From: an uncultured Desulfobacter sp.
GTDB taxonomy: Bacteria; Desulfobacterota; Desulfobacteria; Desulfobacterales; Desulfobacteraceae
NCBI GenBank assembly: GCA_963665095.1
Contig: OY762069.1
Span: forward strand, 5,280,001 to 5,344,000
Direction of reading: 5' to 3'
DNA: 64,000 nucleotides
Below, one piece after another: positions 1-64,000 of the stretch. A program made the position numbers and the translations under genes. The notes below the pieces were generated by a model that did no database searches, was not told where the DNA came from, and worked only from the letters and a program-made list of their open reading frames with translations. Positions within the stretch are counted from its first letter, which is position 1; every line of letters begins with the position of its first letter.

Positions 1-729
1 GGCGCTCCGCCCGCGCCCATGGTGATCCAGAACATGGAGAGCATAGGGGCCAACATTACCCAGACCTACGGACTGACAGAGGTGTTCGGTCCCCATTCCG
101 TGTGCCAGTGGCAGGAGAAGTGGGATGACCTGGAGCCCATGGCCAAGGCCGGACTCAAGGCCCGCCAGGGGGTTCCCTATATTGTTGCCGAGTACATGGA
201 TGTGGTGGACCCCATGACCATGGATCCGGTGCCCAGGGACGGCGCCACCATGGGTGAGATCGTCATGAGGGGCAACAATGTGATGCTCGGCTATTACAAG
301 GATGAAAAGGCCACGGCAGAAGCATTTTCCGGGGGATGGTTCCATTCCGGAGACCTGGCGGTCATGCACCCGGACAACTATGCCCAGATCATGGACCGTA
401 AAAAAGATATCATCATCTCCGGCGGAGAAAATATTTCCACTGTTGAAATTGAAAACACCCTGTATACCCACCCCGCTGTACTTGAGGTGGCCGTCATCCC
501 GGTGCCGGATGAAAAATGGGGTGAAGTGCCCAAAGCTTTTATCGTGCCCAGAAACGGAACCACCCCGGATGCCTCGGAGATCATCGCCTTCTGTAAGGAG
601 AATCTGGCGCGGTTTAAGGCGCCGAAATACATCGAATTCGGGGCGCTTCCCAAAACCGCCACAGGAAAGATCCAGAAGTTTAAGCTCCGGGAGAAGGAGT
701 GGCAAGGCCACAGCCGCATGGTGAATTAA
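1..729 (+). CDS. Acyl-CoA synthetase / AMP-binding enzyme, 3' part (begins before the window)
   Basis: Frame is open from base 1 (GAPPAP); ANL motifs YGLTE, GWFHSGDL, DRKKDIIISGGENI, LPKTATGKIQK. Confidence 0.93.
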   Translation, partial: GAPPAPMVIQNMESIGANITQTYGLTEVFGPHSVCQWQEKWDDLEPMAKAGLKARQGVPYIVAEYMDVVDPMTMDPVPRDGATMGEIVMRGNNVMLGYYKDEKATAEAFSGGWFHSGDLAVMHPDNYAQIMDRKKDIIISGGENISTVEIENTLYTHPAVLEVAVIPVPDEKWGEVPKAFIVPRNGTTPDASEIIAFCKENLARFKAPKYIEFGALPKTATGKIQKFKLREKEWQGHSRMVN

Positions 730-754
730 CAGTTAAGAAAAAAGGAGAACAAAA

Positions 755-2113
755 ATGGCTATTTACAAGCGTAATGACACAGAAGAACAACCATTCTGGC
801 CCGTTGGTCCCTTTAAGATCCGCCTGCCCCTGATCCACTACCGATGGGAATGGGTGGAGTTTACCCAGGCCCTGATTCTCTTTGTGGTCAGCCTGGCCAT
901 GATTCCTCTGCTGGAAAAATATCTGGGCCTTCCATATAACATTGCCCTGGCATACGTCTTTGTCTGCGGCGTCGGTTTTATGCTGCCCGCTTTTCTGGGC
1001 ACTCCCATGGTGCCGGGCTGGATTACGCCTGCCATCCCGGTGGTGCTGCTCTATCTCGGGCAGTTCACCCCCGGACCTGAAGCGATCCAGGCCCTGGTGG
1101 CCCTTCAGCTGATAGTGGCCGCCATCTTTCTGTTCCTGGGATTTTCAAAACTCTCCTCAAAGGTAGTGGCCAAGGTGCCGGATTCCATCAAGGCCGGTAT
1201 CCTTTTAGGCGCAGGCGTGGCCGCATATATGGGCGAACTGAAAATGGGCGGCCGGATCCCCAAAACCCCCATTGCCATAGGGCTGGGCAGCCTGGTCTGC
1301 TTTTACATGCTCTTTTCCATCTCATTTGCCCGGATGAAAACCAGCAACCCCATCGCCCGGATCATGGGAAAATACGGCATGGTGCCGGCCATGGTGGTGG
1401 CTATTTTTATCGGTATGCTGGTAAAAGAATATCCCATTCCGGATATCCAGTGGGGCATCACAGTTCCGGCGTTCGGCCAGATGTGGGAGTACCTGCCCTT
1501 CTCAGTGGGATTCCCCAGCGCAGATATTTTCCTCAAAGCCATACCAACGGCAATTATCGCTTACATCATCGCCTTTGGGGACGTCATTGTGGGTACAGTG
1601 CTGGTGGAGTCTGCCTGCAAGGAGAGCCGGTCTGATGAAAATGTGGATATTGACACCGACCGGATTCATATCATCACCGGGATCAGAAATGTGATCCACT
1701 CCTTTTTTGCCCCGTACCCCGGACTGGCCGGCCCCATCTGGACTGCTGTAACCGCCACAGTGGCCGACCGCTACCGCCAGGGCAGAGGCGCCATGGACTC
1801 CATCTTCAGCGGTGCCGGGACCTTCTGGATTTCAGGGTTCATCGCCCTGTTTATTCTTCCTCTGGTCAGTTTTTTCAAACCCTTTCTGCCCATCGGGCTC
1901 TCTTTGACCATGGTGGTCACAGGATACCTGTGCATTATCACGGCATTCAAGCAGATCAAGGATCCGCTGCAGCTCGGCGTGGCCGGGACCATGGCAGTGG
2001 TACTGGCCATGCACGGGGCAGCCTGGGGATTAGGTGTGGGCGTGGTCCTGCACATCTTCCTGGAAAGCCGTTTCAGCCTGGCCAAAACCATGGAGCCGTC
2101 GGCTGAGAACTGA
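755..2113 (+). CDS. Multi-pass membrane permease (NCS2/xanthine-uracil-like), possibly importing the CoA-ligase substrate
   Basis: 452 aa, many hydrophobic segments, AGGAGA RBS, 25 bp after the ligase. Confidence 0.7.
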   Translation: MAIYKRNDTEEQPFWPVGPFKIRLPLIHYRWEWVEFTQALILFVVSLAMIPLLEKYLGLPYNIALAYVFVCGVGFMLPAFLGTPMVPGWITPAIPVVLLYLGQFTPGPEAIQALVALQLIVAAIFLFLGFSKLSSKVVAKVPDSIKAGILLGAGVAAYMGELKMGGRIPKTPIAIGLGSLVCFYMLFSISFARMKTSNPIARIMGKYGMVPAMVVAIFIGMLVKEYPIPDIQWGITVPAFGQMWEYLPFSVGFPSADIFLKAIPTAIIAYIIAFGDVIVGTVLVESACKESRSDENVDIDTDRIHIITGIRNVIHSFFAPYPGLAGPIWTAVTATVADRYRQGRGAMDSIFSGAGTFWISGFIALFILPLVSFFKPFLPIGLSLTMVVTGYLCIITAFKQIKDPLQLGVAGTMAVVLAMHGAAWGLGVGVVLHIFLESRFSLAKTMEPSAEN

Positions 2114-2156
2114 TTCTGGAACCATATAAAGGGCTTGCCACGGCGTTTGCCCAAGC

Positions 2157-2198
2157 ATAACAAGGCCCGGCTTTTGTAAAAAAGCCGGGCCTTGTTAT
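2157..2198. terminator. Strong hairpin, probable intrinsic terminator
   Basis: 19-bp perfect inverted repeat ATAACAAGGCCCGGCTTTT / AAAAGCCGGGCCTTGTTAT after the permease stop. Confidence 0.75.
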
Positions 2199-2332
2199 CC
2201 TGCCATCCCATCTTTCAGGAAGTATATTTCTGGGAAACACTGTAGTATATGAGTTATAAAAACCTCTGAAAAGGGTGTTTTCACGTTGATTCGGTGGAAG
2301 TAAAAGCAAGAAATCAGGAAAAGAAAGAGCAG

Positions 2333-3205
2333 ATGGAAAACTTTAAAAATATGAGCCTGCGCGAATTACTGGCCAAGGCGTCACCCTTAAGATCCGGAGA
2401 TGTCCTGGCCGGCATTGCCGCGGCAAGTGAAGAAGAGCGTGCCAGAGCCCAGATATTCCTTGCTGAGGTGGCGCTGACAAGGTTCCTGGATGAACCGGTC
2501 ATCTCATATGAGACGGACGAGATCACCCGTCTTATTGTGGATGAACATGATTCAACTGCTTTTCGTAAGGTTCAGGGGTTTACTGTTGGTGAATTCAGAG
2601 ACTGGCTGCTGACGGATGTGGCCGATACTGACGTTCTCAGGGAATTGAGCCCGGGCCTGACACCGGAGATGGTTGCCGCTGTTTCAAAAATCATGCGGAC
2701 CCAGGACCTGATTCTGGTGGCGTCCAAGTGCCGGGTGGAAACCTGCTTCAGAAATACCATGGGGGCACCCCACAGTCTTGGCGTAAGACTTCAACCCAAC
2801 CATCCCACTGATGATCTATTCGGGATTGCGGCATCAATCCTGGACGGTATCTGTTACGGCTGTGGTGATGCCGTGATCGGGGTCAATCCGGCAACGGACA
2901 ATCTGGAAAACATTACCCGGCTGCTTTGGATGCTCGACGCGATCATTGAAAAATATGAGATACCCACCCAGTCCTGTGTGCTGACCCATGTCACGACCAC
3001 CATAGAGGCGATCAACGCAGGTGTGCCAGTGGATCTATGTTTTCAGTCCATTGCAGGTACCGAGGATGCCAACAAGGGCTTTGGCATTTCTCTTTCCCTG
3101 TTGCAGGAAGGATATGAGGCCGCACTCTCCTTGAACCGGGGAACCATCGGCGATAATGTGATGTATTTTGAGACAGGTCAGGGATGCGGTTCACCAGCCC
3201 TTTGA
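2333..3205 (+). pseudogene. eutB: Ethanolamine ammonia-lyase large subunit, 3'-truncated
   Basis: LLAKASPLRSGDVLAG, RLQPNHPTDD, GDAVIGVNPA, MYFETGQG, then immediate divergence and stop; about 290 aa versus about 450-460 aa typical; start codon uncertain. Confidence 0.88.
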
Positions 3206-3839
3206 CAAAAATACCCTTGCTGAAAAGTTGGAGAGCAAAGGCATCCAGTACTCTTTTTTAAACTCTTCGGTGGCCAGCCGGAGCGAATATCTCACCCGTC
3301 CAGACAAGGGCCGGGCTCTTGATCAAAATTCAAGGGAACAACTGGACGGGGAGAAGCAGGTCTGGGATATGGGTATGGTCGTCTGTGACGGGCTATCCAC
3401 CCGGGCTATCCACGAGAACTGTGCGGAGTTCATTATATTGTTTCGCAGCCTGGCACTTGTTGCAGAGTATTCCATTGCACCTGTGCAAATTGTGCAGAAC
3501 GGACGTGTTGCCATTGGTGATGAAATTTGTGAAAGCCTTAAAACAAAACTGGCAATAGTTCTCATTGGGGAACGGCCGGGATTAAGCTCCCCTGACTCTT
3601 TGGGCATCTATCTGACATATGCGCCCAGAGTCGGCACAACCGATGAGGCCAGAAACTGCATTTCAAATGTGCGTGAAAAAGGGTTGCCCATTCCACTTGC
3701 CGTTAAGAAACTGGCCTACCTGGTTGAAACCGCGTTTGTCGAAAAACGCTCGGGGGTCATGCTCAAGGACAAGATGGATGCAGGCTATCTTCCCTTTGGG
3801 ATTTTGCCAGAACTGGCCGGTGGGACCAGCAAATCATGA
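3179..3839 (+). pseudogene. eutC: Ethanolamine ammonia-lyase small subunit, 5'-truncated
   Basis: RDAVH, YLTRPDKGR, DGLS, GRVAIGDEI, LIGERPGLSSPDSLGIYLTY, RNCISNV; N-terminal region and a proper start/RBS are missing. Confidence 0.85.
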
Positions 3840-3857
3840 CACCCGGTAGCCATCATA

Positions 3858-3895
3858 AAGAAGGCCGGAAAAGAAGAATGCATCCCGGCCTTCTT
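3858..3895. terminator. Hairpin between convergent eutC and DUF1638 genes
   Basis: AAGAAGGCCGG ... CCGGCCTTCTT inverted repeat. Confidence 0.55.
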
Positions 3896-3939
3896 GTTAT
3901 ACAGGGGGCGTTCTTCGCCCAGCTTTTTGAAATTACAGA

Positions 3940-4596
3940 TCATGAATGGTTGAGCTTTTCCAAAGCCTCTGTCAGAAGAAACTTGAATCTGTCCAGAGTC
4001 ACAGGGGCCGGCTGCATGGGAATCCCCATCCAGTCGCAATACTCAAGAAAGGCTTCAGGATCTTCGGCCATATACTCGTCCATAAAACCGACGGCATCAA
4101 GCACCACGGCCCCGCCGGTGTGCCTGGGAAAATTCTCATTGGCAATGCCTTTGTCCCAGCCCTTGAACACCTGGGTTTTATATTTGACCCATCCCGGTGT
4201 CATGAACCAGACAGGTTCTCCGCCTGCCAGCTCCTCTTTGATCTGCGCCATTTCATCTTCCGTGGCCAGCATGTTCATGCAGTGGGTGGCCTCGATTCTG
4301 GCAACATTAGGACCCTGTTCTTCGATAATGTGCTTCATCTGCCGGGTGGGGTTGTCCGCATCCACATAGCAGAATTTTCCTCCGTAGACTACAATCACAT
4401 TATCGGCTGCCGCCTTTGCCTTTTCGATAAATTTGACCAGCGAACGCTCAAGTTCCCGGATGTCCTGATGAAGTCCGGGCGTGGTAAAATAGATGTGGTC
4501 TGTATCCAGAAACCCTTGCGCCTTGAGGTAATTGATTTCAGGGCTCATGGTTCCGCAGGCGACAATGGCCGTATTCTTAAATGACAGTTCCGACAT
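3940..4596 (-). CDS. DUF1638 domain protein (family often linked to corrinoid methyltransferase activation)
   Basis: IVACGT, PGLH, VYG..C, HC..MLA, FMTPGW motifs; ATG at 4596 with AAGGAG RBS. Confidence 0.8.
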   Translation of the reverse strand: MSELSFKNTAIVACGTMSPEINYLKAQGFLDTDHIYFTTPGLHQDIRELERSLVKFIEKAKAAADNVIVVYGGKFCYVDADNPTRQMKHIIEEQGPNVARIEATHCMNMLATEDEMAQIKEELAGGEPVWFMTPGWVKYKTQVFKGWDKGIANENFPRHTGGAVVLDAVGFMDEYMAEDPEAFLEYCDWMGIPMQPAPVTLDRFKFLLTEALEKLNHS

Positions 4597-4624
4597 GGGG
4601 CTCTCCTTTATATATATACAGTCC

Positions 4625-4664
4625 AAAAAATCAGGGGCAGCCGTGACGTTATCAGGCTGCCCCC
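4625..4664 (-). terminator. Intrinsic terminator about 30 nt upstream of the DUF1638 start codon
   Basis: Minus strand GGGGCAGCC-loop-GGCTGCCCC followed by TGATTTTTT. Confidence 0.75.
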
Positions 4665-4734
4665 TACGGCGGTGAGGTGGTTAAACAGATTTATGGAGGT
4701 AAGTAAATGCCATTACTTGAATCTGTATAACGGT
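4625..4734 (-). ncRNA. Candidate sigma54-dependent sRNA or attenuated leader, about 110 nt
   Basis: Lies between a consensus -24/-12 site and an intrinsic terminator; internal stems ACAGATT/AATCTGT and AAGTAA/TTACTT. Confidence 0.45.
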
Positions 4735-4744
4735 ATTTTAAATT

Positions 4745-4760
4745 AGCAACTCCCATGCCA
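4745..4760 (-). promoter_or_regulatory. Sigma54 (-24/-12) promoter
   Basis: Minus strand TGGCAT-GGGAG-TTGCT, exact GG-N10-GC spacing. Confidence 0.7.
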
Positions 4761-5101
4761 CGAATAAAATATTTTTCAAGTACAAGAAGATTCGTTCTGG
4801 CAGCCTTTATCAGGCCGCACTCTGCAATTTTGGAACGGAATATCAAGCGTTACCTTAACGCTATCAATGGATCGGTAACGCTACTGAAACGGTGCGACCC
4901 GGCGCAAAACAGCACCTACCGCCATCCAAACCTGGTGGCTATCTTCCCTTAGGGCTTTTGCGGCTTTTGTCTGCGCATCTTCGGTTAAATAGGAGAAAGC
5001 CTGGTTCCTCCCTTTGGCCAGGTGTGTTGAAGTGTCAGGCGCAGGCATCCTCCTTACTTTCAAAAAATGGTCATGAAATATCCGGGCTGAACTATCTGTT
5101 T

Positions 5102-7297
5102 CTACTGAGCATCAACAACCAATCCTGTGATGGGAAAGTTATCCGGCTCATTATCGGGATCAATTACCGCCCGGACCACTACAACGTACTTGCCTGCATC
5201 TGGAAATGTTATGCTGCAGTCAGTTGAGGTGGAGTACTCCTGCACCATGGTCCACTGGGTGGTTTCATATTCGGAAGTCCCGTAATTAGCACAATAATAA
5301 AATTTATAATATACAACACTTTCGTCCGATGTTGAGGCTTGTGCGGTGAACGTGACCGGCACCCCTGCCCGGATGTTTCCCTGGGCACTGGATGTCAGGG
5401 AGCTGATATTGACGGCATTGCTTAGGCCCACCGAAACCACCTGCCCCATAATGGGAAGAGCTGCCGGTTCATTGCCGGAATCGGTAACCGCCCGCACCAC
5501 TAAAACGTAAGCCCCGGCTTCATCAAATACATACGTACAGGTCGGAGAGGTTGAGTACTCCTGGACCATGGTCCAGTCTGTGCTTTCATAGAAGGGTGTA
5601 CCATAATTGGCACGGTAAAAAAATTTGTAATATACATCGGCCTGCTCGGGATTTGCGGCAGAAGCTGTCAGAACAACGGAATCCTGCGGATTGATATCAA
5701 GGGTACTGTTGAGTTGAAGGCCTGTGATATTAATTGTTTCAGGCGTGGAGGAAAGCGTTGCTTCATATGTGAATTCCAGGTTGTCGGAAGTTTGAGAATA
5801 ATTGGCCAGCCCAAGCACTACCTCAGAAAGCCTGTCGTCATCAAATCCTGCAAAATTCACACTTCCCTGGTTGCTTGCTCCGTCAAGATCAAAAAATTTT
5901 TCTTCATAAGAACCGTCCGCTTTTCGGGCGACTGCCACTGCATTGAGCTCCTTATTGTCCTGTCCGTCAACGGTTATGGTTAACAGCCCCGACTGTGAAA
6001 TTCCGGTCTGCGGTACAAATTTATAGTATTTTGAAGATAGATGAGAGACATCTACTGTCTGCTGGGATATGGATGTAACGGTATCACCTAACTGGTGAAC
6101 GGATTCACTGTTGGCAATAGCTACATCGGTATAGGCAGCATTCGCGGCATCGGTGTAAAAACCTGTTTTTGCATAGTTCTTTGCCACAAATTGGGTAAAT
6201 GCGTCTTTAAAAGTTGCACTGTTTGAAACCAGTACTGCAGATATTGCATCAACAGCATTATCATTGCCATAGTCATCCATGCTATCCCATACCTGCCTGA
6301 CTACATCCTGGTCATATTTTGTTTCTAAAAACTCATTGAAAATCCAAGCGCTGTACCAATGGGGATCTCCCTCATCCAGGGCCGTTTCCGGAGAGGCAAA
6401 AAAGTCACTCACATATTGAAGGTTATCATTGATATCATCATAAACCTGGTCTTCCATCCAGGTGGACGTGACTTCCATATACCAACCGGGTGCTTCAGCG
6501 TTGATACCGAACTGAATCACATGGTGATACTCATGGGCCGCCGTCACCTTCATTGCGTTTTCTTCAGAACCGCTGATGTCTACAAATTCGGAATAATCAT
6601 TATCCATAACCATAAAGCTGTAGACTGCATTGGCATCCGGACCGGTTACTGCATCAGAGGCCCAGTCGTCCGGGACAACATATCCGTAGAAGTTTTCACC
6701 GCAGTTCATAAGGTAGATATCAAATTTGCCGTCTCCTCCGTTATCCTCCATGCCCGTGTCATAAGGAGGTTCGGGATACCCCATGGCAGTGATCTCGGTT
6801 TCGTATACATTTTCAAACGCCCTGGCCATTTTTTGAACAAATTCAAGGGTGGCCGTGTGCACGGTCCCTTGGTTGTCAGGGGTGGCGTGGGTGACATACC
6901 AGAATTTGAATTTGCCCCCGATATTGGGATATTGGGCCGCATCCGGTTCAAACGTGGATACCGGACTCGGGAGATATCCTGCCTCCTCATATTCGGTACT
7001 ATCCGGCCGTCTGAACAAGGCATTCAGGAATTCCTGGGACTCATTGGAATATAAATGATAATTGTTTCTGGCCTCAAGGAGCAAGTGGGTAATATCCCTT
7101 GTCGGAACAGGGTTTGAAACAGCCATGATCCTTTCTCCCACCTGACTGTTCGGGGACAGATAGGACCTTAAGCTTTCAATGACATATGCTTCCCTGTCAT
7201 TATCCAGGGAGGCCTCACTCAGGGGTATGCCGGATAAAAATACCATGATCAGACATCCTGCACTAACCAACCCTCTGCAAATTTGCCGTTTACTCAT
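5102..7297 (-). CDS. Secreted putative zinc metallopeptidase (MXAN_6640-like) with two C-terminal tyrosine-rich (Y_Y_Y-like) repeats
   Basis: Signal peptide; TAAHEYHHVIQFG (HExxH) followed by WYMEVTSTWME; two ~100-aa repeats containing YYKFxY.ANYGT..YE.T.WTMVQEYSTS. Confidence 0.75.
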   Translation of the reverse strand: MSKRQICRGLVSAGCLIMVFLSGIPLSEASLDNDREAYVIESLRSYLSPNSQVGERIMAVSNPVPTRDITHLLLEARNNYHLYSNESQEFLNALFRRPDSTEYEEAGYLPSPVSTFEPDAAQYPNIGGKFKFWYVTHATPDNQGTVHTATLEFVQKMARAFENVYETEITAMGYPEPPYDTGMEDNGGDGKFDIYLMNCGENFYGYVVPDDWASDAVTGPDANAVYSFMVMDNDYSEFVDISGSEENAMKVTAAHEYHHVIQFGINAEAPGWYMEVTSTWMEDQVYDDINDNLQYVSDFFASPETALDEGDPHWYSAWIFNEFLETKYDQDVVRQVWDSMDDYGNDNAVDAISAVLVSNSATFKDAFTQFVAKNYAKTGFYTDAANAAYTDVAIANSESVHQLGDTVTSISQQTVDVSHLSSKYYKFVPQTGISQSGLLTITVDGQDNKELNAVAVARKADGSYEEKFFDLDGASNQGSVNFAGFDDDRLSEVVLGLANYSQTSDNLEFTYEATLSSTPETINITGLQLNSTLDINPQDSVVLTASAANPEQADVYYKFFYRANYGTPFYESTDWTMVQEYSTSPTCTYVFDEAGAYVLVVRAVTDSGNEPAALPIMGQVVSVGLSNAVNISSLTSSAQGNIRAGVPVTFTAQASTSDESVVYYKFYYCANYGTSEYETTQWTMVQEYSTSTDCSITFPDAGKYVVVVRAVIDPDNEPDNFPITGLVVDAQ

Positions 7298-7323
7298 TCT
7301 TTGTATTTCCTTTTCTTAAAGGG

Positions 7324-8403
7324 TTAATCCCCAAACACCCGTTTTGTGCGAACATGATTCACCATGATCTGGCCTGCTTTCAATGTCAACAATCCTGTAG
7401 TGCTTCTTTGGCGGTGCTTTACTTTATATTCTCCCGGTGTAAGTTCCAGGCCATATATCCCGTTTTCGTCACTTGTTACATGAATCTGTTTTGAACCATC
7501 CTGCGGCTGTATCGTGAGATCGGCTCCTGGGATCACTTTGCTGATTCCATGTGCCGGTTTTCTTTTTCCCCCCTGTACCGGGGAGTACACCAGTCCGCAA
7601 ACCCGGGCAAAAGAGCCGTTTGCTGATGTTTCAAGTTTTATATCGTTAATTATGATCCGGGGCTCGCCGTTATATTTCTTGATTTGAATGTCGGGAGCAT
7701 ACCCCTGCTGATAGACAGTGATCACAAACCAGGTTCCCGGGGTTGATGAAAACAAGGGCAGTGAATAAGATCCATCCGGCAGGGAAGAGGTCGAAGATGT
7801 TTCCATCCCGTTAAATATTTCTATATTGATACCGGAGTGATTTTTTTCCCCTTTGAATTGTACTTTTCCCATAATATCAGCTTTTTTTTCTGCCATGATT
7901 TCCTGAAGATGATCCTTGGCATATTTGGCAAAGCGCCGGGGAAACTGTTGGTGAAAATCATCCCATACTGTCTGGAAAACTAATAACGCCTCTGAATATT
8001 TCCCTGTCTTTTTTAAGATGATTCCTTGTTTCAGCCGCAGCCTTGCTGTGATTTCTGGCGAAAGTGAATGATTCTGCCGGTGTAAAAAATCCGCAATCAG
8101 GGAAGATGCCTGATCTCCCTGGCCACTCAATAAAAGACAATCCGATGTAAGATCAACGAGATCCGCTGCCAACGCAGGATCTTCAAAAAAGATATTTTTC
8201 CCGCATCCTGGCTTCAGCGCTTTAAGTCCCCCTGATGCACACCCTGAGTAATTCCGGTTGTCGTAAAGCTGCTTTAGCTTATTAAACTGAGCCCTGAACT
8301 CGGAAGAGGGCGAACCCGTGTGAGTTGTTGGGGCACAGGCTGACAGAAAAAAGTATGCCCCCAAAAATATAGGTATGATCTTATTTCCTGTCGGGCAAAG
8401 CAT
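7324..8403 (-). CDS. Lipoprotein with TPR-like helices and carboxypeptidase-regulatory-like beta domains
   Basis: Lipobox LSAC; helical N-half; DGSYSL and DENGIYGLELTPGEY motifs. Confidence 0.6.
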   Translation of the reverse strand: MLCPTGNKIIPIFLGAYFFLSACAPTTHTGSPSSEFRAQFNKLKQLYDNRNYSGCASGGLKALKPGCGKNIFFEDPALAADLVDLTSDCLLLSGQGDQASSLIADFLHRQNHSLSPEITARLRLKQGIILKKTGKYSEALLVFQTVWDDFHQQFPRRFAKYAKDHLQEIMAEKKADIMGKVQFKGEKNHSGINIEIFNGMETSSTSSLPDGSYSLPLFSSTPGTWFVITVYQQGYAPDIQIKKYNGEPRIIINDIKLETSANGSFARVCGLVYSPVQGGKRKPAHGISKVIPGADLTIQPQDGSKQIHVTSDENGIYGLELTPGEYKVKHRQRSTTGLLTLKAGQIMVNHVRTKRVFGD

Positions 8404-8718
8404 AATTGCCTCCGTTTAAACTTGTTTGTATATTTTGGAATTCTCAATCTTTCATTTTTCAGAAGAGATACACACCTTTTATCATATTCCCAATCGGAAT
8501 ACCAACCACGGGAAAGAATTATTCAGGGGACCTTCCCATCAAAGAAATTCATTTAGTCTCCACTAATCTTTACCCATCGTGCTCTTAATTTTGCTGTTTT
8601 TATGCTTTAAAAAACGAAATATAGTCTGGATATTGTCGCATGCTGTCTTTATCTTGAATAAGAGGGGCCGAGGTACTACCTTGCCTGTCTGACTGAAAAA
8701 GATTGAAGGAGACAAGTT

Positions 8719-9147
8719 GTGTTTGACTGCCCCGATTATCTGGAAAGGTTATAAACGGGCCAACCTGTTGCAAATCCCTTTCTGGATTTTATGGGAATCC
8801 AGCTTGAAGAACTTCGAAACGGCTATGCCAGATTCAGTATGGAGGTCCGGCCGGAATTTCTGCAGGGTGCGGGCATTATGCAGGGGGGGGGGCTTTCCAT
8901 TGCTCTTTCCAGTGAAACTGCTGCCCATACGGTGATGACCACCCTGGCTGAAGGTGAAAATCTGACCACCATTGAGTTGAAAAATAATTTTCTGTCCATG
9001 GTTTCAAAAGGGTTCCTGATTGCGGAATCAACTGTCTATAAACGCGGTCGTCAGATCGTCATTGTTGACTTTTTTGTACGAAGCGACCAGGGAAAGGAAA
9101 TTTCAAAAAGCAGTGCAGCCATCATGGTGATCCCGAGCCTGAAATAG
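8719..9147 (+). pseudogene. PaaI-family hotdog thioesterase with in-frame TAA at codon 12
   Basis: AAGGAGA RBS, GTG at 8719, (M)FDCPDYLERL*TGQPVANPFLDFMGI..., QGAGIMQGG, TIELKNNFL, KRGRQ. Confidence 0.7.
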
Positions 9148-11146
9148 CTGTTTTATTTGAGTGGACAGGGAGTTTAATAATAAACGTGGCTCCTTTTCCC
9201 GGTTCAGACATGACATCCATTGACCCTTTATGGATTTCAGTGATGATAAAGTAGGAGACAGACAGCCCGAGCCCTGTACCAACCCCGACCGGTTTTGTGG
9301 TAAAGAAGGGGTCAAAGACTTTTGAACGGATCTTTTCATCCATGCCCGGCCCATTATCCTCGATTTCAATATGGACCATTTCAGGCGCCCCTTTGGTATA
9401 AATTCTGAGTGTGAATCTGGGCGATTGCGTTTTTGCCATCTGCATGGCCTGGGCCCCGTTTCTAAGGATATTCAGCAGCACCTGCTGAATCTTGGCACCT
9501 TCGCAGGGAAGCATCGGCAGATCATTGGCATACTCTTTTATAATTTCAATTGATTTAAAATCATACTGTTTTTTAAGATCATATTCCATGGCTGCCATGT
9601 CAAGGATCTTGTCCATCAGCTCATCAGGGTAGTGGGAGGAGAAGCCGATGGCATCTGATTTTCGTGCAAAGCTGAGCATACTGTTAACTATGTCAACCAT
9701 GCGCGCTCCTGATTCCTGCATGCCGTCAATCATGCGGAAAATACCCCTTTTATCCATGAATGCGGTGATATCTTTCATGGAAAGGCCAAGTTCCCCGGCG
9801 GCTTTTAAATTGGCCGGCATATTGCAATCTTCAAGCCGGGACTTTATAACGTTGGCACTTTGTACCATTCCGGCCAGGGGGTTGTTGATCTCATGCGCCA
9901 TGCCTGCAGCCAGGCCACCCACAGAGGTCATTTTTTCAGTCTGGATCATGATTTCATCAATCCTGACCCGATCTGTCACATCCTCATACATGATCATGAT
10001 CCCGTGTACATCGTTCTGGGCATCAAACAGCGGCACCCGTGTCGTATCCAGCCAGACTTCATTGCCCAGAGCATCAAGGCTTGAATGTCTTTCATGAAGA
10101 ATACTTTTTCCGCCCTTCAGAATTTTAAGATCTGTGTTATGAAATTTCTCATTCGCCCAGGTCTGGAGACCCTTGCCCTGTGACCCAACCAGATCCGCGA
10201 AAGTTTCAGCCCCGGCCATCCTGGTATAATTCTGGTTGCACCCGAGATAGGCAAGCTGCTTGTCTTTCCAGCAGATGGCCTGGGGAATTGTGTCCAGAAC
10301 CGTTTGCAGCATTCTTCGGGACTCCTGAAGCGCCTGGGCCATCCGCTCCTTTCCCCAGGCCCCATATCCCCAGGCTCCCAGAAAAATGAATGCGGCAATG
10401 GTCACAATGGTCATGGCAAGATTTATTCTTCTGATTTCCGCACCCGCACCAGTCTGCTCCAGAATTTCAGGCAATGGCACTGACAGTCCGATACTCCAGG
10501 TATATTCTCCTACTTTAACAGGGGTCCAGGCAGCAATTTCTTTTCCCTTTTCCGGTAACCAGATATACCAGCCCACACCTTCCCGGGAATTGCCAACCGC
10601 CGCGGACATCTCTTCAAAATGACTGGCACCTTTTTTTTTCTGGATATCAAATATCTGATCCATGCTCTTCCCTCTGTACTCATTGGGGAAATCTTCACTT
10701 AGATCAAATACCACATGGCTGGGTGCATAAATCCATGCATCACCGCTTTTTAATAACTTTATGGGCTTGATGAACAGCTTAAAAATATTCTGTTCAATTG
10801 TGGTGAGATCACTGACGTTATGAAAGTCCACCTGATCCTGGAGATACAGGTTGATGCTGCGTGCCGCGACCCGGACAATTTCAAGTTCTGCTTTTTGATA
10901 TCCGGGAATGATTGCCCGGGTCAGGGAACTGGCCTGTTCATTGGCAACAACCCATCCCAAAATCAGCAATAAAATAACAAAAACAGGCATTACTAAATTG
11001 AATGCCAACCTGTTTTTCCATGTCGAAAAACGAACCGTATCGACAAAATTCTGATCCAAAACCAACGATCCCTTCTGTACAAATGACTTCAAATTTCTAA
11101 TCACGCAAACGTACACCATACCCCTTTTCTGTATAGTGTCAAGCAA
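9122..11146 (-). CDS. Membrane sensor histidine kinase (periplasmic Cache-like, PAS, HisKA, HATPase); true start probably downstream of 11146
   Basis: Two TM segments, PAS (WKD...YLGCN), AHEINNPL, QVLLNILRNG, DNGPG, FDPFFTTK, GTGLGL. Confidence 0.9.
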   Translation of the reverse strand: MLDTIQKRGMVYVCVIRNLKSFVQKGSLVLDQNFVDTVRFSTWKNRLAFNLVMPVFVILLLILGWVVANEQASSLTRAIIPGYQKAELEIVRVAARSINLYLQDQVDFHNVSDLTTIEQNIFKLFIKPIKLLKSGDAWIYAPSHVVFDLSEDFPNEYRGKSMDQIFDIQKKKGASHFEEMSAAVGNSREGVGWYIWLPEKGKEIAAWTPVKVGEYTWSIGLSVPLPEILEQTGAGAEIRRINLAMTIVTIAAFIFLGAWGYGAWGKERMAQALQESRRMLQTVLDTIPQAICWKDKQLAYLGCNQNYTRMAGAETFADLVGSQGKGLQTWANEKFHNTDLKILKGGKSILHERHSSLDALGNEVWLDTTRVPLFDAQNDVHGIMIMYEDVTDRVRIDEIMIQTEKMTSVGGLAAGMAHEINNPLAGMVQSANVIKSRLEDCNMPANLKAAGELGLSMKDITAFMDKRGIFRMIDGMQESGARMVDIVNSMLSFARKSDAIGFSSHYPDELMDKILDMAAMEYDLKKQYDFKSIEIIKEYANDLPMLPCEGAKIQQVLLNILRNGAQAMQMAKTQSPRFTLRIYTKGAPEMVHIEIEDNGPGMDEKIRSKVFDPFFTTKPVGVGTGLGLSVSYFIITEIHKGSMDVMSEPGKGATFIIKLPVHSNKTAISGSGSP

Positions 11147-11274
11147 GTTGTGAATTTTTGCATCTTTTCAAATTCCTTGACATTTCACTGTTTCGGCGCA
11201 TACCCTGAATGATCTTGAAACGATCCGCTTGACGACCGGGTTGCCCAACGGAGTCTTACCCAAAGGAAAAATGA

Positions 11275-11889
11275 ATGTCAGCTACCCCTGAACTGGAAGC
11301 CATCCGGAAAAAACAGATTCTGGAGGCAGGGCTTATCACCATATCTGAAAAAGGCATTGCCAAAACCACCATAGATGACGTGTGCAGGACCGCAGGGCTG
11401 TCCAAAGGCGGGCTGGTTTATTATTTCCGGTCTAAGGATGTGCTGTTCAGCGCGGTTTTTCAGGAATTTTTCGAGCGGCTCTTCCAAAAGGGGAAAAAAC
11501 TGATGGAAGAGGTGGAAGGCCCTTTGGAGCAGATTCTATCCTTTGGGTGGCTCTATGATGAAAGCGATGATGACGTTTACAAGGGCTATCCGTTGCTTCT
11601 GGACCTGCTGGCCAAGGCTGCCTTTGACGAGGAGTGCAGGGTGCTGATCCAGGCGTGGATCCAGAACTGGGTAGTCCTTCTGACTGCCCCCCTGGAAAGA
11701 GGGATTGCTGAAAATATTTTTAACCCCATGGATGTGCCCCAGGTGGCACAGTCGATTTCTGCTGTCTACCAGGGAGTGGCCACCCGCTGGTATTTAGGCG
11801 GAGAGAGCCATACCAGCCAGTGGGCCATAGAGACTTTCAATGCCGGCATTATGGGTGTTCTTGATCCCTATATTGTCCGTCCCGCCTGA
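11275..11889 (+). CDS. TetR/AcrR family transcriptional regulator
   Basis: RKKQILEA...TIDDVCRTAGLSKGGLVYYFRSKDVL helix-turn-helix. Confidence 0.93.
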   Translation: MSATPELEAIRKKQILEAGLITISEKGIAKTTIDDVCRTAGLSKGGLVYYFRSKDVLFSAVFQEFFERLFQKGKKLMEEVEGPLEQILSFGWLYDESDDDVYKGYPLLLDLLAKAAFDEECRVLIQAWIQNWVVLLTAPLERGIAENIFNPMDVPQVAQSISAVYQGVATRWYLGGESHTSQWAIETFNAGIMGVLDPYIVRPA

Positions 11890-12010
11890 ATCTTTTCCTT
11901 TAAAAAAAATTCTGACAAGTTAACTGCCTGGATCTCTTTGTCCAATGGGCGTTCTGTGTCCAGCTGGAATTTAAGTTAACGTCTGAAGTTAATTTTTTCA
12001 AAAAAACTTG

Positions 12011-12072
12011 TTGACTTTCTGAATGACATTCATGATTATACTGATTAGTCGAAATAAAAACTTATCAGTCGG
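12011..12072 (+). promoter_or_regulatory. Sigma70-type promoter with palindromic operator upstream of the catabolic operon
   Basis: TTGACT (12011) with GATTAT 17 nt later; palindrome TGAATG-A-CATTCA (12020-12032) in the spacer; repeats ACTGATTAGTCG / ACTTATCAGTCG just downstream. Confidence 0.6.
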
Positions 12073-12240
12073 TAATAAAAATACCGGTGTAAATACCCCT
12101 TGAACTCAAGCGGTTACCGACAGCACACCTCTTACGCTCTTCTCATGCACCGGCCCCCAGCGGTATATTGGCGAAAAGCCTTTGCATATCATTTCACCCG
12201 GGGTGCACCTGCGCCTCACACATCCATGAAAGGAGTTGTT

Positions 12241-12645
12241 ATGCCGATTTTTGAGTCCAAGGAAAAAATGCAAGAGGTATTAGGGGGATTGTTCCGTATT
12301 CTTCTGGAAGATCCGGATGCCGGTCCTAAGTTTGCCGCTGCCGGAATTACCATCAAGTTTGAAATCACCGATCCGGATGCCAGCCTCTTCATTACCCCCG
12401 GGGACGGCAAAAAAGGGGAGGTTCTCTGGGGAAAACAGGAGATTGATCCCACCATTGTCATGAGTCTTTCCGGGGATACATGCCACAAGTTCTGGCTCAA
12501 GCAGATCGCCATGCCCATTGCCCTGGCCAAAGGGCTGATCAAAGCCAAGGGCCCCATGCCCAAGGTCCTCAAGCTTCTTCCCATTTTAACGCCTGCTTAT
12601 GCGGCCTACCCGGACTGGGCCCAGTCCCAGGGAATGCCGGTTTAA
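12241..12645 (+). CDS. SCP2 sterol/lipid-binding domain protein
   Basis: AAGGAG RBS then ATG 12241; DT.HKFW...ALAKGLIKAKGP...LKLLP pattern. Confidence 0.8.
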   Translation: MPIFESKEKMQEVLGGLFRILLEDPDAGPKFAAAGITIKFEITDPDASLFITPGDGKKGEVLWGKQEIDPTIVMSLSGDTCHKFWLKQIAMPIALAKGLIKAKGPMPKVLKLLPILTPAYAAYPDWAQSQGMPV

Positions 12646-12693
12646 GCGTTCGCCGTTTCACCTTTTACGATTAAAATTTAGGGAGAATCTCTT

Positions 12694-13368
12694 ATGGAAA
12701 GAAGTATCCGTCAGTATGAAACTGACCGGGCCGAAGCAGCCAAGACCGCCGCCCGCCTGATTCTGGCGTCAGGCACCACCACCCCGAGGGTGGGCGGGGT
12801 TGGCGAATGCACCATTCACATCTTTGACGATGCCTGCGATATCGAGGATATCTGCCAGGAGATGGAAAAGATGGCGGAAATCAAAAAATCCTGGAAATTT
12901 TTCAACCGGGATGCCGCCATGCTCCGGGATGCGGATGTACTGCTGGTTACCACGTCGCTTCGCTGTCTCAGTGACCCGGCAGACATCAACTGCAATCTTT
13001 GCGGCAAACTGGTCTGCGAATATCTCAAAGAAGAAGAAAAACTGTCCAAAAAAGATCCTGAAGTGGCCTTTACAGGCCCTCTTTGCACCTTCCGCGCCAC
13101 CAACATCGCCTTTGCCCTGGACGGCATGGTGAACCAGGCAAGAAACCTTGGCGTTGATTACGGGGCATACTGGTCTGCGGGCCTGGCTGCCATGCGCATG
13201 GGACTGTTGCCCAAAGACACAGGATTTGCCCTGGGCCTTGGTATCTCCATCACGGAAAAAAGCCCTTTCCGGGATATCCCCAAAAACTATGCCGATATCA
13301 ACCAGCGTTCCATGAACGACCGGATGATCAACCGGCTGTGGCCCCAGTTCAGGTCCATTTATTCCTAA
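12694..13368 (+). CDS. DUF2148-like Fe-S (ferredoxin-motif) protein, paralog 1
   Basis: F.RDA, NCNLCGKLVC, GPLC, GIS...KSPFRD. Confidence 0.7.
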   Translation: MERSIRQYETDRAEAAKTAARLILASGTTTPRVGGVGECTIHIFDDACDIEDICQEMEKMAEIKKSWKFFNRDAAMLRDADVLLVTTSLRCLSDPADINCNLCGKLVCEYLKEEEKLSKKDPEVAFTGPLCTFRATNIAFALDGMVNQARNLGVDYGAYWSAGLAAMRMGLLPKDTGFALGLGISITEKSPFRDIPKNYADINQRSMNDRMINRLWPQFRSIYS

Positions 13369-13470
13369 ACAGGCTCTGTCCGGGCCTTTTGGCCCGGGAT
13401 AAAAGGTTACAGCAAACAAAAATAAGTGGATTCCTACGCGCTTTCACAAAAATACTACAAGGAGAAACAC

Positions 13471-14121
13471 ATGAGTATCAGAGATATGCAGGATCTGGTG
13501 GACCAGGGTTTTACCAGATCCCTTGAACTCATCGCCCTTGCCGCCCATAATTCCTTTCGGTTTAATAATCGCAACTCTGTGAAAATGGTCATGGTCCAGG
13601 ACGAGGATCTGGAGCAGATTGCAGAGTACTGCTTCTCATTAGGAGATATGTCCCCATTGTCCGCCCGGGACGGCCGAAACCTGGTTCAAATGGTCAAAGA
13701 ACCCTTTGCCCTTCTTCTGTTAGGCGACAAGCGAAAATCGGATTTCAACTATAACTGCGGGGCCTGCGGGTACAAAACCTGTGCCGAACTCAACAAGGCC
13801 GAAGAGGTGGAATCCCTTACTGCCAACGGCCCCTCCTGTATTTTCAAAAACATCAATTTAGGCATTGCCGCCAATGCGGCGGCCTCTTCCGCCCATGCCA
13901 TGGGCCTTCACTGCCGGGTTTTTTCCACCTTTGCCTTTGCGGCCAAGGCTCTGGAGGTGATTGAGGATGTGGACATCTGTGTCTCCGTGGCCGTGAGCGC
14001 GGCAAAGAAGAATCCCTTTTTCGACCGCCATGAGTACTGGACCAAGGAGCACTGGGAAGACATCTTTGAAAAGGAATTCCCTCCCTATAATCGCGGCTTC
14101 ATCGGCGCGGTGGAAGATTAA
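13471..14121 (+). CDS. DUF2148-like Fe-S protein, paralog 2
   Basis: AGGAGA RBS; NCGACGYKTC, GPSC...NLGIA, SAAKKNPFFDR. Confidence 0.78.
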   Translation: MSIRDMQDLVDQGFTRSLELIALAAHNSFRFNNRNSVKMVMVQDEDLEQIAEYCFSLGDMSPLSARDGRNLVQMVKEPFALLLLGDKRKSDFNYNCGACGYKTCAELNKAEEVESLTANGPSCIFKNINLGIAANAAASSAHAMGLHCRVFSTFAFAAKALEVIEDVDICVSVAVSAAKKNPFFDRHEYWTKEHWEDIFEKEFPPYNRGFIGAVED

Positions 14122-14136
14122 CGAAAGGAGTCATTC

Positions 14137-15759
14137 ATGGCAGCGAAAACCCATCTCAACCAGGCCATCATCTCCCACTTTCTGGAGCTTAAGGCGGACA
14201 GCAGCCCGGACAAGGAGATCCTGGTCTTTGAAAACTCATCCACAGGACAGGCCGATGAAATCTACACCTACGGCCGGCTCTTTGAGGGCTCCAATAAAAT
14301 CGCCCGGGCCTTTTTGGATAAAGGCCTTGTCAAAGGGGATACCTTTGCCGTGTTCATGCGCAACCATGCGGAATTTGTTCTTTCCATGCTGTCGGGCCCC
14401 ATCATCGGAACCATTATGGTACCCATTGATCCGAGAAGCCGTGGCAAGCGCTTAAAATTTTTACTCACCAACTCCGGGGCCAAGGCCGTGATCGTCTCTT
14501 TAGACTTTCTGCCGGCTTTGACCGAAGTGCTGCCGGATTTGCCCCAGATCAAGCATGTGTTTCTGGTGGCCAAACCGGGAATGGAAAAAGATGTCCCCGG
14601 TGCCAACGATTTCCCCTATCTCAACGAGATCCTGGAACAGGAAAACTGGGAACGGGTGGGCCAGGAGATCATGGATGTGCGCCATCCCTTTCAGATCATC
14701 TACACATCCGGTACCACCGGGGATCCCAAGGGCGTGATGATCCGGAACAACCGGTTCGGCATGTTCACCATTGTCACCCGCCTGGTCTGGAAGTACAGGC
14801 CCTCGGATATCCTGTATACGGGCCTGTCGCTCACCCATGGCAATGCCCAGGCCGTGACCCTTTTTCCGGCGCTGGGCGCAGGGGTCAGGGCCGTGATCTC
14901 GCCCAAGTTCACCAAGTCCCGGATCTGGGATGTATGCCGGGCCCAGGGCTGCACCAGCTTCTCCCTTTTAGGCGGCATGATGTCGGGCATTTTCAATGAA
15001 CCCCCAAAGGCCAATGATTCTGATAATCCGGTAAAAACCGTTATCTCCGCAGGCAGCCCCAGGGCCATCTGGGAAGCCTTTGAAACCCGTTTTGATCTCA
15101 AGGTCCTGGAGTGGTACGGCGCAGTGGAAGGCGGATTTGCCTACAAACCGCCGGGCAAAGGGCCCATTGGCTCATTCGGCAAGCCCCTGCCTGGTCTCAT
15201 GGAGTTCAAAGTCGTGGACGAAAGCGACAATGATGTTCCCAATAACACGCCTGGCGAACTCATCGTCAAGATGAGCAAGGGCGACACCAAGGTGGATTAC
15301 CTGGGCAACAAAGAGGCGTCGGAAAAAAAGACCCGGGGCGGATGGCTGCGCACCGGTGACATAGTCACAAAGGACGACCAGGGCTGGTATTTCTTCTGCC
15401 ACCGCAAAGGCAAGGAGTTGCGGCGTGCCGGTGACTTTATCCAGCCCGACCACATTGAAAAGGTGATCGGCGAACACCCGGATGTCAGTGAGGTGTGCGT
15501 TTACGGGATTCCTGCCGCATCCGGCGCCCCCGGGGAGAGTGATCTTGTGGCAGCCGTGGCACCCTTCAACGGCGGCAAAATTGATCCGGCCGTCATATTT
15601 GAAGCCTGCCGCAACGGCCTTGAGCCCAACTTTGTCCCTTCCTTTCTCCAGGTCAAAGAGACCATTCCCAAGACCATTTCGGAAAAGGCGTTGGACCGGG
15701 TACTCAAAGACGAGTTTACCCCGGATGGAGAAAATGTGTTCTCCATCACAGACTTTTAA
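14137..15759 (+). CDS. ATP-dependent acyl-CoA ligase (CaiC-like)
   Basis: IYTSGTTGDPKG, YGAVEG, GWLRTGD. Confidence 0.9.
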   Translation: MAAKTHLNQAIISHFLELKADSSPDKEILVFENSSTGQADEIYTYGRLFEGSNKIARAFLDKGLVKGDTFAVFMRNHAEFVLSMLSGPIIGTIMVPIDPRSRGKRLKFLLTNSGAKAVIVSLDFLPALTEVLPDLPQIKHVFLVAKPGMEKDVPGANDFPYLNEILEQENWERVGQEIMDVRHPFQIIYTSGTTGDPKGVMIRNNRFGMFTIVTRLVWKYRPSDILYTGLSLTHGNAQAVTLFPALGAGVRAVISPKFTKSRIWDVCRAQGCTSFSLLGGMMSGIFNEPPKANDSDNPVKTVISAGSPRAIWEAFETRFDLKVLEWYGAVEGGFAYKPPGKGPIGSFGKPLPGLMEFKVVDESDNDVPNNTPGELIVKMSKGDTKVDYLGNKEASEKKTRGGWLRTGDIVTKDDQGWYFFCHRKGKELRRAGDFIQPDHIEKVIGEHPDVSEVCVYGIPAASGAPGESDLVAAVAPFNGGKIDPAVIFEACRNGLEPNFVPSFLQVKETIPKTISEKALDRVLKDEFTPDGENVFSITDF

Positions 15760-15783
15760 TAAATTTTCCAAGGAGACCCGCCA

Positions 15784-17007
15784 ATGAAAGGTTATCTGGA
15801 TCTAAATATTGAACTGACCAAAGAGCAGATTAGAATCAAAGAAGAGACCCGCAGGTTTGCCAAGGAGGTTTTACGGCCGGCAAGCCTGGAGTTGGACAAG
15901 ATTGCTGATCCCGCCGAGATGATTGCCAACCCCCTTTTCATGGACACCTTCAGAAAAGGCTATGAACTTGGCTACCACACCATTTTTCTGCCCGATACCT
16001 GGGGGGGATTAAGTTCCGATCCTCTGGAAACCCACATCATTTTTGAGGAGCTTGCCTGGGGATCGGTGGATTATGCCGTGGGCATCGGCGTCTCCTGCTT
16101 CCCGGCCTTTTTTGCCTCCATGGTGCCGGAGCAAAGGCTGATTGACGAGATCATCATGCCCTTCTGCGAAAACACGGACGCCTCATTTATCGGATGCTGG
16201 GGCATTACCGAACCGGACCACGGCACAGATGTACTCGCACCTTTCACCCCGGAATTTTCAGATCCCAACATCAAGGGCCAGGTCACAGCCACTCTGGAGG
16301 GGGATGAATATGTGATCCGGGGCCAGAAGGCGGCCTGGGTCTCCAACGGCACCATTGCCTCCCACTGCCTGCTCTACCCCAACATTGATTCTTCAAAAGG
16401 CCTTGCCGGTGGCGGCATCTGTATTGTGCCTCTGAATCTACCCGGCGTTAAAAGAGGCGCGCCCCTGGACAAGCTGGGCCAGCGGGCCCTGAACCAGGGG
16501 GAGATCTATTTTGACAACGTGCGCATCCCCAAAGATTACATGCTGGTGGGGCCGGATGCCTATGAGGCCATGCTGGACATCACCTTGTCCACGGCCAATG
16601 CCGCCATCGGCACCATGTTTGTGGGCGTGGCCCGTGCGGCCTACGAAGAGGCGCTCAACCATGCCAAGACCCGTATCCAGGGCGGAAAACCCTTGTTCGA
16701 GCACCAGATGATCAAGCACAAGCTGTTTAAAATGTTCATGGATATTGAGGCGGGAAGGGCGCTCTCCCGGGCCGCCATGATCTACAACTACAACAACACC
16801 CCGCCCAAAATTCAATACTCCGTGGCCGCCAAGGTGTTTTGCACCAACATGGCCTATGAGGTCACTTCCGAAGCGGTTCAGATCTTTGGCGGTTCAGGTG
16901 TGAGCAAGGAATACCCGGTTGAAAAATTCTTCCGGGATGCCCGGGCCGGACTCATCGAAGACGGAGCCAATGACAGTCTGATGATCACAGCAGCCCACCA
17001 TTTATAG
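15784..17007 (+). CDS. Acyl-CoA dehydrogenase
   Basis: ITEPDHGTD, GQKAAWVSNG, RIQGGKPL, AVQIFGGSG, EKFFRDAR, IEDGAN. Confidence 0.93.
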   Translation: MKGYLDLNIELTKEQIRIKEETRRFAKEVLRPASLELDKIADPAEMIANPLFMDTFRKGYELGYHTIFLPDTWGGLSSDPLETHIIFEELAWGSVDYAVGIGVSCFPAFFASMVPEQRLIDEIIMPFCENTDASFIGCWGITEPDHGTDVLAPFTPEFSDPNIKGQVTATLEGDEYVIRGQKAAWVSNGTIASHCLLYPNIDSSKGLAGGGICIVPLNLPGVKRGAPLDKLGQRALNQGEIYFDNVRIPKDYMLVGPDAYEAMLDITLSTANAAIGTMFVGVARAAYEEALNHAKTRIQGGKPLFEHQMIKHKLFKMFMDIEAGRALSRAAMIYNYNNTPPKIQYSVAAKVFCTNMAYEVTSEAVQIFGGSGVSKEYPVEKFFRDARAGLIEDGANDSLMITAAHHL

Positions 17008-17016
17008 GAGGATTTT

Positions 17017-18258
17017 ATGAGTAATGTTTATATAATTGGTCTGGGCATGATCCGGTTCAACAAGTATCCGGATTCCGACGTCAGGTCCATGGCCCATGAG
17101 GCCGTGAATCTGGCACTGACAGACGCCGGGTTGGACAAAAAGCAAATCCAGTCCGCCTTTTTTGCCAACACCTTCTGGGGTATGTTTGCCGGCCAGCAGT
17201 CCATCCGGGGCCAGGTGATCCTGCGCTCCATGGGCATTGAGGCCATTCCGGTCACCAACGTGGAAAATGCCTGTGCCGGGGCCTCCACCGCCCTTCATCT
17301 TGCCTACACCAGTATCAAGGCGGGCATGCAGGATGTGGTTCTGGCGCTGGGATCTGAAAAGATCACCCATGAAAACAAGGCGGTTTCCCTAGGCGCCTAT
17401 GCGTCCTGCATGGATGTGGGTAATTTTGAGCAGCACATTGCCATGATTGAAAAGGTGGGCAAAAGCTTTAAGCTTGATATCCCCGAAGACCAGAGTCCTG
17501 CCGGAAAGGACCGCAGCATTTTCATGGATGCCTATGCCATGGGAGCCCGCTGGCACATGAGCCGATACGGCTCCACCCAGGAGCAGCTGGCCGCCATCTG
17601 CGCCAAAAACCACTGGCACGGCTCTTTAAATCCCTTGTCCCAGTACCAACAGGATATGACCGTGGAAGAGGTCCTGGCTGACAGGGCCGTGGCCTGGCCC
17701 CTGACCCGGGCCATGTGCGCGCCCGTGGGCGACGGGGCCGCCGCCGCCATTGTCTGCTCTGAAAAATTTCTTAAAACCCTGACAGGGGCAAGGCCGATCA
17801 AAATCCGGGCCTCGGTGCTGGGCATGGGAACGGACCGGGATCTGGACGGCGAGGACATTGGCGAGCGCCTGGCAAAGCAGGCCTATGACCAGGCAGGGGT
17901 TGGTCCCAAAGATATCCACCTTGCCGAATTGCACGATGCAACCGCCTATGGAGAACTCCACCAGACCGAGGCCATGGGATTCTGCCCGCCCGGCGAAGGC
18001 GGCCCCTGGGCGTTGAGCGGCGCCACAAAACTTGGCGGCAGCCAGCCTGTGAATACCTCCGGGGGCCTGGAATGCCGCGGTCATCCCATCGGGGCCTCAG
18101 GGCTTGCCCAGATCTATGAAATCGGGCTGCAGCTCAGGGGAGAGGCCGGGAAACGCCAGGTGGAAGGGGCACTCTTAGGCTTAGCGGAAAACGGAGGCGG
18201 CAACATCGGGGTGGAAGAGGCGGCCATGTGCATCCACATCCTGGAGAAGGTGACATGA
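17017..18258 (+). CDS. Thiolase family protein (SCP2/SCP-x type)
   Basis: VENACAGAS, DGAAA, AELHDA, NTSGGL..RGHPIGASG. Confidence 0.92.
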   Translation: MSNVYIIGLGMIRFNKYPDSDVRSMAHEAVNLALTDAGLDKKQIQSAFFANTFWGMFAGQQSIRGQVILRSMGIEAIPVTNVENACAGASTALHLAYTSIKAGMQDVVLALGSEKITHENKAVSLGAYASCMDVGNFEQHIAMIEKVGKSFKLDIPEDQSPAGKDRSIFMDAYAMGARWHMSRYGSTQEQLAAICAKNHWHGSLNPLSQYQQDMTVEEVLADRAVAWPLTRAMCAPVGDGAAAAIVCSEKFLKTLTGARPIKIRASVLGMGTDRDLDGEDIGERLAKQAYDQAGVGPKDIHLAELHDATAYGELHQTEAMGFCPPGEGGPWALSGATKLGGSQPVNTSGGLECRGHPIGASGLAQIYEIGLQLRGEAGKRQVEGALLGLAENGGGNIGVEEAAMCIHILEKVT

Positions 18259-19076
18259 AAACCATTCTCATTACAGGAGCCGCTTCAGGCATTGGCCGGG
18301 AAACGGCCAGGCTGTTTTCAGCCCGGGGCTGGTTCACAGGGCTGTGCGATCTGAATCACAAAGCGCTCGATGCCCTGGTGCAGGAAATAGAGGCAGGCGA
18401 GGGCAAAGGAAAAGTGGTTGCCATCCCCATGGATGTGACGGATGAGGCGTCTGTGAATCACGGTCTGTCGCTCTTTCTGGAACAGACCCGGGGCCGGCTG
18501 GATCTTCTTTTCAATTCCGCAGGCGTTCTGGCCATGGGGGGACATGATACCATTTCTTTTTCCCGCCACAGGTCAATTGTGGATGTGAACCTTACCGGGG
18601 TTCTCAACCTCATCTCGGCAAGTTTTCCAGCCCTGAAAGCCACTCCAGGCGCAGCAGTTATCACCATGTCTTCTGCCTCTGCCGTATACGGCACCCCGGA
18701 ACTTGCCACCTACTCCGCCACCAAGCATGCTGTCCGGGGGCTGACCGAAGCCTTGAATATTGAATTTTCCCCCTATGATATTCATGTGGGGGATATCATG
18801 GTCTCCTATGTTCAGACCCCCATGATAACCGCATCAAAGGTCCAGGCCACCAGCGTGAAGCGGCTCAAGGTCAATGCCACGCCCCGGACTGTGGCCCAAA
18901 CCGTCTACAAGGCCTTTCACCGGCGAAAGGTCCACTGGCACATCGGCGGCATGCTCAAACTGCTGATTGTGACATCCAGCCTTGCGCCGTTTCTAAAACG
19001 GCCGCTGGTCAAGGCGCTTGCCTTTTCTTCCCGGAACTTGAAAAATGTTCATGGGAAAGAACCGGCCTGTCCCTAA
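18255..19076 (+). CDS. Short-chain dehydrogenase/reductase
   Basis: ATGA overlap with the thiolase stop; ITGAASGIG, NSAG, YSATK. Confidence 0.92.
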   Translation: MKTILITGAASGIGRETARLFSARGWFTGLCDLNHKALDALVQEIEAGEGKGKVVAIPMDVTDEASVNHGLSLFLEQTRGRLDLLFNSAGVLAMGGHDTISFSRHRSIVDVNLTGVLNLISASFPALKATPGAAVITMSSASAVYGTPELATYSATKHAVRGLTEALNIEFSPYDIHVGDIMVSYVQTPMITASKVQATSVKRLKVNATPRTVAQTVYKAFHRRKVHWHIGGMLKLLIVTSSLAPFLKRPLVKALAFSSRNLKNVHGKEPACP

Positions 19077-19145
19077 CGGCTTTTGTGTCCAGATAAAACG
19101 CCTGGAATAAAGGCCCGCATACACCGCAGGTTTTTAATCAAAAAA

Positions 19146-19180
19146 AATGCCGCAGAAAGGGGCGTCCTTTCTGCGGCATT
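19146..19180. terminator. Bidirectional terminator between SDR and zraP-like gene
   Basis: 15-bp perfect IR AATGCCGCAGAAAGG / CCTTTCTGCGGCATT with flanking A-tract. Confidence 0.8.
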
Positions 19181-19199
19181 GTATTCTTACCGATGGGGT

Positions 19200-19613
19200 C
19201 TACCAGCATCTGGCAGACTGATTACGGTACTGGCCGGGGCAGTTGCCTTTGCCGTGGCCATTTCCCCTGCCGCCGCTCATTGGGCCGCTGACATTATACT
19301 CCAGGGCTTTGGCTCTGATCTGTGCCTGGGTCTTGGTGATATTCTCAGCCAGGGTCCGGGCCTTTTTGGGGTCGGGATTGGGCCCTGCCATCAGGGCATT
19401 CAACTCGGCTCTGTCCCCGGAAATTGATACCCGAAGCGCCTGGGTATCCTTATAAAAGGATGCATAATCTCCCTGATTTGCTGCGGCCTGATTATTGTAT
19501 CCATTGCCATTCATTCTGCCGCCGGCTCCGCATCCCCCGCCCCAGGCATAGGCACTGACGGTAAAAAATCCCATGATGAATATTGCGGTAACTGCTGTAA
19601 TTGCTTTTTTCAT
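19200..19613 (-). CDS. zraP: Periplasmic ZraP/CpxP-like heavy-metal sensor protein
   Basis: Signal peptide, Gly-rich ends, ELNALMAGPNPD..KARTLA.E motif; divergent from ZraS/ZraR-like pair. Confidence 0.75.
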   Translation of the reverse strand: MKKAITAVTAIFIMGFFTVSAYAWGGGCGAGGRMNGNGYNNQAAANQGDYASFYKDTQALRVSISGDRAELNALMAGPNPDPKKARTLAENITKTQAQIRAKALEYNVSGPMSGGRGNGHGKGNCPGQYRNQSARCW

Positions 19614-19692
19614 GATAAACTCCTTTGCATTGTGTTTTTGACTTTTCTGTTTTTAAACTGCGTACGCCATTTTGACTTCATGGACTGGATAT

Positions 19693-19708
19693 TGCAGCAG
19701 GTATGCCA
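19693..19708 (-). promoter_or_regulatory. Sigma54 promoter of the zraP-like gene
   Basis: Minus strand TGGCAT-ACCTG-CTGCA with exact spacing. Confidence 0.7.
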
Positions 19709-19804
19709 GAAAGCATGATAAAGGAATTAAAAAAGTTAATTTATTGTAATTAAAAGATTTTTAATCTCTAATTAATTTTTACCCATTGTAAAATGAAAAG
19801 GATG

Positions 19805-19855
19805 TGGTTAAATTTTAATCGCCGGATCAACAGTCGGGTGATTAAAATTTAACCA
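19805..19855. promoter_or_regulatory. Inverted pair of putative enhancer (UAS) sites for the ZraR-like activator
   Basis: TGGTTAAATTTTAATCGCC ... GGTGATTAAAATTTAACCA (18/19 IR), 100-150 bp upstream of the sigma54 site. Confidence 0.55.
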
Positions 19856-19866
19856 GACAGCTGAAA

Positions 19867-21687
19867 ATGATGAAGTCAAATACCAAAACACCCTATTTAA
19901 ACCGTTCCATCTCCCCCTGGGTAATCATAGGGATCAGTGTTGTCCTGGTGGGGGTTGTGGCCATCCAGGCCGCCATGAACTACAACCGGGAAAAAAAATA
20001 TATGGGCCAGATCCTTTCGGAAAAGGGTGCGGCCCTGATCCGGTCCTTTGAGGCGGGAAGCATCACCGGAATGATGGGACGCATGGGCAGCGAGGCCCGT
20101 CTGCAGACCCTGCTGGAAGAGAGCGCCGCCCAGGAGGATATTGCATATATCGTCATTGCGGACCGGACAGGGACGATCCTGGCTCATAATCAAAAGGAGA
20201 AAATCGGTACCGAATTTTCCCCCCCTTTGGACAAAGCGGATGCAGCGCCGTCTGACCAGCCCCAATGGCGTACGGTCAAAAATGCCGAAACCACAGATTA
20301 TTTCGAAGTCTATAAAAACTTTCTGCCGCAATTAAACAGAAAGGGACACGGCAGAGGTTCAGGAAAGCATATGGGGGAACATACAGGCAGAAATATGAAG
20401 TGCTCCCCCGGCTGGGTAAAAGGCCTGCCCAGACAGCAGTTGCTGGACCCTGATAAGCGGCCGGTTATTTTTATCGGCATGGACATTCAGCCCTTTGAAC
20501 ATGCCAGAAAAGAGGACATTCAAAACAGTTTCATCAGCATTGCGCTTATTTTATTCTTAGGGCTTGCCGGCATTGTCTCTTTGTTCTGGGCCCAGAACCA
20601 TGCACGTTCCCGCAGGCTGCTTCTGGATACCCGGGCCTTTGCCTCGGAACTTGTGACAAGTCTTCCCATGGGCATTGTGGCCGTGGATGAGACCGCAAAA
20701 ATCATCTATGTGAATGAGACTGCCTCCCGATTTCTGAAAAAAGAACTGAACGAAATAAAAGACAGAACGGCTTCAGAAGTCCTGCCGGCATCCCTTCTGG
20801 CACTGCATGAACAGGTGGAAAAAGGGGAGACGGTCCTGGAACAGGAGATGACGCTCTCCTCAAGCAACGGAAACGCCATACCCGTCACCGTGACCATCAC
20901 TAAAATTGTCGGCGCCCAGGACAATTTTATCGGACATGTTTTCAGCCTCAAGGATTTAAGCCAGATCCGGGCCCTGGAGCGTGAAATCAAGCAGAAGGAA
21001 AAGCTTGCCGCCGTGGGAATTCTGGCCGCAGGCGTGGCCCATGAAATCAGAAACCCCTTAAGCTCAATAAAAGGATATGCCACCTACTTCAGCAGCCTGT
21101 TTGATCCGGAAAGCGATAATAAAAAAGCGGCCAATATCATGGCCGAAGAGGTGGACCGGGTGAACCGGGTCATCTCAGAGCTGCTTGAGTTTGCACGCCC
21201 CATTCCCCTTGAATTAAAAGAAACCCCCATATTTGAACTGGTGGACAAGGCGTTGCGCCTGATAAAATATGAAGCAGATCCGGCCAATATAAAAATTGTC
21301 AGCACCATTGAACCCGACCTGCCCGGGGTGGCCGTGGATAAAGACCGATTGACTCAGGTGCTGCTCAACATATTTATCAACGCCATCCAGGCCATGAAAA
21401 CAGGCGGCACTTTAACCGTAAATGTGAAAACAAAAGGGAACCTGCTGCTGTTTGAAGTTTCCGATACGGGCAGTGGCGTTTCCAGCGAAGACCAGGCCAA
21501 TATATTCAATCCCTATTTTACAACCAAAAAGCAGGGCACAGGATTAGGCCTTGCCATTGCCTTTAAGATCATAGAGGGCCATGGCGGCACCATCACCATT
21601 GACAGCGTGAAGGATAAAGGCACCACATTTCTAATTTCAATCCCCATAAACAAGGACATGGAACAACCCCAAGAGGTGCAGATATGA
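19867..21687 (+). CDS. zraS: Sensor histidine kinase, ZraS-like
   Basis: EKGAALIRSFEAG, two TMs, PAS, AHEIRNPLSSIKG, GTGLGL. Confidence 0.8.
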   Translation: MMKSNTKTPYLNRSISPWVIIGISVVLVGVVAIQAAMNYNREKKYMGQILSEKGAALIRSFEAGSITGMMGRMGSEARLQTLLEESAAQEDIAYIVIADRTGTILAHNQKEKIGTEFSPPLDKADAAPSDQPQWRTVKNAETTDYFEVYKNFLPQLNRKGHGRGSGKHMGEHTGRNMKCSPGWVKGLPRQQLLDPDKRPVIFIGMDIQPFEHARKEDIQNSFISIALILFLGLAGIVSLFWAQNHARSRRLLLDTRAFASELVTSLPMGIVAVDETAKIIYVNETASRFLKKELNEIKDRTASEVLPASLLALHEQVEKGETVLEQEMTLSSSNGNAIPVTVTITKIVGAQDNFIGHVFSLKDLSQIRALEREIKQKEKLAAVGILAAGVAHEIRNPLSSIKGYATYFSSLFDPESDNKKAANIMAEEVDRVNRVISELLEFARPIPLELKETPIFELVDKALRLIKYEADPANIKIVSTIEPDLPGVAVDKDRLTQVLLNIFINAIQAMKTGGTLTVNVKTKGNLLLFEVSDTGSGVSSEDQANIFNPYFTTKKQGTGLGLAIAFKIIEGHGGTITIDSVKDKGTTFLISIPINKDMEQPQEVQI

Positions 21688-23108
21688 AAGGCCGACTACT
21701 GATTGTTGATGATGACAAAGCCCATTTGTCAATGCTTGAAACCCTGTTGAAAAGCCTTTCCTACACGATTACGTGTGCCGGTGACGGAGAGGATGCCATC
21801 CGCGAGGTGCAAAAGGTGCCCTATGACCTGGTGCTCATGGATGTCAGGATGGCCAATGTGGGCGGTATGGAGGCGCTCAAAGAGATCAAGCACCTTAACC
21901 CGTCCATCCCGGTGATTATCATGACCGCCTACTCTTCCGTGGATAAGGCCGTGGAGGCCATGCGGCTGGGGGCGGATGACTATCTAACCAAACCGTTGAA
22001 CTTTGAGGAGCTGAAACTCTCCATTGAACGGGTGACACAACATCTGCAGCTCTCTCAGGAAAACAGCCGGCTAAAAGAGCAGCTGATCACTGAAGGAAAT
22101 TTTTCAGGCATCATCGGTTCAAGCCCGGCCATCAAAGAGGTCATTGAGACAGCGAAAATTGCCGCGCCCACCGAGGCCACCATCCTGATTTCAGGAGAAA
22201 GCGGCACCGGCAAAGAGCTATTTGCCAAGGCCATTCACAAAAACAGCAAAAGAAAAGAGAACCCCCTGGTCTCAGTGAGCTGTGCCGCGTTAAATGAAAC
22301 CCTGCTGGAATCAGAACTTTTCGGCCATGAAAAAGGGGCGTTCACCGGGGCCGAGAAACGCCGGGACGGCCTCTTTATCTCTGCGGACAAAGGTACAATT
22401 TTCCTGGATGAAATCGGAGAGATCCCCTTATCCATGCAGGTAAAACTGCTCAGGGTCCTTCAGGAAAAAGAGATCCAGAAGGTGGGCAGTGACACGGTGA
22501 CAAAGATTGATACCCGGGTGATTGTGGCCACCAACCGGAATCTGGAAGAAGAGGTTGAAAAGGGGAACTTCCGCCAGGATTTGTTCTACCGGCTCAATGT
22601 TATCAATATAAAAGTTCCTCCGTTGCGGGAGCGGACCGATGATATCCCTTTGCTGGCCCAGAAATTCTTAAACCGGTTCACAAAGGAGAACAATAAGATC
22701 ATCAAGGGATTCACCCCCATGGCCATGGATGCCCTGACCAAATACAACTGGCCGGGCAATGTGCGTGAACTTGAAAATATTATTGAACGGGCCATTATCC
22801 TGTGCCTGGGCCAGTACATCTCTGAAAAAGACCTGCCCGCCAATGTGCTCAAGGACTATACCCCTGAAACTTCGGTTCAGCTCCAGCTTGCCGGGGGAGG
22901 AAAAACCCTGGATGAAATCGAAAGCATTGCCCTGATTGAAACGCTTCGGCAGACAAAGGGCAACAAAACCGAGGCCGCTAAAATTCTTAATATTACAAGA
23001 ACCACTTTAAACAACAAGCTTAAGCGCCACGACCTGGACCTTTCCACTATCCTGCCGTTAGATAGCGACAAACCAGTGGATTTAGACTCCTGCAAGGATT
23101 GTTTTTGA
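21684..23108 (+). CDS. zraR: Sigma54-dependent response regulator, ZraR/NtrC family
   Basis: Receiver domain, GESGTGKE, GAFTGA, WPGNVRELEN, Fis-type HTH. Confidence 0.85.
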   Translation: MKGRLLIVDDDKAHLSMLETLLKSLSYTITCAGDGEDAIREVQKVPYDLVLMDVRMANVGGMEALKEIKHLNPSIPVIIMTAYSSVDKAVEAMRLGADDYLTKPLNFEELKLSIERVTQHLQLSQENSRLKEQLITEGNFSGIIGSSPAIKEVIETAKIAAPTEATILISGESGTGKELFAKAIHKNSKRKENPLVSVSCAALNETLLESELFGHEKGAFTGAEKRRDGLFISADKGTIFLDEIGEIPLSMQVKLLRVLQEKEIQKVGSDTVTKIDTRVIVATNRNLEEEVEKGNFRQDLFYRLNVINIKVPPLRERTDDIPLLAQKFLNRFTKENNKIIKGFTPMAMDALTKYNWPGNVRELENIIERAIILCLGQYISEKDLPANVLKDYTPETSVQLQLAGGGKTLDEIESIALIETLRQTKGNKTEAAKILNITRTTLNNKLKRHDLDLSTILPLDSDKPVDLDSCKDCF

Positions 23109-23159
23109 AGCTCTTAAAAAGGCGAATTTGTTTAAATGGGACAGTATCCTGTCGCCTTC

Positions 23160-23360
23160 ATCTACTTCCGGGGCCAGCAGTTGTGTCTCTCCGTTGGGCA
23201 CGTCCAGGATTACAAACTGCCAGGCAAAATTAAATTTGGAGCCCACATCAACCGGGTAGTCCACCTCGTTGAACAGTTCCCCGAGATAGATTTTTGCTGT
23301 CTCACGCAGTTTGCTGTAATCCTGGATGAAATTCTGAACGGTCCCCTGAATTATGACGGA
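23160..23360 (-). pseudogene. Internal fragment resembling DUF3150-family proteins
   Basis: Startless frame SVIIQGTVQNFIQDYSKLRETAKIYLGELFNEVDYPVDVGSKFNFAWQFVILDVP, preceded by TAA; family recalled from the LGxLFNExDYP...KF.F.W pattern. Confidence 0.5.
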
Positions 23361-23409
23361 TTAAAAATACCCTGAATTACCTGGTAGAAAATATACCCAT
23401 TCCAAATTG

Positions 23410-23461
23410 TTGACAAAAACGCTGCCTCCCATTATGTTGCTATAAGAGTAGCAACATAATG
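23410..23461 (+). promoter_or_regulatory. Sigma70 promoter overlapped by a perfect 13-bp inverted-repeat operator
   Basis: TTGACA (23410)-17 nt-TATGTT; CATTATGTTGCTA-N6-TAGCAACATAATG (23430-23461). Confidence 0.75.
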
Positions 23462-23533
23462 ACTATGTACTTTGATTCGGGCAGATCTGATCAGGACAAA
23501 AAGGGTTACCCGTATAAGTTTAAAGGTATTTAA

Positions 23534-24319
23534 ATGAGCAGCAACGGATTAACAAACTTAGGTTTTTCACAATATGAGGCCGCCTGTTACATGACACTTG
23601 TGGCCAATCATCCTGTGAACGGATCCCAGCTGAGCAAAATTTCAGGCATTGCCAGATCACGCATCTATGACGTCCTTCGAAATCTGATTGCCAAGGGATA
23701 TGTCGTCGAAGTCCAGGCAGGGCAGTACGCGCCCCTGCCCTCGGAGGAACTGATCCGGCAGCTGCGGCAGGAATTTGATGCCAATATTGTGGCTGTGGAA
23801 AAAGAGATCAGCCAGGCCGGCCGGAAACAGGATTATGAATATATCTGGACCCTGACCGGATTTGACAATGTCATCTCCAAGGCCAGGGAGATGATCAAAG
23901 GTGCTGAGCATGAAATTTACGTCCGGCTCTTTCCCGTGGCGGATGAGCATCTGCACAAAGAGCTGGAACAGGCCCGGAAAAGAGGCGTGGCCATCCGGTA
24001 TATTGCCATGGGAGAGATCCCCAAACGGTTTGATGTCCAGGTCACCCATCCGGGCAGGGAAGATCTGATCGCACAATTGGGCGGTCGCTCCTTTGATGTG
24101 ATCACAGATGCAACAGAAGCGCTGGTGGGCATATTTGAAACAGGAAATGAAGACGCATCCCCCATTAACTGGACCCGGAACCACTGGTTCATCGTGGCCA
24201 ACAGAGACAGCCTGCGCCATGACTTTTACCACTGCTTTCTTGAAAAGGTGCTGGACCGGGGACAGCCCTTAACTGAAAAAGAACAGACAATATATGAAAC
24301 AATAAAACAGGAAATATAG
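23534..24319 (+). CDS. TrmB family transcriptional regulator
   Basis: LGFSQYEA..Y..L, SKISGIARSRIYDVLRNL..KG. Confidence 0.88.
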   Translation: MSSNGLTNLGFSQYEAACYMTLVANHPVNGSQLSKISGIARSRIYDVLRNLIAKGYVVEVQAGQYAPLPSEELIRQLRQEFDANIVAVEKEISQAGRKQDYEYIWTLTGFDNVISKAREMIKGAEHEIYVRLFPVADEHLHKELEQARKRGVAIRYIAMGEIPKRFDVQVTHPGREDLIAQLGGRSFDVITDATEALVGIFETGNEDASPINWTRNHWFIVANRDSLRHDFYHCFLEKVLDRGQPLTEKEQTIYETIKQEI

Positions 24320-24331
24320 GAGGTAATCACC

Positions 24332-25612
24332 ATGACAAGTATGAGAAAAATACATAATTTCGACGGATTCTCCACTGAATCCGATGATGCGATCTTCAAC
24401 CTGGAAGAAAATTTCGGCGCCCATCATTACGACAGAATCAACCTGGTGGTCAGACGCGCCCAAGGCTGCTGGCTCACCGATGACAAGGGCAACAAATACC
24501 TGGACTGCCTGGCAGCCTACTCTGCCGCCAATCCGGGCCACCATCATCCCGCCATCACCAATGCCCTGATGGACGCGCTTATCGGCAACTATGCCTCTGT
24601 TATTTCCAATGTTGTATTCACCGATCCTTTGGGAATTTTTCTGTCCGAAGCCGCCAAATTTGCGCCTCAGATGGCACCCAGATTCGGCAACCACGGCAAC
24701 AAAGTACTGCCCAAAAACGGCGGGGTTGAATCCGTTGAAACCGCCATCAAAGCCATGCGTTACTACGGTTTTAAACAGAAAGGCATTGAAGACGGCAAAC
24801 AGGAGATCATTGTATTCAATAACAACTTCCACGGCCGGACCATTTCCGTGGTCTCCTTTTCCACCAGCAAAAAGTACAGCGAAGGATTCGGCCCCCTGAC
24901 ACCGGGGTTTGTCTCTGTTCCCTTTGGCGACCTGGAAGCGGTTAAAAAAGCGATTACCCCCAATACCTGCGGCATTCTTGTGGAACCGTTCCAGGGTGAA
25001 GGCGGCATGTTAATTCCGCCCAAGGGCTTCCTCAAAGGGTTAAGAGAGATCTCCGACGAAAAAGATCTCTTCCTGGTGTGTGACGAGATCCAAGTGGGTA
25101 TGGGCCGTACCGGTAAAAAATTCTGCTTTGAGCATGAAGGCATTGTGCCCGACGGCGTGATCCTTGGTAAAGCCCTGTCCGGCGGTCTGGTGCCTCTGTC
25201 CGTGTTCATTACCAATGCAAAGATAATGGATCTCATCTTCTCCAAGGGGTCTGACGGATCCACATTCGGCGGATATCCCCTGGCCTGTGTGGCCGGTGCT
25301 GCCTCACTTAAAGTGTTTGAAGAGGAGAAGCTTGCTGAACAATCTGCAGTTAAAGGCGAGCGGTTGAAAAAGCGCATCGAAGAGATTGCCAATCGCTCTG
25401 TCTACGTGAAAGAAGTCAGGGGGGCAGGCCTTTTCATTGGTATTGAGGTTAAAGACGGCAATGCCATGGAGTTCTGCCACAAGCTGCTGGACGAGGGTCT
25501 GGTGGTCAATGACAGCCACGGCCACACCATCCGTATCTCTCCGCCCCTGGTCATCAATGACGAAGAGATGGATTTTCTGGTGGAACGGCTGGAAAGAGTG
25601 CTGGTTCCCTGA
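24332..25612 (+). CDS. rocD: Class III aminotransferase, ornithine aminotransferase-like
   Basis: GAHHY, YLDCLAAYSAANPGHHHP, NNFHGRTIS, EPFQGEGG, DEIQVGMGRTGK, LGKALSGG. Confidence 0.82.
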   Translation: MTSMRKIHNFDGFSTESDDAIFNLEENFGAHHYDRINLVVRRAQGCWLTDDKGNKYLDCLAAYSAANPGHHHPAITNALMDALIGNYASVISNVVFTDPLGIFLSEAAKFAPQMAPRFGNHGNKVLPKNGGVESVETAIKAMRYYGFKQKGIEDGKQEIIVFNNNFHGRTISVVSFSTSKKYSEGFGPLTPGFVSVPFGDLEAVKKAITPNTCGILVEPFQGEGGMLIPPKGFLKGLREISDEKDLFLVCDEIQVGMGRTGKKFCFEHEGIVPDGVILGKALSGGLVPLSVFITNAKIMDLIFSKGSDGSTFGGYPLACVAGAASLKVFEEEKLAEQSAVKGERLKKRIEEIANRSVYVKEVRGAGLFIGIEVKDGNAMEFCHKLLDEGLVVNDSHGHTIRISPPLVINDEEMDFLVERLERVLVP

Positions 25613-25635
25613 TTCTTAGACTATAGATTTAGTTA

Positions 25636-25670
25636 AAAGGGAGAGGCCCATAAGGTCTCTCCCTTTCTTA
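25636..25670 (+). terminator. Intrinsic terminator after rocD
   Basis: AAAGGGAGAGGCC / GGTCTCTCCCTTT stem followed by CTT. Confidence 0.7.
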
Positions 25671-26005
25671 TCCCCTCCGACTATATGTCGCACGACTTTC
25701 TCATAATTTTTTCACTATCAAAACTCTTTGCGTTCTGTGATGACATTGTGATTCTCTGTCTCCATATTAAATTTCCCCGGTTTTTATTTCTGGGTTTTCC
25801 GTTTTTCTACCAGGCAGAAGGGTGTTGCTTAAAATAAATCCATAGCTGTTAAACGGGGACCTGGGTCTGTTTAAAAATTAATTGACAGAATTTTTTGATT
25901 TGATAAAAGTGAATGGATTTAGAAGGTGACATCTGTTCTGGTTGTCATCTCATAACGTATTAGTAATGTCCGTAACTTGTAACATTTGAAAGAAAGTGAG
26001 AAAAC

Positions 26006-26446
26006 ATGAAATTAAATCTTTTTATTTTTACCGTTGTATTATCTGTATTCACAACTGTCGCATTTGCAGAGGACCAGTTAGTCACCTTAACGATTCAAGA
26101 TGCTATGGACAATTCAAAGGTGCAGAGCGCCCTTTATGACGATATCGCTCTTTACTGGGGATCCCAGACCCATCCGCAGGTCATAGAGAAATATGGGGAA
26201 TTCAAAACCAGTAAAAGAGCCAATAAGTTGGGCAAAAGCCGGGACGCAGCATGCCAGTGGGCTCTGGCGTCTGCTGTTAAGGCATTGCAGCAACGGGCCA
26301 GAAGGGAAGGCGGTAATGCGGTTATCAATCTAACATCCAATGTACAAGATCATGAATTATCAAGTGATACCTCATATGAATGTTTATGCGGGGGGATGAT
26401 GGTTAATGTCGCCGTGAAAGGCGATGTCGTGAAGCTGGCAAAGTAA
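26006..26446 (+). CDS. Secreted small protein of the so-called 'excinuclease ATPase subunit' (YbjQ/RcsF-like) family
   Basis: Signal peptide; ACQWALASA..LQ.RA...GGNAVIN, YEC..G...V..KG. Confidence 0.7.
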   Translation: MKLNLFIFTVVLSVFTTVAFAEDQLVTLTIQDAMDNSKVQSALYDDIALYWGSQTHPQVIEKYGEFKTSKRANKLGKSRDAACQWALASAVKALQQRARREGGNAVINLTSNVQDHELSSDTSYECLCGGMMVNVAVKGDVVKLAK

Positions 26447-26625
26447 CGTCTTTTTCGGGATTTATTTTTGTAAAACGTTCAATTTCCTTCATGCAAGAAT
26501 ATTTCTCGAATCCAAATAAAGTTTGATCGACATGATATGTTCAATTCTAACAGCCAATTTAAAAAGAAAGAGCATATCATGTCGAAAGCTGTTGCTGCAC
26601 AAAGCTGCCAAATCATATAATCGGG

Positions 26626-26750
26626 CCTCACGTACTGAATTACGTTCCGGTTGCAGCTTTGCTTGCGCCTTGCATCTGGGCAATTTTGTGGGCATGCGCC
26701 CCTCTTGCGAGCCGTCCAGACACCAAACAAGGGGTTTTCGTTCAGGCACA
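26626..26750 (-). repeat. Truncated MITE/REP-like dispersed repeat
   Basis: Minus strand GTGCCTGAACGAAAACCC...GCCCAGATGCAAGGCGC...CCGGAACGTA..TACGTGAGG resembles, from memory, repeats of deltaproteobacterial genomes; second terminal repeat absent. Confidence 0.45.
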
Positions 26751-27101
26751 ATATACCTTGCTTGCCTTTTTTTTGTTTTCTTCTTTGGGCAAAGACAAAC
26801 ATAGCTCATTATGCGCGCCTTTGTCCGCTTATTATAGCTTGCTAACTGAGACTGCTGGAATCTGTCCGGCGGAGTTCCCTTCCCTTGTATATATCAATGA
26901 CGATGAAGCTTACCTCCAATCCTTCCATATATTTTAGGTCTAACAGGAAATTCCTTTATTGTTTAGAATGTTAGGCTCGAGGATTTGGTAAAATTGGTAA
27001 AAACAGGGAATAATTGGTAGTAAGCTGATGTACTTTATAAAAAAATGTGATACACATTCTCAATTATTCATTTAAATATAAAATTCAGGTGACAGAAAAG
27101 T

Positions 27102-27374
27102 ATGGATTTAAAGTATAAGCTGAAAAAAATGATTATTGATGAGATGCAGATAGAAGATCTCACCCCTGAAGAGATAGAAGATGATTCCCCTTTGTTCGGA
27201 GACGGGCTTGGGCTTGATTCCCTGGATGCTGTTGAACTGGTTGTTCAGCTTCAGATTTATTTTGGTGTTGAGATAAAAAATATCGAGGAAGGAAGACCTG
27301 CGCTTCAATCAATTAACACACTGGCAGATTACGTTACAAAGCATTGTCCTGATCCCCAGAAGGTGCATCCCTGA
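27102..27374 (+). CDS. Acyl carrier protein (aryl-polyene type)
   Basis: PLFGDGLGLDSLDAVELV. Confidence 0.9.
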   Translation: MDLKYKLKKMIIDEMQIEDLTPEEIEDDSPLFGDGLGLDSLDAVELVVQLQIYFGVEIKNIEEGRPALQSINTLADYVTKHCPDPQKVHP

Positions 27375-27382
27375 AACTTGCG

Positions 27383-28357
27383 GTGCATGGCATAGGGATA
27401 GCCGGACCTTTGGGGCTCATTCCGGAAGACATGGACGCCTTATACCGTAACAGACAGGACAGATCGACGACTGCGGTACATCATGTTTCAGAAGACTGTC
27501 CCATTGAGGTGTTAAAAGCAGATACCACCGAGGTCTCTTCTTTTATTCCGAAATCAAAACTTCGCAGGGTCGATCATTACTCCCGGATGGCCCTTCTGGC
27601 TGCAGGCCGGGCTCTGGAAAAGGTGCCGTCCTCAATGATATCGGGAAAGGATACGGGGCTCATCATTGCCACGGGATTCGGGGCATTGAATTCAACATTT
27701 TCGTTTCTGGATTCCTACCTGGATCAGGGCGACAAACTTGCTGCCCCCACCTGGTTTTCAGGTTCAGTACATAATGCTGCGGCTGCCTACATCTCCATCT
27801 GTTACGGTCTTACAGGCCCCTGCCTTACTGTAAGCCAGTTTGATATGTCCTTTGCCTGCGCACTGCTTTCTGCACGGGCCTGGCTGAACACCGGAAGGGT
27901 GGATGCGATTTTAATCGGTACTGTGGATGAGTGGTGTGACGTCTCTGGTTACTGTCTGCAGCAGTTCAATAACAACTGCGGGGAAAAAATTTGTTCATTT
28001 GGAGAAGGTGCTGCTTTTTTTCTGGTGACACAGGATATGAATACGCGCCCTGCAATTGGTTTTCTTGACACTATTTATATTGGACGTGATTTAAGCGGGC
28101 ATACGTTTGGCACGGATGACATCATATTCTCGCCTTCAATGGCCAAGGAGAACTGTAGCAGCAGTTTCAAGATAGAAGACAAAGTTTCGCAGAATATTAC
28201 GTTGCGTAAACGTCTCAGAGGGGGAAGTCCCACGGATATGGGGATGGATGTATGGTATGCACTTTCTGACAGGCGGCACACAGAGGAAAGAATATGCTGC
28301 ATCAAACAAGGGTCAAACGGAATGTTTGGCAGCGTTACCACCGTAAAAAAATCTTGA
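27383..28357 (+). CDS. Beta-ketoacyl synthase chain-length-factor-like (non-catalytic) subunit
   Basis: LRRVDHYSRMAL, PTWFSGSVHNAAA, GEGAAFF; catalytic Cys motif replaced (SQFDMSF); start uncertain. Confidence 0.78.
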   Translation: MHGIGIAGPLGLIPEDMDALYRNRQDRSTTAVHHVSEDCPIEVLKADTTEVSSFIPKSKLRRVDHYSRMALLAAGRALEKVPSSMISGKDTGLIIATGFGALNSTFSFLDSYLDQGDKLAAPTWFSGSVHNAAAAYISICYGLTGPCLTVSQFDMSFACALLSARAWLNTGRVDAILIGTVDEWCDVSGYCLQQFNNNCGEKICSFGEGAAFFLVTQDMNTRPAIGFLDTIYIGRDLSGHTFGTDDIIFSPSMAKENCSSSFKIEDKVSQNITLRKRLRGGSPTDMGMDVWYALSDRRHTEERICCIKQGSNGMFGSVTTVKKS

Positions 28358-28950
28358 AAAACAGATCCGGACCAAATAAAAAACTGGGCGTTATTTTTCA
28401 TTTGGTAATTGTGATTTTATTTTTTTGTTTTCCTTTGGCAAACCTGTATGCCCAAGAATATGCCCCGACCTTAGACGGTGTTTCTTTAAATTGGGGATAT
28501 ACCTATGACCCTTCAGATGATACCTGCTTTTCCCAGGTTTCCATTTTCAGGCTGTATGACTATGACCGGATATGGAAACACAAGGCACCGGAAAGGCTCC
28601 GGTTCAAAGTGGAGGGCAGCCTGGGCTGCGCGTGGTGGGATCATTCGGATTGTCGAATAATTGCTTCAGTAAATATTTTTGCAATGCTATATTTGACAGA
28701 CCCCCTGACAAACAAGATCAGGCCTTACGTTGAAGCCGGCATTGGGGGGATATATACGGATTACAGGGTTTCGGGACAGGATTACCGGATAAATTTTAAC
28801 CCCCAGGCAGGTATTGGTCTCGAAATTAATACGGATAGCAACCGTATCTGGTTTTCTGCTTTACGGCTGCATCATCTCTCCAATGCAGGCATTGGAGAGA
28901 TCAATCGTGGACAGAATTCAGTGGTATTGTTTATTGGGCAATATTTTTAA
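28354..28950 (+). CDS. Acyloxyacyl hydrolase / PagL-like outer-membrane beta-barrel
   Basis: PYVEAGIG, NFNPQAGIG, RLHHLSNAG..N.G.N, terminal Phe; start uncertain. Confidence 0.8.
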   Translation: MKNRSGPNKKLGVIFHLVIVILFFCFPLANLYAQEYAPTLDGVSLNWGYTYDPSDDTCFSQVSIFRLYDYDRIWKHKAPERLRFKVEGSLGCAWWDHSDCRIIASVNIFAMLYLTDPLTNKIRPYVEAGIGGIYTDYRVSGQDYRINFNPQAGIGLEINTDSNRIWFSALRLHHLSNAGIGEINRGQNSVVLFIGQYF

Positions 28951-28988
28951 AATAGGTATAAAAGGAAAAAAAATATTTGGAGACATCT

Positions 28989-29237
28989 ATGGATAAAATA
29001 ATTGAAACGATCAATGCTGTACTTGAAGAAGAATTTGAAATAGATCCGGAACTGCTCAAACCTGAAGCCCTGCTTTACGAAGATATTGGACTGGACAGTT
29101 TAGATGCGGTAGACCTTATTGTTATGGTCGATAAAGAACTTGGTGTCCGTATTGAAGAGGATGAAGCCAGAGAACTTCGCACCCTGCAGGATGTCTATAA
29201 CATCATAGAAGAGTTGCTGAGGGTTAAATCCAGTTAA
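28989..29237 (+). CDS. Acyl carrier protein
   Basis: LYEDIGLDSLDAVDL; GGAGA RBS. Confidence 0.9.
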   Translation: MDKIIETINAVLEEEFEIDPELLKPEALLYEDIGLDSLDAVDLIVMVDKELGVRIEEDEARELRTLQDVYNIIEELLRVKSS

Positions 29238-29570
29238 TGTCCCTGTAAAACCGGACAAATGTGTCCATCGCATTCGCCTTATTTCACTTGACAAAAAGGA
29301 AGGTCCTATCTTACTAAGATAAGGATAAGATTTCAGATAAAGAGCGAAAAAGCGGATAGTATTCAAGATGTCACGCCAGTTAAGCTGGATGTGAATATAA
29401 CGCATGTTGGCCATTCCATCATTAATCAAGGCATGGAAAGTGGCATATATAAATGAATTGGTGCGGCTGAATCAAACTATGGCAGCAAACAACGGCACCC
29501 TAATTTTCTGTTCAGCTTTTTCGTTGATATTAGTTCATAAGCAAGGTCAGTTTTTATTTAAGGAGGATCG

Positions 29571-30773
29571 ATGAAACAGTACTGGAAGTTCATTTGGTTT
29601 ATCGGTGTGGTGGTGTTTCTGGCTACAGGCTGTTCGCAGAAAGGGATTGAGGGCATCTCTGCCGAGGACAATCCGACACACCACTATCTTACTGGCATGG
29701 AACTCATTGATGACGGCAAATTAAGTGAGGCCAAAACACATTTTGACCGGGCGTTATTGCTGGCACCTGATTTCGCCCCTGCCCTGGCTGGGAATGCGCT
29801 GGTGGCAGCCTGCACCTGTGAATCCCAGGAGGATGGGGCTCACCGCAGCGTGGATATGGAAAAAGCCCTGGAGCTGATTGAGAAGGCAGAAGATGAAGCG
29901 GACGGTGCTTCCCAGAAATTCTCCATACAGGTAACTGCCATACGCGTCTATACCCATGCTAAACCTAAAAGCTGGCTGCAGAAGGCCCAGGATGCCTATG
30001 ATACCGCATCTGTCATAAAAGATGTCAAGGTAACCGATCTGCCCTACTATCGGGGTCTTGAGGCCGCAGATTACTTCATGGGGCTGGCCGCCTTTCGGGC
30101 ATTTCAGTTCCGGGATGCCGAAGATCTCCTGTCAAAGGTGACCCAGGCCGCACCGGGTCGCTGGCACGAACCTGCCACCGTACTGTTTAAAAAGGTTCAC
30201 AAAATCGTTCGCGCCATAGCCAATTATACCCTGACAGATGTGGCCAAACACATTGCGATCAAAGATGAGGTTGTGCGGGCTGATGTCGCGGCTCTCCTGG
30301 TGGATGAACTGCGCCTGGACAGCCTCATGGCCGGCCGTATCCCCACCCCCCAGAAAAATAAGGCGGAATTTATCCCGGCAGATATTATTACCAATCCCTT
30401 TAAAGATGAAATTCTGACTACCTTAAAATGGCATCTGCGAGGCCTTGAACCGCAATATGATCAAACATCACAGGCCTATCTTTTTCACCCTGACGCACCC
30501 GTACAGCGAAAGGAGCTGGCCTTCATTCTGGAAGATCTTTTAATTAAAATCACCGGCGAAGACAAGCTGTCCAGCACCCACTTTGGTCAGGATCGTTCTC
30601 CTTTCCCGGATGTGGCGCCTTCCGCTCCCTGGTATAATGCCGTGATGAATGCTGTCAGCCGCAGCCTGATGGAGCCTGAGCTTTCCGGCGCGTTCCGGCC
30701 GGATGATACGGCAGATGGTGCGGAGATGCTTCTGGCATTGATGCGGTTGCGTAATGTTATGAATATCTACTGA
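29571..30773 (+). CDS. Lipoprotein with TPR repeats and C-terminal SLH-like motifs
   Basis: Lipobox ATGC; TPR pattern; FHPDAPVQRKE, FPDV...W, FRPDD. Confidence 0.75.
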   Translation: MKQYWKFIWFIGVVVFLATGCSQKGIEGISAEDNPTHHYLTGMELIDDGKLSEAKTHFDRALLLAPDFAPALAGNALVAACTCESQEDGAHRSVDMEKALELIEKAEDEADGASQKFSIQVTAIRVYTHAKPKSWLQKAQDAYDTASVIKDVKVTDLPYYRGLEAADYFMGLAAFRAFQFRDAEDLLSKVTQAAPGRWHEPATVLFKKVHKIVRAIANYTLTDVAKHIAIKDEVVRADVAALLVDELRLDSLMAGRIPTPQKNKAEFIPADIITNPFKDEILTTLKWHLRGLEPQYDQTSQAYLFHPDAPVQRKELAFILEDLLIKITGEDKLSSTHFGQDRSPFPDVAPSAPWYNAVMNAVSRSLMEPELSGAFRPDDTADGAEMLLALMRLRNVMNIY

Positions 30774-30806
30774 TACTAACTTAATGATACCACAAGGAGA
30801 TAGAAT

Positions 30807-31673
30807 ATGAAGCTTGTCAAATTTGCCGGATTTCTGGCTTTAAGTCTAATGCTGCTTACACCTGCCTGGGCAGAAGGCAACTGGGAATCGGTTACCAGTC
30901 AGAATCAGATTTTTGAAAAAGGATATATTCAGGTGGTCAGTGGTTCAGAGGAAGGGCAGAGTCGTTACCGGGCCCTTCGTGCGGCCAAGGTGGTGGCCCA
31001 GCGCGATCTTCTGGAAATTATTCAGGGCTTGAATCTTTACGGCTCCACCACAGTCCAGGACGGCATGCTGCAGTCAGATAATATTAAGACAACAGTTCAG
31101 GGCTTCTTGCGGGGTGCGGCCCAGTGCGGCCAGAGCTACAACTCCGAAAAGGGATTTGCCGAGGTATGCATGCAGGTCCATCTGCGCGGTAAGGGAGGGC
31201 TTTATGAAAGCATCCTTCCCCTGATTACCGACAAAGAGCTTGCCCCTGACGCCAAGCCTGCATTCCAGCCGTCTGCCGGTAATGCGCCAGACCAGGGAAA
31301 TACGACCGGCAATCAGGCTTCAGCCCCGGCTTCCCCCTATGACGGTCTGATCATTGACACCCGGAGCTTCCAATTCCGGCCGGCCCTGGTGAACAGAATT
31401 CTGACTGACCAGGAAGAGGTTGTTTTTGACCCTTCCAAAATCCTAAGCAATATTCTGGTAGAGCGCGGCTGCGGCGGGTTTACAACGGATGACGGTAAAG
31501 CCAAGGCCCTTCTGGAGAGCTGGGGAAGCAAACACCCCATGATCATTCAGACCGTGGATGTTTCCAAGCAGACCGATGCCAAAATATCCAGGAATGATGC
31601 CACAGCGATTACGGTTAACGATCAGGCATCCAACCTGCTCGCGCAGGCACGGGTGGTATTTATTTTAAAATAG
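30807..31673 (+). CDS. Secreted LPP20/FlgP-like protein
   Basis: ALRAAKVVAQRDLLEIIQG....STTVQD...VQGFLRGA; YDGLIID C-domain. Confidence 0.7.
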   Translation: MKLVKFAGFLALSLMLLTPAWAEGNWESVTSQNQIFEKGYIQVVSGSEEGQSRYRALRAAKVVAQRDLLEIIQGLNLYGSTTVQDGMLQSDNIKTTVQGFLRGAAQCGQSYNSEKGFAEVCMQVHLRGKGGLYESILPLITDKELAPDAKPAFQPSAGNAPDQGNTTGNQASAPASPYDGLIIDTRSFQFRPALVNRILTDQEEVVFDPSKILSNILVERGCGGFTTDDGKAKALLESWGSKHPMIIQTVDVSKQTDAKISRNDATAITVNDQASNLLAQARVVFILK

Positions 31674-31812
31674 TTTTGAAATAGTCCGGCAGCCTGTTAA
31701 TTTAAGTTAAGATGCTACAGTGGGCCTGTTTGCCGTCCTTATGGAAAAGGATTTGGCTGAACCGGTCCACTTTTTCACTTCAAACCGGCTCTATCTTCAG
31801 GGAGGTTGAGGT

Positions 31813-33390
31813 TTGCGTCACATATTAAGTGTATCTGTCATTTTTGCTTTGTTAATTGTACCCTTAGGGGCTGCATTCCCCGCCAGTGCAGATCTTGCTA
31901 CGAAGTCGTATTCCACGGAAGCGCTGGAAAAGGAGCACCTTGCACGCTATCATATGAATCTGGCCGGATATCTCATTGATATTGGAAAGTATTTTGAGGC
32001 TCTTGAAAGTTACAAAACAGCCGCAGAAACCACTGCAAATGACGATACAAAAATCCAGGCACTATTGTCCAAAGCCACACTTCTGACCTCGTTTCTGGAT
32101 GCGCCGGATGAGGCCTTAAAAGTGTATCAGCAGATCAGCAAGGGTGGTACCGCATCTGCTGAAATGGCTCAGTACCGTGAGGGGCTTCTCTATTTTGATC
32201 TTAAACGGTACAAAGAGGCTGACGCCACCCTCAGAGCCTACCTGAGAAAATACCCCAGCGGGCGGTTTCGTTTCCAGGCCGAGGCGGTCGCCGGAGAGGT
32301 CGCCAAGATCCTCAAGACCGGGCCGGCCCCGGTTGTGCCCATTTCACCGATTTTGAAGCAGGCCCCCCGGGTGCGGATCCGTGTCTGTAACTCAAGGGGG
32401 AATGCGCAGATTTCAGGCTCTTCAGTATGCGTCCAGGGACTGGGCTGTCAAAAACAATTCAGCCTCGGGATGAGCAACGGTAAACTTACGGTTAACGGCG
32501 CCCCGATATCCGGTGCTTTCGTCACCTTTACCGGCAAAGATCCTTTGACCATTGCCTGCGGCGGCAAAAATAAGCGCCTGCGCGGAGATCTGCAGGCCCG
32601 GATTCACAAAGGCAAGCTTCTGGTTATCAATGTGCTGGATATTGAGGAATATCTGTACAGTGTGGTACCGTCGGAAAATCCCGCGTCCTGGCCCCTGGAA
32701 GCCCTTAAAGCCCAGGCCGTGGCAGCCCGGACCTATGCCTATTACCAGCTTCTTCACCGGAAAGACTGGGCCTATGACCTGGTTGATTATGCCGGGGATC
32801 AGGCCTATGAAGGCATGGCCAAGGAGCACAAGAATACTGCCAGGGCTGTTGATGAAACCCGGGGCATGGTTCTGACCTACGACGGGAAGCCGATACTGGC
32901 CATGTTTTCAGCCAACAGTGGCGGGTATACAGCAGACTCTAAAGCTGTTTTTGATTTGAAAAAGCCCTATCTGATTGCCCGAAGTGATCCGGCAAGTCTG
33001 CATGGCAGCATGGCCAGCTGGACCAGAAAATATCCCAGGGTCAAAGTTGTTGCCGCACTGTCCAAAAGGGGGATTAACGCCACAGGCCTTGAATCCATTC
33101 AGAGCGTGGAAAAAGGACCGTCAGGAAGGATTATTAAGATTCGCCTTGTCAGGAAGGACGGATCTACTATGGTGCTGCGCAATCGGCCTACGCTGCGCAG
33201 GGCCCTGGATCTGCCGGAAATCCTCTTTGATGTTCACAAACAGGACGATATTTTTGTTTTTGAAGGCCATGGCTGGGGCCATGGGGTGGGCTATTCCCAG
33301 TGGGGATCGGCCCATATGGGAAAAACTAAAAACTTCCAGGAAATACTTGCCTTTTATTACGATCAGGCACGGATAGACAAATTGTGGTGA
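31813..33390 (+). CDS. SpoIID/LytB-domain peptidoglycan lytic transglycosylase with N-terminal TPR
   Basis: EEYLYSVVPSE, EALKAQAVAARTYA, GWGHGVGYSQWG, ILAFYY. Confidence 0.9.
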   Translation: MRHILSVSVIFALLIVPLGAAFPASADLATKSYSTEALEKEHLARYHMNLAGYLIDIGKYFEALESYKTAAETTANDDTKIQALLSKATLLTSFLDAPDEALKVYQQISKGGTASAEMAQYREGLLYFDLKRYKEADATLRAYLRKYPSGRFRFQAEAVAGEVAKILKTGPAPVVPISPILKQAPRVRIRVCNSRGNAQISGSSVCVQGLGCQKQFSLGMSNGKLTVNGAPISGAFVTFTGKDPLTIACGGKNKRLRGDLQARIHKGKLLVINVLDIEEYLYSVVPSENPASWPLEALKAQAVAARTYAYYQLLHRKDWAYDLVDYAGDQAYEGMAKEHKNTARAVDETRGMVLTYDGKPILAMFSANSGGYTADSKAVFDLKKPYLIARSDPASLHGSMASWTRKYPRVKVVAALSKRGINATGLESIQSVEKGPSGRIIKIRLVRKDGSTMVLRNRPTLRRALDLPEILFDVHKQDDIFVFEGHGWGHGVGYSQWGSAHMGKTKNFQEILAFYYDQARIDKLW

Positions 33391-33399
33391 TATTCAGGA

Positions 33400-35646
33400 A
33401 TGAACAGTATGCAGATTAGTATGAAACCGGCTTCCCAATTTTTCCCAGAACCGTTGACCATGGCCAGAAAGCTTGTCTTTGTTATTCTGCTTCTTTTCCT
33501 GGTCCTGTCCACAGACAGCAGCTTTGGCATAAGTCAGTCACTGGCCCAGAATATCGACACCCGCAAAGAAATCCAGGCGCTTCTGCAGATCCAGGAACGA
33601 CTCACAGGCGTCAACCGTCTTATCGCCAGAGAATCCCTGCTGGCCGATCAGGAAGGCCGGACACCGGATACAGCACTGCTTCAGGACTTGCGCTTTACCT
33701 ATCAGCGTACTCTCAATGCCATAAAAAAAAATATGAGTATGGCCGAACAGGAGGCCAGACTGAAGCAATCCATGGAAAGTGGTCAGGCGTATCGTGTGGA
33801 TAGCAGGGATGCGCACTCCCTGGGATTTTACGATAGTCTCCTGGACCGGCAGTCAACTGTGTCCCGGAAGGTCAGCCTTTTAAAGTCCTCAGCGGAAAAG
33901 ACAGCAGATGCCCTGGATGCTGCCCGGGCAGATCTGGCTGAGGCCGAGCAGACCTGGCGCAGGATCAAGGAAGAGGTGAAAGCCGAAAAAGGCGGTGATG
34001 CAGAAAACGATCCCCGTTATCTGCGGGCGCAATGGGGCAGGGAGTTGGCCCAGGCCAGGCTGGATCTTCTCAGTGTCAATCGTAAGGGAATTGAAACGGA
34101 TCTGGTGCTGGCAGGGCTGAAACAAAAAATCGCTGACCAGATGACGGAAAAGATACGCCAGGGACTCTCTTTTAAACCGGCCGCCCTGGAACAGGAAATT
34201 GCCCGCCTTGCCGGTGAAAAAGTTGACCTTGAACTGCGTTTGCAAAAGATCCTTGATGGTCAGAAAGCGTTTGAATCCGCCTGGCAGCAGGAGCAGTCAT
34301 CTGCTGCCGAAGATATGGCTGACAAGGCGTTTAAGGCACGTGAATCCTGGCAGGATACCTATGAGACAGCGCTTCAGCGAATTGAGCAGATAACCTATCA
34401 GCTCAATACCCAGGAAAAACTTTGGGGGTTTCGCTATTCCCTTCTGGAAGGAAAAATCCAGCAGAAGGCTTTGAATGAATGGAAAAAGGAGGCAGCCCAG
34501 ATTCAACAGCAGGTGCAGAACAGTGTAAGTCCCCTGCAGACCTGGCAGGCCAACCTGCACACTCAGATAACTACCCTGGAAAGGAGTATGGACAGCGTTG
34601 GCGGCAACGATACCAGATATCCGGCGTTTCAGCTGCAGGCGTTGAAAATGGCCAGTGAGTTTGGGGAGCAGTATCTATCCACGCTTCTGGCAACCGGACA
34701 GCTGGCAAATCGTCTTTTAAATGAAATTGCCCTGCGCAGCGATGATGCGACCCTGGTTGAAAAAATTAAAGCCAGACTCTTTGAGTTTAAGGATCTATGG
34801 CATTTAGAGCTATGGGTCATTGATGAAAACGGCGTGACCGTTAAAAAAGTCGTCACCGCCCTTGGTATCCTGATTGCCGGCCTGTTTTTTGTCCGGATCC
34901 TGATTCGGCTGCTCTCCCGCCGGCTTAAAAAAACAAAAATGGACCCTGGTGCTGTGGCCGCCCTGGAGAAGCTGACCTTTTACCTGGGCGGTATTCTGGT
35001 GGTTCTTTTTTCCCTGCACACGGTGAATATTCCACTCACCGCCTTTACCTTTTTAGGGGGGGCCATTGCCATTGGTTTAGGGTTCGGTACCCAGAACCTG
35101 ATCAACAATCTGATCTCCGGATTCATTATCATGGCGGAACGCCCCATCCGCATCGGTGATGTCATTGAAGTGGACAGTACCCTTGCAGTGGTGGAGGAAA
35201 TCGGTGCCCGCTGTACAAGAATAAAGACTGTGGAGAATATCCATATCCTTGTGCCCAACAGCCATTTTCTGGAGCAAAGCATCACCAACTGGACCCTGTC
35301 GGACAGGGCCATTCGCTTAAATATTTCAGTGGGGGTTGCCTATGGGTCTCCGATAAACAAGGTGCATGACCTGCTGGTGGAGGTGATGCAGGATTTCCCC
35401 TTTATTATGAAAAAACCGGAGCCCTATGTCGTTTTCACCGATTTCGGGGACAATGCGCTTGCGTTTGAGCTGCGTTTCTGGGTCAGGGTGAAAGGGGAGC
35501 CGGAGATGGCACGGACAACGAGTAAGGTGCGGTTTAAAATTTACGAGGTATTAGAAGACAATGACATTGTCATTGCCTTTCCCCAGCGGGATGTTCACCT
35601 GGATACAGCCTCACCGTTAAAAATTCAGTTTCTGGATAAACAATAG
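33400..35646 (+). CDS. Mechanosensitive channel, MscS/MscK family
   Basis: Long coiled-coil periplasmic region; GLGFGTQNLINNLISG, ERPIRIGD, VPNS, AFPQRDVHL; start may be 33460. Confidence 0.9.
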   Translation: MNSMQISMKPASQFFPEPLTMARKLVFVILLLFLVLSTDSSFGISQSLAQNIDTRKEIQALLQIQERLTGVNRLIARESLLADQEGRTPDTALLQDLRFTYQRTLNAIKKNMSMAEQEARLKQSMESGQAYRVDSRDAHSLGFYDSLLDRQSTVSRKVSLLKSSAEKTADALDAARADLAEAEQTWRRIKEEVKAEKGGDAENDPRYLRAQWGRELAQARLDLLSVNRKGIETDLVLAGLKQKIADQMTEKIRQGLSFKPAALEQEIARLAGEKVDLELRLQKILDGQKAFESAWQQEQSSAAEDMADKAFKARESWQDTYETALQRIEQITYQLNTQEKLWGFRYSLLEGKIQQKALNEWKKEAAQIQQQVQNSVSPLQTWQANLHTQITTLERSMDSVGGNDTRYPAFQLQALKMASEFGEQYLSTLLATGQLANRLLNEIALRSDDATLVEKIKARLFEFKDLWHLELWVIDENGVTVKKVVTALGILIAGLFFVRILIRLLSRRLKKTKMDPGAVAALEKLTFYLGGILVVLFSLHTVNIPLTAFTFLGGAIAIGLGFGTQNLINNLISGFIIMAERPIRIGDVIEVDSTLAVVEEIGARCTRIKTVENIHILVPNSHFLEQSITNWTLSDRAIRLNISVGVAYGSPINKVHDLLVEVMQDFPFIMKKPEPYVVFTDFGDNALAFELRFWVRVKGEPEMARTTSKVRFKIYEVLEDNDIVIAFPQRDVHLDTASPLKIQFLDKQ

Positions 35647-35655
35647 GGGATTGAT

Positions 35656-37035
35656 ATGCGAAAGATATTATATTTTTTTCTGTTAGTGGTGATTTTCGGG
35701 CTCTGCTCCTCCGTTGTACATGCTGATTTCAAAAAGACCAAAATTGCGGTTCTGGATTTCCAGGTGCAGGGTCGTTTTGACAACCCGGATATGGGGGCCA
35801 TTGTTGCCGAATGGTTTATCACGGCCATGGTGCGGGAAGGCCGTTTTGATGTGGTTGAGAGGCGGCTCCTTGCGAAAGTGCTCAAGGAGCAGGAACTGGC
35901 CATGACCGGGGCCATTGATGTCAACAGCGCTTCACAGATCGGCAGGCTCCTTGGGGTCAAAACCATCATTTCCGGTTCCGTTATGAAGTTGCAGGATATC
36001 CTTGAAATCAATGCCAGAATTATTGATGTGGAAAGCGGATCCATTATTGCCGCAGAAAATGTCAGAAGTACAACTGCCACGCAACTGCACGATCTGGTGG
36101 ATGCGATGTCAAAAAAGATCATTCATAATTTCCCCCTGGAAGGATATATCGTCTATCGTAATAATGATAACGTTACCCTTGACCTGGGAATGAATTCGGG
36201 CGTTAAAAAAGGCATGACCTTTATGGTGTATAAAGAAGGGGAGGTGATCAAACATCCGAAAACAAATGAAATCCTGGATGTAAAACAGATTCGGACGGGA
36301 ACGGTGAGCATATTTAATGTGGGGGAAAAGATCTGTGAGGGGACGATTACCGAAGAGGCCTCTCCGGGGGCAGTTGATTACGGTCAGATGGTGAAAAGTA
36401 TCACCGCAACCCTCCCCGGAGAGCCACGACTATTTGTGGATACCTCTCCGGAGGATGCCAGGATTCGGATTCTTAACATTACTCCCAGGTACCAGCGGGG
36501 CATGATCCTTGACCTGGGACGATACCATGTTGAGGTGTCAGCGCCGGGTTATGAAACCGCCTATTTCTGGGTGAGTCTGGATGCAAAAGAAGATAAGCAT
36601 ATTTCCATCAGCCTGGTAAAAAGTATCTCTTCCCCTGCACCTCAGCCGGCTCAAATTCAGGCTGAAAGCAAACCCTATGTGTCTCCTGCCCCGGCCACAC
36701 CCCAGTCGACAGCCCTGAACGCTACCCAGAAAAACTATGTCAAGATGCTTACCTCCCGGTCTCTGGCAGATAAAAAACGTGCTGCCAAGCTGATGACCCG
36801 GGCCAAGTATTCCGATACAAAGGTACTGGATGTTGCGGAGGACGAGTTGCTGAAAGGATATCCCCGGGCCGAAACAGACAGACAGATGGTGGATACCATG
36901 TCGTGGTTATGCAATGCCCTGGGCGCTTCCGGAAATAGCAAATACCGGGGGACTTTGGGGGAGGTTGCCAAGAACAGCAAGCATAGAAAGCTGAAAGGTT
37001 ATGCAGAGAAGAATTATAAGCAGCTAGGCAAGTAA
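35656..37035 (+). CDS. Secreted CsgG/FlgO-like protein with FlgT-C-like, PEGA and helical C-terminal domains
   Basis: KIAVLDF, FDVVERR, IGRLLGV..IISGS, NARIIDVESG; LDLG..SGVKKG; PEGA-like YHVEVSAPGYE. Confidence 0.65.
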   Translation: MRKILYFFLLVVIFGLCSSVVHADFKKTKIAVLDFQVQGRFDNPDMGAIVAEWFITAMVREGRFDVVERRLLAKVLKEQELAMTGAIDVNSASQIGRLLGVKTIISGSVMKLQDILEINARIIDVESGSIIAAENVRSTTATQLHDLVDAMSKKIIHNFPLEGYIVYRNNDNVTLDLGMNSGVKKGMTFMVYKEGEVIKHPKTNEILDVKQIRTGTVSIFNVGEKICEGTITEEASPGAVDYGQMVKSITATLPGEPRLFVDTSPEDARIRILNITPRYQRGMILDLGRYHVEVSAPGYETAYFWVSLDAKEDKHISISLVKSISSPAPQPAQIQAESKPYVSPAPATPQSTALNATQKNYVKMLTSRSLADKKRAAKLMTRAKYSDTKVLDVAEDELLKGYPRAETDRQMVDTMSWLCNALGASGNSKYRGTLGEVAKNSKHRKLKGYAEKNYKQLGK

Positions 37036-37165
37036 AACCGCTTTGGCGGTATCCAAAGGCCTGCTTTTATCATTTATATAAAGTCTCAATAAGTTGTTGG
37101 GATACTTTCATGCGTTGTTGTGGGCGCAAGCCTGGCAATTGATATGACAGGTCAGCCCATGGCTG

Positions 37166-38452
37166 TCATTCCGGATAAAGACGACTTTCAAGTCCAAGTC
37201 CATAGGCCACACTGGTAAATGCATCAGAGGTCCTGATTTTTTCATATCCCCATCGTGATTCAAATACAGCCCGGATACCTGGTATATAAGAGGTGCCGCC
37301 GGTGAGGAAAACGGCATCAATACGGTCCGGGCTGATACCGGCATCAGCGAGGGTCTGATCCACGCAGGTGCCGATTTTTTCAACGAGATCCTCAATCATC
37401 TGTTCAAACTCATTTCTTTGAACCGGCTCCTCAATGTTAATATTATAGTCATTGAAAGAAACGGTACTTTCTTCATGGTCGGACAGACGGCATTTGGCTG
37501 CCTCAATGGCCTTGAACAAAAGATAACCGTAATTATCCTCAATCAGATGCTCAAGATTTTCCAGAAGCCGTTTGTCTCTCAGGCCGGCACAGACTTTCAG
37601 CTCCTTTATATTCTCCAGGGTTTTGGGCTGTCGGAGCCATGGGATACGGTGCCATTGCAGAAGATGGGTTAAAACCAGGGGGGACAGGCCTGTCAGGTTG
37701 TCACTGAACATGGATTTTACCTGAACCTGGGTGCCGTAATACCGGGCTACTTTGTGGCGCATGATTCTGGCGTCAAAATCATCACCGCCGTTATATAAGC
37801 CGCCCACGGACAGGATGCTTTGTGCCGGAGGGAAAGGACGGCTGCGATTCCCCACCTTGAGAACGGTAAAATCTGAGCTGCCGGCACCAAAGTCTCCCAC
37901 CAGTACAATCTGCTCTTCATTATCGGGTAAACTGGCTTCATAGGCCCGGGCTGCGGCCACCGGTTCCATTTGCAAATGGATCTCCTTGAACCCGGCAAGT
38001 TGTGCCGCCCGGATCAGGCGGTCCTGTGCGGTGCGTTCACGGATCTCTTCTGTTGAAAAAATCACCGGTCGACCCAGGATAACCCGATCAACCTCCCTGC
38101 CGATAATATTTTCTCCACGGGTTTTCATTGTTTTAAGGAGAATGGCGATGAGCTCTTCCAGGGTATAGCTTTTACCGTATACGGTTGTAGTTTTAAAAGA
38201 GGTGTCTGATAAAAAGGACTTAACAGACTGCATGTAGCGACCTTCAGCTCCGTTGTCAATATACTGTCTGACCCCTTCATGGCCCACAAAGGCCTTCGCT
38301 TTACCCTCTTCCTTGAAAAAATAGAGTATGGATTTCAAAGAGTTTGATATTGGATTGCCGGGATCAACGTCCAGGAGTCGTACCTGGTTGTCAAAATTTA
38401 CAGCCAATGCGGAGTTGGAGGTGCCAAAATCTATACCAAATGTGGGTCTCAT
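37166..38452 (-). CDS. Hsp70-family protein, YegD-like
   Basis: GIDFGTSNS, LGRPV.F, EPVAAA, DFGAGSSDF, FLTGGTS; no substrate-binding domain. Confidence 0.88.
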   Translation of the reverse strand: MRPTFGIDFGTSNSALAVNFDNQVRLLDVDPGNPISNSLKSILYFFKEEGKAKAFVGHEGVRQYIDNGAEGRYMQSVKSFLSDTSFKTTTVYGKSYTLEELIAILLKTMKTRGENIIGREVDRVILGRPVIFSTEEIRERTAQDRLIRAAQLAGFKEIHLQMEPVAAARAYEASLPDNEEQIVLVGDFGAGSSDFTVLKVGNRSRPFPPAQSILSVGGLYNGGDDFDARIMRHKVARYYGTQVQVKSMFSDNLTGLSPLVLTHLLQWHRIPWLRQPKTLENIKELKVCAGLRDKRLLENLEHLIEDNYGYLLFKAIEAAKCRLSDHEESTVSFNDYNINIEEPVQRNEFEQMIEDLVEKIGTCVDQTLADAGISPDRIDAVFLTGGTSYIPGIRAVFESRWGYEKIRTSDAFTSVAYGLGLESRLYPE

Positions 38453-38708
38453 GGTCTTTCTTTACAAATATTTCCAGCATAACCGGATAAATAATGATTA
38501 AAAAAAACTTTATATTTACAGGATACTTAACCGTTTGAAAAGCCCCTGGTGAAAAATTTGTAAAAACAGAATTCTCTTCCCTTTGATATTGCCTTTCACA
38601 GTGCAAACATGGTTTAAAAAACAGGTTGAGTTCCATGGGCTTCCGGAATACAGACTTCTTAGACAGATCTGTTGAAAATAAGCTGAATCAATACCTGACA
38701 GGAGCATC

Positions 38709-39530
38709 ATGACAGAAGAAGAATTCAAAGAGATTACTTTTGATGGGTTTGAGCAGTACCGCTCGGCAAACAAAGAGGCTGATTACTGGATAGTTGACGT
38801 CCGGCAGGCGCGCGAATATAAGGCCGGCCATGTTCCCGGAGCCAGACTGATCCCCCTTAATACTTTAGGTAGCCGGCTGGCGGAAATTCCATTGGACAAA
38901 GATCTGTTTTTTTACTGCCGCAGCGGCGCCCGCTCTGAAGTGGCCGGCATTATGGCTGCTGAAAGCGGCAGGGACTGGGAGAAAACCTATAATATTACAG
39001 GCGGCTTTCGCTCACACCAGGGGCATTCCCTGGAAGGCGTTCCCCGCCTCCAGGTCTTTGACGAGAAAGAGAGCGAAAATAAACTGCTGTACCAGGCAAT
39101 GGAACTGGAAAAAGCAGCTGAACGGTTTTATGAAACAATTCTTTCATCTGCCCCGGAAGAAAAATTATCTGAAACCCTTGAAGTACTGGCAAAGGCAGAA
39201 AAAGTCCATGCCAGAACTATTTACAAATACTGGAAAGAAACAGTTGAAAAACCAGACCCGTTTGAAGATATCTATGGCAGGTTACAAGGCGATATTCTTG
39301 AAAATGGCCAGCCCCTTTCCGAAGTGACAGCCGCTATTCATGTCGGCGGAAAGCTGAGCTGGATTGACGTGATAGAAAGGGCATTATCCATTGAGATCCA
39401 GGCATATGACCTTTACCGGAGCATGGCAGACCGGCAAAGTGACAGCACCGCGCGGGATGCATTTCTCTCCATTGCCCAGATGGAGAAAGCGCATATGAAA
39501 ATGGTCGCTGGAATGGTCGGGGATGGTTAA
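38709..39530 (+). CDS. Rhodanese domain fused to rubrerythrin/ferritin-like domain
   Basis: DVR..EY..GHVPGA, YCRSGARS; E..A..FY, EKVH, E..AY.LY, EKAH. Confidence 0.82.
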   Translation: MTEEEFKEITFDGFEQYRSANKEADYWIVDVRQAREYKAGHVPGARLIPLNTLGSRLAEIPLDKDLFFYCRSGARSEVAGIMAAESGRDWEKTYNITGGFRSHQGHSLEGVPRLQVFDEKESENKLLYQAMELEKAAERFYETILSSAPEEKLSETLEVLAKAEKVHARTIYKYWKETVEKPDPFEDIYGRLQGDILENGQPLSEVTAAIHVGGKLSWIDVIERALSIEIQAYDLYRSMADRQSDSTARDAFLSIAQMEKAHMKMVAGMVGDG

Positions 39531-39800
39531 AAGGATCATCAGAGTTAATTGGTCCACCGAGGTACAGAATTTAAAATTCAAAACTGGCAAAATATTCGTG
39601 AAGACTCCAGTGACAGTAGTCAATTCCAATGGCGTTATACCGATAATATAATAGTAAGTGGAAACAGGTAATTCTTTCCATCGCCGTTTCATCCCGGGGG
39701 AAAATCCTGCCCTGAAAATTCGAAATTTAAGAAGTTGTAAATGAGTTTCAATAAATATAATCTATTGAAATAATATCATTATTTTGCTTTTGCATTTACC

Positions 39801-39816
39801 TGGCATGATGGTTGCT
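39801..39816 (+). promoter_or_regulatory. Sigma54 promoter of fliK-flgD-flgE
   Basis: TGGCAT-GATGG-TTGCT. Confidence 0.8.
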
Positions 39817-39860
39817 TTTTGTTGTGTGAAAGAAATTTACAAAACAATGAAAGGTGAATC

Positions 39861-41798
39861 ATGGCAACAGACGTTTCAGGCATAAATGACCTTCTGTCCA
39901 TCGGAACATCAGGTCTTCTTTCCGGAGGAACTGTTGTAGATGCGATGGGTGGCAGTGAAACGGTATCTGCGTTTCAGGGCCAACTGGACCAGGCCATGCA
40001 GCAGGGCCGGGAAAATGAAAGCGCCGGGGAGACCCTTTCTGTTTTGGATGACAGCGCAACAGAAGCATCCGATACGTCTATAGAGTTGGCTGCCGCGGAG
40101 CCATCGATGAAACGACCCGAGCTGGCCGGTAAAAAAGATGCTGGGCTGTCCACCATCGATAACGCCCGGGTGTATGTCAGGAAAGCCAAAGAGGCTTGTG
40201 AAGATCTGGAAACAGCCCTGGAGGAGAGTGCGGGCACACAGTTTCTTTCAGAGCTGAAAAGTTTTTTTCTATCCCTTTCCAATTGTGATCTGGACAATAT
40301 TTCTCTGGATGAGGACGGGCTTGAGGCCCTCGGAGACATGCTTGTCCAGGCTGGTTTTGATCAGGCTGCAGTGGAAGAGTTGATATCTGATCTGACCCTC
40401 ACCCTGGATGCCTCAAACGGAACTATCACCGTGTCCGAATTTATGGATAGTCTGTTTGATCTGCCGGCGGCGGATGAAGCGGATGTCACTGAGGCGGATG
40501 TACTCATGTCCACATCTGATCTGCCCTATATCCAGTCGCTGTTATCCATGATGGGTGTGGATGAGGAAAAAATTTCCGCGATCATGGATGAGGTATCCCA
40601 GGGTACGCGCGGATTTAATTTTGAAGCCTTTATTGAACAGCTTGAACAGCTTTTTGATGGGGCTGAAGAGACTGGTAGCTCGTATCTGGGCTCTCTTTTT
40701 CAAACGGATGCCAATGATGATTCATATGTCACCCTGCTTGAGCAGCTTGGCCTTGCCGCCTTTGTTGAGGAAGACGGACCCTTGACTTTAAGCCAGCTCA
40801 TTAATGCCTTTGAACAGAAATTTGACCAGCAGAAAGAGGATCTGGATTTGTCTGCTCAGGCGGATGATACGCTATCACTTTTTTCCGACACAGGTGCACT
40901 TTCAACAGACAGCGGCCGGCAGGCGCTTTTGAGCCAGTTGCTTTCCGGTATGCAGATTCAGGATTCTGCTCAAGAAAATATTCCGGCCAGCACCGTTGTA
41001 ACCACCGGATCGGATGCCATGACCCAGGAAATTCAGGATTGGTTTCAGACCAGTTTTCTCAACCAGGTCAAATCCTCTGATGCCACAACCCAGTCCATGG
41101 ATGTGGATACGGAGTTGAGTTTAGACCAGACGAACTCACTGTCAATGAATTACAGTGCTCAGAAGGAGGAACCGTCGCATATCCCCCTGAAGATCACCCC
41201 GCTTGAGGCCCCAGTGGGAGAAACTGCCGGTACCGGCACCTCCCAGCAGTCCGGAACCAGTAGTGGCACTGAAACGCAGACCCTGGTTTGGGGGGTGGAG
41301 ACATCCACCACGACCACCGGCGTAAATACATCCGGTACCCAGAAAGTCCACCAGGCCCTTTCCACCCTGCCTGATTTTGTTACCCGCCAGGTGGGAAAAA
41401 GTATTGTCCGGGCCGTCAGTACCGGTGATGACACCATCCGGATGCAGCTTAAGCCCCCTGAACTGGGGCGGGTGTATATGAGTATTGACCACAGCGGCAA
41501 CTCAATGAAGGTCAGCGTAATTACCGAACACCAGTCTGCAAAGGATATCCTGACGGCCAATGTCAATGAAATCAAGACCATCCTCTCCTCTTCGGGCATC
41601 AGCCTGGATAGTTTTGACGTGGATATGAGCAGTGATTTCAGGCAGTCCATGGCCGATGCCCGGGCCAAGGATCAGTCTGCGGGAAAGCGTCAGTCAAAAG
41701 ATGGGTCCGATGGGCAATCCCGGGAAGCCGATGCTGATAATTTAACTGTCCAGACCGCTGACATTTCTGACAGCGGATCTTTGCACTTTGTTGCATAA
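39861..41798 (+). CDS. fliK: Flagellar hook-length control protein
   Basis: Long low-complexity acidic region; C-domain MQLKPPELGRV; precedes flgD. Confidence 0.88.
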   Translation: MATDVSGINDLLSIGTSGLLSGGTVVDAMGGSETVSAFQGQLDQAMQQGRENESAGETLSVLDDSATEASDTSIELAAAEPSMKRPELAGKKDAGLSTIDNARVYVRKAKEACEDLETALEESAGTQFLSELKSFFLSLSNCDLDNISLDEDGLEALGDMLVQAGFDQAAVEELISDLTLTLDASNGTITVSEFMDSLFDLPAADEADVTEADVLMSTSDLPYIQSLLSMMGVDEEKISAIMDEVSQGTRGFNFEAFIEQLEQLFDGAEETGSSYLGSLFQTDANDDSYVTLLEQLGLAAFVEEDGPLTLSQLINAFEQKFDQQKEDLDLSAQADDTLSLFSDTGALSTDSGRQALLSQLLSGMQIQDSAQENIPASTVVTTGSDAMTQEIQDWFQTSFLNQVKSSDATTQSMDVDTELSLDQTNSLSMNYSAQKEEPSHIPLKITPLEAPVGETAGTGTSQQSGTSSGTETQTLVWGVETSTTTTGVNTSGTQKVHQALSTLPDFVTRQVGKSIVRAVSTGDDTIRMQLKPPELGRVYMSIDHSGNSMKVSVITEHQSAKDILTANVNEIKTILSSSGISLDSFDVDMSSDFRQSMADARAKDQSAGKRQSKDGSDGQSREADADNLTVQTADISDSGSLHFVA

Positions 41799-41809
41799 AG
41801 GAGGTAGGT

Positions 41810-42919
41810 ATGTCCGTATCATCAACAAGCTCTGCAGAAGTTCTTTCCAATCTGTCTTCCAGTTATATATCCACCACAGATGAAGACGAGTCCACTGAAG
41901 AGACCCTGGGCAGGGAGGAGTTTTTAACGCTGCTCGTGGCTCAGCTGGAAAATCAGGACCCCCTTAATCCCCAGGAAGGCACCGATTTTACGGCCCAGCT
42001 GGCCGAATATTCCCAGCTGGAGCAGCTGATGAATCTCAACGATACCATGACCTCCATGACCGATGTTTTTGAAACCAGTTCGGAAAGCGACGGGGTATCC
42101 TATATCGGCAGGGAAGTCACCGGATATATTGATTCTCTGGATGTTTCAGACGGTACTGTTACAAGCGGTTTCTACAATCTGTCTGAAGCAGCTGACGTCA
42201 TTGTTGATATATATGATTCCGACGGAAACAAGGTGACCCGGCTTTATGAGGGACAGATGGCTTCCGGTGGCCATTTGCTTACCTGGGACGGCACGGATAG
42301 TTCAGGGGACTCCGTGGCGGACGGTAAATACACCTACACGGTGCTGGCGGATTACGGTAACGGATACGAAGATGTTGAGACCACAGTGACCGGAACAGTG
42401 GATGGTGTGACCTATAACAACGGTACGGCTTACCTGGTGGTTCAGGGCGTACTGGTCTCCATGGATGATATTACCTCCGTGACTGAATTGACCGGTGAAT
42501 CAGAAACTGAGTCCATCATGGACTATCTGGGCAAAGGCATTAAAACATCATCTCCCATTGTCCTTATTGAAGACGGGGAGGTGTCCGGAGAGGACCTCTC
42601 CTTTGAACTGGAGGATGCAGAAGGGGTGACTGTAAAAATTTACGATGCCTATGATGAGCTGGTGAACACACTCACGCTTGATGCCGACGAGGTGGCCGAG
42701 GGAACCAATACCATTCACTGGAACGGCTACAGCTCATCCGGTAGTATTGTCAGTGACGGGCTTTACTACTACACAGTGCTCACCGACTCCGGTGACTACG
42801 CGTCCACGGATGTATCCGGCGAGGTCGAGTCCATCCGCACGGTGAATTCGGTCCAGTATCTGGTAATTGAAGACAGCGGCCGGCTGGTGGCCCTGTCCAA
42901 TGTGGAAGAAATTTATTAG
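41810..42919 (+). CDS. flgD: Flagellar hook capping protein with duplicated Tudor/Ig module
   Basis: FLTLLVAQLENQDPLNP, FTAQLA; two WDG/WNG...DG.Y.YTV modules. Confidence 0.92.
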   Translation: MSVSSTSSAEVLSNLSSSYISTTDEDESTEETLGREEFLTLLVAQLENQDPLNPQEGTDFTAQLAEYSQLEQLMNLNDTMTSMTDVFETSSESDGVSYIGREVTGYIDSLDVSDGTVTSGFYNLSEAADVIVDIYDSDGNKVTRLYEGQMASGGHLLTWDGTDSSGDSVADGKYTYTVLADYGNGYEDVETTVTGTVDGVTYNNGTAYLVVQGVLVSMDDITSVTELTGESETESIMDYLGKGIKTSSPIVLIEDGEVSGEDLSFELEDAEGVTVKIYDAYDELVNTLTLDADEVAEGTNTIHWNGYSSSGSIVSDGLYYYTVLTDSGDYASTDVSGEVESIRTVNSVQYLVIEDSGRLVALSNVEEIY

Positions 42920-42988
42920 CAAAAATAAGCTGGTTGTCCTGATGTAAGGGCCCCCGCAGTAACATAACGATCTTAAGGAGAATTAAAC

Positions 42989-45769
42989 ATGTCATTATCG
43001 AGCTCACTTTATACAGGGACAAGTGGACTGAAAAACATGGGAAACGGTATGCAGGTAGTGGGCAACAATATTGCCAACACCAATACCGTGGGATTTAAAA
43101 GCGGGCGGTCCACCTTTTCCGATACCCTGTATGAAAATGTGGCCACCCAGGCTGGTACGGCCCAGATGGGCCGGGGCATGGCCGTGGGAAGTGTGACCAA
43201 TAATTTTGACCAGGGGTCGTTTGAATCCACCGGCAATACAACGGATCTGTCCATTGGCGGGGATGGCTTCTTCATCGTCCGCCAGAACGGTACAGAAAAT
43301 GATTATTATACAAGGGCCGGTAATTTTTATTTTGATGCGTCAGGCCAGCTGGTGAACCAGGAAGGCTACATTGTCCAGGGCTGGAATCTCGATTCTGAAA
43401 CCGGCGAAGATGTCGGGGCCATCGGCGACCTTGTCCTGGAGGCCTTTACCAGCGCACCCAAGGCCAGTACGGAAATTACCGCCATTACCAACCTGGATGC
43501 CGATGCCATCAGCCAGGCCGTTGTTCTGTCCAATGTATGGGACTCGAGTGCAGATACCTATATCAGCTCTTCAAGCTATGAGTATCAGACCACGGTCAGT
43601 GTGTATGACTCTTTGGGCAGCTCCCATGATATTACGATCTATTATGATAAGAAAAGCGGTACGGAATGGGAATATGTGGTGACCTGCAATCCGGAAGAGG
43701 ATAAGCGCAACCTGGTTCAGGAGACAAACTCTTTAGGGCTTCTGGCCAGGGGGAACATTACATTTTCTGAGAGTTCCGGCGATATTCTGGATCTGACCAT
43801 GGAAGAGTTCACCGGTCGCCTGGGCAATTTTACGGCCAATGGTGTAAACTCCCTGGATGACATTGAGTACAATATTATTGATTATGAATCCATGCCCAAT
43901 GACGGATACGGATTTGAGTTTGAATACGACGGCAGTTCATGGGATTTCGTGGATACCGACGGAGACAATGTCATTACCGCAGCCGATAAGCCGGATAGTT
44001 ACAACACGGCCACCATTATCTATTCCGATGCCACCACCATCCAGATTTCCCTTGACGGGGAAGATGAGGTGGATCTTGAGATCCAGTTGTCCCAGGCTGC
44101 GGTGGCAACCGATTCCCTTGGATTTGACATCAATGCTGAAGAAGACCTGCATATCCAGGGAATTGAAGGCTTAAGCTATTCCGGGGATACAGCCAATGAT
44201 AATACCAGTCTTGCCATCAATGACCCCGGCGTCATGACCCATGATGCCGAAGGCCTTGGCATTGTCTGGAATCCGACAACGGAAACCTGGTACTGGAGCA
44301 ATCCTGAAGTAGCCGATACCGACGGTACTTTGGTGGGAGATGTGACCTTTGACGGCGTGGACCAGACGGCAGCCACAGTTGTCAACGTAACCAGTGCCAC
44401 CGCTTTTGATATGGTGTCTGACGACGTCACCCTGATGGTAGACTACCGGACCAATGAGTGGGACTGGAACATGCCCATTAAAGAGGATGATTTTGCAGAT
44501 GAGGTGTTTGATTTTTCTCCTACCAATAATCCCACATTGAGTATTATTACTGTCGGTTCCCAAGGGGCTGTGGCCTCCCTTGACGCTGCGGGCAACCCCA
44601 CAACAATTACACTGGCATGGGACGGCGCCTCCTGGGTCCCCAGTGCCGGCGGTGGACAGACTCAGATTGTTATTGACGCAACCAATAGCGATGATTCGCA
44701 GGTGCAATTTTATCTCTGGGAGGCGGATGGTTCCGGCACCACGTCCGCAGGAGCCTCAGTAATCCGCTATACCTTTGCGTCGAGCCTGAGCACGGCAGGT
44801 GGAGACAGCCTCACTTTCTCCATTGATCCAACACCTCCCGAGGAGTATCCGGAAGCAGTTCTCTCCACATCCGGTGCCACTACATCCGGCATCGCCATTG
44901 ACTGGAACAACGATGCCACCATGGATATGCAGCTCACCCCCTCTGCCAACGGCACCACTACGCTGGCTGCCGGCCTTACCGCTGTCTTTGATATTGATCC
45001 CAATGTCCCGCCGGAAGAGTATCCCGATGCCACGCTGACCGGAGACCAGACCAAGGTGGTCATTGACCTGGATGATTCCGGCTCCGGGTCTGACGACGAC
45101 ATCGTCTTTACCTTTGAGGATGATCTTAAATACGGCACCAGTACCGATCCCTATGATGACAGAAGTGTCATACACTTTGATATTTTAGGCTCTACTGCAT
45201 GGACCAGCATGGCAGATTCAGATCTGACTACGGACGGTTATTTCAGCTTTATTGCCGATTTTCTGGGTGGCGAATACGGCAGTACGGAGATGGATATCAA
45301 GCTGGATCTTGGCTCCTCCTATGACGGGAACAACTGGATCAACGATTCTTTATCCACCACCCAGTACTCCAAATCCTCATCCACCACCTACCAGGATGCG
45401 GACGGGTATACGGCCGGTGATCTAGAAGGCGTTGATGTGGCCTCCGACGGTACCATGACCGGCTCTTACTCCAACGGGCAGCTCATCCCGCTGTTCCGGG
45501 TGGGGCTTGCCAAATTTTATAATAACTATGGGCTTTATGCCGAGGGCGGTAACCTGTTTTCAGAAACCAATGAAAGCGGTCAGGCCATCACCAACAAGCC
45601 GGGTGAAAACGGTCTTGGCACGATTTCTCCCAACTCCCTTGAGATGTCCAACGTGGATATTGCCGATCAGCTGGTAAAGATGATTGAGATCCAGAGGGGG
45701 TATCAGGGCAACTCCAAGACCATTACTACGGTGGATGAGATGTTACAGACGGTCATCAACATGAAGTAA
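42989..45769 (+). CDS. flgE: Flagellar hook protein, 926 aa with large central insertion
   Basis: GNNIANTNTVGFK, YTRAGNF, VYDSLGSSH, LEMSNVD, QRGYQGNSK. Confidence 0.93.
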   Translation: MSLSSSLYTGTSGLKNMGNGMQVVGNNIANTNTVGFKSGRSTFSDTLYENVATQAGTAQMGRGMAVGSVTNNFDQGSFESTGNTTDLSIGGDGFFIVRQNGTENDYYTRAGNFYFDASGQLVNQEGYIVQGWNLDSETGEDVGAIGDLVLEAFTSAPKASTEITAITNLDADAISQAVVLSNVWDSSADTYISSSSYEYQTTVSVYDSLGSSHDITIYYDKKSGTEWEYVVTCNPEEDKRNLVQETNSLGLLARGNITFSESSGDILDLTMEEFTGRLGNFTANGVNSLDDIEYNIIDYESMPNDGYGFEFEYDGSSWDFVDTDGDNVITAADKPDSYNTATIIYSDATTIQISLDGEDEVDLEIQLSQAAVATDSLGFDINAEEDLHIQGIEGLSYSGDTANDNTSLAINDPGVMTHDAEGLGIVWNPTTETWYWSNPEVADTDGTLVGDVTFDGVDQTAATVVNVTSATAFDMVSDDVTLMVDYRTNEWDWNMPIKEDDFADEVFDFSPTNNPTLSIITVGSQGAVASLDAAGNPTTITLAWDGASWVPSAGGGQTQIVIDATNSDDSQVQFYLWEADGSGTTSAGASVIRYTFASSLSTAGGDSLTFSIDPTPPEEYPEAVLSTSGATTSGIAIDWNNDATMDMQLTPSANGTTTLAAGLTAVFDIDPNVPPEEYPDATLTGDQTKVVIDLDDSGSGSDDDIVFTFEDDLKYGTSTDPYDDRSVIHFDILGSTAWTSMADSDLTTDGYFSFIADFLGGEYGSTEMDIKLDLGSSYDGNNWINDSLSTTQYSKSSSTTYQDADGYTAGDLEGVDVASDGTMTGSYSNGQLIPLFRVGLAKFYNNYGLYAEGGNLFSETNESGQAITNKPGENGLGTISPNSLEMSNVDIADQLVKMIEIQRGYQGNSKTITTVDEMLQTVINMK

Positions 45770-45779
45770 TTTTCTGATT

Positions 45780-45799
45780 TGCGTCAAAACATTGACGCA
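45780..45799. promoter_or_regulatory. Palindromic putative enhancer for a flagellar sigma54 activator
   Basis: TGCGTCAA-AACA-TTGACGCA, about 170 bp upstream of the fliL sigma54 site. Confidence 0.55.
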
Positions 45800-45824
45800 G
45801 CATGAGTGGAAGTGACGTTTTTAC

Positions 45825-45858
45825 ACCGGGAGCCCTGAAGAAGGGTTCCCGGTTTTTT
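45825..45858 (+). terminator. Intrinsic terminator after flgE
   Basis: ACCGGGAGCCCT / AGGGTTCCCGGT followed by a T-tract. Confidence 0.85.
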
Positions 45859-45967
45859 GTCCGGTTCTCTTTTTTATAAATGGTTTTACAAGTCTGCCCT
45901 GTGTTTTCTATAATCTTATTCTGTAATCAGACTGTTTCCCCGTTTAATCAATAAAAGACAATCATGC

Positions 45968-45983
45968 TGGCATAAGGCTTGCT
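45968..45983 (+). promoter_or_regulatory. Sigma54 promoter of the fliL operon
   Basis: TGGCAT-AAGGC-TTGCT. Confidence 0.8.
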
Positions 45984-46080
45984 AATATTCTTGACGTAGT
46001 TCGTTGAATCATGACATTCGCAAAACAGCCCGGAAGGGGCTGTGGGGTCAATGAGCAAAATCGAGGCGTTTGGAGGTGTC

Positions 46081-46674
46081 ATGGCTGAGGATGATATGCT
46101 GGAAGAAATGGAGCGAGATGGATCCGGTAATTCTCCGGAACCGGGTGATGCAGCAGGTAAAAAAGGTTTCCTGGGCAAACTCATGTCGGGAAAGAAAAAG
46201 CTGATCATCATTATTCTGGCTGCTCTATTGTTTCTTGGCGGAACGGGAGCAGGGGTATATATCTTTTTTTTCGGTGGAGAAGAAGAACCTCCCCCTGAGC
46301 AGGCAACCGAAGAGACCGTCACTGAAGAGAGCATTCAGGCTGCTCTGGAAGAACAGAGCAAGGCTATTTTTGAGGATATTGTGATGTTGGAGCCCTTTGA
46401 GCAGATTGCCTTAAAAGCCGGGTCGTACATGCACTTTATCAGTCTGGGCATCAGTCTGGAAATGATGGATCCGGGATTCAGAAGGCAAGTGTATACCATG
46501 GAACCCAGGATCCGGAAAATTATTGAAAATCAGGTTCGGCAAATGAGTTGGGCAGACTTGAGATCCGCCAAAGGGAAACTTGAATTAAAATTTATGTTAT
46601 TAAGCCGGATAAACAACCTATTTCCCAAAGCAGCCATAAGACATATTTATTTTTCTAATTTTATAATGCAGTGA
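46081..46674 (+). CDS. fliL: Flagellar basal-body associated protein
   Basis: GGAGG RBS; KKKLIIII TM segment; GKLELK...RINN, IYFSNFIMQ; precedes fliM. Confidence 0.88.
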   Translation: MAEDDMLEEMERDGSGNSPEPGDAAGKKGFLGKLMSGKKKLIIIILAALLFLGGTGAGVYIFFFGGEEEPPPEQATEETVTEESIQAALEEQSKAIFEDIVMLEPFEQIALKAGSYMHFISLGISLEMMDPGFRRQVYTMEPRIRKIIENQVRQMSWADLRSAKGKLELKFMLLSRINNLFPKAAIRHIYFSNFIMQ

Positions 46675-46681
46675 TGGTGCC

Positions 46682-47680
46682 ATGAGTGAAATTCTATCCC
46701 AGGACGAGGTCGACAGTCTACTTGACGGACTGGATTCCGGAGAAGTAGAAACCGAGACTGATGTACCGGAGATTGTCGAAGAGCCGGTTGAAGGGGTTGT
46801 TGCCTATGATTTCACCAGTCAGGACAAGGTGGTCAGGGCAAGAATGCCCACCTTTGACGTGATTAATGAGCGCCTGTCCAGGGAAGTCCGGGCAACGTTG
46901 TCCTCTCTTTTGCAGACCAACGTGGATGTTTCAGCCAACCCCTTTGATACCCTTAAATTTTCCGAGTTTGTCCGAAGTCTGCCAGTGCCCACCAGTCTGC
47001 ACGTATTCAGGATGGAGCCCTTAAGGGGGCATGGGCTGGTGGTATTTGAAAGCCAGTTGGTCTACAACCTGATAGACACCTTTTTTGGTGGAGAAGCCCT
47101 GGGCAAGGCCCGGGTGGAAGGCCGGGAATTTACCACCATTGAAGAGGTAATGATAAAAAAAGCCGTGGTGGCAGTGCTTAAGAATATCGAGGCCTCCTGG
47201 GTTCCAATAGAGCCGGTCAAGGCATCATTGATCCGGTCGGAGATGAATCCGCAGTTCACGGCCATTGTTCTGCCCACAGATCTGGTTATCGTCACCCGGT
47301 TTGAGATCGAACTGGAGCAGTCTGCGGGCAACCTTGTAGTCTGCTATCCCTATTCCATGATTGAACCCATGCGCAACAAGCTCTCCTCCGGTGTCCAGGC
47401 TGAAATTGAAGAGATTGATTACAACTGGCGGCGGATGATTGAAGATGTGATTGTCAATTCCGATGTTGAGTTAAGAATTCTTCTGGGGAAAACCGAGATT
47501 ACCGGTGAAAAGCTTCTCTATATGCAGCCTGGGGATGTGATTCAGCTGGATAATGATGCATCTGAGCCATTGCCCTGTTTTATCGGCGGGCTGGTGAAAC
47601 TGACAGGTTTCATCGGTGTTCAAAGGGGATTTCAGGCATTTAAAATCAAAGATAAAATTATAACTGATTGTGAGGGATAG
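46682..47680 (+). CDS. fliM: Flagellar motor switch protein
   Basis: MSEILSQDEVDSLL, YDF, REFT.IE, EMNPQF. Confidence 0.96.
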   Translation: MSEILSQDEVDSLLDGLDSGEVETETDVPEIVEEPVEGVVAYDFTSQDKVVRARMPTFDVINERLSREVRATLSSLLQTNVDVSANPFDTLKFSEFVRSLPVPTSLHVFRMEPLRGHGLVVFESQLVYNLIDTFFGGEALGKARVEGREFTTIEEVMIKKAVVAVLKNIEASWVPIEPVKASLIRSEMNPQFTAIVLPTDLVIVTRFEIELEQSAGNLVVCYPYSMIEPMRNKLSSGVQAEIEEIDYNWRRMIEDVIVNSDVELRILLGKTEITGEKLLYMQPGDVIQLDNDASEPLPCFIGGLVKLTGFIGVQRGFQAFKIKDKIITDCEG

Positions 47681-47682
47681 AC

Positions 47683-48027
47683 ATGGTTGATGAAGACGAC
47701 ATTATAAATGAGGATTCCGACCTTGAGTCTGAAAATCTGGAGGAGGAGCGCGGTGCAAGGGAACTGGATTTTATTCTGGATATCCCTCTGGAGCTGTCCG
47801 TGGAGCTGGGCAAAACCAGAATGCTGGTTAATGACCTGCTGCAACTGGCCCAGGGTTCCATCATTGAGCTGAACAAGCTGGCAGGTGAACCCTTGGAAGT
47901 TTACATTAACCGCAAACTCATTGCCAGAGGTGAGGTTGTGGTGGTGAATGAAAAGTTCGGGGTGCGTCTCACCGATGTCATCACGCCCATTGACCGCGTC
48001 AAATCCCTGGCTGCCGAGGAGCAATGA
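47683..48027 (+). CDS. fliN: Flagellar motor switch protein
   Basis: ILDIPLELSVELG, GEVVVVNEKFGVR. Confidence 0.96.
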   Translation: MVDEDDIINEDSDLESENLEEERGARELDFILDIPLELSVELGKTRMLVNDLLQLAQGSIIELNKLAGEPLEVYINRKLIARGEVVVVNEKFGVRLTDVITPIDRVKSLAAEEQ

Positions 48028-48455
48028 ACCCCTCTGCAGATATATGGGTGGAGTTTGCCAAAAGTTTTGGCATGCTCTTTGCCGTTCTGGCATTTTTCCT
48101 TTTGGGGCTTTACCTGGTACGCCGTTTTTCCGGCCGGATAGGGGCCAAAGGATCGGCCGGTCTTATCCAGGTGCTGTCTGTTCACCATCTCTCCCCGAAA
48201 GAGAAGCTGGTGCTGGTGACTGTCCAGGAAAAAACCGTGCTGATCGGGGTTTCCCCGGCGGGGATCTCACGTATTGAGGGATTTGAGAGGGCTGTTGAGA
48301 CAGGCCCTGTACAAAAATCTGCAGTCGGCGGTTTTCAGCATCTGCTTAAAAAAACACTGGTGAAAGAGGGGAAAAATGCCATCTCCCTGCGGGAAAGCCG
48401 CCTTTCCGGTTCAGGTGCCGGCCCGGATAAACCGGATAAAGGGGAGGTGTCATGA
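48024..48455 (+). CDS. fliO: Flagellar biosynthesis protein
   Basis: Single TM, LSPKEKLVLV...LIGVS; between fliN and fliP. Confidence 0.88.
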   Translation: MNPSADIWVEFAKSFGMLFAVLAFFLLGLYLVRRFSGRIGAKGSAGLIQVLSVHHLSPKEKLVLVTVQEKTVLIGVSPAGISRIEGFERAVETGPVQKSAVGGFQHLLKKTLVKEGKNAISLRESRLSGSGAGPDKPDKGEVS

Positions 48456-49228
48456 TCCGGCATGGTTCCCTTTCCAGATGGGCCGGATACACGTTTCTGG
48501 CCGTGGTGCTGGTGATAATCTGTACGGATATTGCCGGTGCGGTTACTTTTCCCATTCCGTCCCTGAAACTTGATGTGACGACGGCCACCGAGCCTGAAGA
48601 GGTGGCAGTGGTCCTTGAGATTATAGCCCTTTTAACCATCATAGCCCTGGCGCCGGCTATTTTGATCCTTATGACCCCTTTTACCCGTCTGGTGGTGGTG
48701 CTGCACTTCCTGCGCCAGGCCATCGGCACCCAGTCAAGTCCCCCCAATCAGGTGATTATCGGCCTTTCGCTGTTCATGACCTTTTTTATTATCCGTCCTG
48801 TGGCCCAGGAGGTGTATGACAGGGCCTTAAATCCATATCTTGAACGTCAGATATCCTATGAAACCGCCTTTGAAGAGGCCCAGAAGCCCATACGCAAGTT
48901 TTTACTGCTGAATACAAGGGAAGCGGATATCGCCCTGTTTGTCAAAGAAGCGGGTATGAAAAAACCTGAAACCCGGGATGATGTGTCGTTGCTGGCCCTG
49001 ATCCCGGCCTATGTGATTTCTGAGCTTAAAACCGCGTTTATCGTGGGTTTTATTCTGTATATCCCATTTCTTGTCATTGATATGGTGGTGGCCTCGGTGC
49101 TCCTGGCCATGGGGATGATGATGTTGCCACCCGTAATGATTTCCCTGCCTTTTAAGCTCATGCTGTTTGTGCTTGTGGACGGCTGGCATATGATTGCCGG
49201 TTCTATGATTAAAAGTTTCGGAGTATAG
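48452..49228 (+). CDS. fliP: Flagellar export apparatus protein
   Basis: PPNQV, SELKTAF, GMMMLPP..ISLPFKLMLFVLVDGW. Confidence 0.97.
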   Translation: MIRHGSLSRWAGYTFLAVVLVIICTDIAGAVTFPIPSLKLDVTTATEPEEVAVVLEIIALLTIIALAPAILILMTPFTRLVVVLHFLRQAIGTQSSPPNQVIIGLSLFMTFFIIRPVAQEVYDRALNPYLERQISYETAFEEAQKPIRKFLLLNTREADIALFVKEAGMKKPETRDDVSLLALIPAYVISELKTAFIVGFILYIPFLVIDMVVASVLLAMGMMMLPPVMISLPFKLMLFVLVDGWHMIAGSMIKSFGV

Positions 49229-49230
49229 GT

Positions 49231-49500
49231 ATGACCCCTGAATTCGTTATTGAATTTGCCAAGCAGGCCATTATTCTGACTATTTTACTTTCCATGCCCA
49301 TGCTGGGGTTGGGACTTATTGCAGGACTTGCCATCTCCATTTTCCAGGCCGTCACCCAGATCCAGGAGATGACCCTGACCTTTGTGCCCAAAATCATAGC
49401 TGTTTTTTTAGGGCTGCTGTTTGCCGCGCCCTGGATGATCGAAAAGATGACTACATTCACTGCCAATATTCTTGCCAATATCCCCATGTATATCCGGTGA
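49231..49500 (+). CDS. fliQ: Flagellar export apparatus protein
   Basis: FQAVTQIQEMTLTFVPKI. Confidence 0.97.
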   Translation: MTPEFVIEFAKQAIILTILLSMPMLGLGLIAGLAISIFQAVTQIQEMTLTFVPKIIAVFLGLLFAAPWMIEKMTTFTANILANIPMYIR

Positions 49501-49518
49501 CAGTGGTGAGGTGGATTT

Positions 49519-50307
49519 ATGGAACTGCTTGATCTCATTGATCCTGTCCGGTTCAGGACCTTTATGCTGGTGCTGGCACGGGTATCGGTGTTTTTATTCC
49601 TGTTTCCCATTTTTACCTCATCCGTCTTTCCCAACCGGTTGAAAATGGGACTGGTCCTGGTGTTAACCCTGCTGTTTTATACGGTGGTGCCGGTGGATCC
49701 GTCCCGATTCCCCAAAGATGTATGGACCTTTGGGCTGATGCTGGGTGCTGAAGTGCTGGTCGGGTTCTGTCTGGGGCTTTGCCTTCGGATTTTTTTTGCC
49801 GGTGTCCAGCTGGCCGGCCAGGTGATCGGTTTTCAGATCGGATTTGCCATGATTAATGTCATGGACCCCCAGAGCGGGGAGAATGTGTCTGTCATGGATC
49901 AGATCGGTTACTGGGTGTGTATAACTATATTTCTGGTGCTCAACGGACATCATATCATTATCATGTCCATGATCGACAGTTTTGAACTGGTGCCTGTGGG
50001 CGGATTTGTCATGCACCCGGCACTGATGCCAAAAATCATTGACGTGGGCGCAGGGCTGTTTGTGGCGGCTGTCAAGATCAGCGCCCCGGTCATTGCCACC
50101 CTGACCTTTGTCAATACAGGCTTCGGGTTGATTTCAAAGTTTTCCCCACAGATGAATGTCATGATAGTCGCGTTTCCGGTGAAGATAGCCGCAGGGCTGT
50201 TTTTTTTCGCACTCACCCTGCCCATCATCGCCATTGTCACCCGGGATTACCTTGAACCGTGCCGGAAACTTTTTCTGGCACTGTTATTTTATATAGGCGG
50301 AGGATAA
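49519..50307 (+). CDS. fliR: Flagellar export apparatus protein
   Basis: AGQVIGFQIGF, DPQSG, NGHH, PQMNV. Confidence 0.95.
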   Translation: MELLDLIDPVRFRTFMLVLARVSVFLFLFPIFTSSVFPNRLKMGLVLVLTLLFYTVVPVDPSRFPKDVWTFGLMLGAEVLVGFCLGLCLRIFFAGVQLAGQVIGFQIGFAMINVMDPQSGENVSVMDQIGYWVCITIFLVLNGHHIIIMSMIDSFELVPVGGFVMHPALMPKIIDVGAGLFVAAVKISAPVIATLTFVNTGFGLISKFSPQMNVMIVAFPVKIAAGLFFFALTLPIIAIVTRDYLEPCRKLFLALLFYIGGG

Positions 50308-50310
50308 AAT

Positions 50311-51387
50311 ATGGCCGAAGATCCTGAGAGCGGCGGCGAGAAAACCGAGGACGCATCGTCGCGAAAGCTCGACAAGGCAAGGGAGGAAGGCCAGGTTGCC
50401 AAAAGTGTTGAAATTCCTTCGGTCTTTGTCTTGTTGGGCGGTGTCACAGCATTGTATGCAACGGCTTTTTTTATTTATAATAATTGCGTGGAAGTGTTTC
50501 ACTTTGATTTCAGATTTGCAAGGGTTCCGGAACTGACGGCCCTGGATCTGATCCCGCTGATGGGTTTCCACTTTAAGAAAATGTTTTTTATGTGTCTGCC
50601 CGTATTTGTGGCCGTGTACGTGGTGGCGCTGATATCCAATATCGCCCAGGTGGGGTTTCACGCCTCCTGGAAGGCCCTGGAGCCCAAGCTTGGAAAGCTG
50701 AATCCCATCAACGGGTTCAAGCAGAAATTTACCTCCCGGGCCGTGATTGAATTTGTGAAATCATTGTTGAAGATCGCGGTGATTTCCCTGGTATGTTATC
50801 TGGCGGCTAAAGCTGCCCTCAACAGGATTCTGACGCTGTATGACAATACCGTTGCCCAGATTCTGTTGTTTTTTCTCATTGAATCTTTCTGGATATTTAT
50901 CAAGGTATGTCTGGTGATGATTGTCGTGGCCATCCTGGACTACGCCTATCAGAAATGGAAATTTTTAGAAGACCAGAAAATGACCAAAAAAGAGGTCAAG
51001 GATGAGCGCAAGCAGACAGAGGGTGATCCGGCTGTTAAATCCCGTATCCGCCAGCTGCAGGTGGCAGCGGCCAGAAAACGCATGATGGCCGCCGTACCCG
51101 AGGCCGATGTGGTGGTGACCAACCCAACCCGTCTGGCAGTGGCCCTTCAGTACGATAATTCAAAGATGGATGCGCCCATGGTAGTGGCCAAGGGTGCCGG
51201 TGCAGTGGCAGCCAATATCCGGAAAATTGCCAGGGAAAATGATGTGCCGCTGGTGGAAGATAAAGTATTGGCCCGGAATTTGTATAAAGCAGTAGATATC
51301 GGGCAGCAGGTTCCCTTTGAACACTACCAGGCTGTTGCGGAACTGCTGGCCTACGTGTACCGGCTTAAGAACGGCCAGACCGGTTAA
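50311..51387 (+). CDS. flhB: Flagellar export switch protein
   Basis: EKTE, EGDP.VKSRIR, VVTNPT(R) cleavage motif. Confidence 0.96.
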   Translation: MAEDPESGGEKTEDASSRKLDKAREEGQVAKSVEIPSVFVLLGGVTALYATAFFIYNNCVEVFHFDFRFARVPELTALDLIPLMGFHFKKMFFMCLPVFVAVYVVALISNIAQVGFHASWKALEPKLGKLNPINGFKQKFTSRAVIEFVKSLLKIAVISLVCYLAAKAALNRILTLYDNTVAQILLFFLIESFWIFIKVCLVMIVVAILDYAYQKWKFLEDQKMTKKEVKDERKQTEGDPAVKSRIRQLQVAAARKRMMAAVPEADVVVTNPTRLAVALQYDNSKMDAPMVVAKGAGAVAANIRKIARENDVPLVEDKVLARNLYKAVDIGQQVPFEHYQAVAELLAYVYRLKNGQTG

Positions 51388-51458
51388 GGTTTTTAAAATG
51401 GGTCTCGGACAGTCAATTTTTTGGCATCTGATGTCAAAAAACTAAACAAGGAGGATAA

Positions 51459-53564
51459 ATGGCGGCAGAAAGCGTCGGCATTATGGCAGGATTAAGGAAG
51501 GAATCATCAGATATTCTGATGGTTTTTGCCTTTATCGGCATCCTCATGGCCATGATTCTGCCCCTTCATCCCATTATTCTGGATTTTTTTCTGGCGCTCA
51601 ATATCTCCCTGGCTGTTGTCGTACTGATCACCACCATGTATACCCAGAAACCCCTGGATTTCAGCATTTTCCCCTCGTTACTGCTTATGCTTACCCTGTT
51701 CAGGCTATCCCTGAATGTGGCCTCCACCCGGCTCATCCTTTTGCACGGCAGTGAAGGTCCCGAAGCTGCCGGGGCCATTATTATGTCCTTCGGGGCCTTT
51801 GTGGTGGGTGGTAATTATGTGGTGGGACTGATTATTTTTATCATCCTGGTGCTGATTAATTTCATGGTTATCACCAAAGGTGCGGGCCGTATTGCAGAGG
51901 TGGCAGCCCGGTTTACCCTGGATGCCATGCCCGGTAAGCAGATGGCCATTGATGCGGATCTTAACGCCGGCATGATTGATGAGGTGGAGGCCGGGGAACG
52001 AAGGTCTGCCATTGCACGGGAGTCTGAATTCCACGGGGCCATGGATGGTGCATCCAAGTTTGTTCGCGGTGATGCCATTGCCGGTATTGTCATCACCCTT
52101 ATTAATATCGGGGCCGGCTTTATCATCGGTGTGGTCCAGCAGGGCATGGAACTGCGTGAAGCGCTGGGCAATTACACCCTGCTGACCGTGGGGGACGGCC
52201 TGGTCTCCCAGATTCCGGCGCTGCTGATATCTGCTGCTGCCGGCCTTCTGGTCTCCCGCTCCGGCGCGGAAAGCAAGATGGGTCAGGCCTTTGCCCAGCA
52301 TCTGTTTTCCAGCGCCACACCGGTGCTGGTGGGCTCGGTGATTATTTTTCTCATGGGTATGATTCCAGGACTTCCCTCCATTCCGTTCATGACCTTGGGG
52401 CTGACCATGGGGACCCTTGCCTGGTACTTTTTGAGAAAAGAGGAAAAAGAGGTTGAGGAGAAGCAGATTCAGAAGCAGGCGGCGGCCCAGGCCCAGGAAG
52501 AAGCACCGGGCAAACCTGAGGATGTGGATCATCTGCTGCGTCTGGATACCATGGAGCTGGAAGTGGGATATGGGTTGATCCCTCTGGTGGACAAGCAGCA
52601 GGACGGAACCCTTCTGGGGCGCATCAAAGCTATCCGGCGGCAGTTTGCCACGGAGATGGGTATCATTGTTCCCCCCATTCATATCCGGGATAACCTGAAC
52701 CTGAGTCCGGCCCAGTACCGGCTGATGATCAAGGGGGTGGAGACAGCCGGTGCCGAGCTCATGGTCAACCATTATCTGGCCATGGATCCCGGCGGGGTGG
52801 CCCAGAAAATTGAAGGCATTGAAACCATTGAACCGGCTTTTAATCTGCCGGCACTCTGGATACCCATGTCCCGGGAAGAGGAAGCCAAGTTTTCCGGCTA
52901 TACCGTGGTGGATAACTCCACGGTGATTGCCACCCATTTGACGGAGATCATCAGAAGTAATGCCCACAACCTGCTCAGCCGCCAGGATGTCCAGCATCTT
53001 TTGGACAACCTGTCAAAATCCAGTCCCAAGGTTGTGGAGGAGCTGGTGCCCGGTCTTTTAAGTGTGGGTGCCGTTCAGAAAGTGTTACAGAATCTCTTGC
53101 GGGAGCGTATTTCCGTCCGCGATCTTTTAACCATTGTTGAAACCCTGGCTGATTTTGCGCCGGCAGGCAAAGATCCGGATCTGCTGACAGAGTATGTCCG
53201 CCAGCGTATTGCCAAAGGTATGCTGGCCCCGTTCCTGCAACCTGGAAAAAAATTGCAGGTCATTACCCTGGACCGGCGGCTGGAAGAGGTATTTACCAAG
53301 AATGTCAAACGTACGGAACACGGCACCTATCTGGCCCTGGAACCGGCCCTGGTCTCTGAATTTGTCGGGGCCGTGTCAAAACAGGTGGATAAGCTGATTA
53401 CCCTGAATACCCAGCCGGTGCTCATGACCTCTCCGGTTCTGCGCCGTCACGTCCGCCGGCTGCTGGAACCGACCCTGGCCACTGTAGCGGTTGTCTCCCA
53501 TGCAGAGATTGTGGATGATATTAACCTGCAGGCTGTGGGAAAAGTGAGTTTGAAGAATGAATAA
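51459..53564 (+). CDS. flhA: Flagellar export gate protein
   Basis: RIAEVAARFTLDAMPGKQMAIDADL, GAMDGASKFVRGDA. Confidence 0.98.
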   Translation: MAAESVGIMAGLRKESSDILMVFAFIGILMAMILPLHPIILDFFLALNISLAVVVLITTMYTQKPLDFSIFPSLLLMLTLFRLSLNVASTRLILLHGSEGPEAAGAIIMSFGAFVVGGNYVVGLIIFIILVLINFMVITKGAGRIAEVAARFTLDAMPGKQMAIDADLNAGMIDEVEAGERRSAIARESEFHGAMDGASKFVRGDAIAGIVITLINIGAGFIIGVVQQGMELREALGNYTLLTVGDGLVSQIPALLISAAAGLLVSRSGAESKMGQAFAQHLFSSATPVLVGSVIIFLMGMIPGLPSIPFMTLGLTMGTLAWYFLRKEEKEVEEKQIQKQAAAQAQEEAPGKPEDVDHLLRLDTMELEVGYGLIPLVDKQQDGTLLGRIKAIRRQFATEMGIIVPPIHIRDNLNLSPAQYRLMIKGVETAGAELMVNHYLAMDPGGVAQKIEGIETIEPAFNLPALWIPMSREEEAKFSGYTVVDNSTVIATHLTEIIRSNAHNLLSRQDVQHLLDNLSKSSPKVVEELVPGLLSVGAVQKVLQNLLRERISVRDLLTIVETLADFAPAGKDPDLLTEYVRQRIAKGMLAPFLQPGKKLQVITLDRRLEEVFTKNVKRTEHGTYLALEPALVSEFVGAVSKQVDKLITLNTQPVLMTSPVLRRHVRRLLEPTLATVAVVSHAEIVDDINLQAVGKVSLKNE

Positions 53565-54663
53565 AAAAATCTATCGCGCCCCCAATATCCAGAATGCCCT
53601 TGCCAGCATCAAGGAAGAGCTGGGACCGGATGCCATGATTCTTTCCACCCGCAAGGTGCCTAAATCACCCAAAGATCCCTATGGCAAGACCATGTTTGAG
53701 GTCGAAGCCGGTCTACCTTCAGAAGGTGAAAAGGAAACTCAAGATTCTGTCCCGTTGGCGCAGATGAAGGCCCTTCAGTCGGATGTAGCTGAAATTAAAG
53801 ATATTCTTTCCGTGGCCGGTTTTGGGTCTGGCATGCCGTCCATTCTGTGCAGCCATTTTGAATCCGTGGGTGTGCTGGCCTCACTGCTGCGCTGTGGCGT
53901 GAGCGAGCGTCTGGCGGCGGACCTGATTGACCGGGCCGCCACCGGACTGGAAGCCGGACTGGATACAGCCGGCCGGATGAATCAGCTGAAAAAAAAGGTG
54001 ATGAATCTGTGTCTGGACCGCTTGCGTACCCAGGATTTTTTTATCCGCAGCAACAACTCCGGCCTGCCCCAGGTGGCCGCCTTTGTGGGCCCCACAGGGG
54101 TTGGAAAAACCACCACCATTGCAAAGCTTTCCGCCTTCCTGACGTTTAACCGGAAAATGCGGGTGGGGTTGATTTCCGTGGATAACTACAGGATCGGGGC
54201 CTTTGAGCAGCTGAAAGCCTATGCCGGGATCATGGGGGTCCCATGCGTGCCTGCCTTTTCCCGTCAGGATCTGTCAATCGCCCTGGACCGGATGAGGTCC
54301 ATGGACATGGTGCTCATTGATACGGCCGGCCACAGCCATTATGATAAGTCAAAAATTGATGAAATCCTTGAACTGATCCGGAACGATTTCAAAATCAGCG
54401 TTCATTTAACCTTGAGTGTTACTTCTGAATTGATTAATATGAAAGAAGCGGCGTCGGCTTTTTCCGTTTTTAATCCAGATACCTATGTATTTACAAAAAT
54501 AGATGAAACCAAGCGATGCGGCAAAATTCTCGACCAGCTGGCAAGCTTTGACCTGCCGGTGTCACTGGTGACAAACGGTCAGAAAGTGCCCGAGGATTTG
54601 ATTCTTCCGGACAACCATGAGCTGTTGAAGATAATTCTAAAAAAAGACGCCAAAGGAGATTAG
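53557..54663 (+). CDS. flhF: SRP-family flagellar GTPase
   Basis: GPTGVGKTTTIAKL, DTAG, TKIDET, GQKVPEDL. Confidence 0.95.
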   Translation: MNKKIYRAPNIQNALASIKEELGPDAMILSTRKVPKSPKDPYGKTMFEVEAGLPSEGEKETQDSVPLAQMKALQSDVAEIKDILSVAGFGSGMPSILCSHFESVGVLASLLRCGVSERLAADLIDRAATGLEAGLDTAGRMNQLKKKVMNLCLDRLRTQDFFIRSNNSGLPQVAAFVGPTGVGKTTTIAKLSAFLTFNRKMRVGLISVDNYRIGAFEQLKAYAGIMGVPCVPAFSRQDLSIALDRMRSMDMVLIDTAGHSHYDKSKIDEILELIRNDFKISVHLTLSVTSELINMKEAASAFSVFNPDTYVFTKIDETKRCGKILDQLASFDLPVSLVTNGQKVPEDLILPDNHELLKIILKKDAKGD

Positions 54664-55557
54664 GTGGACCAGGCAAAAGGACTGCGGCAGATGGCCAGAA
54701 CAAACGCCACACAGCGACGGAAAAAGGGCCCGGCCCCGGGGTCGGACAGCTACCCTAAAGTCATTGCCGTCACCTCCGGCAAGGGCGGGGTAGGCAAAAC
54801 CAATATCGTGGGAAACCTGGCCGTTGCCATGACCCGGCTGGGTAAGCGGGTTGTGGTTATAGATGCGGATGTGGGGCTGGCAAATATTGATATTGTTTTC
54901 AACTTAAGACCCCGGTACAATATTCGGCATCTCATTTCCGGGGAAAAAACACTGGCGGAAGTGATGGTGACAACAACCCATGGTATCCGTATCCTACCCG
55001 GGGGGTCAGGATTTGCCGACCTGACCCAGATGGGTGAAGGGGAAAAACTCACGCTTTTATCTGAGTTCGAGACCCTTTCTGATACCACAGATATCATCCT
55101 TCTGGATACCGGGGCCGGTATTTCATCCAACGTGCTTTATTTTAATGCGTCGTCGGACCAGTGTCTGGTGGTGGCTACTACCGAGCCTACCTCGATCACC
55201 GATGCCTATGCACTGATGAAGGTGATGTCCCAGAATTACAGTCTGAAACATTTTAAACTGGTGGTGAATATGGTGGAGAGCCAGGCCGAAGCCAAAAAGG
55301 TGTATAGCTCCCTGAGCAACGCCCTGGATAAGTTTTTAAAGAATGTGGTGCTTGAATATGCCGGATTTGTTCCCTTTGATACGGCACTGCAGAAAGCTGT
55401 TCGAAACAGAAGTATCCTTTTGGATGAAGTGGACGGCGGCCCTGCCGCAGATGCCATGACAAGGCTTGCCCGGCATTTTGTCAATGACAGCCGGACAACC
55501 CAGAACCAGGGGAATTTAAGTTTTTTTATGAACAGGGTATTTGCAGCCGCCCAATAG
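54664..55557 (+). CDS. flhG: MinD/ParA-family flagellar number regulator (FlhG/FleN)
   Basis: DQA..LR, TSGKGGVGKT, EPTSITDAYA. Confidence 0.93.
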   Translation: MDQAKGLRQMARTNATQRRKKGPAPGSDSYPKVIAVTSGKGGVGKTNIVGNLAVAMTRLGKRVVVIDADVGLANIDIVFNLRPRYNIRHLISGEKTLAEVMVTTTHGIRILPGGSGFADLTQMGEGEKLTLLSEFETLSDTTDIILLDTGAGISSNVLYFNASSDQCLVVATTEPTSITDAYALMKVMSQNYSLKHFKLVVNMVESQAEAKKVYSSLSNALDKFLKNVVLEYAGFVPFDTALQKAVRNRSILLDEVDGGPAADAMTRLARHFVNDSRTTQNQGNLSFFMNRVFAAAQ

Positions 55558-55568
55558 GAAACCAATTC

Positions 55569-56315
55569 ATGGAATACCCGCAGATAAAAAGCCGTAAAGA
55601 ATGGGAAGCCTGGCGGCAGGAGTGTATCGTCAATTATGCTTATCTGGTCAAGTACATCGCCTCCCGCTTTGCCATGCGTCTGCCTTCCAGCGTGCTTTTT
55701 GATGAACTGATGTCGGCGGGGTCTCTCGGACTTATTGATGCCGTGGATAAATTTGATCCCGGCAAGCATGTCAGTCTTGAAACCTATGCCCGGTATCGAA
55801 TCAAGGGTGCCATCCTTGATGAACTGCGCAGCATGGATACCTATTCCCGGTCCATGCGCAAAAAAATTCAGGATATCTCCAAGGCGGCAAAGACCATTGA
55901 GGACGAGAAAGGCAGGCCTGCAGAGGAAGACGAGATCTGCAATGTTCTGGGTGTGGACCTGGAAACTTACCATAATATGCTCACTGATATCCATGGGGCT
56001 GCCGTCTTAAGTCTGGATGATTTCATTAAAACCAAAAAGAACGATGCCTATTCACAGACCCGGTTTCAATCCGGACTTAAAGGAGATGAAAACCCTGAAG
56101 ATGATTTCAATCGGGCGGAGCTGAAGTCGGTATTGGCAGATGCCATCAAAAAATTGACGGAAAAAGAGCAGATTGTCGTGTCACTTTACTATTATGATGA
56201 ACTCACCCTGAAAGAGATCGGCGAAGTTTTGTCTTTAACGGAATCCCGCATTTGCCAGATTCATACGGCGGTTCTTCTGAAATTGCGGACCCGGCTTGAA
56301 AGTTATGGAAGATAA
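55569..56315 (+). CDS. fliA: RNA polymerase sigma-28 factor
   Basis: GLIDAVDKFD, RIKGAILDELR, LYYYDELTLKEIGEVL.LTESRICQIH. Confidence 0.95.
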   Translation: MEYPQIKSRKEWEAWRQECIVNYAYLVKYIASRFAMRLPSSVLFDELMSAGSLGLIDAVDKFDPGKHVSLETYARYRIKGAILDELRSMDTYSRSMRKKIQDISKAAKTIEDEKGRPAEEDEICNVLGVDLETYHNMLTDIHGAAVLSLDDFIKTKKNDAYSQTRFQSGLKGDENPEDDFNRAELKSVLADAIKKLTEKEQIVVSLYYYDELTLKEIGEVLSLTESRICQIHTAVLLKLRTRLESYGR

Positions 56316-56409
56316 ATGGCTTGAGCTGGTCTGATATTTGCTTATCTTAATTACCAGTTATCAACAGCGTAACAGTTTGTATCAGTGATTTAAAACCATA
56401 GGGGGAGTC

Positions 56410-58143
56410 ATGTCAGACCCGGTTGCAGAAGAAGACGATCTAATATCCCAGGACGATATTGACAAACTGTTGGATATGGGGGACGACGATGCGGGCGAAC
56501 TCTCCCAGGACGATATTGACAGCCTTCTCAACGGGCCTTCTCCGGATGAGGATGCTGCCGGAGAACTGTCCCAGGATGACATCGACCGGATGATGGCGGG
56601 CAGTGCGCCGGAACCGGAGGCGGCAGCGGAAGAGGAGGACGCCGGGGAGCTCTCTCAGGACGACATAGACCGCATGATGAGCGGTAATACATTGGGCGGG
56701 GATGACGATCAGGAGGATGAAGACCTTGAACTCATTTCCCAGGATGATATTGACCGGCTCATGAATGATTCTTCAGATGAAGATCCTGATGATGACGATG
56801 ACGAGATGATTTCCCTGGAGGATATTCAGAGTGTGATGGTCGATGATGATAAAGGCGATAACACCCCTGACGCGGCTGAGTCAGACCCTGGTCCTGACAC
56901 CGGGACAATGGAAAGTGCCGATACCCCGGAAGATATTGGCGCATCCCCAGAGCAAATGGAAACAGAATCAGTGCAGGAAGAGCCAGAACAGGAAGAGCCA
57001 GAACAGACAGAGCCAGAACAGACAGATGATGGGACAGCCGGTTCTGAGGCCGAAGAAGTTCCTTATGATCCCTGGGATGAGCCTATTGATGAAGGGCAGG
57101 CCATGGATGTATCCGACTGCATGATTGCCCAGGAAACCATGGACGCTCTGATTGAGGCGGGCGTGATCAGCCCGGATACACCGGCAGAAGATGCCGGGGA
57201 TGCCGGGGGAGAGCCGGAACCGGCAGATTCTGGTGATGAAGATTTGTCTTCCAATGACGATCTTTTGGACGGTTTGGACCTGATGTCAGCAACAGATGAC
57301 GCTGAGGATGATGTCACCCAGGAAGATATAGACGCCCTGCTGCAGGGGGGCGATGAAGAGGATGATTTCCTGGATGAGGATGAGGATATCCTTATTTCCC
57401 AGGATGATATTGATACCCTGCTTATGGCTGCAGATCAGGAAGATGAGGATGTCCTCGGTGACCTTTCAGGCGAGGATGACGACACATCAGAACCCCGGGA
57501 TGCCCTTGATGATGAGCTGGAAGCTGAAGATTCGGATCAGGTCGTTTTGGAAGGGATTGAAGGCGCTGAAATTCCGGAAAGGGATGACCGGAAACCCAAA
57601 GGTCCGTCAGCCGGCAAGAGAATCAAGGCCCTGCTCAGTTCAAAAGTAATGCTGGCTGCGGCTTCCGTTCTTTTATTCATGGGAATATCCGTCCCCATAA
57701 GCTATTTTCTGTTTTTTTCCAGTGATCCGGTGCCGCTTCCTGAAAAACAGTCCGGATCCCTGACGGATATTGACCTTGGGCGGGACGTTCCTTTGGCCCG
57801 TTCCGGCCTTGAAGACACGGTGATGCCGGCCACCCGCCGGTCCGGAACCATTCTTTTACCCAATTTTATTATCCTTGCCTCGGATCAGAGTAAAACCATG
57901 ACCTATGTTTATGCAGATGTCTCTATTGATTATTCGGATCAGAGAGCCTATGATGAAATTAGTAATAATCTTGCTTTTTACCGGGATTTGATCTATGGGG
58001 CGATTCAGGCCCGGCTGGTGTCGGAAAAGAACAACGAAGTAACCAAGGCCGATCTGCTGTGGGACGTGGAAACCTCCCTGAAAAAAGTGCTGCCGCCCCA
58101 TTATTTTGACAGGATCACGTTTAAAACCTTTAAAGCCACTTAA
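56410..58143 (+). CDS. FliL-like membrane protein with long acidic tail carrying repeated SQDDID (FliM-N-like) motifs
   Basis: Six exact SQDDID plus TQEDID; TM about 57646-57717; C-terminal FliL-like region (LPNFII...YVYADVSI...RDLIY). Confidence 0.75.
   Translation: MSDPVAEEDDLISQDDIDKLLDMGDDDAGELSQDDIDSLLNGPSPDEDAAGELSQDDIDRMMAGSAPEPEAAAEEEDAGELSQDDIDRMMSGNTLGGDDDQEDEDLELISQDDIDRLMNDSSDEDPDDDDDEMISLEDIQSVMVDDDKGDNTPDAAESDPGPDTGTMESADTPEDIGASPEQMETESVQEEPEQEEPEQTEPEQTDDGTAGSEAEEVPYDPWDEPIDEGQAMDVSDCMIAQETMDALIEAGVISPDTPAEDAGDAGGEPEPADSGDEDLSSNDDLLDGLDLMSATDDAEDDVTQEDIDALLQGGDEEDDFLDEDEDILISQDDIDTLLMAADQEDEDVLGDLSGEDDDTSEPRDALDDELEAEDSDQVVLEGIEGAEIPERDDRKPKGPSAGKRIKALLSSKVMLAAASVLLFMGISVPISYFLFFSSDPVPLPEKQSGSLTDIDLGRDVPLARSGLEDTVMPATRRSGTILLPNFIILASDQSKTMTYVYADVSIDYSDQRAYDEISNNLAFYRDLIYGAIQARLVSEKNNEVTKADLLWDVETSLKKVLPPHYFDRITFKTFKAT
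56974..57024 (+). repeat. 15-bp in-frame tandem repeat, about 3.4 copies (QEEPE/QTEPE)
   Basis: CAGGAAGAGCCAGAA x2, CAGACAGAGCCAGAA, CAGACA. Confidence 0.85.
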
Positions 58144-58157
58144 TAAAGGTGATATTG

Positions 58158-58460
58158 ATGACCACTGTGCATGGACATAACCAGATTTTTCAGCAATCCG
58201 GTCTTGCCCAGGAGTTGAACCACCAGATCCATTCGCCCAAGCCGGATCCGAGTCAGGCTGCGGTTCAGCAGCAGGATCAGCAGGTGGTTGAAAACACAAC
58301 GGTCCAGGGCAGCGAAGATACGGTAGCCTTGAAACAGGAAAAAGAGAAAGAAAAAAAGAAGAAAGAACGCCAACTCAGAAAGGCTAAAGCCCGGAACCCT
58401 GAAAACGATCTGCCGTCGGATCCTGATGCTCCGGGCCGGCTTCTGGACACCACTGCATGA
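58158..58460 (+). CDS. Small hypothetical flagellar-cluster protein
   Basis: Gln/Lys-rich, C-terminal G.LLD motif; ATGA-coupled to the next gene. Confidence 0.6.
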   Translation: MTTVHGHNQIFQQSGLAQELNHQIHSPKPDPSQAAVQQQDQQVVENTTVQGSEDTVALKQEKEKEKKKKERQLRKAKARNPENDLPSDPDAPGRLLDTTA

Positions 58461-59056
58461 ATCTGCCTGTTCCCGTTGAATTTCTGGTTGTTCTCTCTTT
58501 AATCTTAGACCTGTTTCTTATTTTTTTGCTGTTTCTTTTTGTCCGCCGTGCCGGACGCCTGCAGGCTGCTGTCTGTCATGAGCAGGAACCGGACTTTGAA
58601 CAGATAGCCGACACGGTGCAAAAGGAAGCTCAAGTTGCTGCCAAAGAGGCACTTACCAAGGCCTCAGGAATGATTGAACCGGTATTGCAGGCGTCAAAAG
58701 AGGCGGCAGAGGAGTTTGAACGCCTGGTGAAGGAAAAACAGCAGCTGACCCGGAAACTGGACCACTCTCTTGATTCAAAGCTGATCAGTATTAACCTGCT
58801 TTTGTCCAGGGCCAACACGCTTTACAATCAGCTTGAAAATCAGCACAACAGCATTTTAAATACCCACCCTCAACGTTCGCCGTCCTTGTTTCACAAAGAG
58901 AAAGACGTCATTGATCAGCAGCAGCAGATAATAGACCTTTACTACCGAAAGGTGGATATTGATTCCATTGCAGAAAAGCTTTCCATTCCAAAAGGAGAGG
59001 TGCAGCTTGTCATTGACCTCAAGGAAAAGTTTATTGCAATGGAGAACGCCAGATGA
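58457..59056 (+). CDS. Membrane-anchored coiled-coil protein with C-terminal HTH-like (DUF2802-like) domain
   Basis: N-terminal TM; IAEKLSIPKGEVQLV. Confidence 0.65.
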   Translation: MNLPVPVEFLVVLSLILDLFLIFLLFLFVRRAGRLQAAVCHEQEPDFEQIADTVQKEAQVAAKEALTKASGMIEPVLQASKEAAEEFERLVKEKQQLTRKLDHSLDSKLISINLLLSRANTLYNQLENQHNSILNTHPQRSPSLFHKEKDVIDQQQQIIDLYYRKVDIDSIAEKLSIPKGEVQLVIDLKEKFIAMENAR

Positions 59057-60432
59057 TTCCGGACCTGTCGCTTTTCCCTGCGAAAAATATTTCCTCAGGG
59101 CCGCCTGGGGAGAATTTACCGGACCTGGACTTAAAACCCGGCCAGACGATCAATGCAAAAATCCTGGATGTTGTGCCCGGAACCCGGGCTCAATTGCTTA
59201 TCGGCAGCAGTACGGTTGAGGTGTCCACTCGGTTGCCTTTAACGCAGGAGATGGAGATTCCCCTGACCCTTGTGGGCACCCGGAACGGTGTTGTGCTGAA
59301 ACCTGCTTTGCCTGAAGCAACGTCTGCCCCGGGAAGTGATATCAGCCTTCAGATAGTTTCCGATAAAAAGGGGGCTGCTGTTCTGGCTGAGTTTGATATG
59401 ACGCCAGGCCGGACACTGACGGCAAAGGTACTTGATGTCGTACCCCGGAACCGTGTCCAGCTGGTTACAGGGGGAAAGCAGCTTACCGTCTCAACCCAGC
59501 TGCCCTTAAAGCCGGGTATGGAAATTTCTTTAACAGCGGCCCAAACCCGGGACGGCATCGTACTTAAACCATCCGCATCTCAGGCGTTGAGCCTGCCAGG
59601 GGATGGTGCCCAACCTCTTCCCGGGACTGAGAAAGCCTTCCAGACCACCCCTTCCTCCTTTATTTTCTCCAGGATTTTTCAGGGGCTGGCTGAGCTTGGC
59701 CAGACCAGAGAACCGGTACTGAACAAGATTCTCATGGGGCTTGCCTTGAAGTCAGGGCAGCGGGATGATCAATTCCTGCCAAGAATTCTGGAGGATGTCG
59801 GCCTGAATTTTGAAAAGAAACTGGCAGACGGTATTGAGGGCGGCAAAGGCGGAAAATCTGTAAACCCGTTAATGGAGCAACTGGCTGACAAAGATTTAAA
59901 AGCGGCGGTTCTCACCCTTCTCGGATCAGAGGGTCAGAGTGAAAAGGCAGAAACCTTAAAGCATATTATCCGGACCCTGGACAGTTTCGGACAGTTAAAT
60001 GCCAAAGCCGGGGAAGGGGGACAGACCCAGGATGGGAACCGTTTTCTGATTCCCTTCCCGGTCTGGACTGAAGAGGGGTTTGATTTCGGTCAACTGATGG
60101 TGGATGTGGGCAGCGGACAGTCAAAGGGGGCAGAAAATAAACTGATCAATATTTCCTTTTTATTGAATATGACGGCCCTTGGCCCCCTGCGGGCAGATTT
60201 TTCTATCCTGGATAAAACCCTGGCAGGTGGGTTTCTGCTGGAAGATCAGGAGACCTGCGACTACATTGACGGACTGATTCCTGAGCTGAGAAGCCGCCTG
60301 TCAGGTATTGGATACAAGGCAGGAACGATCAGCTGCCGGGTGGCTGAGCCTGACCAGATAACTCCTGCCAGCCTGATGATCTCTATGAAAGAGGCCTCTG
60401 CAGATGAGGAGAGCCTGGATATTGTGGTGTAG
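59053..60432 (+). CDS. Second FliK-like protein with duplicated N-terminal beta module
   Basis: Two ~58-aa repeats (PGQT..AK.LDVVP...STxLPL...ME...G.VLKP); C-domain L.MTALGPLRA; adjacent to FlhB-C-like gene. Confidence 0.65.
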   Translation: MIPDLSLFPAKNISSGPPGENLPDLDLKPGQTINAKILDVVPGTRAQLLIGSSTVEVSTRLPLTQEMEIPLTLVGTRNGVVLKPALPEATSAPGSDISLQIVSDKKGAAVLAEFDMTPGRTLTAKVLDVVPRNRVQLVTGGKQLTVSTQLPLKPGMEISLTAAQTRDGIVLKPSASQALSLPGDGAQPLPGTEKAFQTTPSSFIFSRIFQGLAELGQTREPVLNKILMGLALKSGQRDDQFLPRILEDVGLNFEKKLADGIEGGKGGKSVNPLMEQLADKDLKAAVLTLLGSEGQSEKAETLKHIIRTLDSFGQLNAKAGEGGQTQDGNRFLIPFPVWTEEGFDFGQLMVDVGSGQSKGAENKLINISFLLNMTALGPLRADFSILDKTLAGGFLLEDQETCDYIDGLIPELRSRLSGIGYKAGTISCRVAEPDQITPASLMISMKEASADEESLDIVV

Positions 60433-60434
60433 TT

Positions 60435-60707
60435 GTGGCGCGGGATAAAAACAGAAAAAAAGCCGTTGCCTTAAGGTATGACCGGCTTAAAGACGATGCG
60501 CCAAAGGTTATGGCCAAGGGGCAGGGCAAGGTGGCTGAAAATATTATTGCGCTGGCTCTGGCCCATGGCGTTCCAATCAAAGATGATCCGGATCTGGTGG
60601 AGGTGCTGGCATCTCTTGAAATTAACCAGGAGATCCCTGCAGAAATTTATGTGGCAGTGGCCGAGCTTCTGGCCTTTGTCTATGCCGCCAATGCGGATAA
60701 AACCTGA
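60435..60707 (+). CDS. FlhB C-terminal-like protein (FlhX / EscU-YscU-HrcU family)
   Basis: AVALRYD...APKVMAKG.G.VAE, EIP.E.Y.AVAELLAFVY. Confidence 0.9.
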   Translation: MARDKNRKKAVALRYDRLKDDAPKVMAKGQGKVAENIIALALAHGVPIKDDPDLVEVLASLEINQEIPAEIYVAVAELLAFVYAANADKT

Positions 60708-60709
60708 TG

Positions 60710-60973
60710 CTACTCTTTTTCAAGCTTTTTTGAATCAACCAGGCGGTTGCATTCATGGCAGACCATCCTGAAATCGCGAACCTTTCCCCTGAACAATTTG
60801 TGCCCGCAAAAAGGGCAGTGATAGTCTTTCAGTTCTGCGTCCGGATGACTGGCTGCGGGTCCCCAATGGCCGGATGGGGGCTGATTTGAATCATCATGTT
60901 CCTTGTTTAAGGCGTCCCGGTCCTGATGATTCGGAAAGAAACCCGGCCGCGGGTAATTGGCATCGTCTGTCAT
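60710..60973 (-). CDS. Small zinc-ribbon protein
   Basis: CPFCGHKLF...CHEC; ATG 60973 with GAAGGA RBS. Confidence 0.65.
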   Translation of the reverse strand: MTDDANYPRPGFFPNHQDRDALNKEHDDSNQPPSGHWGPAASHPDAELKDYHCPFCGHKLFRGKVRDFRMVCHECNRLVDSKKLEKE

Positions 60974-61285
60974 AATCTTCCTTCTCAAATTTAAGTTGAC
61001 ATCCGTATAAGGATGCGGTTTTTTGCTTTATCCTTTATTGCGCCTGAAGGCAAGCATAATTTCTTTGTAAATCAAGATATCCAATACAATGGACAGCCTT
61101 TCTCCCGGTAAAAAAGGTGGGAAAAAATTTCTGGGTGTGTCAATTCCGAACGACTCATGCGTTGGTCTTTTGGCGCATGGCTTCAGGATATTCCATATTT
61201 CCCGATAGGCCGGGCCTGCTGAAAAAGGAAGAATCCTTTTTGATATCAGCCACACAGGTTCATTGTAACAAATAATAAATTAAAA

Positions 61286-61301
61286 TGGCATTCCATTTGC
61301 A
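61286..61301 (+). promoter_or_regulatory. Sigma54 promoter of the flgFGAH operon
   Basis: TGGCAT-TCCAT-TTGCA. Confidence 0.78.
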
Positions 61302-61373
61302 TTAGTCCATTGGCATAAACGTCAATCTGTGCTGGGAAAAGCCAGTGCAGCCTTGGAAAGGAGTTTATGGCCA

Positions 61374-62066
61374 ATGATTCTTGAAATGACGCGGCCAACC
61401 CAGGGCGGGTTAAGGCAGGAGCGGAAACTTGAGGCGGTTTCCAACAACCTGGCCAACTCATCCACTGTTGGGTTTAAGAAGGATATTGTCAGTTTCGACG
61501 AGGCGTTTAAAGCCCGTGTGGACCAGGATTTCTCCCAGGGCGATGTAATCCAGACCGATAATCCGCTGGATGTGGCCTTAGGCCCCCAGGGGCTCTTCAA
61601 GGTGGAGACTCCGGACGGTATCCGGTATACCCGGAACGGTAATTTTTCCTTAAACAGCGAAGGTATCCTGGTGGATAAAAGCGGCAACCCGGTCATGGGA
61701 CAGGGCGGAGCCATATTTCTGAATGTTGTGGATCCGGACACCAGCGTCAATGTAGATGAATCCGGACAGATTTTTGTGAATAACGAAATTCTGGATACCT
61801 TTGATGTGGTCACCTTTGAGGATATGACCAAACTTGATAACATTGGTGACAACCTTTTTGTTTATACCGGAGATAGTGCAGATGAGATCACCCTTGAAAA
61901 TGCCAGAGTCGAGGCGGGTTCCCTGGAACACTCCAATGTCAAGGTGGTGGAAGAAATGGCAAAAATGATTGACTATCAACGAATGTTTGAAATTTATACC
62001 AAGTCTATGAAAACTTTTGATGAGATTGATTCAAAGGCCATTAATGACGTGGGTACCTTTTCATAA
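61374..62066 (+). CDS. flgF: Flagellar basal-body rod protein
   Basis: SNNLANSSTVGFKK, YTRNGNF, LEHSNV..VEEM; directly upstream of flgG. Confidence 0.9.
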   Translation: MILEMTRPTQGGLRQERKLEAVSNNLANSSTVGFKKDIVSFDEAFKARVDQDFSQGDVIQTDNPLDVALGPQGLFKVETPDGIRYTRNGNFSLNSEGILVDKSGNPVMGQGGAIFLNVVDPDTSVNVDESGQIFVNNEILDTFDVVTFEDMTKLDNIGDNLFVYTGDSADEITLENARVEAGSLEHSNVKVVEEMAKMIDYQRMFEIYTKSMKTFDEIDSKAINDVGTFS

Positions 62067-62078
62067 AGGAGTGCACAT

Positions 62079-62861
62079 ATGATACGGTCGCTTTGGTCGG
62101 CAGCCACAGGGATGATGGCCCAGGAAACGCAGATAGGAGTTACGGCCAATAACCTTGCCAACTCTTCCACTACCGGGTTTAAAAAATCCAGGGCTGCATT
62201 TGAGGATTTAATGTATATGACCCAGCGGGTGGCCGGCCAGACAACGCCTGGCGGCGGGCAGGTCCCCACCGGGATTCAGGTCGGTATGGGGGTTAATCCG
62301 GCAGGTATTCAGAAAATTTGGACCCAGGGCGACTATGTTCAGACAGACAATCAGCTTGATTTTGCCATCCAGGGGGAAGGCTTTTTCAGAGTGCTGCACG
62401 GGGACCAGGATATGTACACCCGGGCAGGCGACTTTTCCCTGGACAGTGAGGGGTATATTACCAGTCAGGCCGGCGACCGCCTTCAGCCTGAGATTGCCAT
62501 TCCCCTTGAGGCGGTCACCATTACCCTGGACGAAGATGGCACTTTGACCGTGTTTGGAGATGACGAAACCGTTCTGGCAACCGAACAGGTCCTTGTCTCC
62601 ACTTTTATCAATCCGGCCGGGCTCTATGCCGCAGGCGGCAATCTGTTCAGGGAGACCGAAGGTTCCGGTCCCCCCCAGGAAGGCACTCCGGGAGAGGACG
62701 GGGCCGGCACGGTGGTGAATTTCTATATTGAGAATTCCAATGTGGATATCGTAGAGGAGATGGTGAGTCTGATTTCAGGCCAGAGAACCTATGAGGCCAA
62801 TTCAAAGTCCATCACCACCTCCGATGATATGCTGGCCACGGCCGTGCAGTTAAAATCTTAA
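62079..62861 (+). CDS. flgG: Flagellar distal rod protein
   Basis: MIRSLWSAATGM, FEDLMY, PTGIQVGMGV; 260 aa. Confidence 0.96.
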   Translation: MIRSLWSAATGMMAQETQIGVTANNLANSSTTGFKKSRAAFEDLMYMTQRVAGQTTPGGGQVPTGIQVGMGVNPAGIQKIWTQGDYVQTDNQLDFAIQGEGFFRVLHGDQDMYTRAGDFSLDSEGYITSQAGDRLQPEIAIPLEAVTITLDEDGTLTVFGDDETVLATEQVLVSTFINPAGLYAAGGNLFRETEGSGPPQEGTPGEDGAGTVVNFYIENSNVDIVEEMVSLISGQRTYEANSKSITTSDDMLATAVQLKS

Positions 62862-62891
62862 AGAGGGCTCTGAACAGGGTTACTTCAGCTT

Positions 62892-63881
62892 ATGAAGGGA
62901 AATTTTTATCATAAAAGCGGGTTTTTGTTGGCGGCGACGCTTGTGTGCATGCTTTACACCTTTGTTTTACCTGCATGGGCAAAACCGGAAGAGACGATTT
63001 CCATTCACGTGCACGGGACAGCCGAAGTGACCGGACCGGTTATTCTGCTTAAAGATCTTGCCACCATCAATGCGCCTGATTTTTTTCAAGAAGAGCTGGC
63101 ACGTATTGACCTGGGAAAATCGCCCAGGGCCGGCCGGATGAAACAGCTTTCCGCAGAGAGGATTACATCAGCAGTAAACGCCATAGGGCTGGAGGGAAAA
63201 CAGATTTTTGTCCAGGTCCCTAAACAGGTCTTTGTCAAACGCGCAAGCCAGGCCCTTGATCCTGCCCTTGTGGAAAAAGATGTCATCCATTTTTTATCCG
63301 GTTTTTTCCCAAAAGGAGACTTTGAACTGACAGCATTCAGGGTCCGGGGGATTCAAGCCTATCCTCCCGGGGATTTATCTGTGGTGTTTGATAAACGGTA
63401 CACGCCTTCCGGCAACGGACGACTCCTGTTACATGCAGACGTATGGGTAAACGGCACCAGGCTGGACCGGCTCACCATCACAGGCCGCCTGACCTTGTTC
63501 CGGTCTGTGGTGGTTGCATCAAAACGGCTGGAAAGAGGGCAGATCATTACGTCGGCAGATGTGACACTTCAATCCATGGATGTATTTGGACAGAAATCAG
63601 ACCTGCTGTTTTCAGTGGATCAGGTGGACGGCATGGTCATGACCCGCACCGTGGATATCGGGGCGTGTGTGACACGGGATGAATTCCGCCAGGCCCCAAC
63701 CATTGAAAAGGGGGCTGTTGTCAAACTGGTTGCCCGTAAGAACAGGCTCTCCATTGTCACCCTGGGGGTATGTAAAGAAGACGGCTATAAGGGTCAGCCT
63801 GTGGCGGTTGAAAATTTAACCTCGGGAAAAATTGTGCGCGGTCTGGTACAGGAAAACGGCACCGTGGAAGTGGTCTTTTAA
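62892..63881 (+). CDS. flgA: P-ring assembly chaperone
   Basis: Signal peptide, SAF domain, G....DG..GQ.V.VEN..SGKIV. Confidence 0.9.
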   Translation: MKGNFYHKSGFLLAATLVCMLYTFVLPAWAKPEETISIHVHGTAEVTGPVILLKDLATINAPDFFQEELARIDLGKSPRAGRMKQLSAERITSAVNAIGLEGKQIFVQVPKQVFVKRASQALDPALVEKDVIHFLSGFFPKGDFELTAFRVRGIQAYPPGDLSVVFDKRYTPSGNGRLLLHADVWVNGTRLDRLTITGRLTLFRSVVVASKRLERGQIITSADVTLQSMDVFGQKSDLLFSVDQVDGMVMTRTVDIGACVTRDEFRQAPTIEKGAVVKLVARKNRLSIVTLGVCKEDGYKGQPVAVENLTSGKIVRGLVQENGTVEVVF

Positions 63882-63895
63882 TGAAGGAGATAATA

Positions 63896-64000
63896 ATGTC
63901 GGCAGTACAAGGAAAAATCCTAAGAACATGCATTTTCTTTATTCTGACCAGCATGGTCATGACTTTTACCGGGTGTTATTTTACGGGAAACAACGCTTCC
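63896..64000 (+). CDS. flgH: Lipoprotein 5' end, probably flagellar L-ring protein (runs off the window)
   Basis: AAGGAG RBS, signal peptide with lipobox FTGC; follows flgA. Confidence 0.6.
   Translation, partial: MSAVQGKILRTCIFFILTSMVMTFTGCYFTGNNAS

Follow-up and report, generated by a model that had tools for sequence, protein, structure and literature searches.

We analysed a window of 64,000 nt from an uncultured Desulfobacter sp. (assembly GCA_963665095.1, contig OY762069.1, positions 5,280,001 to 5,344,000). It holds a flagellar cluster that includes fliK, flgD, flgE, fliL, fliM, fliN, fliO and export genes, the latter assigned from their translations, followed by flhF (53557-54663), flhG (54664-55557) and fliA (55569-56315, + strand). 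The first gene 3′ of fliA, its conserved upstream neighbour, and two genes downstream of flhG is fliL2 (56410-58143, + strand), which encodes a 577-amino-acid FliL paralogue and has a ribosome-binding-site-like AGGGGGAG (56400-56407) just 5′ of its ATG. The canonical fliL (46042-46674, + strand; PF03748 E 1.5e-13) lies immediately 5′ of fliM (46682-47680, + strand). Translation at 46682 gives a FliM with the N-terminus MSEILSQDEVDSLL and an intact docking peptide, LSQDEVDSLL, bearing out the ILSQDEVDSLL start reported in a preliminary description of this DNA. Contigs of three public runs cover fliL2; those of X1, possibly the source sample itself, and X4 carry the gene without differences, and that of X6 differs within it by 3 substitutions and an in-frame deletion of 9 nt.

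Immediately 3′ of fliL2 (58149-60707), the window encodes a 103-amino-acid hypothetical protein, a DUF6115-like membrane protein, a second FliK-like protein and a FlhB-C-terminal-like protein, in an order kept in most loci. Sigma-54-like sites occur just 5′ of fliK, fliL and flgF (39801, 45968 and 61286), among nine matches in the window, a total not above chance. The same scan found no such site from fliL to the FlhB-like gene, which would make fliL2 part of one long early operon. Elsewhere in the window, the hook protein FlgE (42989-45769) has 926 amino acids and a very large central insertion, and a match to the ethanolamine ammonia-lyase large subunit (2294-3839) covers profile positions 4-281 of 435 and overlaps the small-subunit gene. 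The large-subunit gene may be truncated.

The tail of FliL2 carries seven clear and two degenerate copies of a [ILV][ST]Q[DE]DIDxL[LM] peptide, all on the + strand, and a re-check of the sequence placed all nine where the preliminary description had put them. ISQDDIDKLL (repeat 1, 56443-56472, residues 12-21, predicted short helix) and LSQDDIDSLL (repeat 2, 56500-56529, residues 31-40) are followed by two copies of LSQDDIDRMM (repeat 3, 56566-56595, residues 53-62; repeat 4, 56650-56679, residues 81-90) and by ISQDDIDRLM (repeat 5, 56734-56763, residues 109-118); repeats 3-5 make up the zone in which copy number varies across the repeat-bearing FliL2 family. Next come a degenerate copy without the Gln, ISLEDIQSVM (56809-56838, residues 134-143), and a conserved block (57067-57159, residues 220-250) that ends in the other degenerate copy, IAQETMDALI (57124-57153). 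Repeat 6 is VTQEDIDALL (57313-57342, residues 302-311), and repeat 7, ISQDDIDTLL (57394-57423, residues 329-338), is the best conserved copy and the one included in the complex prediction below. A second conserved short motif, QVVLE (57538-57552, + strand, residues 377-381), follows the array. As V[IV]L[EA] after the last repeat, it occurs in 35 of 41 repeat-bearing FliL2 tails versus 4 of 38 repeat-less ones.

Asp and Glu make up 37% of the tail, and codons differ synonymously among the repeat copies. When the 405-amino-acid tail was shuffled 100,000 times, 423 shuffles contained one match to a loose pattern and none contained two; against the seven observed, the repeats are thus not a product of chance. 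A search of 27,683 six-frame ORFs from the genome found the strict pattern only in FliL2 (seven matches), FliM (one) and one kinase-like protein (one). AlphaFold2, run with a 90-row alignment, modelled all nine copies as short helices (pLDDT about 55-70) between low-confidence linkers, and the tail is predicted to be disordered. A hydrophobic-S/T-x-x-acid-hydrophobic start, as in these peptides, is a generic helix cap, a point against the CheY reading given below.

Beyond the tail lie a single transmembrane helix (57646-57717, + strand, residues 413-436; one long helix at 404-437 in the AlphaFold2 model) and a FliL-type periplasmic domain (57844-58140, + strand, residues 479-577, beta-beta-alpha-alpha-alpha-beta). 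A basic cluster lies N-terminal to the membrane segment, which is predicted to run N-in, C-out. The N-terminus of FliL2 is acidic and has no signal-peptide-like stretch, and Lys and Arg are more numerous before than after the hydrophobic segment in 121 of 121 proteins (the query and 120 listed homologues). Because of this bias the tail is predicted to be cytoplasmic; the periplasmic tail that the preliminary description had named as counter-evidence is not what these proteins point to. The cytoplasmic N-terminus would span ~410 residues, in place of the short one that characterizes FliL.

The preliminary description had also called the C-terminus FliL-like, a call that holds for the predicted fold and the family profile but falls short at the Pfam cut-off, since PF03748 scores only 15.1 and 17 bits on this part of FliL2 against a gathering threshold of 24.6. 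Across 28 family members, PF03748 reached E 0.1 or better in 21 (best 1.6e-7). The modelled domain (479-576) is confident, with pLDDT mostly 80-96, and Foldseek ranked FliL chains at all of positions 1-10 and SPFH proteins after them. The best chains were FliL of H. pylori (7sgn, TM by target 0.78) and of C. jejuni (9hmf, 0.82), and Vibrio FliL (6ahq and 6ahp) was also ranked. A profile of the 28 family domains recovered 7sgn (E 4.5e-7) and 9hmf (1.5e-5) by sequence and matched canonical fliL genes across the phylum. As modelled, the C-terminal domain is FliL, weakly so for the single sequence and clearly at the family and fold level. A third FliL-domain protein of this genome (G000:C1:6566623-6567510, 295 amino acids, PF03748 E 2.3e-12) has a lipoprotein-like N-terminus and an extra N-terminal domain and is encoded among LPS-related genes, far from the flagellar cluster.

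FliL2 shares with canonical FliL (7sgn, 9hmf and 6ahq) the single transmembrane helix, the SPFH-like periplasmic fold and a place in the flagellar gene cluster, at about 15% identity to the solved chains. Unlike canonical FliL, it has a 400-amino-acid, predicted cytoplasmic tail with docking-type repeats, and its gene follows fliA, whereas canonical fliL precedes fliM. A precedent for a second FliL working in the same motor is MotF of S. meliloti, in the passages cited a paralogue of FliL from a single flagellar system, where it contacts FliL, MotA and MotB (PMC9541039). In those passages MotF lies mostly in the periplasm and acts on the plug of MotB, and no repeat tail is mentioned, in contrast to FliL2 (PMC9541039).

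A homology search returned 289 homologues, the best named among the matches listed being Desulfobacter and Desulfobacula proteins. All 121 proteins inspected (the query and 120 listed of the 289) carry 1-9 strict copies, and in a second set of 133 new representatives, 99 of the 101 with at least 250 amino acids carry 1-18. Conservation reaches 0.78 in the motif columns and 0.78 in the folded domain but 0.41 in the spacers, the pattern of kept motifs and variable spacers that the preliminary description had predicted for orthologues. In an order-level survey of 251 genomes (fliM in 143, none in 108), at least three DNA-pattern repeat matches were present in 29 of the 143 fliM-positive genomes versus 0 of the 108 fliM-negative ones, counts in which related genomes are not independent. 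One of the 29, G255, has its matches scattered over three contigs. In a genome without a fliM match, two identical motif matches lie 372 bases apart (G220:C35:9939-10336). Gene order is conserved as flhF-flhG-fliA-fliL2: fliL2 is directly 3′ of fliA in 18 of 20 loci, the other two being cut by contig ends, and in 36 of a further 40, where one has an intervening gene and three are cut.

We looked beyond the order in a phylum search, from which 20 matches with longer frames were picked and 17 kept, leaving out one canonical fliL, one gene outside a flagellar cluster and one from the order itself. At these 17 other-lineage loci, cheY stands directly between fliA and fliL2 in 12, a gene intervenes in 1 and no cheY is seen in 4; the repeat is absent from all 17. 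Across the phylum, second FliLs encoded after fliA are widespread. When fliM matches of the survey were split by score, the higher class had a second FliL-type match away from fliM in 71 of 77 genomes, and in the other class (65 genomes) the profile found only the fliM-adjacent fliL, plus one weak 41-amino-acid match. The two FliM classes of the order also differ in their peptide, LSQxEVDSLL occurring with a second FliL after fliA and LSQxEIDALL without one seen, and they may represent two flagellar systems with separate origins.

A quick tree built from just the FliL domain (134 rows by 105 columns; a short search with SH-aLRT support only) combined 41 repeat-bearing and 40 repeat-less second FliLs with 53 canonical FliLs, its members collected with a profile built from repeat-bearing proteins. 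A branch (SH-aLRT 99) set all 41 repeat-bearing proteins apart from every repeat-less one, and within this clade copy number ranges from 1 to 21, with repeat loss in 0 of the 41 sampled members. On this evidence the second FliL is old, and the repeat tail, judged from these sequences, appears to have been gained once and then kept, with 1-21 copies. The second FliL paralogue that the preliminary description proposed is much older than its repeats, and many orthologue tails lack them. Since 40 second FliLs have none, the repeats are not needed for the first role of FliL2. Several repeat-less tails (L172, L174, L182, L183, L176, L180, L110 and L107) carry other short acidic motifs, some in tandem, of the types F[ST]G[DN]EL, WGG and VELD, the first resembling a Gln-less cousin of the repeat. 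At L098 (G358) a repeat-rich helical protein is encoded between cheY and fliL2, and at L091 (G331) a FliL-domain protein with a long acidic tail lies outside any flagellar cluster.

The repeats resemble a known class of peptide: EIDAL motifs have been noted in FliM, FliN and FliY, according to the section cited (PMC6946799), and the FliM/FliY peptide shares with the repeats the spacing of Leu/Ile, Ser, Gln, Ile, Asp, Leu and Leu. FliM residues L6, Q8, I11, D12 and L14/L15 are CheY contacts in the table cited (PMC3774744, Table 3), and these positions (6, 8, 11, 12, 14 and 15) coincide with conserved positions of the repeat. Its Gln is near-invariant, at 96% where the pattern permitted other letters. 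A motor-type CheY, most like those of V. cholerae and enteric bacteria, is encoded at G000:C1:5155274-5155648, directly after cheX and about 180 kb from fliL2, and its groove residues A89, Y105, V107, K118 and K121 are invariant in 20 of 20 CheYs of repeat-bearing genomes. A complex prediction of CheY with FliL2 residues 319-352 gave weak support, with a score of 0.32 where the best of three controls had 0.00; this is the lowest passing value, and by the calibration of the tool so low a pass is wrong more frequently than it is right, barring a pairing that was likely beforehand. Of 157 solved complexes, 116 attained the passing mark, as did 2 of 215 mismatches, and passes at 0.60 or under comprised 18 of the 157 and both mismatches. 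Runs agreed in at least 87% of contacts, with partner pLDDT of at least 56; the score may reflect similarity to the solved complexes of CheY with FliM and CheZ peptides. cheY adjoins fliL2 in none of the repeat-bearing loci inspected, and the gene-order and motif evidence thus come from different lineages, because the cheY-adjacent fliL2 genes are repeat-less.

On a modest balance of probability, we read FliL2 from its sequence as a membrane-anchored, likely stator-side, multivalent catcher of CheY-P that tunes switching. Its FliL domain would place it within or next to the ring that FliL forms around the stators, like MotF and canonical FliL, which contacts MotA and MotB, a motor localization that we infer from fold and gene cluster by analogy. 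Each repeat would fold into a short helix and occupy the alpha4-beta5-alpha5 groove of the motor-type CheY, preferring CheY-P, and the flexible 400-residue tail would form a local reservoir, capturing CheY-P and exchanging it with FliM. Such exchange would shift the sensitivity or timing of the switch, with repeat copy number setting the capacity. Sequence does not decide between feeding and buffering of the switch; we favour a reservoir that hands CheY-P over, since a CheY groove occupied by a repeat has no room for the FliM peptide.

The preliminary description had left two candidate partners, CheY-P and FlhG, and position 5 of the repeat separates them in part. Among 562 repeats collected with this position left free, it is Asp in 81% and Glu in 9%, whereas the FliM peptides have Glu in 69 of 69 (70 loci, one unreadable), so that FlhG becomes the less likely of the two. 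CheZ tails, for which 23 of 44 loci gave a pattern-matching tail and 21 had no match, show Asp in 48%, Asn in 22%, Glu in 17% and Gly in 13% (n=23), and the repeats resemble them more than FliM at this position. In the part of the source cited, some polar flagellates have an FlhG that binds this FliM peptide (10.1101/2022.04.21.489128; PMC12826062), the EIDAL peptide is both required and sufficient for binding of FlhG in Shewanella, and the Vibrio FlhG ATPase is stimulated by FliM (both 10.1101/2022.04.21.489128). With the conserved flhF-flhG-fliA-fliL2 order, this would allow FliL2 to be a membrane anchor or sink for FlhG, controlling how many flagella form and where, in the manner of the FliM/FliY EIDAL peptide or the polar hub HubP. 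We nevertheless judge that quite unlikely: according to the same part of the source, Vibrio FliM E9A disturbs flagellar number and leaves switching intact (10.1101/2022.04.21.489128), yet the Glu needed there occurs in only those 9% of repeats, and flhG adjoins repeat-less fliL2 genes too. Asp may still stand in for Glu. Position 5 leans towards CheY over FlhG as partner, as far as sequence goes, although the Asp-for-Glu change could weaken CheY binding too; Salmonella E10G is reported, in the passage cited, to cut CheY action (10.1101/2022.04.21.489128).

The repeats might instead dock to another component (the C-ring, the stator, an export component, another receiver domain or each other), making the tail a motor-assembly scaffold whose likeness to FliM is borrowed or convergent. 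The other short acidic-hydrophobic motifs of repeat-less orthologues, some repeated, suggest a tail that freely evolves docking motifs; the V[IV]L[EA] motif is conserved and has no known partner, and the genome is rich in receiver domains. We think this unlikely, as the near-invariant Gln and the Asp stand exactly at CheY-contact positions and, FliL2 aside, the strict motif scarcely occurs outside FliM in this genome. Very unlikely, in our estimate, is a tail that supplies its docking peptide in trans to CheX and so switches CheY-P off, as CheZ and FliY do in cis. Here no CheZ was found with Pfam and a lineage profile, cheX directly precedes cheY, and CheZ tails share the taste for Asp, but CheZ matches occur in repeat-bearing families f66 (7 of 7), f47 (3 of 3) and f26 (4 of 4), FliL2 has no phosphatase domain, and nothing points to contact with CheX. 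Among families of the order, CheZ presence does not co-vary with the repeat array. Several families also encode strongly diverged CheZ-like proteins with a docking-type C-terminal peptide (L209-L215). We regard it as highly improbable that the repeats bind nothing and are a side effect of tandem duplication within a disordered acidic spacer. Copy number does range between 1 and 21, and certain long members are built of nearly identical units in tandem, but the motifs are conserved and the spacers are not, codons vary synonymously between copies, and none of the sampled members has lost the repeat.

A CheY-P catcher of this kind would differ from known docking peptides in valency and place. FliM and FliY carry one copy per rotor subunit, with a conserved Glu where the repeats have Asp; proteins of the FliL2 type carry up to 21, in a membrane protein on the predicted non-rotating side. 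CheZ tails of the same phylum match the repeats well, with Asp at position 5 and a variable position 1, but the CheZ docking peptide is single and C-terminal, whereas the repeats are internal, repeated and membrane-anchored. Pfam and NCBIfam gave no phosphatase domain in FliL2, and its tail was modelled without a folded domain.

To our knowledge, CheY meets the motor only on the rotor (FliM, FliN and FliY), and FliL is regarded as a partner of the stator in the periplasm. A FliL with CheY-docking peptides, if real, would connect the stator ring to chemotaxis signalling. We found no description of a FliL combined with CheY-docking repeats, nor of a conserved second FliL after fliA across the phylum, in the open-access full-text literature. 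The parts are known, and the combination appears new: a real, conserved FliL variant with a strong lead to putative CheY binding. The repeat family also flags the conserved second FliL after fliA across the whole phylum. FliM-N has been described, in the passages cited, as a tether that raises switch sensitivity, with a role for tethering proposed in the steep motor response (PMC7957414); the natural series of 1 to 21 copies offers a test of tethering and valency in that response. A further-reaching picture, which we hold as doubtful, is a second platform for CheY-P docking, built on the side of the motor that does not rotate, where a FliL ring member with dozens of FliM-like peptides around the C-ring might capture and potentiate CheY-P before it reaches the rotor and repeat number (1 to 21) might be an evolvable dial for switch sensitivity.

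Other single-pass or polar membrane proteins offer a comparison for FliL2. The HubP/FimV polar landmark is defined by a LysM domain and a FimV C-terminal domain; Pfam found neither in FliL2, whose C-terminal domain is FliL, and FliL2 has no Pfam or NCBIfam match to ZomB or HubP/FimV. In the passages cited, ZomB affects switching (10.1101/2021.07.06.451403), HubP recruits FlhG and FlhF (PMC12826062), and an EIDAL-type motif is mentioned for neither ZomB nor HubP/FimV. Some FliL2 homologues are automatically named 'pilus assembly protein FimV' in JGI records, a label that likely reflects acidic low complexity.
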